The notes below the pieces were generated by a model. It ran no database searches and had not been told where the DNA came from. It worked only from the letters and a program-made list of their open reading frames with translations. A stretch of DNA of 62,660 nt, filler included, from Methanobacteriota archaeon (GTDB lineage Archaea; JACRDV01), in NCBI GenBank assembly GCA_024860865.1. It is 5 parts of 5 records of this genome, joined end to end, with 100 filler letters (N's around TTAATTAATTAA, not from the genome) between each part and the next. Parts side by side here need not be neighbours in the genome. Positions count along the whole stretch, not along the records: positions 58,941 to 62,660 come from JACRDV010000102.1; 4 more parts are not named here. The stretch is one strand, 5' to 3'. Of this stretch, positions 1 through 62,660 are shown piece by piece; within the stretch, counting starts at the first letter, position 1, and each line of letters starts with the position of its first letter. The position numbers and the translations under genes were made by a program.

Positions 1-141
1 AGAAAAATGACGATAAAGGATTATGCAAACATGTTCCAGGTTAACAAAAGGACCGCTATCAGGGATATGCAAAAACTGGTCAAACTTGCCTTTGTGGAAA
101 AGCACGGCGAAAGACGTGGGGCATATTTCATCGGGAAATGA
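1..141 (+). CDS. C-terminal winged-HTH fragment of a gene truncated by the window start (Fic-like or ATP-binding regulator type)
   Basis: Frame 1 reads RKMTIKDYANMFQVNKRTAIRDMQKLVKLAFVEKHGERRGAYFIGK-TGA, a DeoR-like wHTH tail pattern; not in the ORF track. Confidence 0.65.
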   Translation, partial: RKMTIKDYANMFQVNKRTAIRDMQKLVKLAFVEKHGERRGAYFIGK

Positions 142-185
142 ATGTCACCAAAAGATGGAAAATGTCACCAAAAATGTCACCAAAA
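141..185. repeat. Three copies of AATGTCACCAAAA
   Basis: Copies at 141-153, 161-173 and 173-185. Confidence 0.85.
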
Positions 186-441
186 TCTCTGGCTCTTTTC
201 TGCCCTGACCGATGTAAACAACAGTATTTTCTTGTTGCCCGGTCTTGCTATTTGTTCCTCTTTGTTCGCTGAATCCGAACGTGGCAGTTGTGGCAAATGT
301 GACAAAATAGGAGGGATATACATCAAGCGCGTGCTAGACGAGATTCGATTCTAACTTGTTCCGTTTGCTTATAGGATTTTTCTTGCCCTTTTCCAAGCCT
401 CTCTTTCCACGTAGTTCACCAGCTCTTGGACGGTCCGGAAT

Positions 442-768
442 TCACACACAATCTCGATCACCTCCTTTCAAATTTTGTTGAGAACGTTTCGCAAGGATCT
501 CCTCAACTTTCTTTTGGATCAGCTGCTCGATCGTTTCGGGAGTCATCAATTTCAGGAACTCCCTTTCCTTTTCATCAAGCTTAAGTGCGGCTTTCAGACT
601 CAGGGGCTTCCTGCGCTTCAAACAGAAATCCGCCTCGGGGGCATTTTCATGTCCGCAGATCTGGCACGACTGGGTTTTGGGCTGCTCGTGCTCCCTTTTC
701 TCGTCCTCGCCGAGTTTCCCGTACATTTTCAGAATGGCCTCGTCGGTATCCCTTCCTGAAAGGCTTAT
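442..768 (-). pseudogene. C-terminal remnant of an archaeal tyrosine recombinase/integrase with Zn-ribbon tail
   Basis: LSGRDTDEAILKMYG follows the pattern just after the catalytic Tyr-x-His, then CQICGHENAPEADFCLKR (fourth Cys lost). The catalytic domain is absent and the segment is GC-richer than its flanks. Confidence 0.65.
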
Positions 769-857
769 CTTGACAATAAATATGAGCACCTCCCGAAGTT
801 TGTATTTTGCCGATAATATTATCGGGAAATCGTGCGGTTGTTCGAACGATAATTTAA

Positions 858-900
858 ATAGTTGATTATTCAACTATATAGTTGACAAGTCAACAGTTGA
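858..900. promoter_or_regulatory. Palindromic operator-like sites upstream of the wHTH-MNT gene
   Basis: Perfect palindrome TCAACTATATAGTTGA (870-885), TCAAC-A-GTTGA (890-900) and a further GTTGA half-site, just downstream of a TTTAAATA TATA-like box. Confidence 0.55.
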
Positions 901-905
901 TTAAT

Positions 906-1487
906 ATGTTAAACGAAACCGAACTAAAGATATTGTCGGCTTTCTTTCCAGAAGGAACAGAAAGAACTACCAAAGAAATAGAAGAACGTTCAAGTTACTC
1001 CCATGAACGTGCTTATTCTACGCTCAAGGTTTTAGAAGAGAGAGGAATTTTATTGAAAAAGACAGTGGGAAAGGCACTTGTTTATTCCATCAAGAAATTT
1101 GATGACCTAGTTTATCTTTGCTTTACTTATTATTCAATAAACAGAAAGAGCAGTTTTGTTAAAAAATACCCTCATGCATGGAAAGCGATTGAAGAATTTA
1201 TTAACAAAACAAAGCTGGAAATGGTTGTATTGTTTGGAAGCTACTCTAAAGATGAGGCAAATGAAAGAAGCGACATAGACGTTTTATGTATTAATGGAAG
1301 CTCAGAAACCGAAAAAATTGCTTTATCTTTAAGGCATAAGTACAATTTGAGAATAAGCCCCGTTGTTGTCAGTAAAGAAGATTTCAAAAATATAAAGAAG
1401 GATAATCCAGAGTTATGGGAAGAGCTTGTAAAATTTGGAATTATCCTGAAAGGGCAAGAATTATTTTATGATTTAATTTACGGGTGA
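906..1487 (+). CDS. wHTH plus minimal nucleotidyltransferase (MNT) antitoxin
   Basis: N-terminal HTH; LFGSYSK...SDIDV pol-beta NTase motif; ATG at 906 preferred over TTG at 882. Confidence 0.85.
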   Translation: MLNETELKILSAFFPEGTERTTKEIEERSSYSHERAYSTLKVLEERGILLKKTVGKALVYSIKKFDDLVYLCFTYYSINRKSSFVKKYPHAWKAIEEFINKTKLEMVVLFGSYSKDEANERSDIDVLCINGSSETEKIALSLRHKYNLRISPVVVSKEDFKNIKKDNPELWEELVKFGIILKGQELFYDLIYG

Positions 1488-1491
1488 TTAA

Positions 1492-2037
1492 ATGGAAAAG
1501 GGTATCAGTTGGTTCATTCAGGAAGGATTGCTGGCAAAAACGCCATTCATACAAAAATTGACTCAGAAATTCATTGACAAGGCGAAGAACAACCTCATCA
1601 CGTTGAGCATTCTTTTTGACCTTCATAATAACAAGGGAGTAAGAGATGCTCTTAATGTCCCTGAAGAATATGATTCAAGCGAATGGGTTGTAGTCTGCGC
1701 TTACTATGCAATGTATATGGCAGCATCAGCAGCACTCGCCAAAATAAATTACAAAAGCAAAAATCACACAGCAACAGTTCTTGCTCTCGAAACGTTTTTT
1801 GTAAAGAAACAATTACTGGAAGAAAAATACTTGAAAATGATTGAGAAGGCGCAGTTGGAAAAAGAGTATGTGGATAACTTGAATCTTGCGAGAGACAGAA
1901 GAGAGATTGCACAATACAGTGTCACAAAAGAAACGACAAGAAAGATTGCTGAAGAAATCAAGGAAGATGCTTACAAGTTTGTGGAAAGGATAGAGAGATT
2001 AATTGATAGTCTAAGTTCGGGTGTTGTTGAAATATGA
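1492..2037 (+). CDS. HEPN domain protein (MNT-HEPN toxin)
   Basis: AYYAMY, KNH and R-x4-Y (REIAQY) motifs; directly follows the MNT gene. Confidence 0.85.
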   Translation: MEKGISWFIQEGLLAKTPFIQKLTQKFIDKAKNNLITLSILFDLHNNKGVRDALNVPEEYDSSEWVVVCAYYAMYMAASAALAKINYKSKNHTATVLALETFFVKKQLLEEKYLKMIEKAQLEKEYVDNLNLARDRREIAQYSVTKETTRKIAEEIKEDAYKFVERIERLIDSLSSGVVEI

Positions 2038-2321
2038 CAATCAAAAAATTCGCTTTATTGAAATGGGCATTCTGGATAATCATTTTTCTAACAGCCATAA
2101 GTACAATTTCAATCATATATTGTAACCACAAGGGTTTGATAATGAGTAATGAAACTGATGCTACTTTTTCAGACACTATTTTTTCAAACGGTCTGAGCCT
2201 TATTTTTAGCATTATTGGTTTTCTTGTAGCACTAATCCTTTTTTTAGTGCAGTATATAGGAACAAAGTTTGATTCTCACGAACTTGAGAAATCCCCAACA
2301 TCAAATAAACTTCATATATAA
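2034..2321 (+). pseudogene. Truncated membrane protein
   Basis: Two hydrophobic helices, then an early stop followed by broken frames. Confidence 0.4.
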
Positions 2322-2578
2322 TTTTCAATTTCATTGCACTATACATCAAGCTGTTATTTCCTTATACATTGATCAGCCCAAAAATTTGGCGAGTTCCCTT
2401 ATGGTGAATTCCTTCTCTCGATATCTCCAAAGCGTTCTAAGAACCTTTACTTTTACCCTGGAACCTAACAGCATTTCAATTAAATCATGAAACCGCATGG
2501 CTATCACTGTAAACTAAAGTTTCCATATGGAAACAAAAGTAAAAAAAACTTTCGCACCAAAAGAAAAAAAGGGAAGAT

Positions 2579-2634
2579 GCGGGAGAGAGTGGAGACATCG
2601 CCAGCTCTTGGGGGGTTCAAGTCCCACCGCACCA
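2579..2634 (+). other. Degenerate tRNA-like remnant (tRNA-Leu-like ends), possible att scar
   Basis: GCGGG start and GGGGGTTCAAGTCCC-ACCGC-A-CCA end (T-loop plus CCA); only 56 nt, with no complete D or anticodon arm. Confidence 0.45.
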
Positions 2635-2862
2635 TCTTCAGATGACAAAAAAGCAAGAAATCAACGACATCTTTAGACATAAAAAGTAGGATTAATTGTT
2701 GAACGCATTCAAAGTACTTAACGCTTTTTTGCACTAACCTAACGAAAAAAACTTTTATCTTATGAATTATATCCTACAAGCTTATTAAGTAGAATTTATC
2801 TTGAAGAAAGAGCCCAATTAAAGAATAAGCTGAGAGGTTAAGAAGAATCTGGGAGGAGAAAA

Positions 2863-3225
2863 ATGCCACCAACCGGTCCAACTAATCCAAGGCTACGCAG
2901 ACTCATTGTGCTGCTGCAGAGGAAATCCCGGAAGGAGAAAGCCGCTATTTGGAAAGACTTATCTAGAAAACTCGAACGTCCGAGCAGAAAACGCGCTGAA
3001 GTTAACATCAGCAGGATTGCTCGCTTTACAAATCAGAATTCTATAGTAGTTATACCGGGCAAAGTTTTAGGAGCTGGAACTATCAAACATCCAGTTACAG
3101 TTGCCGCAGTTAAATTTTCAAAAGAAGCAAAACGGAAGATTGAGGCAGCAGGAGGGCAGTGCTTGCCGATTGAATTTTTGTTGGATAAAAATCCGAAGGG
3201 TTCAAGAGTCACTATCATGGAGTAA
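2863..3225 (+). CDS. rpl18e: 50S ribosomal protein L18e
   Basis: TNPRL, RAEVNISRI and PGKVLG motifs; GGGAGG Shine-Dalgarno. Confidence 0.97.
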   Translation: MPPTGPTNPRLRRLIVLLQRKSRKEKAAIWKDLSRKLERPSRKRAEVNISRIARFTNQNSIVVIPGKVLGAGTIKHPVTVAAVKFSKEAKRKIEAAGGQCLPIEFLLDKNPKGSRVTIME

Positions 3226-3230
3226 TTTTT

Positions 3231-3668
3231 ATGGAGCTTATAATCGATGCTGATGGATTAATTTTAGGCCGAATGGCAAGCTTTGTTGCTAAAAAGTTGC
3301 TTGAAGGAAATAAAGTCTTTATTTTAAATGCTGAAAATGCTATTATATCTGGTTCACCTAGAACTACCTTTGAAAAGTACAAACGAAGAATTGATCGCGG
3401 TGGAATTTCTAGGTCTGGGCCATATTATCCAAGGAGGCCGGATCTTTTAGTTAAGCGCGCTATTAGGGGCATGCTTCCATATAAACAAGAGAAAGGTCGG
3501 TCTGCCTTGAAAAAATTGCGGGTTTACATTGGAGTTCCAGAGGACCTTTCTGATAAAAAAGCTGAAAGAATTGCCTCTGCTGATGCAAAAAGGCTAAGTA
3601 GAGCTAGGGTTATTAAAATTGGAGAGCTTTGCCACCACTTGGGTTGGACAGGGGGTAAAATTGGTTAA
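3231..3668 (+). CDS. rpl13: 50S ribosomal protein L13
   Basis: [13 protein letters not shown] and [10 protein letters not shown] motifs. Confidence 0.97.
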
Positions 3669-4056
3669 GATAGTTCATGTAAGTGGGAAAAGAAAGACCG
3701 CTATCGCTAGAGCTACGGTTAAAAAAGGCAGTGGAGTAGTGAGAGTTAATAAGAAATTAATCGATATTATTCAGCCCGAACTTGCTAAGTTAAAATTAAT
3801 GGAACCCCTCGTTGTTGCTGCTGATGCCGTTCAGAAAGTAAATATTGACGTGAGCGTAGTTGGCGGAGGAGTAATGGGTCAAGCTGAAGCTGCTCGAACT
3901 GCGATTGCTAGAGGGTTAGTAGGTTGGGATTCTAAACTCAAAAAAAAATTCCTTGAGTATGATAGAACCTTGTTAGCAGGAGACCCAAGACGGAAAGAAC
4001 CGAAAAAAACCGGAGGCCGTGGAGCCAGAAAAAGGCGGCAGAAATCATATAGGTGA
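3661..4056 (+). CDS. rps9: 30S ribosomal protein S9
   Basis: [21 protein letters not shown] and C-terminal RQKSYR; TTG start at 3661 after GGGGG. Confidence 0.97.
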
Positions 4057-4060
4057 AATT

Positions 4061-4261
4061 ATGATCATTCCAATTAGGTGCTTCAGCTGCGGGAGTTTAA
4101 TCGCAGATAAGTATGAAAAATTTTTAGAGCGCGTAAAAAAAGGTGATGAGCCTAAAAAAGTTTTAGATGAACTAGGATTGAACAAATATTGTTGCCGTAG
4201 AATGATAATTAGTCATGTTGAATTAATTGATGAAATTGCAAAATTCCGAGAGATCATGTAA
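4061..4261 (+). CDS. rpoN: DNA-directed RNA polymerase subunit N (Rpo10)
   Basis: [11 protein letters not shown]...KYCCRRMI. Confidence 0.97.
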
Positions 4262-4360
4262 CACTCATTGAAAACTTTTAAATCACATGGACTTTTAAGT
4301 AACTCCTTTTTAATCTTAATCAGAAAGCTTTTACATAATGAAGCTTTAATTTCATTTAGT

Positions 4361-4497
4361 GGGGCCGTAGGGTAGCTTGGTCCATCCTACCAGCCATAGA
4401 GACTGCCAAGAAAGAGCAGTTCTCAACTGGAATGGGGCGCTGGTGATTATTTATAAATTAACCAGAAACTCGAGTTCAAATCTCGACGGCCCCACCA
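4361..4497 (+). tRNA. tRNA-Pro(GGG) with two BHB introns (4396-4432 at position 32/33; 4446-4467 at position 45/46) and encoded CCA
   Basis: Acceptor GGGGCCG/CGGCCCC; T-arm TCGAG-TTCAAAT-CTCGA; after removing both introns the anticodon arm is CCAGC-CTGGGGC-GCTGG. Confidence 0.9.
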
Positions 4498-4516
4498 ATT
4501 TAGGAAGGGATTCTAA

Positions 4517-4708
4517 TTGCGGAAAGGTAAGCTCACTCGCTTTGAAAAAGCAAGAATAATTGGAGCACGAGCTTTACAAATTGCTATGGGTGCACCAAGC
4601 CTTATTGATGTTCCTGCACATATTAAAAATCCAATCGATATTGCACAATATGAAACTAAGAAGAGGATGTTACCTATTACCGTTCGACGTATGCTAGGAC
4701 ATAAATAA
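4517..4708 (+). CDS. rpoK: DNA-directed RNA polymerase subunit K (Rpo6)
   Basis: [22 protein letters not shown] motif. Confidence 0.97.
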
Positions 4709-4723
4709 CATGGAGGGAAAATC

Positions 4724-5962
4724 CTGGCGAAAATCGAGCAGATTGTTGCAAGAAAAATTTTTGATAGCCGCGGCAATCCAACAATTGAAATCGATGTTTT
4801 AACAAAAAATGGATTTGGCCGTGCAGCTGCCCCCAGCGGGGCGAGTGTTGGGAAGTATGAGGCTGTAGCTTTCCTAGACGGTGGAGTCAACCAAGCTATT
4901 AGAATAGTCAAAAAAAAAGTTGCACCCAAACTAGTTGGCATGAATGTTATTGGTCAAGCAGCAATTGATCATATACTTCGTGAAATTGACAATACTAACA
5001 ATTTTAGCAAAATTGGTGGAAACACAGCCATAGCCGTTTCGTTAGCAGTTGCAAAAGCTGCTGCAAACGCGAGTAGAGTCGCTCTTTTTAAGTATCTAAG
5101 CAAATCTGCAGTTACTATTCCATTCCCCCTTGGAAATATAATCGGCGGTGGAGCGCATGCTGGCGGTAGAACTCCCGATATTCAAGAATTTTTAGTGCTG
5201 CCAGTTGGTGCTAAAAATGTCCGCGATGCAATTCATGCAAATGCTTTAGTTCATAAGAAAACTAGAGAGTTAATTCAAAAAAGTGATCCGCAATTTTCTA
5301 ACGGGAAGGGTGATGAGGGAGCCTGGGCTCCTAATATAAAAAGTGAGACAGCGCTAGAGATTCTTTCAAAAGCGATTGATCAGGTGGGTTTAGAAACTGG
5401 TATTAATATTAAAATTGGTTTAGACGTTGCAGCATCAAGACTTTGGATGAAAAATTATTACCACTACTCACGAGAAAAAAGGAACTTTACGATAGAAGAA
5501 CAGTTGGAGTTCATTCAAAGTCTAATCAAAAGATATTCAATTTACTACGTTGAGGATCCTATAGAGGAAGAAGATTTCATCAATTTTTCAAAGTTAACTA
5601 AAACTGTTGGTTCCAAGACGCTAATTTGTGGCGACGACCTGTTTGCGACAAATATCGAAAGATTAAAAGAAGGAATTAAAAACAAATCAACTAATGCAAT
5701 TTTAATTAAGCCAAATCAAATTGGGACTTTAACTGAGACCATTCAAACAATTGAATTTGCAAAGAAAAACAAAATCATGCCTATTGTATCGCATAGGTCA
5801 GGTGAAACAACTGATGAAAGCATAGCTCACATTGCTGTTGCTTTTGATTGCCCAATAATCAAAACTGGAGTCGTTGGTGGAGAGCGAATTGCCAAACTGA
5901 ATGAATTAATCAGGATTGAAGAAATGACTGGTGCAAAGATGGCGAAGTTGCCAATAAAGTAA
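4724..5962 (+). CDS. eno: Enolase, probable CTG start
   Basis: Frame is open from 4709 and reads KIEQIVARKIFDSRGNPTIE and APSGASVG well before ATG 4940; also ILIKPNQIG and SHRSGET motifs. Confidence 0.95.
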   Translation: MAKIEQIVARKIFDSRGNPTIEIDVLTKNGFGRAAAPSGASVGKYEAVAFLDGGVNQAIRIVKKKVAPKLVGMNVIGQAAIDHILREIDNTNNFSKIGGNTAIAVSLAVAKAAANASRVALFKYLSKSAVTIPFPLGNIIGGGAHAGGRTPDIQEFLVLPVGAKNVRDAIHANALVHKKTRELIQKSDPQFSNGKGDEGAWAPNIKSETALEILSKAIDQVGLETGINIKIGLDVAASRLWMKNYYHYSREKRNFTIEEQLEFIQSLIKRYSIYYVEDPIEEEDFINFSKLTKTVGSKTLICGDDLFATNIERLKEGIKNKSTNAILIKPNQIGTLTETIQTIEFAKKNKIMPIVSHRSGETTDESIAHIAVAFDCPIIKTGVVGGERIAKLNELIRIEEMTGAKMAKLPIK

Positions 5963-6088
5963 TTCTCTTCTCACAGGAACGGATATCAATAGAACAAAAG
6001 ATTTTTTCGCTCTTTTTTAGGAGAAAACTTTATACGTTTTGAAGAATATTTTAAAAATCTTAAGATATTCTGAATTTGGAGGTTAAAA

Positions 6089-6703
6089 ATGCCTGAGGAA
6101 GAGGTAGTTGTAGAGGGTGCCCTTCTAATACCGCTAGAAAAATACCTTGAAGCAGGTATTCACATAGGCACTCAGCAAAAGACTGGAGATATGGAGCCTT
6201 TCATTTATCGTGTTCGTTCTGATGGATTGTATGTTCTTGATGTGAAGAAAACTGACGAACGAATTAGAGCCGCTGGGAAGCTCCTTTCAAAGTATGACTC
6301 AAAAACAATTCTGGCCGTATCTGCTCGACAATATGGTCAAAAGCCAGTTCATAAATTTGCTGAAATTGTTGGAGCAACTGTTATACCTGGCAGATTTGTC
6401 CCTGGCACTCTAACTAATCCGAGCTTTAAGGGATTCATTGAGCCAGAAATTCTGCTAATTAGTGATCCTAGAGGGGATGCTCAGGCCCTAGAAGAGGCAA
6501 AACAAATTGGAATTCCAGTAATAGGTCTCTGCGATACTAACAGTTCTACTGCGAATATTGACCTGATCATCCCTTGCAACAATAAAGGCCGAAAAGCGTT
6601 AACTCTTGTATATTATTTGCTTGCTAGACAAATTATGCGAGAGCGCAATTTGATACCTGTTGAGGCCGAGCTCAGCGTTCCCATGGAAGCTTTTGAAAGT
6701 TAG
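6089..6703 (+). CDS. rps2: 30S ribosomal protein S2
   Basis: [24 protein letters not shown] and PCNNKGRK motifs. Confidence 0.97.
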
Positions 6704-6747
6704 CTCAAGAAATTTTAAATCTTAAGGATTAGCTATTCTTTTCAGGG

Positions 6748-7599
6748 ATGCTCGTGAAGATTAGAAGGCCAGCTGTATCTGGTCAATTTTATTGGTCAGA
6801 CCCCAAAGATCTCCTTGAACAAATTAGCGATTGTTATAAACATATACTTGGTCCAAGAAATTTGCCTGAAACAAAAGCAGGGCCAAGGAAAATTGTTGGG
6901 GCTGTTGCGCCTCATGCAGGTTATATGTACTCCGGCCCAGTGGCGGCCCACACCTATAATGAGCTTGCAGCTGATGGTATACCAGATACTGTTGTAATTA
7001 TTGGTCCAAATCATACGGGCGTAGGTTCAGGCGTTGCTATAATGGTTGAAGGTGCTTGGCAAACGCCATTAGGAACGGTTGAAATCGATTCTGATTTGGC
7101 AAAGCAAATCATAAAGAAAAGTGAAACGATAGATTCAGATGAAACAGCTCACTATTCTGAACATTCAATAGAAGTTCAGCTTCCATTTTTGCAACACATC
7201 TATAATGAAAAGTTCAAGTTCATTCCAATTTGTATGATGATGCAAGATCTAGACACAGCAAGGGAAGTTGGAAAAGCTATTGCTGTAGCTGCTAAAGATA
7301 AAAATGTCGTTATCCTGGCAAGTACAGATTTTACTCATTATGAATCTCAAAAAATTGCTCTTGACAAAGATTTGAAAGCAATCGATGCTATCATTAACTT
7401 AAACGAGACAAAATTAGTTGAGCGAGTTATTGGTTTGAATATATCTATGTGTGGATATGGTCCAGTTGCTGCAATGATTGTTGCTGCTAAAAATTTGCAA
7501 GCTAAAGAAGGTAAATTATTAAAATATGCAACCAGTGGCGACATAACTAATGACTACTCACATGTAGTAGGCTATGGTTCAATTGCGATAAGAAAGTAA
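6748..7599 (+). CDS. MEMO1 family protein (AmmeMemoRadiSam protein B)
   Basis: PHAGYMYSG, GPNHTG, EHSIEVQLPF, STDFTHY and MCGYGP motifs. Confidence 0.93.
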   Translation: MLVKIRRPAVSGQFYWSDPKDLLEQISDCYKHILGPRNLPETKAGPRKIVGAVAPHAGYMYSGPVAAHTYNELAADGIPDTVVIIGPNHTGVGSGVAIMVEGAWQTPLGTVEIDSDLAKQIIKKSETIDSDETAHYSEHSIEVQLPFLQHIYNEKFKFIPICMMMQDLDTAREVGKAIAVAAKDKNVVILASTDFTHYESQKIALDKDLKAIDAIINLNETKLVERVIGLNISMCGYGPVAAMIVAAKNLQAKEGKLLKYATSGDITNDYSHVVGYGSIAIRK

Positions 7600-7761
7600 G
7601 AAATTCAAACTAAGGAATTTTCTCTATTTTGGCAACCAGAAAAGAAATTTTCAAATATATTTGTTTTATTTATTTCGTATTAAAAACAACATTGTTTAAT
7701 TAAATGACAAAATATTTAAATATTCTTAAAAATTAAACTAAGAACGAAAGTAGCTCGGTTA

Positions 7762-7983
7762 ATGAAAGAGTCCTCTCCAAAGGTGCAAAAAATGCAGGAG
7801 AAAATTGAATATGAAGATGTTATTTTAGGAGAAATAGAAGATTTAAGAAAGAGGATAATTGAACAACGAAAATTGTTAGAGGAGTTACGAGAAAGAATTG
7901 ATACAGAGATGAAATTCGACTTAGAAAAATTAAAAGTTATAGAAAAACTTAGAAAAGAAAGATCAAATTTTATTCCAACTTAA
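7762..7983 (+). CDS. Small coiled-coil hypothetical protein
   Basis: Glu/Lys-rich heptad pattern; upstream TTTAAATA box. Confidence 0.55.
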   Translation: MKESSPKVQKMQEKIEYEDVILGEIEDLRKRIIEQRKLLEELRERIDTEMKFDLEKLKVIEKLRKERSNFIPT

Positions 7984-8009
7984 ATAAGAAAAACAATAAG
8001 GAGAAAAAG

Positions 8010-8276
8010 ATGGTGAGTAAAGAAGAATTAGAAGAGAAATTAAAAGAAGCAAAAACAGTTGAAGAGAAATTAAAAATAATGATTGAAACAGATGAAACTA
8101 TTTTAAAAGAGCTTAAGGAGCAGGGAGAGATGCTTGAAGAGCAAGGGAAAAGACTTGAGGAACAAAGAAAGAGGCTTGAGGCTCTTAGTTTTCAAACAAA
8201 AACCATCAAGGAATTATGGGGACTCTCTGTTGCAGAAAAAGCTATCGCAGCACCAACAAACCCTGGAAATAAATAA
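8010..8276 (+). CDS. Small coiled-coil hypothetical protein
   Basis: AGGAG Shine-Dalgarno; LEEQGKR-like heptad repeats. Confidence 0.65.
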   Translation: MVSKEELEEKLKEAKTVEEKLKIMIETDETILKELKEQGEMLEEQGKRLEEQRKRLEALSFQTKTIKELWGLSVAEKAIAAPTNPGNK

Positions 8277-8734
8277 TTGAAAATCTATTATTAAGTTATT
8301 TATTTGAAATGGTTTGAATCGATTGGGAATTCTTTATACAAAAGAAGACAAAAAGCATAAGTTTTCAAAAATCTATTATTAAAATTATTTTGAAAAATTT
8401 CCGTAAGTCTTTATATTTGAACGCATATGCTTGATATTATCGAAATATTTGGCGTCCGAATGACTTTAGAATTCTTTTTTGACTCGAGGGGTTCTTTTTC
8501 AAAATCTTCGCATTAACTCTTTTTCCTAAAGCTCGGTAATAATGAAGTAGAAAAAGAAAAAAGGAAAAAATAAAAGAATATGCGAGTTTTCTAAATTTGT
8601 TCATAATAAAGCGGAATTAAAAAAGCGGTATTATTGGTCACATGATCAATGCCATAAGTTTTTTCTTAATTTTAACATTTTAGTATAAACAAATCTAAAA
8701 TAGCCTACATTTGATATTTAAAAAAGTGAAAGAA

Positions 8735-9751
8735 ATGATAACTAGCTCAGCTCCAGGGAGTGTCAAACTTTTTTCAGAGCATGCTGTAGTTTATAACAGG
8801 CTTGGAATTACTGGGGCATTCGATAAGAGAGCTTATGCAAAAGTTTCTATTTCTGAAAAAAAAGTTAAAATACATTTAAAAGATTTTGGGGTTCAAAAAG
8901 AACTATCTGAAAAAGAAGTTGAAAAAATTTACACATCTATAAAAGAACTAATGAATAGAGAAGCAACCGAAGATATACTAAGGCTAGCTAAGAAAGATAT
9001 CGCTTTGCCACATGTTTTCATTATAGGGAATATTTTTCAAAAATTTGGGTACACCCCACTAAAAATTGAGATTCGATCTGAAATTCCAAGAAAGTCTGGT
9101 CTTGGATCCAGCGCAGCTGTTTTTGTAGCTTTGACTTATGCCATAAATAAAAATCTAAAACTAAAACTAAACAAAGAACAGATTGTAGAATTAGCAAATG
9201 AAGGGGACAAAGTTGTGCATGGAAAACCAAGTGGGGTTGATGTGAATACTTGCTTTTTTGGCGGATATATTAAATTTAAACAGTCTGAAGGCGCAAAACC
9301 TTTGGAAATAAAAACACAAGTACCTTTGGTTATCGCGGATACTGGAGTTTATAAAGATACTGGAACAATGGTTGCAGCTGTAGGAGGATTATATCAAAAA
9401 GACCCGAACGGGACAAACTCCATTTTTGATGAAATGGAAGCAATAGCGGTGAGTGGCTTAAAAGCCTTAAAAAAAGGAAATATTCGGGAATTAGGTGAAC
9501 TAATTAATCAAGCTCAAGATTGCTTGAGAAAATTGGGGGTTTCATCTCCAGAAATAGAGGAATTAATTAAAATTGCAAATAATAATGGGGCTTATGGCGC
9601 AAAATTAACAGGTGCTGGAGGAGGCGGTTGTATAATTGCAATAACAGAGCAACCACAACAGCTTACCAAAATTTTCAATAGATATGGTCACAATGCTTTT
9701 CAAACAAAGTTGGGAGTAAAAGGGGTAAATTCGAAAATCTATACCAGATGA
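8735..9751 (+). CDS. mvk: Mevalonate kinase
   Basis: APGSVKLFSEHAVVY, GLGSSAA, HGKPSGVD and KLTGAGGGG GHMP motifs; operon context. Confidence 0.92.
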   Translation: MITSSAPGSVKLFSEHAVVYNRLGITGAFDKRAYAKVSISEKKVKIHLKDFGVQKELSEKEVEKIYTSIKELMNREATEDILRLAKKDIALPHVFIIGNIFQKFGYTPLKIEIRSEIPRKSGLGSSAAVFVALTYAINKNLKLKLNKEQIVELANEGDKVVHGKPSGVDVNTCFFGGYIKFKQSEGAKPLEIKTQVPLVIADTGVYKDTGTMVAAVGGLYQKDPNGTNSIFDEMEAIAVSGLKALKKGNIRELGELINQAQDCLRKLGVSSPEIEELIKIANNNGAYGAKLTGAGGGGCIIAITEQPQQLTKIFNRYGHNAFQTKLGVKGVNSKIYTR

Positions 9752-9755
9752 GATT

Positions 9756-10541
9756 ATGATTATTTTAAAATTAGGCGGCAGTGTAATAACTTTTAAAGAA
9801 AAGCCCAACACAGCAAATTTCGGCGCCATAAATAGACTTGCAATAGAAATAAAAAGGGCAAACGTTAAACATCTAGTCATAGTCCACGGTGGCGGGTCGT
9901 ACGGGCATATAACAGCCGCGAAATACAAACTCCATCATGGATTTAAAAGACCTGAACAGCTAATTGGAATCGCATTAACTCAGAGAGCAATGCAAGAGCT
10001 GAATAGTTATATCATAAAAGCTTTAGTTTTAAAAAATGTACCAGCTGTTCCAGTTCAACCCTCTGCTTGCACAATTACTGCAAATGGCCGAATAAAGAAG
10101 ATGAATGTTGATCCAATTAAACAACTTTTGAAAAATAATATTGTTCCAGTTTTGTATGGGGATATTGTTCAAGATCTAACTCGTGGATGTGCGATACTTT
10201 CTGGCGATCAAGTTGTCAGCTATTTAGCTCCAAAATTAAGGGCAGAACGGGTAATTCTTGGATCAGATGTTGATGGTGTGTTTAAGTCAGATCCAAGGAT
10301 TAATCCACAAGCAGAATTAATCAAGGAAATTACTCCCAAAACATTCAAACAAATATTTGCAGATATAGGAGGATCGACTAGAACTGATGTTACGGGTGGG
10401 ATGCTAAACAAAATAAAGGAACTTATCATGCTCTCTAAAAGAGGTATTGAATCTGAAATTGTAAATGCGGGCAAACCAAACATAATAAAAAGGACTTTAC
10501 TAGGTGAAAGAGGATTAGGTACAATAATTCATGGTGATTAG
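9756..10541 (+). CDS. ipk: Isopentenyl phosphate kinase
   Basis: ILKLGGSVIT, HGGGSYGH, LSGD and DVTGGM motifs. Confidence 0.93.
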   Translation: MIILKLGGSVITFKEKPNTANFGAINRLAIEIKRANVKHLVIVHGGGSYGHITAAKYKLHHGFKRPEQLIGIALTQRAMQELNSYIIKALVLKNVPAVPVQPSACTITANGRIKKMNVDPIKQLLKNNIVPVLYGDIVQDLTRGCAILSGDQVVSYLAPKLRAERVILGSDVDGVFKSDPRINPQAELIKEITPKTFKQIFADIGGSTRTDVTGGMLNKIKELIMLSKRGIESEIVNAGKPNIIKRTLLGERGLGTIIHGD

Positions 10542-11658
10542 TTTGCCAGAAAAATTCCTAACCAGCAAAAGAAAATTCGAACATATTGAGATTTGCTTAA
10601 AACATAATGTTAAAATGCGCGAGAAAAGTACTGGATTTGAGGATGTAGAGTTTATTCATAGGTCATTACCTGAGATCAATAAGCACGAAATTGAAACATC
10701 AATTGACTTTTTGGGGCATACGTTGAATGCTCCGATTATTATTGCTGGTATGACTGGCGGACATCCAGTTGCAAAGAAAATAAATGCCGAACTTGCAAAA
10801 GCAGCTCAAGACTTGTCAATTGGAATGGGTATTGGAAGCCAAAGAGCTGCAATTGAAAATCCAAGTTTAGCCTATACATATGAAATTGCCAGAAAAGTCG
10901 CTCCTGATATTTTTTTGATTGCTAACCTCGGTGCACCTCAGCTTGTAAAAGGATATAGTATTGATGAGGCAAAAAAGGCTGTAAAGATGATTGATGCAGA
11001 TGCTCTTGCAATCCATCTAAATCCGCTTCAGGAGGCTCTTCAATCAGAAGGGGAAATTGAAGCACGAGGTTATTTAAAAAATATCCAAAGGATTGCTAAA
11101 GAACTTGATGTTCCAGTGATTGCAAAAGAAACTGGTGCTGGAATTTCAGGAGAAGATGCTTTGCTATTAAAAAAAGCTGGAGTAGCAGCCATAGATATCG
11201 GAGGTGCCGGCGGAACTAGTTGGTCAGGTGTTGAATCAATAAGAGCAAAAAACAGAGGAGACAAACTCGGCGAAGAGCTAGGAAAAACTTATTGGGATTG
11301 GGGAATTCCAACTGCTGTTTCTACTGTGGAAGTTGCAGAAGCAGTTGGAAACTACTTGAAAATAATTGCAACAGGTGGAATAAGGAGTGGGCTTGATGTT
11401 GCAAAAGCACTAGCACTGGGAGCTGATGCAGCAGGGGTTGCGCTGCCATTCTTAAGCCCAGCCTATAAAGAAGGAGCTAGAGCTGTAATTTTGAAATTAA
11501 AGCAGATGATCGAAGAGCTCAGAGTTGCGATGTTTCTCGTTGGAGCTAGAAATATTTCAGAGCTAAAGCAAAGTAATGTAGTTGTGGTAGGAAAAACTGC
11601 TGATTGGTTAAAAGCGCGAGGCATTAATTTAGTAAAATTATCAAAGAGGAGAAAATAA
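10531..11658 (+). CDS. fni: Type 2 isopentenyl-diphosphate delta-isomerase
   Basis: RKFEHI, GMTGG, GSQRAA, HLNPLQE, KETGAG and GAGGTSW motifs. Confidence 0.95.
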   Translation: MVISLPEKFLTSKRKFEHIEICLKHNVKMREKSTGFEDVEFIHRSLPEINKHEIETSIDFLGHTLNAPIIIAGMTGGHPVAKKINAELAKAAQDLSIGMGIGSQRAAIENPSLAYTYEIARKVAPDIFLIANLGAPQLVKGYSIDEAKKAVKMIDADALAIHLNPLQEALQSEGEIEARGYLKNIQRIAKELDVPVIAKETGAGISGEDALLLKKAGVAAIDIGGAGGTSWSGVESIRAKNRGDKLGEELGKTYWDWGIPTAVSTVEVAEAVGNYLKIIATGGIRSGLDVAKALALGADAAGVALPFLSPAYKEGARAVILKLKQMIEELRVAMFLVGARNISELKQSNVVVVGKTADWLKARGINLVKLSKRRK

Positions 11659-11659
11659 C

Positions 11660-12132
11660 TTGAGTGATATCCCACCCCAAATAAATTTAGCACTGGAAAA
11701 ATGGGGACCATTAATAGAACAGGAAATCAAAAGAGTAATTTCTAAGGAATATCCTGTTCCAAATTTCTATGATGCGATGACATATGCTTTAGAAACAGGT
11801 GGAAAGCGAGTAAGACCTCTTTTATGCCTAGTTGTGTGCGAGAGCCTTGGTGGAGATCCAATCAAGGCATTACCGTTTGCGGCTGCTGTGGAGATGTTGC
11901 ATAATTATTTGCTAGTCCATGATGATATAGAAGATCACGACAGAGTAAGGCGCGGTAAGCCCGCTGTTTGGGTGAAATATGGATTAGAACATGGAATAAA
12001 TATTGGAGATGGAATGCATGCTAAGGTCTATGAGATAGTTCTCAATTCAAGGGATGTTGGATTAGATGGAAAGACTGTGCTCAAACTGATCAAAGTGATT
12101 ACAGATACAACTATTTTTACAGCTGAAGGACA
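11660..12132 (+). CDS. idsA: Polyprenyl (geranylgeranyl) diphosphate synthase, truncated by contig end
   Basis: GGKRVRP and HDDIEDHDRVRRGKP motifs. Confidence 0.88.
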
Positions 12133-12232
12133 NNNNNNNNNNNNNNNNNNNNNNNNNNNNNNNNNNNNNNNNNNNNTTAATTAATTAANNNNNNNNNNNN
12201 NNNNNNNNNNNNNNNNNNNNNNNNNNNNNNNN
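12133..12232. other. Artificial contig spacer
   Basis: N44-TTAATTAATTAA-N44, giving stops in all six frames. Confidence 0.98.
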
Positions 12233-12840
12233 ACCGTTTTAATTCCTTTTTCCACATCGATGGCGTTTTGAATTGCTTTTGCAACTTCATGATAGAAATT
12301 TGCCTTAACTTCTGCTCTAACCTTCCATTCAGCTTGTTTCCCAGGAATTGACCTCTCAATTTTTCCAGCTTGGTCAATACCATATTGTCGAATTATTGCT
12401 AGATCTGCCTCTCCTTCATCCATAGTAACGACTAAAACATATGGCACTCGAACAGCTCTTTCTGCTTCTTTTAACCTTTGAAGTTGGTCCGGCTTCCAAC
12501 CTTGTTCTTTCTCAATAGTTAAAACAGTTCTAGGTTCAACTTCAATTGTGTGGTGAGCTCCGATTGATTCATCGCCAGCTTCAATTGTTCCAAGGATTCT
12601 AAGCCTGTTTGTGTATTTGTGAAACTCAAGATTTTTTACTCTAATTCCAAGATAAACTGGTCTTTTTTCAAAAGCTTCTGGCCTTAGCTTATCAGGTCGT
12701 TCAATTTCGACTCTGCGAAATGTCTTTGCAAAAACAATATCTCCAAGCTCTATGACGTGGGATAAGTGCCATAGGTCATCCAAAGTTTGAGCTCTAACCT
12801 TTACTTTGTTATGATCTAAATCCTTTTCAATGACTCGCAT
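12233..12840 (-). CDS. pelA: Pelota ribosome-rescue factor, truncated by contig end
   Basis: DDLWHLSHVIELGD, EFHKYTNRLRILG and HHTIEV motifs. Confidence 0.95.
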
Positions 12841-12913
12841 TTTTCTCAAACTCGCAAAATCTAATTTATTGTATTTGTCTTAATTCTAAAACAAAGTCCT
12901 ATTATTAGGTTAT

Positions 12914-14917
12914 TTATTTTGAAATTTCACTGGAACCTGGAGGAAGTGCGCGCAATAAATCATCGGCCGTTATAAACTGGTGAATTAAAGCCTTGTCAGC
13001 ATCAGATGCTATTTGTAAAAAAGTGCCCAGCAACTGCTTGGCAAGTTGCGCGCGATCTATCCGACCTGGTTTTAAGGTTACCCAATATTTTGCTAGTTTC
13101 TGTATGGGTTCTACAGGACCAGCTATTATTTTAGCCTCATTATCAATTTTGATTCCAATGGCTAAGCTGAGTTCGATATTGCGAATATAGTTTCTAGTCC
13201 CACGTATCATAAAAGCCCCACGAGGCAGATATTCTCCAGGTGGAGGAGTTTTTGAAACTTGTTCAGGCTTAACCCAATAAACATCGGCGGAGAAAATTCT
13301 ATGTTTCCATGTACTAGCGTAGGCTGCTGCAAATTCAGCCGCTTCCTTGATGGTTTGTTCTTGTACTGGTTTTCCTTCTGTTTTTATTACAACAACCGGA
13401 GCTCCATGAGCATCAGAATGTAAGAAAAGATCCTCTGGTTGCATATATTTTTTAACTACCTCTTCATTAGAAGGTGCTCCTCGGCCACCAATAACTAAAA
13501 AACCATCAGATGAAATGAACCATCTTAATCTTTCAAACCATTGTACTTTTCTTTTTACTCGCTTTGTTGGGATTGCTTTCTCTATTTCAATTGCTGTTAA
13601 TCCCATTTCTCTTAGTTTAGAAATTTCTCGCAAAGTAGCCTCGACTGCCTTTTGTGCTCCTAGGACTTTCTCTCTCTGCTTTTTGGCTTTTTTATAGAAC
13701 TCCTGAGCATTCTCAGATAGCTTTTTTCTAAAATCGATGTCGACTTCAACTACTTTAGCACGATCTAGGCTCTGCAGCTTAAGTAAAAGTAACCCTTGTT
13801 TGGGTTTAACTTCTTTTATTATATTTGCCTGGGGTAATGTTTTAATTTGCTTTAAGATTTCATCCCAAGACAATTTTTTCTTCGCTTCTCCAAGCCATGC
13901 TAGCAAATTTTCTATCTGAACTTTATTGTTATAAATTAAATCTCCCATTTCTTGGAATTCAAATTCCCTCGTTTTAAATTGCTCCAAGCTTTTTTGTTGT
14001 TTTGCTAAACGTCTTTCAATATCAGCAATTTTTTCAGCAAGTTTTTGTTCTTTTAGTTTCTCAAGCCTTAGCACCTCAGTTGAGCTGAAAAATTCATCAA
14101 GGGCTTGATTGAAGTTATCGAATTGTCTTTTAGTAAAGCCAGTATATCTTGTAAGTTCAAATGGAACCACATCAAGAAATTTTTCATTTTCTAATACAAT
14201 AGTTGGCATAAACTGCTTCGATTTTAAAGGCTCAAAGGTTTTTTGGATAGCTTGATAAACTATTCGTATCTCATTTGGAGTTAACTCTTGGGTGAGCTTA
14301 TTCTTATCAATAGAAGCATTAGCGCATATTTCTTCAGCATAAAGACCTCCAATATTGAATTGCGTAGCTAAACAGCGAACTAAATCAGTTTTGCTAGCTT
14401 TAAAAAGCGAGGACAATCCTTCGAGTGTAATTTCAAGTGGATTAAGTTTACTTGGTGGATAACGATATTTTTCACCAGGATGAATTGTCCTATCCTTAAA
14501 GCGTTGGATTTTAAGTGATTGGATAATAGAATAATCTGAAGTTGTTAAAACAATGTTGCCTCGGCTAAACAGTTCATTAATTAAAATATATTCTGCCTCA
14601 CGTGAAAATTTAAGCTCTACAATTCGATCAAAATCGAATTGGGTAATATCGATTAATCTAGCATTATCTAGATATTTTCTAAGTCCCATTGAAAAGTTGG
14701 TTGGAGTTATAGGAGCTGGTCTTGGATATTGAGTTATGTGGAGACGTTTACTCGCCTCTATAACCAAGTCTATAGTGCCTAACCCAACTTGATAAAGGCG
14801 GATTAAAATTTCATTCTCAGCAGTTTGATATACTTTCTCAACTCTCGCGCCGATAAGTTTATCTTTTAATTCCTTTACAATAACCGAAACATCAACGCTG
14901 CTTACTTCAGTCTTCAT
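12914..14917 (-). CDS. rqcH: Rqc2/NEMF (NFACT) ribosome quality control protein
   Basis: SSVDV, FDRIV, ELFSRGNIVL, WFERLRWFISSDG and GEYLPRGAFMIRG motifs. Confidence 0.93.
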   Translation of the reverse strand: MKTEVSSVDVSVIVKELKDKLIGARVEKVYQTAENEILIRLYQVGLGTIDLVIEASKRLHITQYPRPAPITPTNFSMGLRKYLDNARLIDITQFDFDRIVELKFSREAEYILINELFSRGNIVLTTSDYSIIQSLKIQRFKDRTIHPGEKYRYPPSKLNPLEITLEGLSSLFKASKTDLVRCLATQFNIGGLYAEEICANASIDKNKLTQELTPNEIRIVYQAIQKTFEPLKSKQFMPTIVLENEKFLDVVPFELTRYTGFTKRQFDNFNQALDEFFSSTEVLRLEKLKEQKLAEKIADIERRLAKQQKSLEQFKTREFEFQEMGDLIYNNKVQIENLLAWLGEAKKKLSWDEILKQIKTLPQANIIKEVKPKQGLLLLKLQSLDRAKVVEVDIDFRKKLSENAQEFYKKAKKQREKVLGAQKAVEATLREISKLREMGLTAIEIEKAIPTKRVKRKVQWFERLRWFISSDGFLVIGGRGAPSNEEVVKKYMQPEDLFLHSDAHGAPVVVIKTEGKPVQEQTIKEAAEFAAAYASTWKHRIFSADVYWVKPEQVSKTPPPGEYLPRGAFMIRGTRNYIRNIELSLAIGIKIDNEAKIIAGPVEPIQKLAKYWVTLKPGRIDRAQLAKQLLGTFLQIASDADKALIHQFITADDLLRALPPGSSEISK

Positions 14918-14940
14918 TCTTTATGCACCGGGGAATTAAT

Positions 14941-15204
14941 GTGGATGCAGAAACTAAAACAATAGCATTGCATTCAATCAGTGGGTTTATAGCAGGTATT
15001 CTTTGCGTTATAGTTAAAACAAATTGGGTTGGAGCATTGCTTGCGTTTGGAATATTAGCTCTTTCGATATTTATTACTACTCGTGTACTGAAAATATCCA
15101 CTGAAACGCTTGGTGGCAGCACTATGAGTTGGGTAGGTAATGCAATATGGCCCTTTTTGTCTATTTGGTTGGTAACGTGGATTTTATTGTATAACTTAAT
15201 GTAA
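14941..15204 (+). CDS. EMC6-like small membrane protein
   Basis: Three hydrophobic segments and a C-terminal FLSIWLVTWILLYN pattern; GTG start after GGGA (ATG 14923 also possible). Confidence 0.65.
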   Translation: MDAETKTIALHSISGFIAGILCVIVKTNWVGALLAFGILALSIFITTRVLKISTETLGGSTMSWVGNAIWPFLSIWLVTWILLYNLM

Positions 15205-15326
15205 GGCCATTGAGAAATGGTAGATTAAAAACTTTAGACCAGTAGAACAAAATCCACTTTTAAAAAGATATTTTAAAAGTTGACTTTCTAAAGAATATTG
15301 TAATTACATCATTATGGGGGTAGTTT

Positions 15327-17126
15327 ATGCCGCGCATAGCTGTTATTGACCGCAATCGATGTCAGCCAAAAAAATGCGGCACTGAGTGCATTAAATACTG
15401 CCCCAGAGTAAGAGCAGGTGATGAGACAGTAAAGTTTGCTGAAGATGGTAAACCTATCATCATCGAAGAACTTTGTCCTGGCTGTGGGATTTGCACTCAT
15501 AAATGCCCATTTGAAGCAATAATGATCATAAATTTGCCAGAAGAGTTAGCTGAAGATTGCATCCATCAATATGGACCTAATGGTTTTCGGCTATATAGGT
15601 TGCCAATTCCAAGGTTTAGCAGTGTTACAGGTATTATCGGACCTAATGGAGTTGGAAAAACAACAGCTATCCGAGTTCTAGCCGGGGAGGTTAAGCCTAA
15701 CCTTGGAAGGTTGAAGGAGAAACTAAAATGGGATGATATTATTCAAATTTTTTCTGGTACAGAATTACAAAATTATTTTACTAAGTTGGTCAACAAGCGC
15801 ATTAAAGTGGTCCATAAACCACAAGAAGTAGATAAACTTCCCAGGGCTGTGCGTGGAGTAACTCACAAATTGCTTGAAAGGGTCGATGAAAGAGGAATTG
15901 TAAAAGATTTAATTGATAAACTTCAGCTAAAAGAAGTGCTTGATAGAAAGCTTTCTCAGCTCAGCGGAGGAGAACTGCAGCGAGTTGCAATTGCAGCAGC
16001 TATTGCAAAGGAAAGCGATGTAATAATTTTTGATGAACCTTCAAGCTACTTAGATATATACCAGCGTTTAAATACAGCTAAGGTAATTAGAGAGCAAGCA
16101 TTATCTGGCAAAGCAGTAATTGTAATTGAGCATGATTTAGCAGTTTTAGATTATCTTTCAGATTATGTTCATGTTATGTATGGTCAACCTACCGGATATG
16201 GTGTAGTTAGCAGCCCAAAGAGCGTGAGAGTTGGAATTAATGTATATTTGCAAGGCTATCTTAAAGAAGAAAATATCAGATTTAGAAAAGAGCCAGTTAA
16301 ATTTGAGGTTAGACCCCCAACCGAGCGTTGGGAAGGCGAGACGCTAGTTCGTTTTAAAAATATTGTAAAACGGTATGAAGGATTTGAAGTTAAAGTCGAG
16401 CAAGGGGAAGTTTGTAAGGGCGAAGTTATTGGCGTTCTTGGCCCAAATGCAACTGGAAAAACTACTTTTGCAAGAATTCTTGCAGGCGAAATCAAACCAA
16501 ATAAAGGAACTGTTGACAAAACTGTTACTATAGCTTACAAACCGCAGTATATTACAACCAAGATCGATGAACCCGTGGCTGAATATCTCAGGAAAGCGAA
16601 TCCAGATAAATTTGGCACAAGTATATACAATACAGAAATTTTAAGACCTCTTGACATTAAACCACTTTACGATAGATTGTTATCCGAACTTAGCGGAGGA
16701 GAACTCCAACGGGTTGTAATTGCAGCGACTTTGAGCAAAGACACCCAATTTTATTTACTTGATGAACCATCTGCACATCTTGATGTTGAACAAAGGATGG
16801 CTGTTGCGAAAGTCATTAGAAGAATTGCCGAAAAACGCGAAGCTGGCGCTATGGTTATTGACCATGATATTTTGTTTTTGGACTATATAAGTGATAGGCT
16901 GATGGTATTTTTAGGTAAGCCGGGTATAACCGGAGATGCATTTGGGCCATTTGATCTAAGGACCGGTATGAATACGTTTCTAAAAGAGGTTGGAGTAACA
17001 TTTAGGAGAGATGAAACTACAGGGCGCCCTCGCGTAAACAAAGCCGATAGCTACTTAGATAGAGAGCAAAAAAGGTTGGGAGAATATTATTATACGGTTA
17101 TAACCCCTGAGAAGAGCGAGGCATAG
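15327..17126 (+). CDS. rli: ABCE1/RLI ribosome recycling ATPase
   Basis: N-terminal 2x[4Fe-4S] Cys motifs; two ABC domains (GPNGVGKT, GPNATGKT, LSGGELQR twice). Confidence 0.97.
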   Translation: MPRIAVIDRNRCQPKKCGTECIKYCPRVRAGDETVKFAEDGKPIIIEELCPGCGICTHKCPFEAIMIINLPEELAEDCIHQYGPNGFRLYRLPIPRFSSVTGIIGPNGVGKTTAIRVLAGEVKPNLGRLKEKLKWDDIIQIFSGTELQNYFTKLVNKRIKVVHKPQEVDKLPRAVRGVTHKLLERVDERGIVKDLIDKLQLKEVLDRKLSQLSGGELQRVAIAAAIAKESDVIIFDEPSSYLDIYQRLNTAKVIREQALSGKAVIVIEHDLAVLDYLSDYVHVMYGQPTGYGVVSSPKSVRVGINVYLQGYLKEENIRFRKEPVKFEVRPPTERWEGETLVRFKNIVKRYEGFEVKVEQGEVCKGEVIGVLGPNATGKTTFARILAGEIKPNKGTVDKTVTIAYKPQYITTKIDEPVAEYLRKANPDKFGTSIYNTEILRPLDIKPLYDRLLSELSGGELQRVVIAATLSKDTQFYLLDEPSAHLDVEQRMAVAKVIRRIAEKREAGAMVIDHDILFLDYISDRLMVFLGKPGITGDAFGPFDLRTGMNTFLKEVGVTFRRDETTGRPRVNKADSYLDREQKRLGEYYYTVITPEKSEA

Positions 17127-17130
17127 ATAC

Positions 17131-17247
17131 ATGGGCAAACTAAAAAAGCGCAAGCTTGAGAAAAAGGGCTCTGAAAAGCAAAAGGGCAGAAATGAGAAAC
17201 TTTTAGAGCAAGAAATGAAAGAGCTTAAAGAAAAACTTTCAAGTTAA
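17131..17247 (+). CDS. Putative 38-aa basic peptide
   Basis: MGKLKKRKLEKKGSEKQKGRNEKLLEQEMKELKEKLSS; starts 4 nt after the ABCE1 stop; below the ORF-track cutoff. Confidence 0.45.
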   Translation: MGKLKKRKLEKKGSEKQKGRNEKLLEQEMKELKEKLSS

Positions 17248-17270
17248 TAAAGATTACTCTTTTAATTAAA

Positions 17271-18260
17271 TTATTTTTTTAAAGGAGTGGCGTGCCTCAA
17301 TATAATGCCCTGTTTCTTATTTATAACAAATTGAACAATTCCAGTGGTATGGTCTGTTCTCAGCATTTTGCAAATTCTTAAATATCGATTTAGTTTTTTG
17401 CGTTCCTCAACGAGTAAGAGCTCAATTATTCCATCCTCAAAGAAAGCAAGATGGGGCATTATATCATCATAAACCCCCTTATGAAAAACATGCAGTCCTA
17501 ATATATTGCTGGCGCTAAATCTAGCTTTTCGCGTTTTAATAAAATCAACTGCTGGCTTAGTTTCCATTTGAGCAAGCATTTCATTTATCGAATCTATTAC
17601 ATAAACCCCTTTTGTTGCTTTCCCTCCTCCAACTTCACCCCAAACATGTTCAAAGGCTTTTGCCCATTGGAGATGGTCACGAGGATTTTCAATAAAATAT
17701 TCGACAGTTGATTTAGGAGGTGCTCCAGTTCTCCACGAAAAAGCATCGATAAATCGAAATTGATTTTCAGCTTCAAAACTTGAAACGTTCCAACCAAAAC
17801 GCTCCATGTTTTTTCTAATTTGTAATGGGGGTTCATCAAGTGCAATATAAATGCAAGGATCGCCTTGTTTTAACCGCGCATAAATAATTTGTTGGCAAAA
17901 TATAGATTTCCCAACCCCAAGATCACCAACTACCAATATGCTTGCTCCTTTAGGAATTCCTCCTTCAATTAAATCGTCAAGTCTTGAGACTCCTGTTTTT
18001 ACTCTTTCAATTTTTGCTTCAATTGCTTGAATTAACTCTTGTTTAGTAGGTAAACCTGTAAATCTAATAGTTCCATCAATAATAATAGTTGGAACTTTTT
18101 TTATATCGTAGCGCAATGCTTCCTTAGGATCCTTCAAAAGGTCATAAACTTTAACCTCTACCTGATCTTCAAAAGTTTTAGCGATATCGTTCACTAGACT
18201 TAATGCTTCTGGGGAAGCAACATCTATTTCTGATTTAAAAACTTCCAGTAAAACAGCCAT
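17271..18260 (-). CDS. Thioredoxin-fold (CxxC-less, KaiB-like) domain fused to a single-domain KaiC/RAD55 ATPase
   Basis: N-terminal VKVYDLLKDPKEALRYDIKKVPTIII; then RVKTGVSRLDDLIEGGIP, Walker A GDLGVGKS, Walker B VIDS and KMLRTDH. Confidence 0.85.
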   Translation of the reverse strand: MAVLLEVFKSEIDVASPEALSLVNDIAKTFEDQVEVKVYDLLKDPKEALRYDIKKVPTIIIDGTIRFTGLPTKQELIQAIEAKIERVKTGVSRLDDLIEGGIPKGASILVVGDLGVGKSIFCQQIIYARLKQGDPCIYIALDEPPLQIRKNMERFGWNVSSFEAENQFRFIDAFSWRTGAPPKSTVEYFIENPRDHLQWAKAFEHVWGEVGGGKATKGVYVIDSINEMLAQMETKPAVDFIKTRKARFSASNILGLHVFHKGVYDDIMPHLAFFEDGIIELLLVEERKKLNRYLRICKMLRTDHTTGIVQFVINKKQGIILRHATPLKK

Positions 18261-18330
18261 TTTCTAATCACTTAATTACAAAATAGCAAAGTCGGCAAAT
18301 AACTTTTTGGTAAACAGTTGTATACTGATT

Positions 18331-19542
18331 TTAAACCGAGAAAAAAAGATTATTATTCAATTCATTCATAGCTTTTGGAAATGCTTCAGCGAACTTCTCT
18401 ACATGTTTTGTTGGTATTGAAAAACTAACTCTTAAATAACGATGGCCAAATCGCTTGCTTGTATAACTCCCTTCTCTGGTAAATATATTGTATTTTTCAA
18501 GCAAATGGCTCATTATATCGATTGGGCGAATACCAGTGTCGAGGAGGTCTATTACAAACATGCTAGCTTGTGCTGGATAAATTGGCAAAAATGCTTTCGG
18601 TACTTTTTCAACAGCATCTTTAATTAATTTCTGATTCTCACGGGTTTCTTTTTTAATTAAAGGCAACCATACTGGCTTAGTTTTTAATGCAGCTAGGGCG
18701 ACCCTTTGAGAAAGGAAATTTGTTCCCAAATCATTTATTATAAAATTTTTAGCATTATTAACCATTTCTTTTAAACTGACAATTGCTCCAATTCTCAAAC
18801 CTGCTAGAGCATAACTTTTTGAAAAGCTGTAAATTGTAAAAGTCCGCTCTGGAGCATATTTTGCCGCTAAGGCATGTTTGTCTGAAAAATCTCGATAAGT
18901 AACATCATGTATTATGATTAAGTCATGCTCCTTTGCAATATCTGCGAAAGCTTTGATTTCATCTTCAGTATGAGCATATCCCAATGGATTTAATGGATCC
19001 ACCAATATCAATAATTTTGTATTTTCTTTAATTTCACCTTTAACTGCTTCGGGTTTAAGTCTATAGTTTAGTTCAGGAGAATATATTGGAACATAACTTA
19101 CGTGCCCGCCCCATCTCTCAACAAATTTTCCGATTATCATATACCCCGGGTCACTTATTATCGCATGGTCACCAACTCTGATAATAGAACTAACAACTAT
19201 ATGGAGCCCTTCAGTTCCTCCAGAAGTTATTAAAACATCATGATCGGGTAACTTTAGATCTTGTGCAATTGCTTCGCGAAGTTCAGAGAAGCCGCCAGGA
19301 GGCGGGTATTTTTGGAACTCACTGTTTTCAATAACTTTGAGAGCTGCATTTTTAATCTCTTTATTAATTTCAAGGTGGTTTGTGTTTTGTCCCATCCAAA
19401 TTATATTTTTACTCGCAATGAGATATTCCCACATTTCATCTTGGCTTTTAAAACGCTCAACAAGTGGTTTAGGTAAAGTTGCTTCGGACTCCTTTAAAGT
19501 TGTTTCAGATTTTTTCATATTTTTCACGCTACCTTTTGACAA
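18331..19542 (-). CDS. PLP-dependent aminotransferase class I/II
   Basis: YPPPGGFSELRE, DPLNPLG, HDVTY and SFSKSYALAGLRIG motifs; start could be ATG 19518. Confidence 0.9.
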   Translation of the reverse strand: MSKGSVKNMKKSETTLKESEATLPKPLVERFKSQDEMWEYLIASKNIIWMGQNTNHLEINKEIKNAALKVIENSEFQKYPPPGGFSELREAIAQDLKLPDHDVLITSGGTEGLHIVVSSIIRVGDHAIISDPGYMIIGKFVERWGGHVSYVPIYSPELNYRLKPEAVKGEIKENTKLLILVDPLNPLGYAHTEDEIKAFADIAKEHDLIIIHDVTYRDFSDKHALAAKYAPERTFTIYSFSKSYALAGLRIGAIVSLKEMVNNAKNFIINDLGTNFLSQRVALAALKTKPVWLPLIKKETRENQKLIKDAVEKVPKAFLPIYPAQASMFVIDLLDTGIRPIDIMSHLLEKYNIFTREGSYTSKRFGHRYLRVSFSIPTKHVEKFAEAFPKAMNELNNNLFFSV

Positions 19543-19989
19543 AACTCCGCGGTATTTTTGATAATTAAACGGTAGGAAAGTGATTAATTCTATAAATAGT
19601 TTGTCGTCTCATGTATTCCCCGTATCTGCTACAAAAAGATGCTTGCCATAACTGAAGACTCCCTGAGGCATGTCAATCTAGAAAGTTTAGGTATGCTAAA
19701 TATATTTGGATATTTGTCTATCTCCCAAGACCTGATTTCAAAATCAGCTGTTGACCATTTCTCGTTGGTATAGAATTCCAAATTAACACCCGGTTATTTC
19801 TTGCATCCGAAACTACATTTTTTTTCAACTTAGCACCTGATTTCTTTGTATAGCCTTTGGTCGAGAGTCTTGGCGTCGTGTTGAATTGAGCATCGAAAAA
19901 ATTTTTAAAAATAACTAAACAAAAGTTTAAAAGAATTTTTACATAGAATTTTTTGCACTTTTATACTCTGGATCTATTAGACGTGTGCT

Positions 19990-21186
19990 TTAGAAGTCGG
20001 TCATAATTCTAAACTGGTCGACCTCTTCTACACCCATCCTCTGGAGGAATGCCCTTGCAGCACCGGTCACGTCCTTCGCAGCCGTAATAGCTCTTCCAAC
20101 CACAAGGATATCGGCACCCGATTTCAGGGCTTCCTCCACCCTATCGAGCCTGATCCCCCCGGCCACTGCCACCAATATCTTGTTATTGCATATTTTCTTA
20201 ATTTCGCCGATATTTCCCCACTGGGCCTTCTCGGTGTGCTCTACATCTATCGCCCTGTGGAGTTCCAAGATGTCCGGCTTCACCTTCAGTTTTTTGAGCA
20301 CCTCCGCCGGATCGGGCATGTTGAGAGTATCCATCAGCGACAGTGCCCCGACCTTCTGGCACTCCTCTATGAACTTCTCCATGGTCTTCAACGGCGCAAG
20401 GCCAGAAAACACTATTACGTCAGCGGTGGCATCTCCAGCCATTCTAGCCTCGAGGTTGCCCGTATCAAGTGTCTTCAAATCTGCGACCACAACGGTCTCC
20501 GGCCTCATCTGGTGGATCTTCTGCACCACTTCGACGCCGTATCTCTTTATCAGCGGCGTCCCGGCTTCGATTATTATTGCATCCGTTCTTGGAAGTGCCC
20601 TGATGACGCCTTCAACTCTTCGCCAGTCTGGAATGTCGAAGGCGATCTCAAGATACGGTGGCTTCTTCAGATTATTTATCCTAAATCCTATCATAGCATG
20701 TATTGATTTATCCTTTTCCTCTAAAATCTTATCGATGTTCGGAAACCCCTCCATAGCGCGCCTTAATGCAAGCTTCGTGGCCCCATAGTTGTACCTATAT
20801 AGTCTCTGGTAGTCCTTTCCGCGGGGATGAATGAACACAGAGACTATGATCAATATATCCTCCACTTTTTCCTTAGGTATGATTCCCTCCTCCACCGCGT
20901 CGACAACCGCCTTAGCTATAGCGCTTTGGGCAGGCCCAAAAATCTTTTCGGCATCTTCTAGGTTCCTTATGGTTACCTTAGGCACAATGAGCGTCGCGGG
21001 CTTAACAGGGAGATTGGGCCTCACCACAGCTAAAATGGGCGTATGCCCCTGTGTGGGTTGGGCTAAGGAATTGACAAAGGCCTGACTGATCGGCCCCTTT
21101 TTGCGCCCCACTACTAGATCGATATGCGCGATCTCAGGTTCTTCACCAACGAGGGCTTCACCCACTAAAAGTTCGTCGTCAATCAT
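19990..21186 (-). CDS. fae-hps: Bifunctional formaldehyde-activating enzyme / 3-hexulose-6-phosphate synthase
   Basis: Fae domain (VGEALVG, AHIDL, FGPAQ, YNYGATK) plus Hps domain (IEAGTPL, DLKTLDTG, AVAGGI, VGRAIT). Confidence 0.95.
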   Translation of the reverse strand: MIDDELLVGEALVGEEPEIAHIDLVVGRKKGPISQAFVNSLAQPTQGHTPILAVVRPNLPVKPATLIVPKVTIRNLEDAEKIFGPAQSAIAKAVVDAVEEGIIPKEKVEDILIIVSVFIHPRGKDYQRLYRYNYGATKLALRRAMEGFPNIDKILEEKDKSIHAMIGFRINNLKKPPYLEIAFDIPDWRRVEGVIRALPRTDAIIIEAGTPLIKRYGVEVVQKIHQMRPETVVVADLKTLDTGNLEARMAGDATADVIVFSGLAPLKTMEKFIEECQKVGALSLMDTLNMPDPAEVLKKLKVKPDILELHRAIDVEHTEKAQWGNIGEIKKICNNKILVAVAGGIRLDRVEEALKSGADILVVGRAITAAKDVTGAARAFLQRMGVEEVDQFRIMTDF

Positions 21187-21478
21187 AGTGCTCTACTCTG
21201 TACTCATAATTTTTACTAATCGCGAATTCGACGAGCTCACTCTTCTCATGCCATATCCTTATGTGAATGAATCCACCTCTATCATCCAGACCCATGATCT
21301 CCCTCACAAATGTTGGGAAATCCGGCGGGATTGTTTTATTATTCGTGATGAGGTATTCAAGATAATCCTTAAGGAAGAGTATCCTGCCCCCCTTGCCTCC
21401 TTCCTTCAATTTTATCTTCAGTTTTTTATGAAATACGCTTTCTTCATACTCAAATTCTTCTTTTACTTCTTGGGCCAT
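21179..21478 (-). CDS. Hypothetical protein translationally coupled to fae-hps
   Basis: 99-aa ORF overlapping the fae-hps start; GGAG and a TATA box upstream. Confidence 0.7.
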   Translation of the reverse strand: MAQEVKEEFEYEESVFHKKLKIKLKEGGKGGRILFLKDYLEYLITNNKTIPPDFPTFVREIMGLDDRGGFIHIRIWHEKSELVEFAISKNYEYRVEHYD

Positions 21479-21972
21479 AGCAATAAGTCTCCGTAAGCTA
21501 TTGTTAGGATGTAAACGCGATATAAATCTTTTCGGTGCGCGATACGCTTTTTCATATAACTAAATTTTTTCTATATCCAAATTTTCTGTAGTATTGCCTT
21601 ATTCCTATCGCACTTATTATCAGTATTTTAGTTTTTCCACTTGAAGCTGACTTATTGTCAAGTTAAAGATGCGTGCTTTGACGAAAAGAGTTCTAACTTT
21701 CTAAAGAAGATTTAGCCTTCATGAGATTTTTTGTTTGGTGAATTACCTTTATCGAACATGCAAGTTTAGGATTTAAATCTTCAACTGTGATTTCTTATTC
21801 AGTTAGATTTACTCTGAGTAAGTTTCCAGTATAACTGCGCATGTGAATCACTTATGGCCACATTCTGAAGCTTTTGCTTTTGAGCATATTGCAAGGAGGT
21901 ATTTTAAATGCTTTCTTTTAATATTAAAGTTATTTCGATAGGATTTTAAACAATCAAGGTTAATTAACAACC

Positions 21973-22122
21973 ATGTGGTCAATATTTGGGTTTACTGGGG
22001 TTGGATTAATTATACTTGGGATTATTCTAGTTATTGGGGCCGACGTTCTCAAATTCGGAGTCAGGGTGGTTGGAGCAATTTTAATAATTATCGGTCTCCT
22101 CCAGGTTTTCAAACAGGCATAA
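21973..22122 (+). CDS. 49-aa two-helix membrane protein
   Basis: MWSIFGFTGVGLIILGIILVIGADVLKFGVRVVGAILIIIGLLQVFKQA; below the ORF-track cutoff. Confidence 0.6.
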   Translation: MWSIFGFTGVGLIILGIILVIGADVLKFGVRVVGAILIIIGLLQVFKQA

Positions 22123-22205
22123 AATAACCCAAGCGTTTGTTTCTCCAAATTGTAAAGCTTATTTTTGAGCATATTTTTTATAGCTTGAAATTATTAAATG
22201 AGACT

Positions 22206-22490
22206 ATGAAAGTGAAAGTCGAATTTTTTGCAACGCTGAGAGAGATTGTTAAAGAAAAATCAATAATTGTTGAACTTGCAGAAAATTCCACGGTTCAAGA
22301 CTTGCTGGCAGATCTAATCGAGAGATTTGGTAAAACTTTTAAAGAAGCTATTTATGAATCAGAGATCGAATTGAGAAACTATATAAGAATCTTAGTGAAC
22401 GGCCGAAACATTGAGTCTATCGAGGGCCTTAAAACTAAGTTGAATTCAAACGATGAAGTTGCAATTTTCCCACCAGTAGCTGGAGGATAA
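22206..22490 (+). CDS. Ubiquitin-like sulfur carrier (MoaD/SAMP1 family)
   Basis: FFATLRE, ILVNGRNI and C-terminal FPPVAGG. Confidence 0.93.
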   Translation: MKVKVEFFATLREIVKEKSIIVELAENSTVQDLLADLIERFGKTFKEAIYESEIELRNYIRILVNGRNIESIEGLKTKLNSNDEVAIFPPVAGG

Positions 22491-22493
22491 CAA

Positions 22494-23726
22494 TTGGATA
22501 TCGAGACCGGTTTTTTAACTCTTAACGATGTTGACTTGAATGATAAATTTGTTTTAATGCGAGTTGATATAAATTCGCCAATTAATCCGAAAAATGGAGA
22601 AATTCTTGATGATACTAGGATAAGAAAGCATGCTGAAACTATTTCTGAGCTAAAAAATTCAAAAGTAGTGATTTTAGCACATCAAAGTCGGCCAGGCAAA
22701 AAAGATTTTACAACACTTCAAAACCACGCAAAAAGATTGGCCAAAATTCTTGGGAAAGAAGTTAAGTATGTAAACGATATTTTCGGAGAAAAAGCTCTGT
22801 GCGCAATTAAAAATTTAAATAACGGAGAAATCTTGGTTTTAGAGAATGTCCGCTTCTGGGCCGGAGAGAATGTTAAAGGAAATCCAGAAGAAATGGCAAA
22901 AACTGAGATGGTTCAAAAATTAGCCCATTTGTTTGATATTTTTGTAAATGATGCTTTTGGATGCGCGCATAGAGCTCAGCCATCTGTGATTGGATTTGCT
23001 TTTGTTTTACCAACCGTTGCTGGTAGAATAATGGAAAAAGAACTCAAGATGCTGAATAAAGTCCTTGAAAATCCAAAAAAACCTTGTATTTTCCTGATTG
23101 GCGGAATTAAAGTTGAAGACAAAATGAAAGCTATTAGGCATGTGCTCCAGCGAGGAATCGCAGATAAAGTTTTGACATCTGGTGTTACTGCAAATGTGTT
23201 TTTATTTGCAAGAGGTCATGACCTTGGCAAGGTTAACTCCTCTTTAATTGAAAAAGAGGGTCAAGTTGGAGCAATTTCCCAAGCAAAAGAACTCCTAGAA
23301 AGATATAATGATGCAATTGAAACTCCAATTGATTTAGCAGTTTTTTCTAATGGCAAAAGGCTTGAAGTCCCATTGAAGGAATTTCCTCAAGAAAATCCAA
23401 TATATGATATAGGTCTTGAAACCATTGTAAAATATACGAGTGAAATCAAAAAAGCAAAGACTATCGTTGCTGATGGGCCTGCAGGTGTTATTGAAGAAGA
23501 AGAATTTTCGCTAGGGACCGAGGAGCTGCTCAAAGCAGTTGCACAATCAGGAGCGCTTTCGATTCTTGGCGGTGGGCATCTCGGTATAGTCGTTGAAAAT
23601 CTGAGCATAGCTAATAAAATCAGCCATATTAGCACTGGTGGTGGGGCATGTATTTCTGTGCTTGCCGGGGAGGAACTTCCAGTTATTGAAGCTTTAAAAG
23701 AAGCAGCTAAGAAGCGTAGAAAATAA
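22494..23726 (+). CDS. pgk: Phosphoglycerate kinase
   Basis: RVDINSP, AHQSRPG, LENVRF, NDAFGCAHR and HISTGGGA motifs. Confidence 0.96.
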   Translation: MDIETGFLTLNDVDLNDKFVLMRVDINSPINPKNGEILDDTRIRKHAETISELKNSKVVILAHQSRPGKKDFTTLQNHAKRLAKILGKEVKYVNDIFGEKALCAIKNLNNGEILVLENVRFWAGENVKGNPEEMAKTEMVQKLAHLFDIFVNDAFGCAHRAQPSVIGFAFVLPTVAGRIMEKELKMLNKVLENPKKPCIFLIGGIKVEDKMKAIRHVLQRGIADKVLTSGVTANVFLFARGHDLGKVNSSLIEKEGQVGAISQAKELLERYNDAIETPIDLAVFSNGKRLEVPLKEFPQENPIYDIGLETIVKYTSEIKKAKTIVADGPAGVIEEEEFSLGTEELLKAVAQSGALSILGGGHLGIVVENLSIANKISHISTGGGACISVLAGEELPVIEALKEAAKKRRK

Positions 23727-23939
23727 TTTTAACCATTAGAGGCTAAATTTAATTATTATTCATATATCATAAAGAAATTTTTCTAAATTTACAATACTTT
23801 CAGACATCTCTGTCGATATTTATACCTGTTTCGTCATCAGAAAAATTATTACAGGGACTACATCTCAATATTTATGTTAGTTATAATGCCAAAGAGTACT
23901 ACAAATCAAGAAATATGGCATACATTAAAAATAAAACCT

Positions 23940-24109
23940 ATATCAATGGAAAAGAAAATCTGAAATTGGATAGGAAAAGTAGGATTTAAAAATCAGCGAA
24001 ATATAACAAAACTTGAGGTTTGGAAAAACTTTGGTTTTTGTCCACCGAAAACGACTTTAATAGAAAGAATTCGAATCTTAAATTGTGAAAAATACTCATA
24101 TAGTTTGAT
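23940..24109 (+). pseudogene. Frameshifted C-terminal remnant of a probable LAGLIDADG-family protein
   Basis: One frame reads YINGKENLK and the next reads WIGKVGFKNQRNITKLEVWKNFGFCPPKTTLIERIRIL; recognised from memory of tRNA-adjacent archaeal LAGLIDADG C-termini. Confidence 0.45.
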
Positions 24110-24196
24110 GCCTCGGTAGCTCAGTTGGTAGAGCGCTCGCCTTGTAAATTTTATCCAGAGAGCGAGAGTGCGGGGGTTCGAATCCCTCCCGAGGCT
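24110..24196 (+). tRNA. tRNA-Thr(TGT) with a 14-nt intron at canonical position 37/38 (24147-24160)
   Basis: Acceptor GCCTCGG/CCGAGGC; D-arm GCTC/GAGC; anticodon stem CTCGC/GCGAG with CT-TGT-A; T-arm GGGGG-TTCGAAT-CCCTC. Confidence 0.92.
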
Positions 24197-24271
24197 CTAT
24201 CGGCTCAAGAAATAAGTTTTTTAAAATTACGAAGTGGCTAATGCTTATCATGTATTGCCATAATTTAGATA

Positions 24272-25153
24272 TTATCGTATATTTTGAAACTCAAACTTAA
24301 CAATAAATTTTTTTAAAATAATCCCTGGTACTAAGGATACAGCATATTTTAATTTTTCATCAAAATCATTTGCTACAATTATTCCTCGAACTTCATTTTC
24401 TTTTGCAAGATTTTGTTTAATCCATCCCATATACGTTAAGATTTCCCCAACAACGGGATTTGAAGCCGTCCCCGTTTTAATTTTTATTCCAACGAAATTA
24501 TTGTCCTTATCCTTTGCAATAAAATTGATTCTACCAATGCCGTCAAATTGAAATTGATTGCCATTCTGTTCTTTGGATGAGTAAAGTTTAAGACCAGCTT
24601 CGAGAGAATTCAAATTATTTTCTAAAAACTCTTCGATAGTTGGTTCAGGAAGTTCAATGAATTTAGGCACTCTCTTTAAAGTTTTAGCTTTAACCTCAAC
24701 TTCGTGCGCATAGCCGAATGAACTTCTTAGTAGCGTAGGAACTAATGGTTCGTTATTATTTGCAGCATAAAATTCACTTAGGTCCCTTGGTTCTATCCTT
24801 TTAATCGAGATATATTTCAGCCATGTATTTGTTAGAGTACCTCCTTTTATTGCGTCTAACTCCTCTTTCATAGTTAATGGCGCGTCTGGCGCATCTAAAT
24901 TATCATGGCTAGTTTCAAAATCTATAACTTCAGCTAAATATTCGATTTTGCCACTTTCGCCGAACATATATAAATATAAAGGAAATTTTCCTTCAGTAGC
25001 TATTCTTTCTTTTAATACGCTTTGCCACTCATCTCTAATTCTGAAATTCCAAAATGACCATACTGCTTTGTTTTTTTCTATGAAATTTTGACAGTTTATT
25101 GGATATTCTGGATTACAGGCGCCTATTAAAACTAGTTTCAACTCTTTTTGCAT
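24272..25153 (-). CDS. NucS-like PD-(D/E)xK domain protein with an N-terminal PUA/EVE-like domain; catalytic residues degenerate
   Basis: C-terminal IEEFLENNL, GRINFIAKDKDNNFVGIKIK, VGEILTYMGW and VRGIIVA motifs; the N-terminal fold call is tentative. Confidence 0.7.
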   Translation of the reverse strand: MQKELKLVLIGACNPEYPINCQNFIEKNKAVWSFWNFRIRDEWQSVLKERIATEGKFPLYLYMFGESGKIEYLAEVIDFETSHDNLDAPDAPLTMKEELDAIKGGTLTNTWLKYISIKRIEPRDLSEFYAANNNEPLVPTLLRSSFGYAHEVEVKAKTLKRVPKFIELPEPTIEEFLENNLNSLEAGLKLYSSKEQNGNQFQFDGIGRINFIAKDKDNNFVGIKIKTGTASNPVVGEILTYMGWIKQNLAKENEVRGIIVANDFDEKLKYAVSLVPGIILKKFIVKFEFQNIR

Positions 25154-25318
25154 TCGATCACTCTAATTACATGGAAAATCTAATTTTAAAAAAATAACTC
25201 AAAATTCCGTATTTTTTTCGTAAATTTAGTAAGGAATTTTGGATTATTATAAAAAATATCTTTTTTAAGATACCATGTTAAGTGAGTTACAGCAAAGTGA
25301 GAAAAATAGGTCCTTTTT

Positions 25319-25888
25319 ATGTTTCCAGGATTAGATGTAATATTGTCCAGATTGGATATAGTATATCCTATTTCTCTCGTTGCAATTACAATTTTCATTA
25401 TAGGTTTAGTATTATTTTTACTAAAGAACCAAAACAAAGAGAACTTTTCGATGAAAAATATAGAAACGTCTTTGGAGCAATTAATAAAAGAAGCTGAAAA
25501 CTCTGAAGAAACATTAAGCGAAGTGCAAGCAAAAATCGCAGATTTAGAAACAAAAATCAAGTCTATTGAAGAAGAGCGATATAGAGTACAAATCTTGGTT
25601 CATAATCTCAAAGAGCAAGTTAAATCTTTAGAAAACGAGAAAACAGTCATCGTCGAAGAGCAAACCAGAGCATTAAACACTATATCTGAGCTTAAGGATA
25701 AAACAAAAACACAAGAGAAAGAAATAACCGAAGCCAACAAGGAACTAATTAAAAATTCAGACATTATATCAGAACTTCAAAACAAAATTTCTGACCTTGA
25801 ACAAAAGTTAAAATCAGCAGAAGAAAAAATCAGCCTTTTAAACTTCCAACAGCTTCGGCTACTGGGCAAAGGCTCAATGTACCCTTGA
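25319..25888 (+). CDS. Membrane-anchored coiled-coil protein
   Basis: N-terminal hydrophobic helix followed by long heptad repeats. Confidence 0.75.
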   Translation: MFPGLDVILSRLDIVYPISLVAITIFIIGLVLFLLKNQNKENFSMKNIETSLEQLIKEAENSEETLSEVQAKIADLETKIKSIEEERYRVQILVHNLKEQVKSLENEKTVIVEEQTRALNTISELKDKTKTQEKEITEANKELIKNSDIISELQNKISDLEQKLKSAEEKISLLNFQQLRLLGKGSMYP

Positions 25889-25990
25889 AGGTAGATACTA
25901 TTTGCTTGATTTCACAGCTAAAAAATGAAAAAAATGCTAAGAAAAAATAATTAAATTTGAATTTATAAATTTTTTTTCTAAGGGAAAATC

Positions 25991-26584
25991 ATGGGAGATC
26001 AAGACTGGTGGAATGAAGTCTATAGCGGACCTAGAGAAGAAATTCCTTGGGACATTGGTGTGCCGTCAGAGCAATTGGTTGAGTTAATTGAAAAGGGTGA
26101 AATAAAGCCATGTCCGGCTCTAGACATCTGTTGCGGTACTGGAACAGAGGCTATTTATCTGGCAAAGAATGGTTTTAAGGTCAGTGCAATCGATATTTCC
26201 AAAGAAGCTATCAAAATTGCTGAGAAGAAAGCAAAGGAAGCCGAAGTAAAAGTTGACTTCAGGGTTGGAAATGTCTTAGAAATTCCTTTTCAAGATAATA
26301 GCTTTGGTTTTGTTAATGATAGAGGGTGCTTTCATGTCTTTGCCTCAGAATACAGAAAATGGTTTGCAGATGAGATTCATCGCGTCATGAGACCTCATGG
26401 AGTTTACTTTCTTAGATGCTTCAGCGACAAGGAGCTAGGTGATTGGGGTCCTTATAGAATTTCAAAAGAAGAAATAATAAACACTTTTTCCGATCTCTTC
26501 GAAATATTTGGCATTGACGATATTAAATTAAACGGGAGAAGAGGTTCTCATAGAGGATATAAATGCTTAATGAAGAAGAAATAG
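25991..26584 (+). CDS. Class I SAM-dependent methyltransferase (TPMT/TehB-like)
   Basis: IPWD, ALDICCGTG and DRGCFH motifs. Confidence 0.9.
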   Translation: MGDQDWWNEVYSGPREEIPWDIGVPSEQLVELIEKGEIKPCPALDICCGTGTEAIYLAKNGFKVSAIDISKEAIKIAEKKAKEAEVKVDFRVGNVLEIPFQDNSFGFVNDRGCFHVFASEYRKWFADEIHRVMRPHGVYFLRCFSDKELGDWGPYRISKEEIINTFSDLFEIFGIDDIKLNGRRGSHRGYKCLMKKK

Positions 26585-26782
26585 ATTAAGCTTTTAAGTT
26601 TATTGTACCTGAAATTTAGTTGCAAAGAGCAGCGCAAGAGAGTTTATTTGATTTTAATAAAAAGAAATAATTGAACTTTTAGTTTATTCTCTCTTTGAGA
26701 CCGAGCTGTTTAAAAAAGTAGAAGAAGTAATTTTAAATCCCAAAACAGGTCTTTAAAGCCGAACTTTAAAATTATTCGATAG

Positions 26783-27298
26783 CTACTTCTTAAAGTTTAA
26801 AGCACGAGTTTGGATTATCAATAAAACGAGCAACATAAAAAGAAGCATAGTGCTTGCTGGTGAGATCAGAGCCGCATCAGTTATGATATTCGGAAAAGGG
26901 ATAAGTTCTCGCTTCAAATGTACCGCGAATTGGATTGTTGGAACTATGCTATGCTGCGATGCAGCGAGAGAGATCATAAGCCCATAACCCATGTTTGTTA
27001 TTGGCCAAAAGAATGCAAGATATCCTGCAAAGAAGTCTAACATGAGGTGGCTAAATAGATATCCAGCTGTGAGAGCAGTAGCAGGTAAGTATTTTCTTTT
27101 TTTCCAACTGAGAAGGAACAATGGGGCAACTATAGCTAAAAGAGGTAAGATTGAGTGGAGGTAGAGCCTATGTGCAGAGAAGAAGATATCCAAATCTGGA
27201 ATAAGAGCTACTGGTGCCAGCATGAGGGCTTTCTTTCGATCAACTCCTGCAATTATAAAAACTATAGCTGGAAATAATAGGTGAAATAACGTATCCAT
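26783..27298 (-). CDS. Membrane-bound metal-dependent hydrolase (YdjM/DUF457-like)
   Basis: FHLL, PDLD, HRLYLHS and SHLMLD motifs with transmembrane helices. Confidence 0.8.
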   Translation of the reverse strand: MDTLFHLLFPAIVFIIAGVDRKKALMLAPVALIPDLDIFFSAHRLYLHSILPLLAIVAPLFLLSWKKRKYLPATALTAGYLFSHLMLDFFAGYLAFFWPITNMGYGLMISLAASQHSIVPTIQFAVHLKRELIPFPNIITDAALISPASTMLLFMLLVLLIIQTRALNFKK

Positions 27299-27677
27299 TT
27301 TTTCTCCTCAGACTTGTTAATATGGGTTTAAAACATAGTTAACTGAATATTAAAATTTTTTGATAAAGGATAAAGGTATTTAATGTTCCAAAATGAACTT
27401 GATTTTAAAGTCAGATTTTGATTTTAAACCATAAATTCAGCTTTTTACATTTATCTCTAGGAATTATTTTGTTTTTAGGCTTTAGTCAGACAATATCGAA
27501 AATGCAATCAAATTCTTGCATGAAGAGATTCGGATTCACTTTATCGAGGATTTCCTTGAACTTCTCCCCCAAAGAATATGGAAAATGGCGCGCTGACAAA
27601 TTGCCGCCTGGAATCGCTAACGGAATATTTATAATGTAGCAGTAACAATTGTGTTACCAAAAAATGGATGTTACTAA

Positions 27678-27989
27678 ATGCCCGAAGTTGATGAGATAGT
27701 AAAGTACCTTCTTTACAATGAACGAGAAAGTAAGATCTTGGAATCCCTTTACCAAAGTAGAAAATCTTTTACAGAACTGAAGGAAGATCTCGGTATAAAA
27801 CACAATGCCGAGTTATCTAGAGCGTTGAAAAACCTAAGGAGATTCGTCTTGTTCGATCATGTGTACGAGAGGAAAAATGGTGACAAGGTTTTCTCCTACT
27901 ACCAAATAAACTCCATGGGCAGGACCATCTTCCAGATTGTGGAGGATGTCGAAAGATACATAACCGCAAAAGCCAAACCGTTTTCATGA
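27678..27989 (+). CDS. Winged-HTH transcriptional regulator (HxlR/ArsR-like)
   Basis: SFTELKEDLGI, LSRALKNL and YYQINSMG; palindrome GTAACA-N4-TGTTAC at 27642-27657 upstream. Confidence 0.8.
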   Translation: MPEVDEIVKYLLYNERESKILESLYQSRKSFTELKEDLGIKHNAELSRALKNLRRFVLFDHVYERKNGDKVFSYYQINSMGRTIFQIVEDVERYITAKAKPFS

Positions 27990-28344
27990 GAAGTTTATAC
28001 TTCCGCATTAGGTCGTCAAAATTGATGATGTTTTAACTTTCAGCAAAATATTGTTCCATAAAGTGCCTTAAATTAGTTAGCAGATGCAATAAAATCAACT
28101 TCCCATAGCTAAATAGTTACATAATTTCTTTACAGTATCTTAAGTATCCTACAACAAGAAAACAAGAAGTACCCTCGCTACAAAAAAGTTATCATAGAGA
28201 TATCTTATTTCTCATTGAAATTCTAATTAAATGTTCGTCAAGTTTGAATTTTTGCTGTTTTCATAGTTATGTATTAGCAAATCAAACCTTACTTTCAAAA
28301 ATTTAATAGCTATGAGAATTCATGAAAATTTTCAAGGTTAGTAA

Positions 28345-28747
28345 ATGAGACAAAATATATTAATTTTGCTAGCACTAGTATTAACTTTGACAATAATAGT
28401 TGCAGGTTGCGTTGCTCCATCAACAGGAACATTAGTTATTAAAGTGACTGATAAAATAGTTGGGATGAATCACCTATACATAACTTTTTCAGAAATTAAA
28501 ATCCACAAGGCAAATGAAACTCAGCCATGGATTACAATTACTAATAAGTCTCAAACAATTGACCTTTTTGCGATTAGAAACTTAACTTCAACGATTGGTC
28601 AAAAGAATTTAAAGCCGGGCAATTATACACAAATTAGAATAAAAGTTGAAAAAGCGTCTGCAACAATAAATGGTAAAGATCAAACACTTGAAATTCCGGG
28701 TTGGGAAGAGCAATACGTTAAAATTGTCAGAGAATTTAACATAGAAG
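28345..28747 (+). CDS. DUF4382-like lipoprotein, truncated by contig end
   Basis: Lipobox VAGC; GTLVIKVTD and GNYTQIRI motifs. Confidence 0.8.
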
Positions 28748-28847
28748 NNNNNNNNNNNNNNNNNNNNNNNNNNNNNNNNNNNNNNNNNNNNTTAATTAAT
28801 TAANNNNNNNNNNNNNNNNNNNNNNNNNNNNNNNNNNNNNNNNNNNN
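28748..28847. other. Artificial contig spacer
   Basis: N44-TTAATTAATTAA-N44. Confidence 0.98.
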
Positions 28848-29416
28848 TCAACAATCGCTTCGATATCAGCAGGCGGCCTCCCTCTAAACCCTTTTAAAAT
28901 TGGGTATCCTTTTATCTCTTGAATCATCTCTTGAGCATCAGTTTTAGCAATTGGTGCAACTCTCATTGAAACATCTCTCATTATTTCTACGAAAATTCCG
29001 CCCATGCCCAAAACAATAACTGGTCCAAACTGAGGGTCTTGGGTTATTCCAACAATTATTTCCTCACCTTTAGGAGCAAACTCTTGGACTAAAATCCCCT
29101 CGATTTTTGCATTTGGTGCATTTCTTTTAACATTCTCTATGATTTTTTTATAACCCCGTTCAACGTCATGAACACACTTTACTCCATAGATTACCCCACC
29201 CACATCACTTTTATGCAGTATTTCGGGTGAAATCACTTTAAGAACGATTGGATAACCGATCTCTTCTGCAGCATCAAAGGCTTCATGTAAGTTCTTTGCA
29301 GTTTTTTCCTTTGGAATTAAAACTCCATACTCACTTAAAATTAGTTTCGCCTCATGTTCAGTCAAAGCGTTTCGTTTTTCTTTTCTAGCGGCTTCTATTA
29401 TTTCTTGAGCAGTCAT
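28848..29416 (-). CDS. acdB: ADP-forming acyl-CoA synthetase beta (ATP-grasp) subunit, truncated
   Basis: LTEHEAK, GYPIVLKVISPEILHKSDVGGV and DPQFGP motifs. Confidence 0.9.
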
Positions 29417-29489
29417 TATTGCATCATTACCTTGGAATAATCCATACTAATTCAAAAAGCTTTTGATAAGAGATTAAAAGAGATTAAAC

Positions 29490-29738
29490 TTGCTTAGAGC
29501 AAAGTTTATTTCTCGCAGAGATTCAAAGCTGGACATAATAATAAGAATATTAAAAATTTCGGGATTTGAGTTGAAATATAGTTTATGGATAGCCGCTATA
29601 GCGTTTGTGCTTTTGTTTTTTCTTTTAATATCACTGATTAAAATAGCATCTATTATCTTTAAATTGCTCTTGCTGCTTGTGTTAGCTATTTGGCTTTTCT
29701 GGCCTTTGATAAGGAGGTCATTGAAAAGTAAAAAATAA
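29490..29738 (+). CDS. Small membrane protein
   Basis: Long hydrophobic stretch and basic tail; start uncertain (TTG 29571 possible). Confidence 0.5.
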   Translation: MLRAKFISRRDSKLDIIIRILKISGFELKYSLWIAAIAFVLLFFLLISLIKIASIIFKLLLLLVLAIWLFWPLIRRSLKSKK

Positions 29739-29792
29739 AACTTGAAAGAATTAATTAATTTTGTGTTTGCTTGGACTTTTTTGCTACCTACA

Positions 29793-30884
29793 TTAACTCG
29801 AATAAATTCGTGTCATAACACCAGCAATTAATCCAGCAAGCGCATCATCTAAAATCGGACCAACTTTTTTAAGAATTCCAGGCTTTACTTTATCATATCT
29901 AGTAAAATTAAATAACGCAAGAGTCCCACCTAGATATTCTGCTATATCAATTCCGATTATTTCATCAGCAACAAGATAAACCGGATCATTTTTAACTTTA
30001 ATTCTTCCGAGCTCAATTTCTTCTTCAAGTTTTATTCCGGCTAAAATAAGCGAAGCAATGTTTGTATCGCTTAATGCTTTTTCAAGCCCGTATCTCAATT
30101 TTTTTTCAACTTTTTTTTTGTCTTCAGCTCCAGGGTGTGGAACATGGAGTTCCATTCCAGCTTTAATCAAATCCTCAAGGAAAACTTCGCGTTCTTTTAA
30201 TCGTTTTAAAACTGGGCGGTTAATTTTTAAGCCTTCCTGCCTTTCAATGCCTTGTTTAACGCCTTCTCTAGCTGTTGAGGCTGTTGCATAACCGATATTA
30301 GTTCCTATTCCACAGTATTCAAAAAACTGCCCTTTTCCTGTACATCCCACCACAACTGCATCTGTAGTAGTTCCGCTTGCAAAGTCTTTTTTGTTTCTAA
30401 CATCAAGTTCAAACAAAGCAACGCTTTTTGCTTCTGTAATAGTTTTAACTGCTTCTACTAAAGCAGAATTTGTCAAATTCCCATCGATTAGAGTAATTAT
30501 ATTAATTGTTCCAACTTTTGCTTGTGAGGGCTTACCCGCTGTTGCTGGATTTGATAAACCTGCTGTAACGAAACTCACGACGGAAGTATTTTTGATTGTT
30601 TTTCGCACAATCGAAACATTTTTAATATTCGCCGCAGTCATTAATCCTACAATTGGTTCATTTAACTTGAGCTTCTTAAGCTTTTGAATCAAATATTCTT
30701 TTGGATTTTTATGCTCAAAGTTTTTTGGAACTTGACAATTCACAATACTTCTAGTTTCACAAAATCCACCATTTAAAACTGCTGAGCTTAAAATTTTTAA
30801 AGGTTGAGTAGATGAAATAATGAGAGCTTTATCTTCTATCTTGCATTTAACGTTTGGAATTTTTAATTTGAATTGCATTTTCAC
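29793..30884 (-). CDS. cbiS: CbiZ adenosylcobinamide amidohydrolase fused to CobZ-type alpha-ribazole-phosphate phosphatase (CbiS-type)
   Basis: CbiZ motifs LSSAVLNGG, GLMTAA, GTINII, TEAKS and SGTTTD; C-terminal DPVYLVADE, FNFTRYDKVKPGI and LDDALAG. Confidence 0.85.
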   Translation of the reverse strand: MKMQFKLKIPNVKCKIEDKALIISSTQPLKILSSAVLNGGFCETRSIVNCQVPKNFEHKNPKEYLIQKLKKLKLNEPIVGLMTAANIKNVSIVRKTIKNTSVVSFVTAGLSNPATAGKPSQAKVGTINIITLIDGNLTNSALVEAVKTITEAKSVALFELDVRNKKDFASGTTTDAVVVGCTGKGQFFEYCGIGTNIGYATASTAREGVKQGIERQEGLKINRPVLKRLKEREVFLEDLIKAGMELHVPHPGAEDKKKVEKKLRYGLEKALSDTNIASLILAGIKLEEEIELGRIKVKNDPVYLVADEIIGIDIAEYLGGTLALFNFTRYDKVKPGILKKVGPILDDALAGLIAGVMTRIYSS

Positions 30885-31966
30885 TTCAAGCTCATTAACC
30901 GTTCATATTCCTTTTCAACTGCTTTGTTTATTTCAGCTGAATCAATTCCCGTTTTTAACATGGCAGCAATTGCAGCTCCGCCTGCTCCAACTCCCTCTTT
31001 TACAGCTCCATTTTCATAAGCCTTAAGCCCACCGAATCTAGATTCACTAAAATCCAAATCAGCAGCAAGGACAGGAATATTTTTGATTTGATTGACTAGA
31101 CCCTTTAGATCAGCTGTTTTATCCCGAATAATCCACTTTGTTGTTCCAATAGCTACATTTTCTAGAACATTTGGTTCGAGAGAATTTATTACTGCAAGCG
31201 CTGCTGCCATTTGAGTTCCACCAGCTAAAATAACTGGTTTTTCCTCAGCAAAACCTATTGCTGTTCCAGATAGAGCCGGCAGCATAGGGTCACCCAGTAT
31301 TTCAATTGCCTTTACCGCTTCATCTTTCAGGTCACCAAAATCGATTCCAGCTGATTTCATGCCTTCTTCTACAGTTTTGATCTTTAGATCATGGGGATTG
31401 TTGGGCATACTTGAACTAACTCTATTTTTCGCATCAATGCCCATAGCTGATAAAACACCCAGAGCAGTTGTTGTTCCGCCTGCTATGCTCTCTCCAATTA
31501 CTAAATAGTCTGAAAATTTTGAAAGGGTTTGGCCTAAAATTTGAGCACGTTTAATTACTTCGGCCACATTTTGAGCAGCTCTGCCCGTGCGGATATCATT
31601 TCCAGGCTCTCCACCAATTGTGATAAACGGGATTGCAGGCTTTACTTTCAAACCGCCATCCACGACAATCATTGGAATATCTGCCAAATTAAGAGAAACC
31701 TTTGTTATGATAGCTGGCGTCGGTATCCCCTCAGGAGTAACTGGAATAAATGGTATGCAGCTCGGCTTTCCAAATAAGACATATTCGACATCAGCTGGCG
31801 GAGTATAATCAGTTACTTCGGGGAATTGCCCTGCAGCAGAAATTCCCTTTATTTTTCCAGTTTCAGTGTTTGCTATTACACAAACAAAAATTGGATTTTT
31901 GTTTTTTAATTCATCAACTATCCTTTGAGCTTTAGATTCATTATTATAGATAATTATGTTAGTCAT
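30881..31966 (-). CDS. cobT: Archaeal-type nicotinate-nucleotide:lower-base phosphoribosyltransferase
   Basis: GISAAG, GIPTPAIIT, GESIAGGTTTA, LAGGTQM and VKEGVGAGG motifs. Confidence 0.9.
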   Translation of the reverse strand: MTNIIIYNNESKAQRIVDELKNKNPIFVCVIANTETGKIKGISAAGQFPEVTDYTPPADVEYVLFGKPSCIPFIPVTPEGIPTPAIITKVSLNLADIPMIVVDGGLKVKPAIPFITIGGEPGNDIRTGRAAQNVAEVIKRAQILGQTLSKFSDYLVIGESIAGGTTTALGVLSAMGIDAKNRVSSSMPNNPHDLKIKTVEEGMKSAGIDFGDLKDEAVKAIEILGDPMLPALSGTAIGFAEEKPVILAGGTQMAAALAVINSLEPNVLENVAIGTTKWIIRDKTADLKGLVNQIKNIPVLAADLDFSESRFGGLKAYENGAVKEGVGAGGAAIAAMLKTGIDSAEINKAVEKEYERLMSLK

Positions 31967-32016
31967 TATAACTCCACAAAACTAGACAACTTTATAATAA
32001 TCCAATACATATATTT

Positions 32017-32035
32017 TCTGGATAATCTATCCAGA
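32017..32035. promoter_or_regulatory. Palindromic operator candidate TCTGGATAATCTATCCAGA upstream of cobT
   Basis: Matches the site at 37024-37042 at 18 of 19 positions; abuts the minus-strand TATA-like box. Confidence 0.75.
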
Positions 32036-32339
32036 CAAAATATTGAAAATATCTTTTTCTTTTGTGAATAATCGAATTTATTTTTCTAGTTAGTCTCTAA
32101 AAATATAGAAAAGGACGGAATATTACAGTGAGGCAGACTTTTAGATTTTAAAAATTTTTAACGATTAGAAAAAATTTTAAGGATAAAAATAACGGATTGA
32201 ATTAGTTCATCTAGAGAGAAGTTTATAATAAAAATTTTTAAAGTTTGAAGGATCCAATTTATATTAATATATAAATTTATATAGATAGAATTTTTATAAT
32301 AACTTCCTTTGATAAAAAGGCGTTAACGAGGAGATAAAA

Positions 32340-32858
32340 ATGGACCAAGAAGTAGACAAAACAATGGAAGAGAAGTTGTTTGAAAGGTATTATACCCACT
32401 TATTGGGAGGCGAAATATTACACAGTGCTTTATTTGGGAGCTTGCCAACTCTATTAAGACAACACCTCAAAGAAGAGAATATACCAGATTTCTTGGCGAA
32501 TAACAGTAAACAAGCAATCATCTATGTTCTTGGAAAAGAAACTACTCTAAGACGACATGTAAAGGGACTTCAAACATTTAAAGAAAAGATGATGTTTTGT
32601 TATGATTTGTATAGGGATTTGGGTTATTGCTTTAGGCATGAGATTGTAGAGGAAAATGATGAAAAACTTGTTGTAAAGGTTTATGCATGCCCGCATTGGG
32701 AATTCACTCAAAAAGATCCATTAGCCTGTTTTTCATGTATGGGCATAAAAATGGGCATCTATAAAGGGCTTTTTGGGGAAGATCTGCGCATAGATTATTT
32801 TAAAAGGCTAGCATTAGGCGATTTTTACTGTTTATTTAACTTTTATAAACCAAAATAA
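32340..32858 (+). CDS. V4R/ATC-hydrolase-like small ligand-binding protein
   Basis: VYACPHW, ACFSC and LALGDFYCLF Cys pattern; GAGGAG Shine-Dalgarno. Confidence 0.6.
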   Translation: MDQEVDKTMEEKLFERYYTHLLGGEILHSALFGSLPTLLRQHLKEENIPDFLANNSKQAIIYVLGKETTLRRHVKGLQTFKEKMMFCYDLYRDLGYCFRHEIVEENDEKLVVKVYACPHWEFTQKDPLACFSCMGIKMGIYKGLFGEDLRIDYFKRLALGDFYCLFNFYKPK

Positions 32859-33072
32859 AAAACGAGAATAATTCGAAAATTAAGTATGCTTTTTGTAAAG
32901 CATTTAACCTGGAAATAAGCTAAAACACTAAATAAAATGGAAAAAGATTTTTTCGCGAGGTCGAAATCGCAGAATGTTATTTTCTTTTTATTCTTTGAAA
33001 CCTTTTAAGCTAATAGTAACAGTTGTTTTGCCAACTCCCTATTTGTGCCGGCTAAAATAATTCGAGGAATTT

Positions 33073-34014
33073 TCATCGAATCAAACCTAATATGAAAATG
33101 GTTGGCAATACAACTAATGTAATAAAAAGCAAAGTTGTTGCTAAAGTTATCCTATATGACTGGTCAACATGTGCAATTGAAATTTCTCGCATTGGTTCAC
33201 CAAGTTGATAATAATTTGGTTTTTCAAGCTGAACCATTAAAGCTCCTGCAGTCGCAGCCATTGGCCAACCGGAATTTAAGCTTTCAGTTTTTGATTTATC
33301 CCTGATCATAACTCTCCAAGCATTCTTCCAATCCATTTTACATAAAGCTGAAGCAACTATCATCAGAGCTCCAGTAATTCTAGCAGGAATAAAATTTACA
33401 ATTTCATCAATCCAAGCTGAAAATTGTCCAATATTGCAGTATTTGCCGTCTTTGTAACCCACCATTGAATCAAGAGTATTAATCACACGGTAGACAACTG
33501 CCCCAACAACTCCAAACAGGGCAAAATAAAAAATAGGTGCGATTATTCCATCTACTGTGCTTTCACTTGTGCATTCAATCGTTCCAGAGATTATTTGATT
33601 CGAATTTAGGTTTGAGGTATTTCTGCTAACAATATATGATAAATTCCTTCGAGCAAGTTCAATATTATTTGTTTTAATTGCGTATACTACTTTATTTACA
33701 GCAGTTCGCAAATATCCGATCGAAAAAGTTGATTTGAGGATAATTGCTGAAGCTAAGATAAAGGCGATATCTCCAAAAAATTTTTTAACTAAAAATAATA
33801 TTGCCCAGAATAGGCCAGCGAAAAATGCGATGGTAATAACTGCTAAAACTATTCCGCCTATTTTTTCGATTTTTGGGTTTTTATTTTTGAATTTAAGTTT
33901 TAATAAATCAATAAATTTACCGACCCATACAACTGGATGAATTATTGCTGGAGGCTCCCCAACTACAAAATCTAGCAACAAAGCTAAAGCCAATATTATA
34001 ACTGCCTGCAACAT
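33073..34014 (-). CDS. cbiB: Adenosylcobinamide-phosphate synthase
   Basis: GEPPAIIHPVVW, IVSRNT, NTLDSMVGY and NSGWPMA motifs. Confidence 0.93.
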   Translation of the reverse strand: MLQAVIILALALLLDFVVGEPPAIIHPVVWVGKFIDLLKLKFKNKNPKIEKIGGIVLAVITIAFFAGLFWAILFLVKKFFGDIAFILASAIILKSTFSIGYLRTAVNKVVYAIKTNNIELARRNLSYIVSRNTSNLNSNQIISGTIECTSESTVDGIIAPIFYFALFGVVGAVVYRVINTLDSMVGYKDGKYCNIGQFSAWIDEIVNFIPARITGALMIVASALCKMDWKNAWRVMIRDKSKTESLNSGWPMAATAGALMVQLEKPNYYQLGEPMREISIAHVDQSYRITLATTLLFITLVVLPTIFILGLIR

Positions 34015-34364
34015 TAAACCGCACGCAAAATTTTATGCCTGATGTCTAAAAGTTCGCTGTGTTTATTTTCAATTTCTTCAGGCTTTGGAGCAGTAATTTT
34101 GATTCCATCAAGGATTCGCCTAGCTATATTACCGCGATGAACCCAGTTACAGTCTTCACAGCTCCAAACAAATTGTTTAGAGAATCTTCCAATTACACGC
34201 TTTCCGCCTGTAAGTTGATCACCACAAGGGAAGAAGGCACAAAAGCACCAGGTGCAATCCTGCCCATCAAAATGACAAGGATAATGTTCGCAATCTTTTT
34301 TTGGGCCTACAATTTTTTCAGCATTTAAAGTCCTTTCAAAGTAATCTGAAATTTCTTTTCTCAA
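34014..34364 (-). CDS. Cysteine-rich small domain (zf-like) protein
   Basis: CEHYPCHFDGQDCTWCFCAFFPC...WSCEDCNWVH; TTG start overlapping the cobD stop. Confidence 0.8.
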   Translation of the reverse strand: MRKEISDYFERTLNAEKIVGPKKDCEHYPCHFDGQDCTWCFCAFFPCGDQLTGGKRVIGRFSKQFVWSCEDCNWVHRGNIARRILDGIKITAPKPEEIENKHSELLDIRHKILRAV

Positions 34365-35470
34365 ACCAATTCCTTCAGAGCTTCCATTAACTTCATATTT
34401 TCTTCTTTTGTGCGCACACTTATTCGAATAAAATTCTTGTTTAAGCCTCGAAAAGAGCTGCAATCTCTAATTAATATTCCTTTTTTTAGAAGGTGCTTTT
34501 GTAGTTTGGGCGTAAAACCATTATTTATCACATCAATTAGAAAAAAGTTTGCATCTGAAGGATAAACTTTAAAATCAAATTGAGTTAAAGCTGAGATAAG
34601 AAAATTTTTGCCTTCTTGAATTACTTTAAGAGTTTTTTTGAGATGAGCTTTATCTTTCAGTGCCTCAATAGCCGCTATTTGAGCAAGAAAATTGACATTC
34701 CAAGGCAGTTTAACTTTGTTCAAGAATTTAATAATTTCTTTATTTGCAACAGCATATCCAACTCTCAGACCAGCCAATCCATAAGCTTTTGTTAATGATC
34801 TAAGCACAATGATATTCGGGTATTTATTAATTAAGTTAATTGAACTAAAAGCCCGCGGGCAGAAATCAATATATGCTTCATCAATAACTGCAATTAAATT
34901 TTTTTGGTAGGAAGTTTTGATTAATTCAAGCAGATTTTTTTGAGAAATTAGTTTGCCGGTAGGATCGTTTGGATTACATAAAAATAAAAGCTTAGCACAA
35001 TCAAAATTTTGTATAATCTTATCTGTATCAATTGAAAAACAATTTTCATTTGTATGAACAAAAATTGGATTTCCACCTAACGCCTTTACTGCAACTTCAT
35101 ATTCTCCAAATGTTGGAATTGGAATAATTGTATTATCATTATGATTTAAAAATGCTTTTGTAATTAACCAAATTATTTCACTAGAGCCATTACCAATAAT
35201 AATACTGGCAGGATCGATATCAAGGTGATTGCTGATTGCCTTGCGGAGTTCAGTAGATTTTGAATCCGGATAAAAATGGATTAAGTTAGCAAATTTTCGA
35301 ATTGCATTAATAACTTTTGGTGAAGGCCCGAGTGGGTTAGTATTTGCACTAAAATCAAGAATTTTGTCATAATTGAATCCTTTTTCAAGCAATTCTTGCA
35401 TTTCTCCACCATGAACGCATGGTTCTAGATCTCGAATTTCTTTTCTTATAAATTTGGAAAGTTTCTTCAA
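34361..35470 (-). CDS. cobD: L-threonine-O-3-phosphate decarboxylase (HisC-like)
   Basis: HGG, DFSANTNPLG, CNPNDPTG, RSLTKAYGLAGLRVGY and IRDCSSF motifs; cob context. Confidence 0.85.
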   Translation of the reverse strand: MKKLSKFIRKEIRDLEPCVHGGEMQELLEKGFNYDKILDFSANTNPLGPSPKVINAIRKFANLIHFYPDSKSTELRKAISNHLDIDPASIIIGNGSSEIIWLITKAFLNHNDNTIIPIPTFGEYEVAVKALGGNPIFVHTNENCFSIDTDKIIQNFDCAKLLFLCNPNDPTGKLISQKNLLELIKTSYQKNLIAVIDEAYIDFCPRAFSSINLINKYPNIIVLRSLTKAYGLAGLRVGYAVANKEIIKFLNKVKLPWNVNFLAQIAAIEALKDKAHLKKTLKVIQEGKNFLISALTQFDFKVYPSDANFFLIDVINNGFTPKLQKHLLKKGILIRDCSSFRGLNKNFIRISVRTKEENMKLMEALKELV

Positions 35471-36987
35471 GTCAATCCCATAACCTTATGGATTGTTTTT
35501 AGGTTTATATTAGTGAGTATAAGATTTGCAATCCTTTCAAAATTTTTTTCTCTGGTATTTGCAAAATGATCTCGTTGAACTAAAGGTAAATTTTTTCTAG
35601 CCCTAAGATAATTAAGAAATGCTTGACGAAAAACGAGATTATTGAAAATTCCATGGACATAAGTTCCAAATATTAACCCACTTTGATCGATTGCCCCATC
35701 AAAATTTGAATTAAAATTATTACCAGTACCAGCGATTACTTTTGCAAAAGGTTTTACGGTTTTCCCAAGCGAGGTAACTCCGGCGTGAATTTCATAGCCT
35801 TCGATAGTTTGACCTTTAATTGAGTTTAAAATTGGGCTATTTCCAGTTATTTTAACTTTAATTCGGCTCACAATTTTTTTAGCTTGAAACCCTTCAAAGG
35901 AAGTTTTTATATTCAAAAGACCTAAACCATTAGCTGATTTTACTTTTTTCGATTCAATACCAAAGTTATCAATTATTTTTTTACCTAAAATTTGATAGCC
36001 ACCACAAATTCCAAAAATTGGGATTTTTTCTTTTGCATTTTTAATAATTTTCTCTGCTAAACCAATTTTCTGTAAATATAGCGAATCTTCAATTGAATTT
36101 TTCGAGCCAGGTATAATTATTGCGTCTGCATGGTCTAAATTTTCAGAAATTTCAACTGATGTGTCAGGCTCATAGTTTAAAGGTTCAATATCAGTAAAAT
36201 TTGCAATGCATTTCAGTTTTGCTACTGCAATATGAATCCTTTTTCTTCTAACAGGTTTCCTTTCTAATGCAACAGAATCTTCTTCAGGCAATTTCAATTT
36301 AGGATCATATTGCAGTACTCCAATTACAGGAATTTTTGTAATTTTCTCAAGCTTTTTTAAACCCGGTTGGAGAAGTTTTAAGTCACCGCGAAATTTATTG
36401 ATTATAATGCCTTTAATGCGTTCTTTATCTTTTTTTGAAAGTAATTGAAGTGTCCCAACTATGCTTGCAAATACTCCGCCGCGATCAATATCAGCAACCA
36501 AAATTACTGGAGTATTTGTTAATTCAGCAATTTTCATGTTTGAAAAATCATTGATATTTATTTCAGCAGGATTTCCTGCTCCTTCAATAATAATAATCTC
36601 AAATTTTTTAGAAAGATAATCAAATGAAGATTTAATAACTTTTATAGCTTGATCTGAAAATTTTTGGTAATATTGTTTTGCTGAAAAATCTCTAAGGACT
36701 TTTCCTTTTACAATTACTTGAGAAACTTGATCGCCTTTTGGTTTTAATAAAATTGGATTCATTTCAACAATTGGCTCGATTCCAGCAGCTTGTGCTTGTG
36801 AGGCTTGAGCATAAGCAATTTCGCCACCATCTTTTGTTACAAATGAATTCAATGACATATTCTGCGCTTTAAATGGAGCCACCGAATACCCAATATTAGC
36901 AAATATCCTGCAAAGCCCAGCTACGATTGTAGTTTTACCTGCAAAAGACGCTGTTCCCTGAATCATTAACGTCTTTGTTTTAGTCAT
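35467..36987 (-). CDS. cbiP: Cobyric acid synthase
   Basis: QGTASFAGKT, PFKAQNMSLNS, DIDRGGVFA, GICGGYQ and GTYVHG motifs. Confidence 0.95.
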   Translation of the reverse strand: MTKTKTLMIQGTASFAGKTTIVAGLCRIFANIGYSVAPFKAQNMSLNSFVTKDGGEIAYAQASQAQAAGIEPIVEMNPILLKPKGDQVSQVIVKGKVLRDFSAKQYYQKFSDQAIKVIKSSFDYLSKKFEIIIIEGAGNPAEININDFSNMKIAELTNTPVILVADIDRGGVFASIVGTLQLLSKKDKERIKGIIINKFRGDLKLLQPGLKKLEKITKIPVIGVLQYDPKLKLPEEDSVALERKPVRRKRIHIAVAKLKCIANFTDIEPLNYEPDTSVEISENLDHADAIIIPGSKNSIEDSLYLQKIGLAEKIIKNAKEKIPIFGICGGYQILGKKIIDNFGIESKKVKSANGLGLLNIKTSFEGFQAKKIVSRIKVKITGNSPILNSIKGQTIEGYEIHAGVTSLGKTVKPFAKVIAGTGNNFNSNFDGAIDQSGLIFGTYVHGIFNNLVFRQAFLNYLRARKNLPLVQRDHFANTREKNFERIANLILTNINLKTIHKVMGLT

Positions 36988-37023
36988 ACATTAGTAAGAG
37001 ATATATACTAACAAATAAATTTT

Positions 37024-37042
37024 TCTGGATAGTCTATCCAGA
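37024..37042. promoter_or_regulatory. Perfect palindrome TCTGGATAG-T-CTATCCAGA between divergent cbiP and btuF
   Basis: 9-bp perfect arms in a 61-bp divergent intergenic region; near-identical copy at 32017-32035. Confidence 0.8.
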
Positions 37043-37048
37043 GAAATT

Positions 37049-38002
37049 TTGAAAGGGATTATTATAAAAAATTGGCAAAAAATCGTGACAGTTACAATAA
37101 TTTTAATTTTTATTTTAGGAGCTTGGATTGCTTACAGAGAGCAGATAAAGCCAAAGACCGAAGCAGAATTTCCATTATTAGTTAAAGATGATTTAGGAAG
37201 AAGTGTTAAAATATCAAAGCAACCTGAGAGAGTAATTTCTTTAGCACCTAGTAACACAGAAATTCTTTTTGCTCTTGAACTGGGAGACAAAATTATAGCG
37301 GTAACTAAGTTTTGTGATTATCCACTTAACGCCACTAAAAAAGAAAAAATCGGCGGTTTTTCTGATATTAATATGGAGAAAGTTGTAGCTTTAAAACCAG
37401 ATTTAGTTTTAGCAACTGGAGGCGTGCAAGAGCAGATAGTTAAAGAGTTGGAAAGACTTAACATAACTGTGATAGCTCTCGATGCGAAGAATATTACTGA
37501 AATACTCGCGAATATCGAATTAGTTGGAAAAGTTACTGGCCAAGAAAAAAGTGCTCAAGAATTAACAACAAACATGAAACAAAGAATTAAAAAAATAACT
37601 GGAAAGACAAAAGACCTAACAAAAGCTCAAAAATTAAAAATTTACTATGAGGTATGGCATGATCCCTTAATGACAGCAGGTCCAGAAACATTTATTCACA
37701 ATATAATCGAGTTAGCTGGTGGAGTTAATATTTTTGCAGATGCTAAAATAAAATACCCGAGGATTGATCCAGAAACAATCCTTGCGCGCAATCCTGAAAT
37801 AATTATAACTAGTCTCGGTGCTATGGGAGGGGCAACAGCAGAACAAATCAAAACACGGCCTGGATGGAATAAAATAGATGCTGTAAAAAACAACAGGGTG
37901 TATGAAATCGATGAAAATATTCTCCGGCGACCCGGCCCGAGAATTATAGATGGTTTAGAAGCAATGGCTAAGATTATACATCCTGAGCTGTTTAGCAGAT
38001 GA
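37049..38002 (+). CDS. btuF: Cobalamin ABC transporter substrate-binding protein
   Basis: N-terminal anchor; PERVISLAPSNTEILFAL and RPGPRIIDG motifs. Confidence 0.88.
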   Translation: MKGIIIKNWQKIVTVTIILIFILGAWIAYREQIKPKTEAEFPLLVKDDLGRSVKISKQPERVISLAPSNTEILFALELGDKIIAVTKFCDYPLNATKKEKIGGFSDINMEKVVALKPDLVLATGGVQEQIVKELERLNITVIALDAKNITEILANIELVGKVTGQEKSAQELTTNMKQRIKKITGKTKDLTKAQKLKIYYEVWHDPLMTAGPETFIHNIIELAGGVNIFADAKIKYPRIDPETILARNPEIIITSLGAMGGATAEQIKTRPGWNKIDAVKNNRVYEIDENILRRPGPRIIDGLEAMAKIIHPELFSR

Positions 38003-38008
38003 TTAAAC

Positions 38009-39055
38009 GTGCATAATTATTTAAAACGAATTTTCCATTGGAAATTAATTATTATTAGTTTAACTGTGATTTTGGCATTGACGATCATTCTTTCAGCTGC
38101 ATTAGGTCCAGCCAATATACCTCCTTCAGTTATTCTGAAAATATTGGCCAGCAAAATCTCATTATTAAATAATCCTGCAAATTCTTTAGGCATTGAAGAG
38201 ACAATAGTTTTTGAAATTAGACTGCCGCGCATAATTTTAGCAATGTTAGTAGGAGCAGCCCTTTCAGTTGCAGGGGTTACATTTCAAGGTTTATTTAAAA
38301 ACCCAATGGCAGATCCTTATGTAATTGGGGTTTCTTCTGGAGCAGCTCTAGGAGCCACTTTAGCCGTGGTTCTAGGACTTGAGCTAGAGTTCTTTGGGTT
38401 GAGTTCTATTCCATTGATGGCGTTTATTGGCGCTCTTACGGCTACTTTCATGGTTTACAATATCGCAAAAGTAGGGCATACATTACCAGTGTCAACGTTG
38501 TTATTATCTGGTATAGCTGTAGGTTCTTTTCTATCCGCGATCACTATGCTCATAATGATGATGGCTGGCGAGAGATTACACCAAATTGTCTTCTGGCTAA
38601 TGGGAGGCCTGTCAGCGCGTAACTGGAGCCATGTGAAAATGGTATTACCTTTCATTTTTCTTGGCACAGCAATTATTTACTTCTTCGCTCGAGATCTAAA
38701 CATAATGTTACTGGGTGAGGAATCTGCACAGCATTTAGGTATAGAAGTTAAGAAACTCACCAAGATAATGCTAGTCTTTGCTTCTTTGATAGCAGCTGCA
38801 GCTGTATCTGTTAGTGGATTAATTGGATTCATTGGTTTAGTAGTTCCGCATATAATGAGAATTTTGGTTGGGCCGGATCACCGCATTCTTCTTCCATCTT
38901 CCGCTATTGCTGGAAGTATAATTTTAATCACATCTGATACTGTAGCCCGCACAGCGATTTCTTCAACTGAAATACCAGTAGGTATTATTACGGCATTTTT
39001 TGGCGCGCCATTTTTTATCTATCTTTTGCGCAAGAGAAAAAGTTCTATCTCTTAG
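38009..39055 (+). CDS. btuC: Cobalamin/iron-chelate ABC transporter permease
   Basis: IRLPR, FKNPMADPYVIGVSSGA and GFIGLVVPH motifs. Confidence 0.9.
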   Translation: MHNYLKRIFHWKLIIISLTVILALTIILSAALGPANIPPSVILKILASKISLLNNPANSLGIEETIVFEIRLPRIILAMLVGAALSVAGVTFQGLFKNPMADPYVIGVSSGAALGATLAVVLGLELEFFGLSSIPLMAFIGALTATFMVYNIAKVGHTLPVSTLLLSGIAVGSFLSAITMLIMMMAGERLHQIVFWLMGGLSARNWSHVKMVLPFIFLGTAIIYFFARDLNIMLLGEESAQHLGIEVKKLTKIMLVFASLIAAAAVSVSGLIGFIGLVVPHIMRILVGPDHRILLPSSAIAGSIILITSDTVARTAISSTEIPVGIITAFFGAPFFIYLLRKRKSSIS

Positions 39056-39064
39056 GGGAAAAAT

Positions 39065-40336
39065 ATGGTTATGCTTAGCATAAACGGCATTGATTGTTAT
39101 TATGGAAGCGCAAAAGTTTTGGAGAATATTAAATTCTCAATTAAGAGCGGCGACTTCCTTGGGGTACTAGGACCAAATGGCTCAGGTAAAACAACTTTAC
39201 TTAGAAGCATTAGCAGAACATTGAAGCCTCGCGTTGGTACAATTCTCTTAAATGAAAAGGATGTTTATACTTTAAAAAGCATAGAAGTTGCTAAAAGTTT
39301 AGCTGTAGTTCCTCAAGAAACCGCAGTAGCTTTTGCTTTCACAGCGCTGGATATTGTTCTAATGGGTCGAAATCCTCACTTAAATAGGTTCGAAATGGAA
39401 AATCATAAAGATTTAGCCATTGCCAAAGAAGCAATGGAATTAACTAATACTTGGAATTTAGCTGATAAACTTATCACAGAACTGAGCAGCGGTGAGAGAC
39501 AAAGAGTTGTAATCGCTCGCGCTTTAGCTCAAGAGCCCAAAGTTCTGCTTCTAGATGAACCTACTTCTCACCTAGATATTAGCCATCAAATAGAGATATT
39601 AGACTTAATTGAAAAACTCAACAAGGAAAAAGGATTAGTTATTATCGCTGTTTTCCATGACCTGAATTTAGCTGCCCGCTATTGTAATTTAGTCCTGCTC
39701 CTCAAAAAAGGAAAAATAATTTCGCTGGGACCACCTGATGCAGTTTTAACAGCTGAGAATATCAAGAGAGTATATCATGTTGATGCGTTGGTAAAAAGGC
39801 ATCCCGTTACTAATTCTATCTACGTAACTCCGCTCCCCCTAATAAAGTCTAGAATATCAAGTAATAAAGTTACAGTTCATTTAATATGCGGAGCAGGCAC
39901 AGGCGCTCCTATAATGAGTTCTCTTATTAACATAGGATATAATGTAACAGCAGGTGTTCTTAATGTACTTGATACTGATTACGAGATAGCTCACTCTTTG
40001 AGTATCTCCGTAGTTAGTGAAGCTCCTTTTTCTCCAATAACTGAAGAATCTCATCAAGCGAATTTAAAGTTGATTAATCAAGCAAAGGTAGTGATAGTAG
40101 CTAACACACCATTTGGTTATGGCAATCTGAGGAATCTTGAAGCGGCTGAAATTGCTTTAGGCAAGAAAATTCCGGTATTACTTATTGAAGAAACACCGAT
40201 TGCCCAGAGAGATTTTGCCAAGGGAGAGGCCCAGAAACTTTTTGCTAGATTAAAGGGTAAAGGTGCAATAAGCGTTCAAAGTTACGATGAAGTTTTATCT
40301 TTTATTGAGACCAACATAGAAGCTAATTTCGAATAA
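39065..40336 (+). CDS. btuD: Cobalamin ABC transporter ATPase with C-terminal extension
   Basis: GPNGSGKT, LSSGERQR and LLLDEPT motifs; extra HLICGAGTG domain. Confidence 0.88.
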   Translation: MVMLSINGIDCYYGSAKVLENIKFSIKSGDFLGVLGPNGSGKTTLLRSISRTLKPRVGTILLNEKDVYTLKSIEVAKSLAVVPQETAVAFAFTALDIVLMGRNPHLNRFEMENHKDLAIAKEAMELTNTWNLADKLITELSSGERQRVVIARALAQEPKVLLLDEPTSHLDISHQIEILDLIEKLNKEKGLVIIAVFHDLNLAARYCNLVLLLKKGKIISLGPPDAVLTAENIKRVYHVDALVKRHPVTNSIYVTPLPLIKSRISSNKVTVHLICGAGTGAPIMSSLINIGYNVTAGVLNVLDTDYEIAHSLSISVVSEAPFSPITEESHQANLKLINQAKVVIVANTPFGYGNLRNLEAAEIALGKKIPVLLIEETPIAQRDFAKGEAQKLFARLKGKGAISVQSYDEVLSFIETNIEANFE

Positions 40337-40339
40337 AAG

Positions 40340-41419
40340 GTGTCATGTTCAAGGAGAAATATAGATTTGTTACCTCAAAATAATGAGAAATTGCAAGTAC
40401 ATGGTCTTGTTCGAGTATTCTCGAAAGAGGAAATTCAGGTTGCACGGGCCCAAGGGCAACTATTGAGTTTTGATATAGAGCTAACAAGGAGTTGCAATTT
40501 ACAATGTATTTATTGCTATGCAGATGGCGGTCAACCCCTTCCGAATGAGTTAACGGTAAACGAAATACGCAAAGTGATTGATGAAGCGAAAGAACTTGGG
40601 GCAAAAACAGTTAATTTTACTGGCGGTGAGCCATTATTACATAAAGATTTTTTCTCTATCGCAAAGTATGCTTATGATGCAGGACTTCAGATTTTAGTAT
40701 ATACCAATGGGACTTTAATAACTAGAGAAGTTGCAGAAAAAATATTAAGCCTTAAAATTTTTCCATGTGTAAAACTTGATACCACTTCCCCATTTACTCA
40801 AGACTTTCTTGCCGGGATCAATGGGGCTTTCAATAGGATAATGGAGGGTATTAACAACTTAATGAAAGTTGGATATGGAACGAAATACCAGCTTAACATC
40901 AACACCGTTATTTGCAAACAAAACATAGAACATCTCCCAGAATTGTGGGTATGGGCAAGAAAACGTGGTATTCAACCATCATTATTGAGACTTGGTCCAA
41001 AGGGGCGGGCAATAGGAAAAGATCTTGCCGTGAAAACCTTGAATTTAAAAGAATTATTCGAAAAAATATCAGAGATTGACAAACAATTTGGAGAAAACTG
41101 GGAACCTGTAACACCATTTTGCGGACGAGGTTGTCATAAGCAATATATAAGTTGTTTTATCACTTCCCAAGGATTTGTGCAACCTTGTACTGGTGTTGAT
41201 ATTCATGCTGGAAACATAAGAGAAGAGGGTCTTAGGAAAATATTGTCATCATCCGAAGTTTTCAAAATAACAAGAAATATAGATAAACATCTTAAAGGAG
41301 CTTGTGGCGTCTGTAAATACCTTGGTATTTGCTATGGCTGCCGAGGATTAGCGTATTACTTAAGCGGTGATTATAGAGAAGCGGATCCATTGTGCTGGCA
41401 TAACCCTCTAGCACTATGA
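40340..41419 (+). CDS. Radical SAM/SPASM domain protein
   Basis: CNLQCIYC and TGGEPL; SPASM cysteines QPC...CGVC...CYGCRG...DPLC. Confidence 0.92.
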   Translation: MSCSRRNIDLLPQNNEKLQVHGLVRVFSKEEIQVARAQGQLLSFDIELTRSCNLQCIYCYADGGQPLPNELTVNEIRKVIDEAKELGAKTVNFTGGEPLLHKDFFSIAKYAYDAGLQILVYTNGTLITREVAEKILSLKIFPCVKLDTTSPFTQDFLAGINGAFNRIMEGINNLMKVGYGTKYQLNINTVICKQNIEHLPELWVWARKRGIQPSLLRLGPKGRAIGKDLAVKTLNLKELFEKISEIDKQFGENWEPVTPFCGRGCHKQYISCFITSQGFVQPCTGVDIHAGNIREEGLRKILSSSEVFKITRNIDKHLKGACGVCKYLGICYGCRGLAYYLSGDYREADPLCWHNPLAL

Positions 41420-41574
41420 TTTTTAGCTTAAAAATTAACTTATAATCGTAATTTAATCTTCTAATTAAAAATGAAATTTCGTGGCAAAGATAATTCGTTT
41501 TTTAGCATATTTTTTTGTAAGAAAATTTTAAAGGTGTGAAAAACGATGTAGTATTGGTTATTTTGGGTCGAAAA

Positions 41575-42177
41575 ATGCAATTTCTTAAGGGAATAATCAC
41601 CTTTACAATTTGTATATTAACTCTTTGCATTATGCTGTCAGCTATTGTAGTTTCAGTGACTTATACAGGAAACTATCTAAAATTCAACTTTGTTAATAAA
41701 ACCACTGGTACACCTGTAAGTATAATAGTAGTTGGAGAAAAAGCCCCAGGTGGAGCAAGCGATACCATAGCTGCTGCTGATATAGCGGCTCAAATTGGAA
41801 ATCTCGCTTATATAGTAAAAACAGAAACTTATCCCACAACTGCTGAAATCAAAGACCTTGTAAAAGCAACAGCGGTTACAATAACAACTATAACCTGCTA
41901 TAACATATCAAAGTCGATTGCTATATTAGATAGCGAAGTAACCGGAACTATAAAAGCAACTTATAATATGATCTTAGTTGGAGGACCAGAAGCAAACGAA
42001 ATGGTGAAGGACTTAGTTGGCAAAAAGGTTTCCAAGGTTACATGGACTGAAGCAGTGGACGGGGCGGTTGAGTATATAGCTGACCCATATGGAACTGGAA
42101 AAGATGTTTTAATAGTAGCAGGAGCAACGAGAGAAGGAACTCGCAAAGCTGCAGCTGATTTGGTTATAAGATTTTAA
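41575..42177 (+). CDS. Minimal S-layer-family protein (N- and C-terminal conserved domains only)
   Basis: Signal helix; IVVGEKA..ASDTIAAADIAAQIG; LDSE, ILVGGPEAN and VLIVAGATREGTRKAA motifs. Confidence 0.75.
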   Translation: MQFLKGIITFTICILTLCIMLSAIVVSVTYTGNYLKFNFVNKTTGTPVSIIVVGEKAPGGASDTIAAADIAAQIGNLAYIVKTETYPTTAEIKDLVKATAVTITTITCYNISKSIAILDSEVTGTIKATYNMILVGGPEANEMVKDLVGKKVSKVTWTEAVDGAVEYIADPYGTGKDVLIVAGATREGTRKAAADLVIRF

Positions 42178-42205
42178 ATGTTTATTCTGTTTTTGAGGCT
42201 TTTAA

Positions 42206-42829
42206 GTGGTTACTCTTTCTGAAGGCGAATTCTTAGTAAAACTTGCGCGCAAAACAATCGAAGAATACTTTGTAACACATAAAATACCAAAGCCACCTAA
42301 AGATGCGCCCAAAAACTTATTTGAAGAAGCAGGAGTTTTTGTAACACTAGAAACATTCCCTGAGAAACACTTAAGAGGATGCATAGGTTACCCGGAACCT
42401 ATAAAACCGTTAGTTGAAGCCGCGATGGACTCAGCAATTAATGCTGCGTTTCAAGATCCTCGATTTCCCGCGCTTGAAAAGGAAGAATTAAACAGAATTG
42501 TAGTAGAAGTGAATATACTAACTCCACCTGAGTTAATTAGAGTCTCAAATCCCAAAGAATATCCAAAACAAATTGAAGTCGGAAAACATGGATTAATTGT
42601 TGAACATGGGTTCTATAGAGGATTGTTGCTTCCAATTGTAGCAGTTGAATATAAGTGGAGTTGTGTGGAATTTTTAACCGAAACTTGTCATAAAGCTGGA
42701 TTAACTTCAGATATGTGGCTTGATCCGCATACAAAAATCTATAGATTTGAAAGCCAAGTTTTTGCTGAGGAATCTCCTAAAGGAAAAATTAGAGAAATCG
42801 ATCTTAAGGAACTTATTGCTCGTAAATAA
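42206..42829 (+). CDS. AMMECR1 family protein
   Basis: GVFVTL, LRGCIG, DPRFP and GLLLP motifs. Confidence 0.93.
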   Translation: MVTLSEGEFLVKLARKTIEEYFVTHKIPKPPKDAPKNLFEEAGVFVTLETFPEKHLRGCIGYPEPIKPLVEAAMDSAINAAFQDPRFPALEKEELNRIVVEVNILTPPELIRVSNPKEYPKQIEVGKHGLIVEHGFYRGLLLPIVAVEYKWSCVEFLTETCHKAGLTSDMWLDPHTKIYRFESQVFAEESPKGKIREIDLKELIARK

Positions 42830-42861
42830 TAATTAAAGACAAAGTTATTGGGGCCAATTAT

Positions 42862-44067
42862 TTGACACAAAATATACCTGAAAGAGAAAACTTACCAACT
42901 GTAGCTTCTGGAAAAATACTATATCATTATTCGTATGATATTGGTGGGGAGCTCAATACTGAAGGCCTTACAGAAATACTTTCAGATATTGGAAAAGTTA
43001 AAACTATTTCAAAGAGGTTTGCATCTACTTTTTCACCTAGGTTTTTTGAATTAGGATTTGAGCCAATAGAAGTAAAATTGGGCGATATTTCAGTAAATTA
43101 CAGAGGTTCATTGCTAAAGCTCGGCATTTTTTGTGAAGTAGCCGCAATTGGCGTATTATGTATAAGATTAGAATTACCTATTGAAAATGTCAAATTAGAG
43201 GATTTAATAAATCTCGGCGATTTAGTTGAAGATAAAATTTTATTTAATGGTAAATCGACTTTTATCAAAGATATAGCTAAAGATTTTAAAGATAAGATTT
43301 TTGAAAAACTCTCAAAAAACATAACATTTTATTATAAACCCCCTGAAGAGCCTGATACATATATTTTCTTTGTTGTAAACAATATTGTCCCAGAAATATT
43401 ACCTCTTGATTTCTTTAAAAATGAACCTAAACTTGTGACAGCAATAATAAGAGGAGAAAAAAATTACAAAGATCTCAGCCCAGAAGAAGTTGCTGAGGCA
43501 ACTAAATTATGGATTAGCTATTCTCAATCCGATTTGGCAGTAATAGATTGGTATTCAACTCTAGTATCTTCAAATGATGGTGAACTTAATGAGGATATTG
43601 TGCGAGTTGTTGAGCTTGCAAGAATGCAGTTGTTAGAATTAATGACGTATGACAGAATACTTGATAAAATGATAGACGATACATATCTTGCAATTAGACC
43701 TTATTTGAGCCCAAAATCCCTTACAGCGCTTTCTTGGCTTGGAGGGGAATCCAAAAAATTATCTTCAACTCTTTATACTTTAACTGAAATGAGAATGGAT
43801 ATTACCGGCCTTGTTGAAGATGTTTTAAATGCAACAAAAGTTACTGGGGATTGGTATTTAGCAAAGGTATACAGATTTGCTTCTGAGAGATTTAGGCTAA
43901 AAGACTGGCACGATAGCGTGGGAAGAAAACTAAGAGAGCTAGAAGAAGTCTATACCATTGCAACCGATAGAGCAATGGGATACAGGCAATCGATGTTTGA
44001 GTTTTTGATTGTGCTACTTATTGCTCTTGAAATAATTATAATGCTTGTAACATTAACTAAAGGATAA
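42862..44067 (+). CDS. Hypothetical protein, RMD1/DUF155- or CorA-like with a C-terminal TM helix
   Basis: YSYDIG, QLLELMTYD, GDWYLAKVY and terminal FEFLIVLLIALEI. Confidence 0.6.
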   Translation: MTQNIPERENLPTVASGKILYHYSYDIGGELNTEGLTEILSDIGKVKTISKRFASTFSPRFFELGFEPIEVKLGDISVNYRGSLLKLGIFCEVAAIGVLCIRLELPIENVKLEDLINLGDLVEDKILFNGKSTFIKDIAKDFKDKIFEKLSKNITFYYKPPEEPDTYIFFVVNNIVPEILPLDFFKNEPKLVTAIIRGEKNYKDLSPEEVAEATKLWISYSQSDLAVIDWYSTLVSSNDGELNEDIVRVVELARMQLLELMTYDRILDKMIDDTYLAIRPYLSPKSLTALSWLGGESKKLSSTLYTLTEMRMDITGLVEDVLNATKVTGDWYLAKVYRFASERFRLKDWHDSVGRKLRELEEVYTIATDRAMGYRQSMFEFLIVLLIALEIIIMLVTLTKG

Positions 44068-44371
44068 AATGCCCTTTAAGGTGTTTAAGAACGTATTTGG
44101 CATATTTGTAATACATTTACTTTTTTTCAATAACTTATGAAAAATTTCAGGTAATTACAGGATAGAAAATCCTTGAGTATTCAAACAAGCAGTTAGGTCT
44201 CTTTTTTATAGTTAAAGTTGGGTCCCTAATGACGGCGCTAATATCTCTGCAAATCGTTAGGTGGACTCACGCTAATTTTCTTCAAATATCTAGGGATTAT
44301 TCTTAGCTGAAAAAAATCTTTAATAAAATTAATTTAAAATAATTGCATTAGTTGCGAAGTCCCTATAAGAG

Positions 44372-45040
44372 TTAGATGTATTTCATAGCTATTATTCTAG
44401 CTCTATCAGAAGTATCTTCAGCAGCATCTGCAACATTTTCAATTGCCGCAACTAAATCTTTTACCGTTAGAATTACCTTTATATCGCTCTCTGATTGTAG
44501 AAGGTCTTTTCTTAATTTTAGCTCAAGATCATCTACTTTTTCTTCTAGCTTGTTCACTTCATAGGTTAGTTCAATTGCTTTTTTCATACTTGAGCGCATT
44601 GTGAATAAAGCTTCGCGCAATTTGTTTACAGTCTGAATAGTAGCATTAGTTAAATTTTGAAGATCTGGCTTCAGTTTTTCACTTATAATGCAAAAAGGTG
44701 ATTCTTTAATTATCCTCGCGCATTCTTCAGCCCAATCAGCTATATCATCCAAATCATGAGCTAAGGCTAAGAGATCTTGGCGGTCAACTGGCAAAATTAT
44801 GCCGGTGGTAAGTTCAAGAACGATTTTTTTGGTTATTTCATCGGATTCTTCTTCAAGTTGTTTCATTTTGGCTGCGATCTCATTTACTTTATCGAGGTTG
44901 CAATCAGAAAAAGCTTTAACCACATCTTTAAGTAAAGAAACGACATCACAGGCCTTATCAATATTTTTTCTAGTTAGCTCTAAGATTGCTTCTTCTTTTT
45001 CTTTCCCCATTAGAACAAGCGGAGATCGAGTTCGAAACAA
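44372..45040 (-). CDS. DUF47/PhoU-like phosphate transport regulator
   Basis: EEESD, DRQDL, LDDIADWAE and ENVADAAED motifs; downstream of the PiT gene. Confidence 0.9.
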   Translation of the reverse strand: MFRTRSPLVLMGKEKEEAILELTRKNIDKACDVVSLLKDVVKAFSDCNLDKVNEIAAKMKQLEEESDEITKKIVLELTTGIILPVDRQDLLALAHDLDDIADWAEECARIIKESPFCIISEKLKPDLQNLTNATIQTVNKLREALFTMRSSMKKAIELTYEVNKLEEKVDDLELKLRKDLLQSESDIKVILTVKDLVAAIENVADAAEDTSDRARIIAMKYI

Positions 45041-45106
45041 GAATTTGCCCCACTTTAAATTTCAATATTATGCCTTTATAAAATTTCGGTTATCAGTTAT
45101 CAGCCC

Positions 45107-46108
45107 TCAGACAAAGTATTTGATCAATAAATAAATTCCAGCACATACTCCCATTGTGATTGGAACTGTTAACAACCAGCTTTGAATGATTCTCCAAACA
45201 ACTTTCCAATATAATGCCTCTTTTCTGCCTTTTGCAAGGCCAACTCCAATAACTGACCCGACAATAGTATGAGAAGTTGAAATTGGGAGCCCAAGAGCGC
45301 TAGCTATCAGTATTATGGTAGCTGTGGAATATTCGGCAGAAAATCCGAGTGTTGGTGTTATTTTAGTTATTCCCGTACCAACTGTCATTATAACCTTATA
45401 TCCCCACGTAAGTGCCCCGATTATTATCCCGATAGCACCGAAAGCCAATAACCAAATTGGCGTTATAGCTCCACCGTGATAGGTTAGTACTAGGTAAATT
45501 GGACCCACAGCATTAGCAACATCATTTGAGCCAAAACTAAAACCTACATACATAGCAGTTGCTATTTGCAAATAACCAAAAACTCTTTCAACTTTAGATA
45601 AGTTTGTAGTCCTTTCAAGAACGAATTTTCTTATTAGCGTATAAATTACAAACGCGCCAATCGCACCAAATATTGGTGATGTTATCCAACTGAGAACAAT
45701 TTTTTTCATTACTGCCCAATTTACACTCCCGGTGCCGAGAGAAATCAAACCAAATCCAAGCATAGCTCCAACTATAGAATGAGTTGTAGAAACAGGCAAT
45801 CCTTTCCATGTTGCAACAGTGAGCCATATACAGGCTGCTGAAAGTGCAGAGAAAGCTCCAATTGTAATTATGGTTATATCCGTTATTGAACTGGTATCAA
45901 CAATCCCTTTGCCTATAGTTTTGGTGACATATGTGCCAAAGAAAACCGCCCCAAGGAGATCGAAAATAGCTATCCTAATAAGAGCTCCTCTTAGCGAAAG
46001 CACTCCACTTCCGATGGATGTTCCTAGAGAGTTAGCTGTGTCATTAGCTCCTATATTCCAAGCCATGTAGAATCCGATAATAAGAAGAAAAATAAGAAGT
46101 AAATCCAC
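45107..46108 (-). CDS. pit: PiT family inorganic phosphate transporter
   Basis: GANDTAN, PVSTTH, GSNDVAN and PISTSH motifs. Confidence 0.95.
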   Translation of the reverse strand: MDLLLIFLLIIGFYMAWNIGANDTANSLGTSIGSGVLSLRGALIRIAIFDLLGAVFFGTYVTKTIGKGIVDTSSITDITIITIGAFSALSAACIWLTVATWKGLPVSTTHSIVGAMLGFGLISLGTGSVNWAVMKKIVLSWITSPIFGAIGAFVIYTLIRKFVLERTTNLSKVERVFGYLQIATAMYVGFSFGSNDVANAVGPIYLVLTYHGGAITPIWLLAFGAIGIIIGALTWGYKVIMTVGTGITKITPTLGFSAEYSTATIILIASALGLPISTSHTIVGSVIGVGLAKGRKEALYWKVVWRIIQSWLLTVPITMGVCAGIYLLIKYFV

Positions 46109-46309
46109 TTAACCACCTTTTGAAAGTAAGTAAATAAAAAATACCGCAATCAATGTGGACAAAGTTAGTGAAAAAGTGACAATTTTTATAGCAGACCAAT
46201 TTTCTGCTTTTTTGGTTATAAGTATGATTGCAGATAAAATTGCCCCAATACCGACTCCTAAAACCCAAACTAATACAATTGCTTCTTTAAAGAATACCAA
46301 GATGCCCAC
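46109..46309 (-). CDS. Small two-TM membrane protein upstream of pit
   Basis: Two hydrophobic helices; stop abuts the pit start. Confidence 0.6.
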   Translation of the reverse strand: MGILVFFKEAIVLVWVLGVGIGAILSAIILITKKAENWSAIKIVTFSLTLSTLIAVFFIYLLSKGG

Positions 46310-46480
46310 TCACAAATGGCTATTATCTCACTCATTAAACTCACCATAATTCAAGTTAATTAATTATGCTCTAAATAAAATTTTAAAATTTAAGCAAATC
46401 GCTAATTAATAAACCTGCCGAAAAAGAAATTTATCATGATTTTTAATTAAGATTGCTTATTTGCAACTTGAATTAGAAAA

Positions 46481-47551
46481 TTATAAAATTACTCCAACTG
46501 GTTTAATCTCAAGTTTACTTTGAGGATCAGCAACAGCTCTTCCGATAACTGAGGAGCGTATATTATATTTTTCAATAATTCTCCTAGCTTTATCAACTTC
46601 ATTTTTTGATAAAACTATACAAAATCCAGTTCCCATATTAAAGGTACGATACATTTCCTGATTACTTATGCGACCAAATTTTTGAATTGCTTTAAAAATT
46701 AGCTGTGGTTCTGGTAAATTATCGAGAACAAACCCTATTTTTGGAATCTTTCCAATACGTTTCAGTTTAAGAAATCCTCCTCCTGTGATATGAGCTAACC
46801 CTCGTACTTCGCAATTTTTTATAATATCGAGCACTGGTTTGGCGTAAATCTGAGTCGGTTCAAGGAGTTCTTCACCAACAGTACGATTTGAATCCGGCAA
46901 CTTCTCATCAAGTTTTAATTTTGCAGATTCCAAAAGTACCTTTCTTGCGAGAGTAAATCCATTCGAGTGGATGCCAGAACTACTAAGGCCTAGTACCACA
47001 TCATTGGATTGAATTTTCTCTCCAGTAATAATTTTGTCTCTTTCAACAATACCAACACACATCCCAGCTAAATCGAATCCTTTCTTTTCAATTTCTCCGC
47101 GTATCATTTCAGGTATTACGGCAGTTTCCCCACCAACAATTGAAATGCCTGCAATTTCAGCTCCTTTAACTAATCCTTTCATTAGTTCCTCTGTCAACTG
47201 CCGATCGGGTTTTTGAACTGCTAAATAATCGATCAAAGAAATTGGTTCGGCTCCTACACAGATAGTGTCATTAACACACATAGCAACAAGGTCAATGCCA
47301 ATTGTATCGAACTTCTTAATTAACTGAGCTACTAGAATTTTAGTGCCTACTCCATCTACATGGAGCGACAATATTTTGTCGTTCCCAATTTCAATTAACC
47401 CTGCGAAATGGCCAATTATATCTAATGGGGCTCCGATTTTTCTCTCTCTAAATTTGAATGTCTTTTTAATATGATCCCAAATTATACTGTGTATCTTAGA
47501 AACTTCATTAACATTAACGCCGACCTTGGCGTAAGTAAATTTCTCACTCAT
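46481..47551 (-). CDS. purM: Phosphoribosylformylglycinamidine cyclo-ligase
   Basis: DGVGTK, GGETA, SSGIHSNG, HITGGG and TFNMGTG motifs. Confidence 0.96.
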   Translation of the reverse strand: MSEKFTYAKVGVNVNEVSKIHSIIWDHIKKTFKFRERKIGAPLDIIGHFAGLIEIGNDKILSLHVDGVGTKILVAQLIKKFDTIGIDLVAMCVNDTICVGAEPISLIDYLAVQKPDRQLTEELMKGLVKGAEIAGISIVGGETAVIPEMIRGEIEKKGFDLAGMCVGIVERDKIITGEKIQSNDVVLGLSSSGIHSNGFTLARKVLLESAKLKLDEKLPDSNRTVGEELLEPTQIYAKPVLDIIKNCEVRGLAHITGGGFLKLKRIGKIPKIGFVLDNLPEPQLIFKAIQKFGRISNQEMYRTFNMGTGFCIVLSKNEVDKARRIIEKYNIRSSVIGRAVADPQSKLEIKPVGVIL

Positions 47552-47601
47552 ATTAATCACTCAGTAATTTTCAAGTTAAATTACCTAAAATTAGAGGTTA
47601 A

Positions 47602-48048
47602 TCACTTGGCTAAATTTTTTTTATATTCCAAAAATTTCTCTCGTAGTTTTGGATTTTCCATTGCTAGTATTTGAATTGCAAGCAGAGCCGCATTCTCTCC
47701 CCCATCCACACCAACCGCAGCGATTGGCACACCTCTTGGCATTTGTACCATAGAGAGAAGGGCATCCAGCCCCTCTAGTTTTACATTCACTGGTACTCCA
47801 ATAACTATTCTATCTGTATGGGTAGCAATTGCACCTGGTAAATGTGCTGCCAAACCGGCAACTCCAATAAAGACCTTCGTCCCTTCAGCTGTTGCTTTTC
47901 TCACAGTTTCAATTAACTTTTCAGGATTTCGATGGAAGGATATTACTTTAGTCTCAAAAGGGACCCCAAATTCTTTTAACACATTCTGAGCTTTTTCAGC
48001 TATTTTTAAGTCAGATTCGCTTCCGATAATTATCAGAACATCTGCCAT
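47602..48048 (-). CDS. purE: N5-CAIR mutase / AIR carboxylase
   Basis: [20 protein letters not shown] and VQMPRGVP motifs. Confidence 0.95.
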
Positions 48049-48073
48049 TTTTTTACACTTCTAGCTTATTCTC

Positions 48074-48481
48074 CTAAGGAACTACCTTAACTTGAGGTGT
48101 AAGGCTATATTCAGGAATGTTCTCACCCGAGATAGTGACGATAATCGTATAGTTTCCAGGAGCGGTTTTGTTTGAAACACTAATCTTAGAAATATAGCCT
48201 TTCCCATCACTAGGTTTTATCACAGATTCAATAATTTCGCGTTTATTTGTACCACTAGCTAAGTCAGTAAAGCTTTCGGGCATCGAGAAAGAGATATGAA
48301 CATTATTTGCTGTTGCTTTGCCTTCATTCGTGACCCACCAATGAACATTTAGAGTACCTCCCTGCTTTACTTCCCACGGGGGAGGAACTGCAAATCCTAT
48401 GCTGAGTTCAGGCTTACCTAGGCATCCAAAAGAAGCTATTATCAACATGGTCACAACAGCTATTAGCAAAGTCTTTCTCAT
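48074..48481 (-). CDS. Lipoprotein with Ig-like (NEW3/CARDB-like) domain
   Basis: Lipobox SFGC; VTNEG..A.NV and PGNYTI beta-sandwich pattern. Confidence 0.7.
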   Translation of the reverse strand: MRKTLLIAVVTMLIIASFGCLGKPELSIGFAVPPPWEVKQGGTLNVHWWVTNEGKATANNVHISFSMPESFTDLASGTNKREIIESVIKPSDGKGYISKISVSNKTAPGNYTIIVTISGENIPEYSLTPQVKVVP

Positions 48482-48805
48482 AATTCAACACTGAACTAAG
48501 GCTGAACTGCACATCTAATATATTTTTCTCATGTGCTTATATATGTAAATTTCAGCAGTAGATAATTGAATACAAAATTTTTCTAAGCGTTGCTGCCCGA
48601 GGAATAGAGTTGGAAATTTGGAAATGGCTGTTGAGCATAGTTGGAGAAAACAATATACTCACAAAGCCGGAAGACCTTTTATGTTACTCTTATGGTATCA
48701 CAGAATTTAAGGAAAGCCTTTAGTCATCGTTAGGCCAGGAAGTAAAGAAGAGTTTTCTGAAATTTTGAAAGTTGCTAATGAAATTGAAAGGTGTAAAAGT
48801 TTTTA

Positions 48806-48848
48806 GTGGGTATATTTTATATACCCACAATTTAATAATTACCCACAA
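48806..48848. promoter_or_regulatory. Operator-like inverted repeat across the TATA box of the vapBC pair
   Basis: GTGGGTATAT-TTT-ATATACCCAC (48806-48828) plus a second TACCCACAA at 48840-48848. Confidence 0.65.
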
Positions 48849-48867
48849 AAATAAATGAGGTAAAAAT

Positions 48868-49071
48868 ATGGAAGCTGTAGTTGAATTGGACAAAAGAGGG
48901 AGGGTAACTATACCTTTGGAAGTGAGGGAAAAATACGGAATGAAAGTAGGCGATAAAGTTAGGATCAAAATAGCTGATTTTGAGCGCAGAAAGAGTTTTC
49001 TTGAAGTTTGGGACCTGTGCCTAAAGGGAGCTGGTGATGCTGCTAAGCTTAAACACGAAGCTGTGAAGTAG
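48868..49071 (+). CDS. AbrB/MazE-type antitoxin (VapB)
   Basis: LDKRGRVTIPLEVREKYGMKVGD motif. Confidence 0.9.
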   Translation: MEAVVELDKRGRVTIPLEVREKYGMKVGDKVRIKIADFERRKSFLEVWDLCLKGAGDAAKLKHEAVK

Positions 49072-49106
49072 GTTTTCGAAAAGAGGTACCTAAGGAATTT
49101 GAGAAG

Positions 49107-49523
49107 ATGAAATATTTAGATTTTTCAGTTCCGCTTTGTATTGCCACAGGTCAGCCGAGAGATAAATATGAGGCGTGTAAAAGGCTGATGCATAAGATCG
49201 AGAAGGGCGAGGAAGTAGTAATAGCCACTCCACTCCTTTTTGTTGAATGCGCTCATATATTTGAGCGAGAAGGTCATTCCAGAGAAAAAATTTCCAACCA
49301 ATTAAAAGTACTGTTAGATTGTAAAGGGCTAAAAACCGTAGATTTGGAGAACCGAAAAAATTGTAATCAAGCTATCGAGCTGTTCGGCAAATATCAAATA
49401 GATATCGTTGACGCGTTAAATATTTTGACCATGCGCAAATTAAATGTTAAGGAGATTTATTCGCTAGATTCTCATTATGATATTATTAAAGAAATCAAAA
49501 GAATAGAACCAACTATACGTTAG
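49107..49523 (+). CDS. vapC: PIN-domain toxin (VapC)
   Basis: KYLD, VEC, IVDAL and IYSLDSHYD motifs. Confidence 0.88.
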   Translation: MKYLDFSVPLCIATGQPRDKYEACKRLMHKIEKGEEVVIATPLLFVECAHIFEREGHSREKISNQLKVLLDCKGLKTVDLENRKNCNQAIELFGKYQIDIVDALNILTMRKLNVKEIYSLDSHYDIIKEIKRIEPTIR

Positions 49524-49620
49524 TTTTAAGATCGAATGTCGATCTTTTTGGAGTTAAAATTCACCAGACCAACAGCAAGAAATGTAGCATTATTTTCATA
49601 TAACAATTGACGTGTTAGAA

Positions 49621-49989
49621 ATGGCACAAGTAAAACTAAGAGGACATCATCTGGTATGTTTGCAGTTTTTTAAAGGCGAGGGTTATAGCAAAGAGTTTAT
49701 TGATAATCTTCACGGGGTTATGAAGAGGCTCAAGACCGAAGTGGCCTTAGAGGTGGTAGAGGGGAGAGATGATGTTTGTTTAAAATGCCCGCATTTGAAA
49801 GGTGAGATTTGTTCTTATGCAGAAAAGGAAATCAGAGCCATGGACAACAAGGCACATGAGCTTTTAAAATTTTATCCAGGAGAGCTTGTCGAGTGGGATG
49901 AAGTGAGCAAAAAAGTCGAAAAAATTCGTGAGTTATGGCGGAAGGAATTCTGCGATGGTTGTGATTGGGAAAATACTTGTTGGGCTTAA
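49621..49989 (+). CDS. DUF1284 family Cys-rich protein
   Basis: LRGHHLVCL, GEGYS, DDVCLKCP and CDGCDW motifs. Confidence 0.85.
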   Translation: MAQVKLRGHHLVCLQFFKGEGYSKEFIDNLHGVMKRLKTEVALEVVEGRDDVCLKCPHLKGEICSYAEKEIRAMDNKAHELLKFYPGELVEWDEVSKKVEKIRELWRKEFCDGCDWENTCWA

Positions 49990-50012
49990 TATCAATTATT
50001 TGGGGGTAATTA

Positions 50013-50837
50013 ATGGAGCCTGTTGAAATAATTTTACTGGGGAGTGGTGGAGGTCGGTGGGTAACTATTAAACAAGCCCGATATACCGGAGGCATTCGCC
50101 TTCATAATGGAATTAGACTTCATATAGATCCTGGTCCAGGTGCTTTGGTTCGAACCTATCAGTTCGGGTTAGATCCAATGAAAATTGATGGAGTAATTAC
50201 TTCACATTGTCACCCCGACCATTATACAGATGCAGAAGTTCTTATCGAAGCTATGACCCACGGCATGACAAAAAAAAGGGGATTTTTAGTTGCAAATAAA
50301 ACTGTGTTAGAAAGTGTTGAAGGGTTTGGTGGCCCAGCAATTTCAAAATATCATCAAAATTTACCTAAAACAAAGATTTTAATGGAATCTGGTCAAAAGG
50401 CAAAGCTTGAGAATTTAGAGATCGAAGCTACACCGGCTAAACACAGTGAGCCAAAAACTATTGGTTTAAAATTTTACACAAGCCAAGGTATAGTTTCGAG
50501 TATTTTTGATTCTGAATATTTTAATAGTCTTTCGGAACCATATGTTGGTTCTAAAGTATTATTCCTTGCTGTTATGCGGCCCTTTGCTGATCGAATTCCA
50601 TTTCATCTTTGTACTGAAGATGCTGCTAAAATAATAAAAGAAGCTAAACCAGAACTTGCAGTTCTTACACATTTTGGAATGAAGATGATTCTCCAAAATC
50701 CTGCAAAGCAAGCTCAATGGGTGGAAAAAGAGACCGGAAGTAAAACCATAGCTGCTGAAGACGGCATGGTTATTAAAATTGATAAAGAAATTACGATTAG
50801 TAAGGTAACGCCGCAGAAAAAATTGAATTTTTTTTAG
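50013..50837 (+). CDS. MBL-fold metallo-hydrolase
   Basis: LGSGGGR, IDPGPG, HCHPDH and THFG motifs. Confidence 0.9.
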   Translation: MEPVEIILLGSGGGRWVTIKQARYTGGIRLHNGIRLHIDPGPGALVRTYQFGLDPMKIDGVITSHCHPDHYTDAEVLIEAMTHGMTKKRGFLVANKTVLESVEGFGGPAISKYHQNLPKTKILMESGQKAKLENLEIEATPAKHSEPKTIGLKFYTSQGIVSSIFDSEYFNSLSEPYVGSKVLFLAVMRPFADRIPFHLCTEDAAKIIKEAKPELAVLTHFGMKMILQNPAKQAQWVEKETGSKTIAAEDGMVIKIDKEITISKVTPQKKLNFF

Positions 50838-50849
50838 AGGGTACACCCC

Positions 50850-51967
50850 ATGAAAGAAAGTGAACTCCCAAAAGAATATGCTCCATCCAAAAGCGAGGCT
50901 AAATGGCAAAAAATTTGGGAAGAAAACCAAATTTATAGGTTTAGAAAGGATCATAGGCCAAATTTTGTAATCGATACTCCTCCTCCTTTTACTTCTGGCG
51001 AACTCCATATGGGACACGTTCTAAACTTCGTTTTTATTGATGTGGTAGCACGTTATAAGCGAATGCGCGGGTTTAATGTTTATTATCCTCAAGGTTGGGA
51101 TTGCCATGGCTTGCATACCGAACTTAAGGTTGAGAGTATACATAATATCACAAAACACGATGTTTCGAAGGAACAATTTAAAAAATACTGTATAGAACTG
51201 ACTGAGCGCTTTATAGATAAAATGAAGGCTCAATTGAAAGCAATTGGCTATTCACCAGACTGGAATTATGAATACCGAACAATGGATCCAGATTATATTA
51301 AAAGAGTTCAATTAACTTTTCTAGATTTTTATAAACGTGGTTTAATCTATAGAGCAGAACACCCAGTGAACTGGTGCCCACGCTGCGAAACTGCGATTGC
51401 AAATGCTGAAGTTGAATATGAAACTAGGATTACTTCTCTTAACTATATTAAATTTTTAATTGAAGGAAAGCCAGTTTCAATTGCAACGACTAGACCTGAA
51501 CTTCTTTGCGCATGTGTCGCAGTTGCAGTTCATCCAAATGATGATCGATATAAGGATCTAATTGGGAAAAAAGCAGTAGTTCCTATTTATAATAAAAGCG
51601 TCCCAATTATCGCAGATCCCGATGTTGACCCTAGTTTTGGAACTGGCATAGTAATGATTTGCACATTTGGTGACAAACAAGACGTTGAATGGAGATATAG
51701 GCACAATTTGCCGGTCATAAAAGCAATAGACCAAAAAGGCATTATGACTGAAGCCGCTGGCAGTTATGCCGGGTTATCAATTGAAGAATGTAAAACTAGA
51801 ATTGTTCGAGATTTAGAGAGAGATTGGCTTCTTGAAAAAACAGAGCCGCTTGAACAAAATGTAGCAGCTCATGAACGCTGTGGGACTCCAATTGAATTTT
51901 TAATCACACTACAATGGTTTGCAAAAGCACGCGAATTTAAGGATGAAGTTATTACTGCTGGAAAACA
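50850..51967 (+). CDS. valS: Valine--tRNA ligase, truncated by contig end
   Basis: IDTPPP, HMGH (HIGH variant), GWDCHGL, WCPRCETAIA, ATTRPE and CTFGD motifs. Confidence 0.95.
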
Positions 51968-52067
51968 NNNNNNNNNNNNNNNNNNNNNNNNNNNNNNNNN
52001 NNNNNNNNNNNTTAATTAATTAANNNNNNNNNNNNNNNNNNNNNNNNNNNNNNNNNNNNNNNNNNNN
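51968..52067. other. Artificial contig spacer
   Basis: N44-TTAATTAATTAA-N44. Confidence 0.98.
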
Positions 52068-52279
52068 ACACAGGGCAACTAGTGGGCGAAACAAAGTCCG
52101 CTGAGTTTATCGTACCTGCTGGCACCAAACCAGTGACAAGCCCGCCTGCAAGTTGGACCGTAATTTGGGGCCATAAAGGATTCGATGTTAAGGGTCGGGT
52201 TTTTTACGACACAAAAAGTGGCCCTTCGTATCGTTACAAGACTGACGTGGCTTGGACTCACTTTGATGTGTATAGCTAG
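52068..52279 (+). CDS. C-terminal fragment of a hypothetical protein
   Basis: Open frame running from the contig start to TAG at 52279; beta-rich composition. Confidence 0.45.
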
Positions 52280-52452
52280 AGAGGACTCTATAATCTCTCT
52301 TTGGTTAGTGATATAGCTTTAGCCAATGATTTGTACATAATTTTTTAGAACAAACTATTTTTTATACTTTTCAAATTTTTTATGAAACTTTTATATTAAA
52401 TTTTACCAAGAGAGGCGGGTTTGTTGCTGATTTTAGTTCCTACGAAATTTTA

Positions 52453-52851
52453 TCAGATGTACCCTAAAAGTTCTAAATGAGATTTTTTTCGAAGATAAAT
52501 CACGGGAATACCAATTTCTCTCGCTTTTTTTCTTAAGTTTTTATCATTACTGCAAAGTACAGCTTTGTTATTCAGCGCATATTCAATTAGCAACTCATCT
52601 ATAGGCTTTGTTGTTCTTAGAGGGATTACTCGACAATTGTTTGCTAAGTTCAAAGCGATATCTGCAGCTTTTCTTTCTAAAGATTTTTTAGAGCTCTCTT
52701 TTATTCTTTTCAACTCATCCAGTATAGGAGATAAAACTACTAACTCATAGGCAACTGGTAACAATCTTTCAGTCTCTTTGAATATATCAACTTTGAACTG
52801 GGCTGGTATCATGAGGAAATTTGAATCTAATACAACTATTCTCTTAGCCAT
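52453..52851 (-). CDS. Fcf1/Utp24-like PIN domain ribonuclease
   Basis: VLDSNFLMIPAQFKVDIF, DELL, SNDKNLR and PVIYLR motifs. Confidence 0.88.
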   Translation of the reverse strand: MAKRIVVLDSNFLMIPAQFKVDIFKETERLLPVAYELVVLSPILDELKRIKESSKKSLERKAADIALNLANNCRVIPLRTTKPIDELLIEYALNNKAVLCSNDKNLRKKAREIGIPVIYLRKKSHLELLGYI

Positions 52852-52963
52852 TTCGAATCCCTATTAATTTTTTTCTTGTGAAAATTTAAAGCGCTTTTTC
52901 ATTTATTTGTTAAAGCTTTAATATTTGGGGCACCAATTCTATCCTACTAAGGTTGGTGATTAT

Positions 52964-54109
52964 ATGACACTTGAAAAAACACTTCTAATGATACCGGGTC
53001 CTGTAAACGTTTCGCCCAGGGTTTTAAGGGCTATGGCAAAACCTGTTATAAACCATAGAAGCCCCGAATTTGGCAAACGAACTTTAGAAATCAATGAAAT
53101 GTTAAAAAAGGTCTTCAAAACTAACAATGACATTATTATTTTAACTTCCTCTGGGACTGGTGGAGTTGAGGCTGCGCTCGCGAACACAATTAAAGCTGGT
53201 GACAAAGTTTTAGTTTGTGTAAATGGTGCTTTTGGAGAAAGAGCCCGGAATATTGCAGAAGTTTACAACGCAGATATTATAGATGTTAACGCTGATTGGG
53301 GCAAGGCAATCAGTTCAAAAGATGTTAAAGAAAAACTTACTCAAGATACAAAAGCTGTTGTAATGGTCTATAACGAAACCTCTACTGGAGTTCAAAATCC
53401 CATAGGAGAAGTTGGAGAAATCGTAAAGCAAACCAATACTCTATTCATTGTTGATGCTATTTCAGGACTCGGCGGTCATTATGTTGGTGTCGATGAATTT
53501 GGAATTGATATTTGTGTAGTTGGTTCTCAAAAGTGCTTGGCAGCTCCGCCAGGATTAGCTTTTGTCTCGATATCTTCTAAAGCTTGGAAAGTAATTGAAT
53601 TAAATAAACCAAGAAGTCTGTACTTTGATTTAGTTAGAGCAAAGAGTTTTTTGCAAAAAGATCCGCCACAGACTCCATTTACTCCAGCAGTCTCAACTTT
53701 CTATGGATTACATGAGGCCCTTAAGATAGTAGAAGAAGAAGGTTTAGAAAATTGGATTAAAAGGCATGAGATAATAGCAAAGGCTACCAGAGAAGGCATC
53801 AAAGCAATGGGATTAGAATTATTTGCTGATGAAAAAGTGGCTTCAAATACTGTGACTCCGATAAAATATCCAGCGGGAATTAATGATAAAGAATTTAGAA
53901 AAACTATGCGAACGAAATATCTTGTTGAGGTAGCTGGTGGCCAAAAACAGCTTTCTGGGAAAATCTTTAGGATCGGGCACCTAGGCACTGTTACATCGAG
54001 CGATATAATTAGCACACTTTCTGCAGTAGAAATGGCGATGAATGATTTTGGGATTAAAATTGAGCCTGGAGTTGGGTTATCTGCAGCTCAAAGGGTATTT
54101 AGAGGTTAA
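52964..54109 (+). CDS. Class V aminotransferase (serine-pyruvate / alanine-glyoxylate family)
   Basis: LMIPGP, NETSTG, VDAISG, GSQKCLAAPPG and FRIGHLG motifs; ATG after GGTGA. Confidence 0.92.
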   Translation: MTLEKTLLMIPGPVNVSPRVLRAMAKPVINHRSPEFGKRTLEINEMLKKVFKTNNDIIILTSSGTGGVEAALANTIKAGDKVLVCVNGAFGERARNIAEVYNADIIDVNADWGKAISSKDVKEKLTQDTKAVVMVYNETSTGVQNPIGEVGEIVKQTNTLFIVDAISGLGGHYVGVDEFGIDICVVGSQKCLAAPPGLAFVSISSKAWKVIELNKPRSLYFDLVRAKSFLQKDPPQTPFTPAVSTFYGLHEALKIVEEEGLENWIKRHEIIAKATREGIKAMGLELFADEKVASNTVTPIKYPAGINDKEFRKTMRTKYLVEVAGGQKQLSGKIFRIGHLGTVTSSDIISTLSAVEMAMNDFGIKIEPGVGLSAAQRVFRG

Positions 54110-54265
54110 TTTCCCGATATCGAAGAAACTTCATAGCTATAACTGCTCAATTTTATGAGTTTTTGGTCAAGGATATGTACTGGATTGAAATTGAGCTATT
54201 CAGAAAAGTGGGCATTTTTAAAATTGCGCATTTCTTGAAGAGAAATGGGCTTAACATAAATTTTT

Positions 54266-54799
54266 TCATAACTTTTCCAATTCTTTTTTAACTATCTCAT
54301 AATCTTTTGGGCTTAATCTATAACCGGATTTGATCATATCTTCAAATGCTTGAATGACCAGTTTTTTCTTAACCAGTTTTCTCTTATAAAGTAGAATAAA
54401 GAGATATACACTTCCTCTTGTTTTGACGTCCATTACTTTAGCTATTTCTCTTCCTATGGCTTCATCTATTATTGCAACTCCATTTTTTTCTTTAGCTAAA
54501 GCTATTGTAGCCGCCTCACCTTCGTGGAGAGGTTGTTTAAAGTTGGTAGCAGCATTTTTAACAAAATTAAAAAATTTTTTATCTTTTAATTTAATTACAG
54601 TTATAATTTTATTTTCAACTAATTTTTCGATCATGTAAGCATCCAGAGCACCTTTCTCTTTTCCATTGATAACAACATCAACATAAACTTCCTCTGGGAT
54701 TACTATTTCGTTGACAACTTTTTTAAGCTTTTTTAAAATCCAACTATAGCCTGCTTTGGTTAGGTGTATCATTGGGCTTGCATTTAAAATAAGCTTCAT
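54266..54799 (-). CDS. DUF3368-type PIN domain protein (toxin)
   Basis: ILNASP, IPEEV, LHEGEAATIALA and IIDE motifs. Confidence 0.85.
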   Translation of the reverse strand: MKLILNASPMIHLTKAGYSWILKKLKKVVNEIVIPEEVYVDVVINGKEKGALDAYMIEKLVENKIITVIKLKDKKFFNFVKNAATNFKQPLHEGEAATIALAKEKNGVAIIDEAIGREIAKVMDVKTRGSVYLFILLYKRKLVKKKLVIQAFEDMIKSGYRLSPKDYEIVKKELEKL

Positions 54800-55098
54800 T
54801 CCTTTAGCCCGGCTTTTATATCTTCGATTATGTCTTTGGCTTTAATCGGTAAGGAGATTCCTTTTTTCTCAGTTAAATCTAGCATATCCCAAATCGTCAC
54901 TTCTGCCATTTTGGCTGCTTTCCATAGGGTGATTTTTCCCTGCTGCAGGAGTTGCAACGCGAGGTCTTTTTTCCATTCCTTTATCCCTTTCTCGAGCATT
55001 TTCCTGAGCGCGTCAGATTTACTTAATGCTTCTATTTCCGTAATTTTCTCTAATTCTCTCCACAAGTCTTTGGATATTCTCATTGCTACGGTTTCCAT
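54796..55098 (-). CDS. UPF0175 family antitoxin with RHH N-terminus
   Basis: KSDALRKML and GKITLWKAAKMAEV motifs; 4-bp overlap with the PIN gene. Confidence 0.85.
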   Translation of the reverse strand: METVAMRISKDLWRELEKITEIEALSKSDALRKMLEKGIKEWKKDLALQLLQQGKITLWKAAKMAEVTIWDMLDLTEKKGISLPIKAKDIIEDIKAGLKE

Positions 55099-55217
55099 AT
55101 TGCTTTCCTCGTTTACATATGCAACAATTGCAAACATAAATTTTTCGATTTGACAGTGAAAAAAGTTAAAAAATTAGCTATTGAACACAATTAGCTTGAT
55201 GTTTGTTTTTGAAATAG

Positions 55218-55625
55218 CTATTTAACATCTAACCAAAAATGTACTTCTCGATAAGGCTCTGAGCTAGTTTGATTGTAAAGATCAACTTCAACTTTAGCTT
55301 TCCCAGCGATATTTGGTGTGATTGTTAAAACTTTTGTGTAATTTTGGCCATCTGCAAGGCTGAGCCATCCTCTATCAACTTGTGCCCCATTTTGCTTAAC
55401 AGTATAAATATAATTCATTACCCGACCTTCATGGTTTGTGACTCCAATTGTGAAGCTCAGCGGTTTTCCAATAATTCCGGTTTTTGGAATGCTTTTTGGC
55501 TCAATCCAAAATTCAGTAAAAGTTTCCTTTGGGTGAGGTGTATGTAAAGCATATGCTATAAGTCCCGCAAAAGCAATGATTGTTGCAACGGCTATTATAT
55601 TAATTGTTCTTTCTTTCATCTTCAT
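55218..55625 (-). CDS. DUF1616-like membrane-anchored protein
   Basis: TM helix; ETFTEFW, GVTNHEG and PYREVHFWLDV motifs. Confidence 0.8.
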   Translation of the reverse strand: MKMKERTINIIAVATIIAFAGLIAYALHTPHPKETFTEFWIEPKSIPKTGIIGKPLSFTIGVTNHEGRVMNYIYTVKQNGAQVDRGWLSLADGQNYTKVLTITPNIAGKAKVEVDLYNQTSSEPYREVHFWLDVK

Positions 55626-56018
55626 TTCCTATTTTTTAAAAATAGATTGCAAAATTCATTTTAAAGCTCGAATATTTTCTAATATTTTTATAGATCACTA
55701 GTAAAATACCGTTTGCTTTATTTAGCTTATGGTAAATTGTAAATCACAAATACCTTCGGTCGCTGCAAGGCAGGGTTGGACTTGAGCTTACAAGTATTTG
55801 TGAGTTTCTTTTGCAACTTCTGCCAACTCCTAATTTTAACGCAAAAAGAGACATGAAAGTATGCTGCCATTTAAAACAAACAAACCCAGAAATACTATTT
55901 AACTACCTAGGTTTTAACAGATTTTATAGCAATGGGAAGGTTGAAATTTATACCACCGTGGGTATTAAATCCCTAAAAGAAAAAATTATTTATCATAATA
56001 TGATTATAAAATCCTAAT

Positions 56019-56603
56019 ATGATGAAAATCTTAGATGAAGTATTAGGCTCTGGAACCAAAATTCGAGCCCTTAGAGTTCTTGTGCTTAACCCAACAGAAT
56101 CTTACTATGAAACTGAGCTCGCAAACTTAGCAAGTGTCCCACAATCTAGTTTACATGTTGAAATTGAAATTTGGTATGAAATCGGGCTTGTAAATATAAT
56201 CAAAATGGGTAAACTAAATTTTATTTCGATTGATCAAACCCACTGGTTATATCCTATTTTGAAAAAATTATTTGAATCTGAGAAATTCGCAATAGAGAAA
56301 GCAATTCAAGAATTTGTTTATAAAATCAAACAAGAACTTGGCTCTGATATTAAAAAAATTGTTATATTCGGTTCGGCAGCTCGAAAAGAGATGCGAGTAC
56401 TAAGCGATATTGATATCATAATTGTTGTATCTAATAAAGCTAATTTAAAAATTGTTGAAGATAAACTTGCTGAGATCAGGTTGCTCTTTTTAAATAAACA
56501 TTTTTGGTTTGAAACTATTGTTTACTCAGAATCAGAGTTTAGCAACGAATCTCAATCACTCTTTTTAAGAAATGTAAGGACAGAAGGCATAGTTTATGAA
56601 TGA
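56019..56603 (+). CDS. wHTH plus MNT antitoxin
   Basis: IFGSAAR...SDIDI motif; N-terminal HTH. Confidence 0.87.
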   Translation: MMKILDEVLGSGTKIRALRVLVLNPTESYYETELANLASVPQSSLHVEIEIWYEIGLVNIIKMGKLNFISIDQTHWLYPILKKLFESEKFAIEKAIQEFVYKIKQELGSDIKKIVIFGSAARKEMRVLSDIDIIIVVSNKANLKIVEDKLAEIRLLFLNKHFWFETIVYSESEFSNESQSLFLRNVRTEGIVYE

Positions 56604-56964
56604 GATTTCCGAAATTAAAGATTATTTAACAATAGCAAAAAGAGATTTTGAAACAGCAACAAAAATTTTAGAATATAACCCAGATGTATCAATTTTCATA
56701 TTTATATTGGCGATGGAAGCAGCCGCTAAAAGCATTTTAGTTTCTAAAGGCGTTGCAAGATTGCCAAAAACACACATGGGTTTATTTAGCCTTTTAAGGG
56801 AAAGTGTAGCTGAACTGGGAGGTCTCCTTAAGGATTATTCAAAAATTTTGGCCATGCGAGCAAAAGCTGGTTATAGAACTAAACCTGTCTACGATGTGAA
56901 TCAGGCAGCACAAGTTCAGGCTAAAGTTAAGGTTTTTATTGAGACAGTTGAACGCTTAGTTTAG
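56596..56964 (+). CDS. HEPN domain protein
   Basis: AMEAAAKS, PKTH and R-x4-Y (RAKAGY) motifs. Confidence 0.85.
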   Translation: MNEISEIKDYLTIAKRDFETATKILEYNPDVSIFIFILAMEAAAKSILVSKGVARLPKTHMGLFSLLRESVAELGGLLKDYSKILAMRAKAGYRTKPVYDVNQAAQVQAKVKVFIETVERLV

Positions 56965-57003
56965 CTTCTATTCAGCAATTCTCTATTTCTAACCTACTCT
57001 AGA

Positions 57004-57363
57004 TTACTTTTCAATAGCTTCAACTAAAAAGCGCCTATTATCTAAAGGAATTAACTTTACTTTCTTTCCTTTTACTATGTTTAGGTGGTGTGCTAGATCT
57101 TCAGGGATATTTATTACCAATGATCGGCCCGAAATAGTAATTTTTCTTTCAAAGGCAAAAATATGGGCTTTTAATTGTTCTGTTCGCTTTTCAATTTCTT
57201 CAACTTGTTCTGGCGTGAAAATGAATTCACGGCATTTAGGGCATTCAAAGGCTTTTACATTGCGAAGCGGAAAACCTTCTATATACTCATATGTATCCAA
57301 AACAATCTCCTTAGCATTTTTGCCACATTTTTTACAAATCAATTTCATCTTCTCTTTCTCCAA
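57004..57363 (-). CDS. YgiT/MqsA-type Zn finger fused to AbrB domain (antitoxin)
   Basis: CKKC...NVKAFECPKCRE and SGRSLVINIP motifs. Confidence 0.85.
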   Translation of the reverse strand: MEKEKMKLICKKCGKNAKEIVLDTYEYIEGFPLRNVKAFECPKCREFIFTPEQVEEIEKRTEQLKAHIFAFERKITISGRSLVINIPEDLAHHLNIVKGKKVKLIPLDNRRFLVEAIEK

Positions 57364-57581
57364 TAAATAGTTATAAGTTCTTCTTCACTTTTTTTGTTCC
57401 AAAGCCATACTGCGATTAAACTTTTATTACCAAAATCTATTTTGCTATAGTTCTTTGTTCCAAAGCGTCCATTGATTTCACTAAAAATAACTTCACCATT
57501 CTTTATAACTTCAATTGCTTCAAATTCGTTTATTCCTCGCTTTTCCATCTGTTTTCTAGCATGTTTTGGAATTACTACCAA
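57345..57581 (-). CDS. DUF4258 / RelE-like toxin
   Basis: HARKQMEKRGI and LITIY motifs; palindrome TCACTTATT-T-AATAAGTGA at 57596-57614 upstream. Confidence 0.8.
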   Translation of the reverse strand: MVVIPKHARKQMEKRGINEFEAIEVIKNGEVIFSEINGRFGTKNYSKIDFGNKSLIAVWLWNKKSEEELITIYWRKRR

Positions 57582-57639
57582 TCAATCACTTTTTATCACT
57601 TATTTAATAAGTGAATATTTAAAACTTTTTCTGTTCTAA

Positions 57640-57924
57640 AGAGCCATTTCAGCGCACTTTCAACTTCTTCTTTTCTTACAGATTTTGTAGAGAGAGAAAA
57701 TTCCAAAGCAACAGTATTTGAATTAAAAGATAAGCTTGTGCATTATGGGATTTTAAAGCCTACTAAAAAAGTTGGGCATATACAGCTATATAAATTCAAT
57801 AAAGAAAGTCTAGCCGGAAAAAAACTCAATAGGCTATTCTACGAACTAGCTGATATTGATATATCCATTTGTCGAAAAAGAAGAAGTTAAAGAAGAGATT
57901 CACAAAGCAAAAATAGAAGCGTGA
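57640..57924 (+). pseudogene. Decayed winged-HTH gene
   Basis: SKATVFELKDKLVHYGILKPTKKVGHIQLYKFNKES with no start codon and a frameshift before EKEEVKEEIHKAKIEA-TGA. Confidence 0.5.
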
Positions 57925-58170
57925 CCCCTTCCAACGCTAAAGCTTAGGCACCACTTCAAGAACTCGCTCCGTTGCCGGAGGCGCAGGTCCGCTTCAGTGC
58001 TTACGATGCTTTCGAGGTTGGTGCCTTTGCTCGGCTATCGTTTGTCTTCTTTTCCCCACAGGAGCCCAAAGTGCTAAAGCCTCACCCTACCCAAACTCGC
58101 TTTGCACTTTCACTGTGGGAGATCGCAACTTGCCCGCCTGCCTCGTGACGTATAGCCGCAGGCCTGGTGT
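57921..58170 (-). ncRNA. GC-rich multi-stem structured element resembling an IS200/IS605 right-end (TnpB omega/reRNA-like) scaffold
   Basis: At least five perfect stems and a GCAA tetraloop; the minus strand ends GCTTTAGCGTTGGAAGGGGTCAC; no ORF. Confidence 0.55.
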
Positions 58171-58435
58171 TTTTGATAAAAAACTTGCGAGAAGAGAACT
58201 TAACGAGAAATCATTTGTAAATATCTAAGCAAACTATTTTCTAACCCTGAGTTGGTAGAACAACGGCCAAGAATGGGCGAATATTTGAGAACGTAAATAT
58301 GATTGGTTAAAAAATTGCTGAGAGATAGTATACGAAAAAGTCATTAAAAGATGCGCGTAGCTTTATGGAACGTTAAAATAATCTAAAGAGATTCGGCATC
58401 GAAAAATTAGAAATAATAGTTAGAGAAAAAATTCT

Positions 58436-58840
58436 CTATGGAGTTATCCTAATTTCAGATTTTAGGATATCCTTTAGAGCTTTTGCAATTTTCTCAGGGA
58501 GAGTATCCATTTTTTTATCTATACTATCCAGCTTATTATCCATGCTATCCAACTTACCATTCATACTATCCAGTTTACCATTCATGCTATCAAGTTTACC
58601 ATTCATGCCATCCAACTTACCATCCATCTTGCCCAATTTATTACTGATGTCTTCCAAGTAATCAACGCCTTTTCCCACTTGATTTAAAATTAGAGCTTGA
58701 GAAGATCTCATTGCCTTTGGAACTGGTTCCTCTACATCAAATTGAATTTCGTTTACTACTGGATTCTCTGCCAACTTTGGTTTTTCTTTTTTCACATCTT
58801 CATAAAATTTCATTATTGTATCCTTATCTCCTTCCACCAA
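58436..58840 (-). CDS. Acylphosphatase-like domain tail plus heptad-repeat coiled coil (5' end truncated)
   Basis: VEGDKDTIMKFYE..KP..A resembles an acylphosphatase C-terminal half; KLDSMNG repeats; LPEKIA ending. Confidence 0.6.
   Translation of the reverse strand: MVEGDKDTIMKFYEDVKKEKPKLAENPVVNEIQFDVEEPVPKAMRSSQALILNQVGKGVDYLEDISNKLGKMDGKLDGMNGKLDSMNGKLDSMNGKLDSMDNKLDSIDKKMDTLPEKIAKALKDILKSEIRITP
58508..58639. repeat. Degenerate 21-bp in-frame tandem repeat, about 6 units
   Basis: Encodes KLGKMDG-KLDGMNG-KLDSMNG-KLDSMNG-KLDSMDN-KLDSIDK. Confidence 0.85.
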
Positions 58841-58940
58841 NNNNNNNNNNNNNNNNNNNNNNNNNNNNNNNNNNNNNNNNNNNNTTAATTAATTAANNNN
58901 NNNNNNNNNNNNNNNNNNNNNNNNNNNNNNNNNNNNNNNN
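58841..58940. other. Artificial contig spacer
   Basis: N44-TTAATTAATTAA-N44. Confidence 0.98.
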
Positions 58941-61276
58941 ATAACATACACATTTGCCTTTGGGAATTGTTTTTTAAGCTGGCGAGCATTTTTGATTGCT
59001 ACCATACAGCATATTCTCGAGCAGTAAGTTCTACCTTCTTTCTCTCTTGCTCCCACGCACTGAATCATTGCTATGTTTTTTGGCTCTTGTAGTTTATTCT
59101 CAGCAATGAGTCTTTCAAGCTCAAGTTGAGTTATTACATTCTTGTATTTTCCATAACCATACATACCCTTTGGTTCAAAGGGTTTTGCACCAGTTGCAAC
59201 AATTATTGTTCCAACAGTTATTTTTTCTTCTTTGCCTGCTTTATCAAGAGTTACTTCAAAATTTCCGACATAACCTTTCACATGTTTAATGCTGGTAGAA
59301 GTGTAAAGAATAATATTTTTATTTTCTTCGATATTTTTTATCACAGAATTTAACAATTCATTAGCTTTCATGTTATCAGGAAATAAAGTATCCATATCTC
59401 GAATTAAACCGCCGAGCTTTTCAGTCTTTTCAACCAAGTAAACCTTGAACCCTTGGTTGGCTATGTTTAAAGCAGCAGTCATACCAGATATTCCAGCCCC
59501 AATAACGAGGGAGGATGGGTTGATTTGCACTTCTTTTTCGTATCTGGGTTCCAGAAGTCTTGCTTTTGCAACAGCCATTCTAACTAGTTCCAGTGCTTTC
59601 TTTGTGGCGTGTTTAGGATCGCCCATATGAACCCAAGAACACTGGTCTCGAATATTTGCCATTTCAAAAAGATATGGATTCAATCCAACTTCTCGACAGG
59701 TCTCTCTGAATAATGGCTCGTGAGTTCTAGGCGTGCAAGAAGCTACAACAACTCTGTTCAAGTTATGCTCTTTTATTCTTGCTTTTATCCCTTCTATAGC
59801 ATCTGCAGAGCAAGTAAATAGATTATGTTCAGCATAAACAACATTCGGCAGCGTTTTAGCGTACTTTGCTACTTTTGGGACATCTAAATAACCGCCGATA
59901 TTTAATCCGCAACTGCACACAAAAACGCCAACTCTATGTTCTTGGCCCCTAACATCTATCTCCTCTGGATATTCTTTTTCTATGTTAGAAGGGAAAACAA
60001 ACATCGATGCTCTAGCTGCTGCTCCACTTGCTTGAGCAACCGAGTCAGGAATATCCCTTGGACCACTACTAACACCACAAGCATAAATGCCTGGTTTAAT
60101 TGTGTCGATGGGACTGATAAGAGGATTTAGTTCTTTAACAAAACCATATTCATCAAGGGATATTCCCAATTTCTCAGCTAACTCATTAATACCTTTTTTT
60201 GGAAAAGTAGCTGTAGATAAAACAACCAAATCTACTTCCATTTTTTTAAATTTCTTTTCTTTCTGGTCTTCATATTTTATAATTAAACTACCATTATTTG
60301 ATTGTTCTATGGCACTTGGAATGCCTTTGATATAGTTTATTTTGTATTCATCCCTTGCCTTTTTATAAAATTCCTCAAAATTTTTTCCTACAGTACGAAT
60401 GTCAATATAAAAAATGTTAATTTCTTCTAACGATTTTTCATGTTCTTTCGCAGAGATAGCTTCTTTTGTTGAATATGTACAGCAAATTCGTGAACAATAT
60501 GGCTTATTTTTATCCCGGCACCCGACGCATTGTATGTAAGCGATTTTACGCGCTACTTTTCCATCTGATGGCCGCAGTAACCTTCCTTTAGTTGGTCCTG
60601 AAGCACTTAATAGCCTTTCAAAATCCAGTGCTGTTAAAACATTCTTGTAAACGCCATATCCATATTCAAGCATATTACGTGGCTCATAATAATCGCCACC
60701 TACCGCGATGATAATTGATCCCACATTTACCTCAACTTCATTGGCTTTCATATCATAATCTATTGCACCAGGTCCACAAACAATCTTGCATTGGCCGCAT
60801 CCTATGCAGTGCTCTTTGTCTATAGTGTATTTTAGGGGAACTGCTTGGGGAAATGGTGTATATATGGCCTTTCTTATGCCAAGCTTTTGATCAAATTCGT
60901 TCGGTACTTTAATCTTACAGACTTGCGAACATAACCCACAACCATTGCACTTTTCTTCTTTCACATAACGTGGTTTTCTCTCTATTTTTACGGTGAAATT
61001 GCCTGGTTGCCCTTTAACTTCATTAACTTCTGAATACATGAGTAATTTTATATTAGGGTGGCGTGAGCAGTCAATCATTTTCGGGGCTAAGATTCATATT
61101 GCACAATCCATAGTTGGAAATGTTTTATCTAACTGAGCCATAACTCCTCCTAAACTTGGGGTTTTTTCAACTAAGTAAACTTGGCATCCTTGACTAGCTA
61201 AGTCTAGCGAAGCTTGAATGCCGGCTATACCTCCACCTATTACGAGGGCCGAACTAGAAGAGATTTGAAATGCCAT
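58941..61276 (-). CDS. hdrA: Tandem-domain heterodisulfide reductase subunit A; selenoprotein candidate (TGA at codon 61, 61094-61096); 3' end truncated
   Basis: ORF-track entries 61094-61276 and 58889-61078 lie in one frame: GGGIAG...[30 protein letters not shown]. Also ferredoxin insert, YCSRICC twice, GVFVCSCG and [10 protein letters not shown]. Confidence 0.93.
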
Positions 61277-61365
61277 CTTACTTCCTCCCTCTTTTAAAAT
61301 TCTGTGTCTGAGTGCTTAATTTCTCGTTAGGAATCTTGATTAACAGGGACTTTGCAGGTTCAATT

Positions 61366-61404
61366 CTCATGCTGTGATTCTGTTTGATTCTCACAGCACT
61401 CATT
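61366..61404 (-). promoter_or_regulatory. Candidate SECIS element within a larger hairpin (61298-61461) upstream of hdrA
   Basis: Minus strand AUGA-GUGCUGUGA-GAA-UC-AAACA-GA-A-UCACAGCAU-GA-G. Confidence 0.7.
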
Positions 61405-61484
61405 GCTGTTTTTCTTCTTCATCTTCCTAAGATTATTTTTAAGCACCTCAGGTACAGAATTATTCAATAATCATTGCAATCTTC

Positions 61485-61808
61485 CTATAATTTATTTTGA
61501 GGTCTTTGTTTGCGATATAAATTAACGAACCCATAAAAATTAATTTTATAACGGCAACTTTCTACGCATCGAGGTCTGCTTGCAGGTATTATAGTACCAT
61601 TGACATTGAGTTCTTTGCACATATTGCACTTTTCAAGCATCTTTTCGTCTAATTCAAACCCGATGTTAAGTTTTCTTATTATTACTCTTGGAGAGAAAGA
61701 TTCGTCAATAAATTCTGCTATTCGACAACTACCTACGCATTTTCCGCAGTCAATACACTTATATAAATGAGTTTTTTTAATCAAATCCTCAAGATCAGTT
61801 TGAATCAT
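61485..61808 (-). CDS. Small HdrC-like 4Fe-4S protein
   Basis: CIDCGKCVGSC, FSPR and CNMC...CVESC motifs. Confidence 0.75.
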   Translation of the reverse strand: MIQTDLEDLIKKTHLYKCIDCGKCVGSCRIAEFIDESFSPRVIIRKLNIGFELDEKMLEKCNMCKELNVNGTIIPASRPRCVESCRYKINFYGFVNLYRKQRPQNKL

Positions 61809-61823
61809 AGTTCTTTCCTCATC

Positions 61824-62660
61824 TTATGTGTAGTAGGGCACGTATTTGCCCTCTTTTCCTCTAAGCTCTGAGACAACTTTTCTTTTTTCTTTTTTTAATG
61901 AGACGTTCTTTTTGATTTCATTCAATTCGACTCTTTTTTCAACCTCGACATAGCCGAGCTCTTCCGCTTTTGTGAGTAAGTTGATGCCTTTTTGAGTTCT
62001 AACAATTACAGTGGACCAACCTGCTGGAGTGCCTACTGATCCTACGCTAATGTCTGAGAACTCAGCAGTGAAGTTACAGCACAACTTGCAAGATTCAGGT
62101 ACACATTCTTCAAAAGCTTTAACAGATTTTTCAACTTGACCATTTTTTGTGTAAACGATAAACTTACCTTTTTTAATATCTGTTTTAATTATCTGATCCA
62201 TTTGTATGTTAAATTTGGATTCAATCGTCCTTCTCAGCCCATCATATGGAAAATTCTCAAAACAAAATAATCCTATTAAAAGGAAATCTAAAGGATTTTC
62301 AGACTCAGATGTTATCTCCAATAGATTTTTTAAGAATGAAATTTGAGTCTTTCTTGCGCCAGTTATTTGGCAACCTGTGCCAACTAGAGCTAACCGAGAT
62401 AACTCTTGTAACGATCTACCTAATTTCATTGATGTAGCTGTTCTTGTATATTTAGTTCCAGCCGCTTGCAAAAGTTCTTCCTTGCTCTTAGCTATGATTG
62501 GGCTTGTATCCCAATTATTAAATCTAGTCGCAACTACTGCACCGTCGATTAATTTGTTTTCTAAGGCACACAGTAAAAGTGAAGTTACTGCTCCACCATC
62601 TTGAGCTTTTTCTAAAATTTCTGGTATTTTGGATCTTACTGCCAGAATCTTTTTGTAATA
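61824..62660 (-). CDS. FrhB/FdhB family F420-interacting subunit; starts beyond the window end
   Basis: Frame is open to 62660: AQDGGAVTSLL, AAGTKY, VGTGCQ, IGLFCFENF, CKLC and DISVGSVG motifs. Confidence 0.92.
   Translation of the reverse strand, partial: YYKKILAVRSKIPEILEKAQDGGAVTSLLLCALENKLIDGAVVATRFNNWDTSPIIAKSKEELLQAAGTKYTRTATSMKLGRSLQELSRLALVGTGCQITGARKTQISFLKNLLEITSESENPLDFLLIGLFCFENFPYDGLRRTIESKFNIQMDQIIKTDIKKGKFIVYTKNGQVEKSVKAFEECVPESCKLCCNFTAEFSDISVGSVGTPAGWSTVIVRTQKGINLLTKAEELGYVEVEKRVELNEIKKNVSLKKEKRKVVSELRGKEGKYVPYYT

Follow-up and report, generated by a model that had tools for sequence, protein, structure and literature searches.

A putative selenocysteine codon and a SECIS-like leader hairpin in a fused double HdrA-like gene from an archaeal genome bin

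Archaeal use of selenocysteine (Sec) is limited to the Methanococcales, the Methanopyrales, and the Asgard archaea, according to the excerpted text of a 2026 review (PMC13188914). The 2024 paper on the Asgard selenoproteome, in its excerpted parts, leaves open whether other archaea use Sec, and also whether an ancestral SECIS is older than the split between Asgard archaea and Euryarchaeota (PMC11227280). The canonical Sec of archaeal HdrA is placed at 'position ~200' in the available excerpt of Mariotti 2016 (PMC4989117). As excerpted, the same literature describes one invariant of the element termed eaSECIS, an asymmetric bulge in which a 5′ GAA stands opposite one 3′ A (PMC4989117, PMC11227280), and [A/G]UGA_[G/A]A is said there to be present in every hdrA and frhD element of this type from Methanococcales and Methanopyrus (PMC11227280). 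Two models have been formulated for Asgard elements. Type I has a GA..[G/A]A core, a stem of 7-15 bp with at most 2 mismatches, and an apical loop of 8-20 nt, and type II has a ministem of 2-8 bp, a bulge of 4-12 nt, and a loop of 2-6 nt (PMC11227280). An archaeal SECIS lying 5′ of its UGA is, in the excerpted text of PMC4989117, a single documented exception.

The window analyzed here is a 62.7-kb stretch made of five concatenated contigs, and only positions 58941-62660 (3.7 kb, cut at both ends) make up the contig that carries an HdrA-like gene. Its features, and the joints between contigs, are as follows.

58841..58940, no strand: contig joint (44 N + TTAATTAATTAA + 44 N; from the sequence)
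58941..61276, minus strand: fused double HdrA-like gene, first 778 codons (translation, Pfam, NCBIfam, homologs, PDB)
61094..61096, minus strand: putative Sec codon, in-frame TGA at codon 61 (translation, homolog alignment, match to Cys197 of solved HdrA)
61277..61484, minus strand: 208-nt spacer that separates the hdrA start codon from the ORF upstream (sequence, fold)
61485..61808, minus strand: small Cys-rich ferredoxin-like ORF of 107 aa (Pfam Fer4_9, E 8.1e-5, below the cut-off)
61824..62660, minus strand: FrhB/FdhB-family (F420-binding) gene, its 5′ end cut by the contig end (Pfam FrhB_FdhB_N and FrhB_FdhB_C)
12133-12232, 28748-28847, and 51968-52067: three further contig joints (sequence)

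The linker at 58841-58940 marks a contig end, and the hdrA-like gene is therefore incomplete, with about 230 C-terminal codons missing relative to homologs of about 1000 aa. The visible part falls into two complementary halves. The first (residues ~1-440) holds an FAD/thioredoxin-reductase domain, into which a ferredoxin domain is inserted, and a DCxxU motif, and lacks the N-terminal Fe-S domain, whereas the second (from residue ~445) has the reverse arrangement, in that it has the Cys-rich N-terminal domain and, in its own FAD domain, no DCxxC; the last ~230 residues of this half lie outside the contig. The top profile model in the Pfam and NCBIfam searches is HdrA2 (NF040770), at 916.5 bits for this truncated query and below the 1100-bit cut-off, and HdrA chains in the PDB match at E ~1e-149. 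In solved HdrA, Cys197 ligates the cluster of the N-terminal domain of the partner subunit. By homology, the first half of the fused protein would supply the residue equivalent to Cys197 and the second half the N-terminal [4Fe-4S] domain, such that Sec61 would act as a selenolate ligand of a [4Fe-4S] cluster inside one polypeptide. Similar pairings of a Cys197-bearing half with a half bearing the N-terminal domain have been described for the ANME proteins HdrA3/4 and for Moorella MetFV-HdrABC-MvhD (Chadwick et al. 2022, PMC9012536). Unlike in those fusions, the ligand in the present gene has UGA as its codon, and the order of the halves in the ANME fusions is reversed here, with the Cys197-bearing half first.

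The minus-strand ORF that begins with ATG 61276-61274 has TGA as codon 61 (61096-61094), preceded by the residues FPTMDCAI and followed by ILAPKM. Translation of all 778 codons bears out what the preliminary description had said of this site, namely that the TGA is in frame, that coding sequence is intact on both sides, and that there is no other lesion: the TGA is the sole stop, with 60 codons 5′ and 717 codons 3′ of it, and the frame is open to 58941. The same description had assigned the codon to the second Cys of the HdrA DCxxC motif, which is Sec in relatives, and this assignment holds as well, because residue 61 aligns with residue 197 of the solved HdrA 5odc_A, in agreement with the canonical Sec position.

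Homologs of the gene are uniform at this site. All 19 full-length homologs in the alignment have Cys at the TGA column, a set that is biased toward Cys forms, since a Sec form does not emerge from gene calling as a full-length protein. The Cys of the motif is encoded by TGC or TGT in each of the 129 copies found in 80 distantly related genome loci. The three nearest homologs (76%, 71%, and 68% identity) all have Cys, and the first of these, the top full-length match, is labeled Candidatus Hydrothermarchaeota, for which no report of Sec was found in the literature. Asgard and Bathyarchaeia copies are at most 56% identical, and the best relative in a scan of genome contigs is 54% identical. Databases record the present gene as separate proteins of 60 and 699 aa. 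Since gene callers split Sec genes in this manner, the trait is easily missed in surveys of metagenome-assembled genomes.

The spacer in front of the gene contains a GGAGG-type stretch directly 5′ of the hdrA ATG that might serve as a ribosome-binding site, and an A/T-rich, TATA-like stretch (61442-61433) that might be a promoter element. It also contains a hairpin resembling a SECIS, about 270 nt 5′ of the UGA and about 80 nt 3′ of the stop codon of the upstream ORF. Its parts are listed below.

61403-61367, minus strand: SECIS-like hairpin (folding, descriptor scans with controls, published models)
61403-61400 and 61368-61367, minus strand: AUGA core and closing GA
61399-61391 paired with 61377-61369, minus strand: stem of 9 bp (4 G-C, 4 A-U, 1 G-U)
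61390-61388 opposite 61378, minus strand: GAA opposite a bulged A
61387-61386 paired with 61380-61379, minus strand: ministem of 2 bp, closed by a 5-nt loop (61385-61381)

An additional lower helix flanks this hairpin. The leader as a whole folds with a z-score of -3.18, and the local 61 nt reach -15.3 kcal/mol (z -3.73), a stability that none of 200 shuffled sequences equaled. A loose descriptor of the GAA/A bulge, run on both strands of the window, gave three matches: the SECIS-like hairpin, a hairpin of A/T pairs only, and one with five G-U pairs. With the same descriptor, other loci totaling 1.755 Mb gave 18 loose matches, and 100 dinucleotide shuffles of the window gave a mean of 0.69; strict matches numbered zero in both, under strict thresholds that were chosen after the candidate hairpin was known. 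A second, independent descriptor (AUGA, a stem of at least 8 bp, a loop of 8-20 nt, then GA or AA) matched the SECIS-like hairpin alone in the window and had 28 matches in the 1.755 Mb. Another GAA/A hairpin, at 8267-8305, was rejected as a SECIS, as it is composed of A/T pairs only, lies across the stop codon of a small ORF for a coiled-coil protein, and has no UGA-containing gene nearby. No SECIS family of Rfam, which may include no archaeal model, matched the HdrA contig at E values up to 10; the search gave only weak C/D-box-like and other chance matches. The 3′ UTR of hdrA, the usual place for a SECIS, falls beyond the contig end.

When set against the published models, the hairpin shares several features with the eaSECIS of HdrAu from Methanococcales and Methanopyrus. 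As in those proteins, the UGA is at the second Cys of DCxxC (197 in 5odc_A), and as in the excerpted descriptions of their elements, the GAA/A bulge is present (61390-61388; 61378) and is flanked by the [A/G]UGA before and the [G/A]A after the lower stem of hdrA and frhD eaSECIS. The lower stem, which the eaSECIS model describes as G/C-rich and up to 10 bp long, has 9 bp, no mismatches, and four G-C pairs in a genome of 36% G+C. Where the model has three G/C pairs in a row in the upper stem (3-6 bp in its loose form), however, only 2 bp (U-A and C-G) are present, so that the hairpin would pass the PatScan pattern, in the form given in the excerpted text of PMC11227280, only through the one deletion it permits. 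Other differences concern the gene and its surroundings. HdrAu is about 650 aa long and has its SECIS in the 3′ UTR, whereas the fused double HdrA here is about 1000 aa and the candidate lies in an intercistronic spacer, 5′ of the UGA. For this position there is a parallel in the 5′-UTR SECIS of one Methanocaldococcus jannaschii gene, which also precedes its UGA (Wilting et al. 1997, as cited in the excerpted text of PMC4989117). The two are alike in position only, and the M. jannaschii gene is a different one, reportedly fdhA.

The hairpin can likewise be compared with the elements of Sec-HdrA loci from Asgard archaea (Lokiarchaeia and others). It shares with them the AUGA..GA core, and its 9-bp stem has the length of the lokiSECIS as excerpted. 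Read as type I, it has a 9-bp stem without mismatches and a 13-nt loop region within the accepted range, under a model loose enough to give the 28 AUGA-type matches in 1.755 Mb; the type II reading gives a ministem of 2 bp, a bulge of 4 nt (GAA + A), and a loop of 5 nt. In both cases, a single SECIS may be shared by several cistrons of an operon, and the hairpin here lies between cistrons. Neither the 107-aa ferredoxin-like ORF, which has no NCBIfam match, nor the visible part of the FrhB/FdhB-family gene (NCBIfam PRK09325, 245.9 bits, below the 269-bit cut-off) contains an in-frame TGA. Asgard SECIS, in contrast, follow hdrA-frhD, and in most of them a functional GAA/A bulge is missing, according to the excerpted source; HdrA from Asgard archaea frequently contains several Sec residues, compared with one in this protein. 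Moreover, the Asgard homologs are no more than 56% identical, and the 129 Cys-encoded motif copies come from a set of loci that includes many Asgard genomes.

Sec-encoding hdrA genes are also very common in metagenomes, where bacterial forms (Desulfobacterota, Zixibacteria, KSB1, and others) belong to the same long HdrA family and share the MDC[A/S]I-U context. A broad search pattern found at least 120 metagenome stretches with TGA at the same HdrA site, the best Sec-form locus among the matches listed being 47% identical, and a narrow pattern for close relatives with TGA had no matches. Of the short N-terminal fragments, 14 of the 15 examined stop exactly before the TGA site, in the MDC[A/S]I context seen here; those that are named are bacterial (Zixibacteria, KSB1). 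The Sec-form sites that were compared have a hairpin about 15-35 nt after the UGA. No stem-loop is present just 3′ of the UGA in the hdrA-like gene, where the UGA plus 60 nt fold at -0.8 kcal/mol (z +1.9) and a 90-nt fold at the UGA reaches -7.2 kcal/mol (z +1.27) with no bacterial-type hairpin. For the 122 metagenomic Sec-form sites (loci L081-L200), the median over the UGA plus 60 nt is -13.6 kcal/mol, and none has a z-score above 1, which leaves the present UGA as the least structured of the 123 sites compared. Because the site differs in this respect from all 122, the bacterial mechanism is not in use.

From these comparisons we consider it likely that TGA 61096-61094 is read as selenocysteine, and the lineage that carries the gene probably uses the 21st amino acid. 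Recoding would proceed by the archaeal route, with a distant SECIS rather than a hairpin adjoining the UGA. The signal might be the hairpin at 61403-61367, which unites the AUGA..GA core of Methanococcales and Methanopyrus hdrA and frhD elements with the euryarchaeal GAA/A bulge; on its modeled structure, it is a candidate for a working SECIS that acts from the 5′ side. The preliminary description had already proposed that the organism uses Sec. The leader hairpin and the lack of a bacterial-type hairpin after the UGA favor this proposal, and the Cys residues of the closest homologs count against it.

The strongest competing explanation is that the TGA is a plain lesion: the gene may have suffered a recent nonsense mutation, as a pseudogene or minority allele, or TGT or TGC may have been turned into TGA by an error in assembly or sequencing. 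The hairpin would then be unrelated to the TGA, perhaps with a role in stabilizing or regulating the transcript. The codon is indeed one base away from the Cys codons of all 129 related motifs, the nearest relatives have Cys, and the contig is short. Lesions are also found elsewhere in the family: a split relative (P0244/P0245, a relative of P0003) was considered as a second Sec position and rejected, because its break is at a non-Cys site, and plain nonsense or frameshift lesions therefore do occur in hdrA-family data from metagenome-assembled genomes. However, of the single-base changes that would create a stop in the visible gene, TGA at codon 61 is one of 369, and with 368 others available, a random nonsense change would fall there with a chance of only ~1/370. 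Chance is thus an unlikely account of where the stop lies. A lesion would further have to coincide, within 270 nt, with a hairpin that bears both SECIS signatures and that had no strict counterpart in the 1.755 Mb or the 100 shuffles. In the homolog alignment, no invariant FAD-motif residue is lost from the first 60 codons, and the MDC[A/S]I context before the stop is the one shared with the Sec-form fragments. An identical 60-aa N-terminal ORF is also on record from two contigs, although this is weak evidence because both may come from the same reads. Overall, a plain lesion is an unlikely explanation.

If the TGA does encode Sec, the reach of the finding depends on the organism. The ABCE1 protein, encoded on another contig of the bin, forms an isolated archaeal branch that does not belong to the Methanococcales, Methanopyrales, or Asgard archaea, and thus by ABCE1 similarity the host lies outside both orders that carry HdrAu. 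The branch is a long one, with a single relative, 83% identical, among 5.8 billion proteins. No close relative by ABCE1 was found in 401 sampled genomes of one phylum, where identity is at most 58%, which leaves no near relative from this set in which to search for Sec machinery. The suggestion that this organism lies outside the known Sec clades had been based on an S-layer gene and an intron-bearing tRNA; these are on other contigs, and it is the ABCE1 branch that speaks for it in part. What links the HdrA contig to the bin is composition alone (GC 0.366, against 0.348-0.373 in the other four contigs; tetranucleotide profile r 0.94-0.95), which suggests that it belongs to the same deep-branching archaeon.

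A second competing explanation accepts the Sec residue and supposes instead that the 3.7-kb contig was mis-binned from a known Sec user, such as an Asgard archaeon or a bacterium, in which case the range of the trait would not change. Only binning links the contig to the remainder of the window, the named Sec-form N-terminal fragments are bacterial, the AUGA..GA core is a hallmark of Asgard SECIS in the excerpted sources (PMC4989117, PMC11227280), and HdrA-type genes move between lineages by horizontal transfer, again as excerpted (PMC11227280). Against a foreign origin stand the agreement in GC content and tetranucleotide profile with the other four contigs, a best homolog (76%) labeled Candidatus Hydrothermarchaeota rather than one of the more distant Asgard or Bathyarchaeia copies, and the missing bacterial-type hairpin, which sets the site apart from all those compared. 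The excerpts also give the GAA/A bulge as a euryarchaeal feature, not an Asgard one (PMC4989117, PMC11227280). Mis-binning is accordingly rated as improbable.

The reading of the TGA as Sec can be taken one step further, more tentatively. The organism might be a Sec user outside the Methanococcales, Methanopyrales, and Asgard archaea, with a hybrid SECIS that combines a eukaryote-like AUGA..GA core with the GAA/A bulge and is placed between cistrons, 5′ of its UGA; we regard this full combination as quite possible but far from assured. An extension of Sec use beyond the known archaeal clades is plausible. If true, the presence of Sec-HdrA in a separate deep-branching archaeon, and of a SECIS that joins two archaeal signatures 5′ of its UGA, would bear on both questions left open in PMC11227280. 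The 'archetype' SECIS that has been postulated for the ancestor of archaeal systems would then survive in a third lineage, and action of archaeal SECIS from the 5′ side would be a rule in some lineages and not a one-off. The hairpin would also offer a concrete element for a reporter assay in Methanococcus.

Expression of the gene without selenium, either by read-through with a near-cognate tRNA (inserting Cys or Trp) or by separate production of two proteins from ORFs of 60 and 729+ aa, is very improbable: a product starting at Met67 would be without the GxGxxG FAD-binding motif, TGA is a normal stop in the window, and the SECIS-like hairpin would be left unexplained. The ordinary use of this codon is evident from the 16 of 47 frames of at least 150 codons in the window that end in TGA, with the hdrA-like gene as the only real coding sequence that has an internal one; the genetic code is therefore not reassigned, and a reading of TGA as sense throughout is ruled out.

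An organism that decodes Sec by the archaeal route would be expected to possess tRNA-Sec, PSTK, SepSecS, aSelB, and SelD. Searches of the 62.7-kb window with Pfam, NCBIfam, and Rfam found no tRNA-Sec, PSTK, SepSecS, SelB, or SelD. An AIRS-family ORF (46481-47560) considered as a SelD candidate proved to be PurM, a class-V aminotransferase (52925-54109) is not SepSecS according to NCBIfam, and the tRNA at 24110-24196, which carries a 16-nt intron, is of an ordinary kind and not tRNA-Sec. At the Rfam gathering threshold, the whole window contains one ordinary tRNA. A survey of 151 genomes of the phylum sampled for ABCE1, with the SepSecS Pfam model, gave weak partial matches only and is uninformative, because the model also matches non-Sec control genomes. 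Among the sequencing runs listed, none that contains the stretch is an RNA run; parts of it are present in four DNA runs from three studies, with shares of 0.84, 0.73, 0.31, and 0.14.

Four joints, each made up of 44 N, TTAATTAATTAA and 44 N (12133-12232, 28748-28847, 51968-52067 and 58841-58940), establish that five contigs have been concatenated, a make-up overlooked by the preliminary description, which was exact in its account of the sequence itself. Features on separate contigs are tied together by binning only. The genes cut at the joints are those for polyprenyl synthetase, eRF1, LeuRS and HdrA. The HdrA contig is the last and shortest of the five (58941-62660, 3,720 bp), is cut at both ends, and carries the following features from upstream to downstream.

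Most upstream, minus strand: FrhB/FdhB-family gene, 5' end missing
Next, minus strand: Cys-rich ferredoxin-like ORF of 107 aa
61277..61484, minus strand: spacer of 208 nt between the ferredoxin-like ORF and the HdrA-like gene
58941..61276, minus strand, most downstream: HdrA-like gene, 3' end missing

The HdrA-like ORF begins with an ATG at 61276 on the minus strand, and its codons 1-60 give a classic FAD-binding N-terminus (GGGIAG...). Codon 61 is TGA (61096-61094), after which the frame resumes with ILAPKM... The proposal that this TGA lies in frame between intact stretches of coding sequence was borne out: it is the single stop among 778 codons, with 60 open codons before it and 717 after it, down to 58941. 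The top family model, HdrA2 (NF040770), scores 916.5 bits with a truncated query (cut-off 1100), and homologs are very numerous and about 1000 aa long.

Two HdrA units are fused in the protein. The first comprises a thioredoxin-reductase/FAD domain with an inserted ferredoxin domain, without the N-terminal Fe-S domain, and the second, from about residue 445, pairs the N-terminal Cys-rich domain with another FAD domain that lacks the DCxxC motif. In an alignment to a solved HdrA chain (5odc_A), residues 8-434 match residues 144-572 with no early gaps, and residue 61 corresponds to residue 197. HdrA of Methanococcales and Methanopyrus has one Sec, at 'position ~200' according to passages of Mariotti et al. 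2016 (PMC4989117), and thus the TGA had been rightly assigned to the canonical HdrA Sec site. Sections of Chadwick et al. 2022 (PMC9012536) report that in the crystal structure Cys197 of one HdrA is a ligand of the partner's N-terminal [4Fe-4S] cluster, and that in fused HdrAs one half retains Cys197 while the other retains the N-terminal domain. The same complementarity of halves is present in this protein. Judging by homology, residue 61 would likely provide a selenolate, replacing the thiolate, as ligand to that N-terminal [4Fe-4S] cluster.

Sec forms of this long HdrA family are common elsewhere. At least 120 metagenome stretches match the degenerate DNA pattern DKTFPTxDCxx-TGA-xxxPK, and among the matches listed many span query residues 9-778, at identities of no more than 47%. 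Thousands of short proteins were recovered with the 60-aa N-terminal ORF as query, and 14 of 15 sampled (the window's own excluded) stop exactly before the site in an MDC[A/S]I context; the few that are named are all bacterial. This context also precedes the UGA in nearly all Sec forms among the homologous proteins recovered (P0248-P0350), whereas most Cys forms read [N/I/L]DC[S/A][M/I/L]C at the site, and because of this contrast the preceding residues may mark Sec forms of the family. The window's Sec form has no sampled close kin, since the closest full-length relatives (76, 71 and 68% identity) carry Cys at the site and a narrow pattern of the window's own peptide plus TGA gave no matches in the metagenome search. 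Two recorded contigs carry the identical 60-aa ORF; nothing else hints at an independent TGA. Part of the stretch is present in sequencing runs from three studies. Among the relatives, two pieces of 661 and 392 aa (P0244 and P0245) lie on one 3,687-bp contig, belong to the cluster of another homolog (P0003) and are 90% identical to it. Their split is not a Sec site; the break falls at a non-Cys position, after ...GGLIK, and is an ordinary lesion or assembly error.

The possibility that the TGA is a plain nonsense lesion or error is judged unlikely. Every one of 19 aligned full-length homologs has Cys in the TGA column, though gene calling cannot yield full-length Sec forms, which biases the set, and the motif codon is TGC or TGT in all 129 copies from 80 distantly related genome loci. 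The visible gene offers 368 other single-base routes to a stop, and therefore a random nonsense change would fall on codon 61 about once in 370 times.

In bacteria, the SECIS hairpin directly follows the UGA. Folding of 60- and 90-nt stretches revealed no such hairpin here: the 90 nt after the UGA fold at -7.2 kcal/mol (z +1.27), and the UGA plus 60 nt at -0.8 kcal/mol (z +1.9). The median for 122 Sec-form sites from sampled loci (L081-L200), six of them at G+C of 0.42 or less, is -13.6 kcal/mol, and none has z above 1.

The spacer upstream of hdrA, by comparison, is unusually structured (z -3.18). Its core is a hairpin at 61403-61367 on the minus strand (-15.3 kcal/mol, z -3.73; 0 of 200 shuffles as good) that presents, in order, AUGA, a perfect 9-bp lower stem (4 G-C, 4 A-U, 1 G-U), GAA, a 2-bp ministem closing a 5-nt loop, a bulged A, the returning stem and GA. 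As described in parts of PMC4989117, euryarchaeal SECIS elements have a lower stem of about 10 bp and an upper stem of three G/C pairs; their GAA/A bulge is matched here, but the upper stem is one pair short and deviates in base composition. Portions of PMC11227280 give all Methanococcales and Methanopyrus hdrA/frhD elements [A/G]UGA 5' and [G/A]A 3' of the lower stem, which the AUGA..GA flank matches. The hairpin also fits both Asgard eSECIS-like types, I and II, of the same source (GA..[G/A]A core, 7-15 bp stem, 8-20 nt loop or 2-8 bp ministem). Weak Rfam C/D-box snoRNA matches also cover the hairpin (61339-61479, minus strand; snR66 at 25.6 bits, E 0.65; SNORD110, E 7); no proper C and D boxes are evident by eye in that interval, and the matches are probably driven by the kink-turn-like AUGA/GA internal loop.

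A GAA/A-bulge descriptor (lower stem of at least 8 bp, upper stem of 2-5 bp) matched 3 places on both strands of the window, 18 in 1,755,491 bases of other loci and a mean of 0.69 in 100 dinucleotide shuffles of the window. Of the two further matches in the window, one is an A/T-only hairpin and the other contains five G-U pairs. Under strict limits chosen after the candidate was seen (stem of at least 9 bp, at most 1 G-U, at least 4 G-C), there were none in the 1,755,491 bases or the 100 shuffles. An independent AUGA descriptor (AUGA, perfect stem of at least 8 bp, 8-20 nt loop, then GA or AA) found only this hairpin in the window and 28 places in other loci. Each signature alone is expected in about 1 of 1000 given 208-nt stretches, and both occur in one hairpin adjoining the sole gene with a Cys-aligned TGA. 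The A/T-only hairpin was rejected as a SECIS and is probably a terminator-like structure; it lies as follows.

7762-7983: second coiled-coil ORF
8010-8276: small coiled-coil ORF, its stop overlapped by the hairpin
8267-8305, plus strand: A/T-only hairpin

From the candidate SECIS it is 90 nt to the hdrA start and about 270 nt to the UGA, and the stop of the ferredoxin-like ORF lies about 80 nt upstream of it. In archaea a SECIS is normally found 3' of the gene, with one 5'-UTR exception on record in the sections of PMC4989117 drawn on here. An A/T-rich TATA-like stretch (61442-61433) may set a transcript start just ahead of the hairpin. Another possibility is an intercistronic element acting on UGA codons of genes past the upstream end of the contig: excerpts of a 2026 review (PMC13188914) describe frhA-frhD-hdrA as a typical selenoprotein operon, and parts of PMC4989117 and PMC11227280 report one SECIS common to Asgard hdrA-frhD pairs. 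Furthermore, a second, canonical SECIS is possible, because the gene's own 3' UTR lies beyond the contig end.

No tRNA-Sec, PSTK, SepSecS, SelB or SelD was found within the 62.7-kb window. An AIRS-family ORF is PurM rather than SelD, and a class-V aminotransferase is not SepSecS. The tRNA at 24110-24196 on the plus strand (Rfam 62.9 bits, missed by ARAGORN) is an ordinary tRNA and not tRNA-Sec; an insertion of 16 nt within its anticodon-loop region marks it as intron-bearing. Overall, the most likely explanation, held with reasonable confidence, is that the UGA would be read as Sec through a distant SECIS, as in archaea, with a mixed-type hairpin in the leader as the candidate element. Sec-HdrA is a phenomenon of known kind; novelty would lie in the lineage, in an archaeal fused HdrA as host protein and in a hybrid SECIS placed upstream. 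According to passages of the 2026 review (PMC13188914), Sec is used in archaea only by Methanococcales, Methanopyrales and Asgard, and parts of a 2024 Asgard study (PMC11227280) leave its use by other archaea open. No published Sec report for this lineage was found in the literature on archaeal selenocysteine, SECIS and HdrA or on Hydrothermarchaeota selenocysteine.

The archaeal lineage of the bin has hardly been sampled. ABCE1 (15327-17126, plus strand, second contig) has, among 5.8 billion clustered proteins, one relative at 83% identity; the remaining matches are at 61% or less, and those with names are Hadarchaeales, Hydrothermarchaeales, Methanobacterium and MSBL1. In a 26-row ML tree without Methanococcales, Methanopyrus or secure Asgard rows, ABCE1 groups with this relative on a long, isolated branch with a stem length of 0.43, which belongs to none of the Hadarchaeales, Hydrothermarchaeales and Methanobacteriales groups and whose position the tree does not fix. 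The absence of Methanococcales, Methanopyrus and secure Asgard sequences from the best 120 ABCE1 matches argues that the organism lies outside these groups. No near relative was found in 401 genomes of one phylum (ABCE1 identity of 58% or less).

That the Sec is real but the contig was mis-binned and derives from a group already known to use Sec is improbable, somewhat more so than a lesion. The HdrA contig has a G+C of 0.366 (0.348-0.373 in the others) and a tetranucleotide r of 0.94-0.95, and the best homolog of its HdrA-like protein is labelled Candidatus Hydrothermarchaeota; composition and homolog are consistent with, and no proof of, one deep-branching archaeon. Expression of the gene without selenium is highly improbable. 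In this DNA TGA serves as a normal stop that terminates 16 of 47 frames of at least 150 codons, and a scan of the window found no internal TGA in any other real gene.

Other contigs carry euryarchaeal or methanogen-like traits and several gene pairs.

19990-21186, minus strand: Fae-Hps fusion
32340-32858, plus strand: weak 'methanogen output domain 1' match
41536-42177, plus strand: S-layer protein of the M. jannaschii type (TIGR01564, 70 bits)
882-2037 and 56019-56964, plus strand: nucleotidyltransferase and HEPN pairs (MNT/HEPN-type toxin-antitoxin-like)
49107-49523, 52453-52851 and 54266-55137: PIN-domain and UPF0175/DUF3368 pairs

Follow-up and report, generated by a model that had tools for sequence, protein, structure and literature searches.

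A candidate Asgard-type SECIS element in the spacer upstream of a tandem-type hdrA gene with an in-frame UGA

The tandem-type hdrA locus and its in-frame UGA

The window, the whole stretch of 62,660 nucleotides analysed here, is a chain of joined contigs. A contig-joining spacer of 44 N, TTAATTAATTAA, and 44 N, which is not biological sequence, lies at positions 58841-58940, and the same block is also found at 12133, 28748, and 51968. The minus strand of the last piece (58941-62660) carries three genes and one spacer. The first gene is frhB/fdhB-like (61824-62660; PF04422 and PF04432), its 5' end is open at the window edge, and an in-frame TGA is absent from its visible 278 aa. The ORF that follows encodes an HdrC-like Fe-S protein of 107 aa (61485-61808, minus strand), likewise without an in-frame TGA and with TAG as its stop codon. 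A 208-nt spacer (61277-61484), in which the longest T run is 4, separates this small Fe-S gene from a tandem-type hdrA with two FAD/HdrA-like modules (58941-61276, minus strand). A GGAGG ribosome-binding site, read from the sequence, is located at 61284-61288, 7 nt 5' of the hdrA AUG. The contig stops inside frhB at one end and inside hdrA at the other (position 58941), where 778 of about 1030 residues are visible; the 3' side of hdrA is outside view, as the earlier note on this DNA had remarked. The rest of hdrA, as well as mvhD, was sought elsewhere in the window and is not present there, and the window contains no tRNA genes.

Codon 61 of hdrA is an in-frame UGA (61094-61096, minus strand), read as selenocysteine from its alignment column. 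The frame is open for 60 aa before the TGA and for 717 aa after it. The codon falls in the Cys/Sec column of HdrA, in which 257 aligned segments have Cys and 42 segments of the known type of Sec-hdrA have TGA. All 42 TGA segments belong to standard HdrA of ~650 aa (motif FPTDDC..U). When 400 Asgard genomes were searched with the pattern U-I-L-A-P-K-M, 22 sites were obtained, and 19 of the 20 inspected lie in standard hdrA of ~650 aa. The hdrA of the window is the only tandem-type HdrA with Sec that we have seen, all tandem-type relatives examined carrying Cys, and the locus extends the known forms of HdrA by a tandem-type one with Sec. TGA is also an ordinary stop in the window, where it ends 13 of 40 hand-picked ORFs (at least 150 aa, plus the 107-aa Fe-S ORF; overlapping and contig-end ORFs were left out). 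Alignment and reading frame together indicate that the UGA at 61096-61094 is a site of specific recoding.

The HdrA of the window is 50% identical to a relative of 1028 aa (locus L034) over residues 4-790. An orthologue search in genome and metagenome contigs gave 54% as the best identity among the matches listed, and the six nearest tandem hdrA genes by N-terminal identity among those listed (67-72%) do not share the frhB-Fe-S synteny. The tandem-type HdrA relatives are ~1030 aa long and are followed by mvhD (L034, and partly L030). In L034, the one relative whose spacer was read, the preceding gene abuts the tandem hdrA.

Fold of the spacer hairpin and its core

Sequence, fold, and a covariance model (R2, below) place a putative SECIS core of the kink-turn type (AUGA/GA) on the minus strand of the spacer at 61367-61403. 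It consists of AUGA (61403-61400), the 5' arm of a helix, GUGCUGUGA (61399-61391), a 13-nt apical loop, GAAUCAAACAGAA (61390-61378), the 3' arm, UCACAGCAU (61377-61369), and GA directly after that arm (61368-61367). The upper helix GUGCUGUGA/UCACAGCAU has 9 bp with no mismatch and one G-U pair, and the pairing probability of all nine pairs is 0.977-0.999. In the minimum-energy fold of the 43-nt core (-12.3 kcal/mol, z -2.6), an AAACA loop is closed by a 2-bp UC/GA mini-stem, which is set off from the 9-bp stem by GAA facing A. The earlier note had drawn exactly this motif, including the flanking AUGA and GA; the pairs of the mini-stem have a probability of only ~0.5. The loop begins with GAAUC, carries a second AAA at loop positions 6-8, and ends in A.

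The core is located at the tip of a 164-nt hairpin (61461-61298, minus strand), whose boundaries were picked by eye and which adds three further helices with internal loops. These basal helices, AAUUCUGU/ACAGAAUU, GUGCUUAA/UUAAGCAC, and UUAGGAA/UUCCUAA, had been proposed beforehand and are all predicted, with probabilities mostly above 0.9. The AACAG/CUGUU helix that was also proposed is absent from the predicted fold, which has CAG/CUG (probability 0.66) and CAAU/AUUG (probability 0.9) instead. Folded alone, the 164-nt hairpin has an energy of -45.6 kcal/mol (z -6.2), a stability reached by none of 200 shuffles; the entire 208-nt spacer (z -3.2) is equalled by a single one of 200 shuffles. 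Between the end of the hairpin and the hdrA AUG (61276) there are 21 nt, and the core lies 127 nt upstream of the hdrA start and 271-307 nt upstream of the UGA, values that agree with the distances first estimated for them (~20 nt for the hairpin end and ~270-300 nt for the motif). An internal promoter may be present inside the 3' arm of the hairpin.

No repeat of the hairpin was detected in the window, and no homologue in 160 related loci (L001-L160). No close relative of the locus was found among the matches listed, so that neither conservation nor covariation can be cited for the element itself. With flanks of 62 nt on each side, the candidate forms 34 flank-to-flank pairs, whereas 38 reference Asgard SECIS form at most 31 (median 11), which makes its basal hairpin the longest among the Asgard SECIS compared. 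Long basal pairing is common in Asgard SECIS, and the candidate is an extreme case.

Covariance models and comparison with known SECIS classes

Two covariance models of Asgard SECIS were applied. With the first (R1), which was built from 20 Loki/Hel elements, the candidate scored 8.5 bits locally and was not listed in the window-wide search. R1 also recovered none of the hdrA-proximal SECIS of other Asgard lineages when 18 of the loci L168-L186 and L052 were searched, while a descriptor found 12 such elements in the 19 loci L168-L186. R1 is thus too narrow, and a low R1 score says little. The second model (R2) was built from 37 elements of ~30 loci from other genomes, all lying after Sec-hdrA or Sec-vhuD. 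Because its training set was chosen with a pairing descriptor, the 95% pairing of that set is partly circular; the positions after Sec genes are independent evidence. The candidate (61406-61364) is the top R2 match of the window with 20.7 bits (E 0.0061), followed by a runner-up with 14.8 bits. True elements outside the training set score 19.4-35 bits, and a held-out element in L052 scores 26.3 bits.

R2 was also run on larger sets of sequences. In 166 loci (1.8 Mb) it gave 21 matches of at least 26 bits, all of them SECIS after vhuD, and two weak matches of 15-16 bits, with nothing between. In five Sec-using Asgard genomes (20.6 Mb) it gave 18 matches, ~14 of which follow TGA-containing ORFs, and in five genomes of a small Asgard class it gave none. 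An Rfam covariance search of positions 56000-62660 with E up to 10 returned no SECIS family, in agreement with the reported failure of standard tools on lokiSECIS (PMC4989117, cited here and below from its accessible text, as are PMC11227280 and PMC11881835).

The Asgard eSECIS-like family comprises lokiSECIS (Mariotti et al. 2016, PMC4989117) and types I and II (Huang et al. 2024, PMC11227280). Its core, 5'-(AU)GA...[G/A]A-3' around an upper stem, is present in the candidate as AUGA and GA. The upper stem of the family has 7-15 bp with at most two mismatches, and the 9 bp of the candidate equal the length in lokiSECIS; the folding energy of the core, -12.3 kcal/mol, is well under the family limit of -5 kcal/mol. 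The 13-nt apical loop fits type I (8-20 nt). With its mini-stem formed, the loop also fits type II, which has a mini-stem of 2-8 bp, a bulge of 4-12 nt, and a loop of 2-6 nt; the corresponding values are 4 nt (GAA/A), 2 bp (probability ~0.5), and 5 nt. A basal helix, a loop opening in purines and adenines, the association with hdrA, and a significant R2 score are likewise shared with the family. The family definition also asks for a host with the archaeal Sec machinery (tRNA-Sec, EFSec, PSTK, SepSecS, SPS); the window has no tRNA.

The differences from the family concern the loop and the position. Where the unpaired adenines of the 5' loop side appear in the references as NNAAA or NGAAAG, the candidate has GAAUC. 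The 37-sequence reference alignment has two invariant A columns; the adenines of the candidate do not line up with them and lie one position nearer the helix. The last loop base is A, whereas G is conserved in Loki, and the loop has 13 nt compared with 11 nt in Loki and 10-17 nt in other Asgard lineages. Asgard eSECIS-like elements are positioned just downstream of a selenoprotein coding sequence, within ~600 nt of the Sec gene, whereas the candidate is upstream of hdrA and the visible ORFs upstream of it have no in-frame TGA.

Other SECIS classes share parts of this pattern. The GAA_A asymmetric bulge between two stems, typical of euryarchaeal SECIS (eaSECIS), is present in the fold of the core; the euryarchaeal apical stem, which in the Huang model has 3-6 bp with at least three consecutive G-C/C-G pairs, is not, its place being taken by U-A and C-G with a probability of ~0.5. 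AUGA/GA together with GAA/A has been described for methanococcal hdrA/vhuD SECIS (PMC4989117; PMC11227280). Like the candidate, the hdrA/vhuD SECIS of Methanococcales and Methanopyrus have AUGA...GA and a GAA/A internal loop; unlike it, they have a G-C apical stem, a G-C-rich basal stem of 10 bp, and a location in the 3' UTR. Eukaryotic SECIS (RF00031), which are 3' UTR elements (PMC4989117), resemble the candidate in the AUGA/GA core, the unpaired apical adenines, and the succession of helix 1 and helix 2, but helix 2 of the candidate is shorter (9 bp) and Rfam gave no match at E up to 10.

For the position, there is a parallel in the 5'-UTR SECIS of Methanococcales fdhA1 (Wilting 1997, cited in PMC4989117; tested in Peiter et al. 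2025, PMC11881835). That element is also 5' of its UGA and well apart from the ribosome-binding site, the distance being ~75 nt for the candidate and kept at >60 nt in the fdhA1 reporter (PMC11881835). It differs in being of the euryarchaeal GAA/A type and in having flanks that can pair with the coding sequence 3' of its UGA; for the candidate, the longest such Watson-Crick run reaches 8 nt, the same as the mean of shuffled sequences (8.0). A lokiarchaeal SECIS did not function in Methanococcus maripaludis (PMC11881835). No bacterial-type SECIS hairpin was found directly 3' of the hdrA UGA; a stretch of 70 nt starting at the UGA has a folding energy of -1.1 kcal/mol (z +1.5).

The candidate is a member or a close variant of the known Asgard eSECIS-like family. 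Of the first interpretation of this element, the SECIS-type identity stands, as the top R2 match located 5' of a gene with a UGA at the Sec/Cys position of HdrA. The proposal of a new hybrid or intermediate class does not: the element fits Asgard types I and II, the combination of AUGA/GA with GAA/A is already published, and the apical stem is not that of euryarchaeal SECIS. What is new and unusual is the position upstream of the gene, together with the target gene, a Sec-containing tandem hdrA.

The gene served, alternative readings, and the host

In standard Sec-hdrA loci from several Asgard lineages, SECIS elements are found directly after hdrA and/or vhuD and before the frhB-like gene (19 of 19 loci, L168-L186). 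Two elements are present in 12 of these loci, and in none of the 19 was a SECIS found within ~950 nt upstream of the standard Sec-hdrA. In 19 Loki/Hel loci, Sec-hdrA, Sec-vhuD, the SECIS, and an frhB-like gene come in this order, and a Cys-type tandem hdrA is located further downstream. The complete arrangement was read for L034 and, in part, for L030: a second frhB and an hdrB/C-like gene precede the tandem hdrA, which mvhD follows. R2 gave no match beside the start of a Cys-type tandem hdrA in 166 loci, and the sole Sec-type tandem hdrA seen has one. The 5' position of the candidate is unprecedented for the Asgard SECIS family. The accessible literature proposes Asgard SECIS as ancestors of eukaryotic SECIS, and all the cases it reports follow the coding sequence. 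Downstream regions alone were covered by the published surveys, as their accessible text describes them; the scan of Huang 2024 (PMC11227280) began 30 nt before the 3' end of the gene and stopped 600 nt after it. We found no 5' Asgard SECIS in the published text consulted; the supplementary SECIS lists of PMC4989117 and PMC11227280 may include Sec tandem hdrA or SECIS-less genes.

The UGA of hdrA is 307 nt from the element, whereas an upstream Sec codon could be no nearer than 1258 nt, beyond two genes that do not encode selenoproteins. Because the UGA is near the start of an hdrA of ~3.1 kb, with mvhD next in relatives, a 3' SECIS for it would have to be ~3 kb or more away. In addition, the SECIS of relatives precedes frhB, so that selenoprotein genes further upstream would have their own SECIS, which favours action on hdrA from the 5' side. 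There is also a precedent, as a 5'-UTR SECIS functions in M. maripaludis (PMC11881835). From this arrangement of sequences, we consider it somewhat probable that the candidate acts from the 5' side on the hdrA UGA, possibly among other targets. Synteny suggests that it would be an extra element, placed where the tandem hdrA became a Sec gene. The hdrA mRNA would then include the spacer, which would be a long leader or a part of an operon transcript spanning frhB, the Fe-S gene, and hdrA. Once folded, the element would recruit the Sec-specific elongation factor, directly or via an adaptor, and Sec-tRNA would be delivered from the 5' side to the UGA 307 nt downstream. Distance may explain the 5' placement, given a UGA at the start of so long a gene.

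A genuine Asgard-type SECIS could instead serve, in the 3' sense, a selenoprotein gene upstream of frhB past the window end, with hdrA using a SECIS downstream of hdrA-mvhD. Every Asgard SECIS that we located lies downstream of the gene it serves, and one Loki SECIS serves UGA codons ~2 kb upstream across a second gene (PMC4989117). A Helarchaeota tandem hdrA cluster (G001) ends with Sec-vhuD and a SECIS, and the 208-nt spacer ends in a hairpin followed by UUUU, all of which speaks for this reading. The element would then be at least 1258 nt past any selenoprotein stop, against an observed range of ~-70 to +700 nt, with the two visible genes free of in-frame TGA in between. Moreover, the SECIS of Sec-hdrA/vhuD is before frhB in both sets of 19 syntenic loci, and no Cys-type tandem hdrA locus has a SECIS at the position of the candidate. 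We regard service to an unseen upstream gene alone as rather unlikely.

Action on hdrA presupposes that the tip of the hairpin is a SECIS and not a look-alike. The hairpin could be a structured intercistronic element (a processing or stability element, a weak terminator, or an L7Ae-type kink-turn site) with a SECIS-like tip by chance. Such a coincidence is improbable when measured against the frequency of matches. A descriptor defined as ATGA, nine perfect pairs with at most one G-U, a loop of 9-15 nt, and then GA or AA has one match in the window, compared with a mean of 0.047 per shuffled window (300 dinucleotide shuffles, 4.3% of which contain any match). In 1.77 Mb of related archaeal loci the perfect descriptor has 12 matches, and at least eight of them are known SECIS directly after Sec-vhuD. 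R2 does produce false positives of similar score genome-wide, with ~4 probable ones (19.6-24.6 bits) in the 20.6 Mb of the Sec-using genomes. This empirical rate of ~4 per 41 Mb of strand corresponds to ~2e-5 for the 208-nt spacer next to the only Sec codon of the window; it agrees with the E-value, and a chance match inside the hdrA spacer is therefore very unlikely. The element without conservation, the R1 and Rfam results without significance, and the basal hairpin of extreme length compared with known SECIS would fit a look-alike. So would a weak Rfam match to the C/D-box family snR66 over the hairpin (25.6 bits against a gathering score of 65, E 1.2), which was judged spurious; by eye, a CUGA D box is absent downstream of the C-like box. 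Taken together, the tip of the hairpin is very probably a real element of the SECIS family.

A SECIS at this site might still work as a functional intermediate, in which the GAA/A loop with its mini-stem, a kink-turn-like motif of methanococcal SECIS, and the AUGA/GA core are both required. The core fold has GAA opposite A and a 2-bp mini-stem, and in M. maripaludis both A's of GAA must be kept for function (PMC11881835). An Asgard SECIS with the same succession of stem, GAA(A), mini-stem, A, and stem is found at L171:2898-2946. The mini-stem, however, has a probability of ~0.5, and the clamp consists of U-A and C-G only, while weakening a 2-bp apical clamp in M. maripaludis cost ~60% or all of the activity (PMC11881835). 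An open 13-nt loop fits type I equally well, and the motif combination had been published already. A dual requirement of this kind seems to us quite improbable.

That the hdrA TGA is a true stop, by way of a pseudogene, a split gene, or an assembly error, is hardly credible: the assembly is a draft metagenome, the tandem-type hdrA of all relatives examined has Cys, and the L001 gene is split in two by TAA, but the TGA falls exactly in the Cys/Sec column, between open stretches of 60 and 717 aa, with a match to the SECIS family 271 nt away.

The wider proposal is that a eukaryote-like SECIS acts from a 5' leader or spacer and was recruited when a Cys-type tandem HdrA turned into a selenoprotein, in a host that may be outside the described Sec-using archaea. 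We hold this combined proposal as plausible, just short of probable. If true, the lineage from which the eukaryotic SECIS arose would gain its first member that acts from upstream and independently of position, and the Asgard SECIS lineage, like the methanococcal one, would not be bound to position. Some of the ~15% of Asgard selenoprotein genes without a detected SECIS may then have been searched on the wrong side. The locus would also be a natural case of a Cys enzyme becoming a selenoenzyme by gaining a SECIS near the 5' end of its gene.

The window carries the archaeal markers RqcH_arch, ABCE1/RLI, and Fae-Hps. ABCE1 is 47-58% identical to its counterparts in Asgard, Bathyarchaeia, Thermoplasmatota-labelled, and Methanobacteriota-labelled genomes (samples of 121, 201, and 201), and its best match is in a five-genome Asgard class. 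The N-terminus of hdrA is closest, among the matches listed, to Bathyarchaeia-labelled records (66-71%). The host may belong outside the described Sec-using archaeal groups. No RNA sequencing runs are listed as holding the sequence; DNA sequencing runs that hold it come from three studies, including a groundwater metagenome.

Number of SECIS-like elements and gene order in Asgard Sec-hdrA loci

Published accounts, in the portions available, describe a single SECIS shared by each hdrA/vhuD gene pair. A descriptor search (ATGA, paired stem, apical loop, GA or AA) found two SECIS-like elements in 12 of the 19 non-Loki Asgard Sec-hdrA loci (L168-L178 and L182), as exemplified by L173, with elements at 2943 and 3472. 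In these 12 loci, one element lies directly 3' of hdrA and the other follows vhuD. The gene order Sec-hdrA, Sec-vhuD, SECIS, frhB-like (one or two copies), hdrB/C-like, tandem hdrA and mvhD is kept across L168-L186 and the Loki/Hel loci, being seen complete in L034 (1-9550) and in the remaining loci over the parts probed.

SECIS-like hairpins in other contexts

Conserved AUGA...GA hairpins also occur inside coding sequences. In Loki Sec-hdrA, a hairpin with a stem of 8-9 bp, including several G-U pairs, and a loop of 11-13 nt lies about 900 nt from the gene start (L024:935-969, L055:2022-2056, L056:2011-2045, L113:924-958, and L122:966-1000). R2, the covariance model built from 37 Asgard SECIS elements located after Sec-hdrA or Sec-vhuD, reported no match to it. 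Another hairpin, with a stem of 10-12 bp, is conserved in the second frhB-like coding sequence of L005, L015, L034, and L044 (at approximately 4283-4340); R2 gives no match here either, which makes a conserved feature of the coding sequence the probable explanation. R2 did score an intergenic segment at 23.7 bits (L193:3013-3051, corresponding to G046:C6:802912-802950), and no evident selenoprotein gene was found nearby. This match is either a false positive or a SECIS serving an unrecognised gene.

In the window, the AUG within the AUGA of the candidate SECIS opens a 41-codon ORF (61403-61278, minus strand), whose TAA stop is separated from the hdrA start codon by 1 nt. Its own start lacks a clear ribosome-binding site ahead of it. 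This ORF may have arisen by chance or may be a leader ORF coupled to hdrA.

In-frame stops in other genes and contig joints

L001 is a Bathyarchaeota record and gives the best match for HdrA overall; in it, a TAA at 7309-7311 divides the tandem hdrA (5989-8754) into two genes. At window 37049-39055 (plus strand), genes for an ABC-transporter binding protein and permease share a frame with a single TGA between them; the arrangement resembles Sec read-through, but these are two ordinary adjacent ABC-transporter genes. The window is five draft-genome contigs linked by six-frame-stop spacers, each of the four blocks (12133-12232, 28748-28847, 51968-52067, and 58841-58940) having TTAATTAATTAA between two runs of 44 N; therefore, genes flanking a block are not neighbours. 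Homologues of the window marker protein ABCE1 in four Asgard genomes each carry one TGA within the matched frame (G004:C137, G087:C420, G069:C95, and G052:C51).
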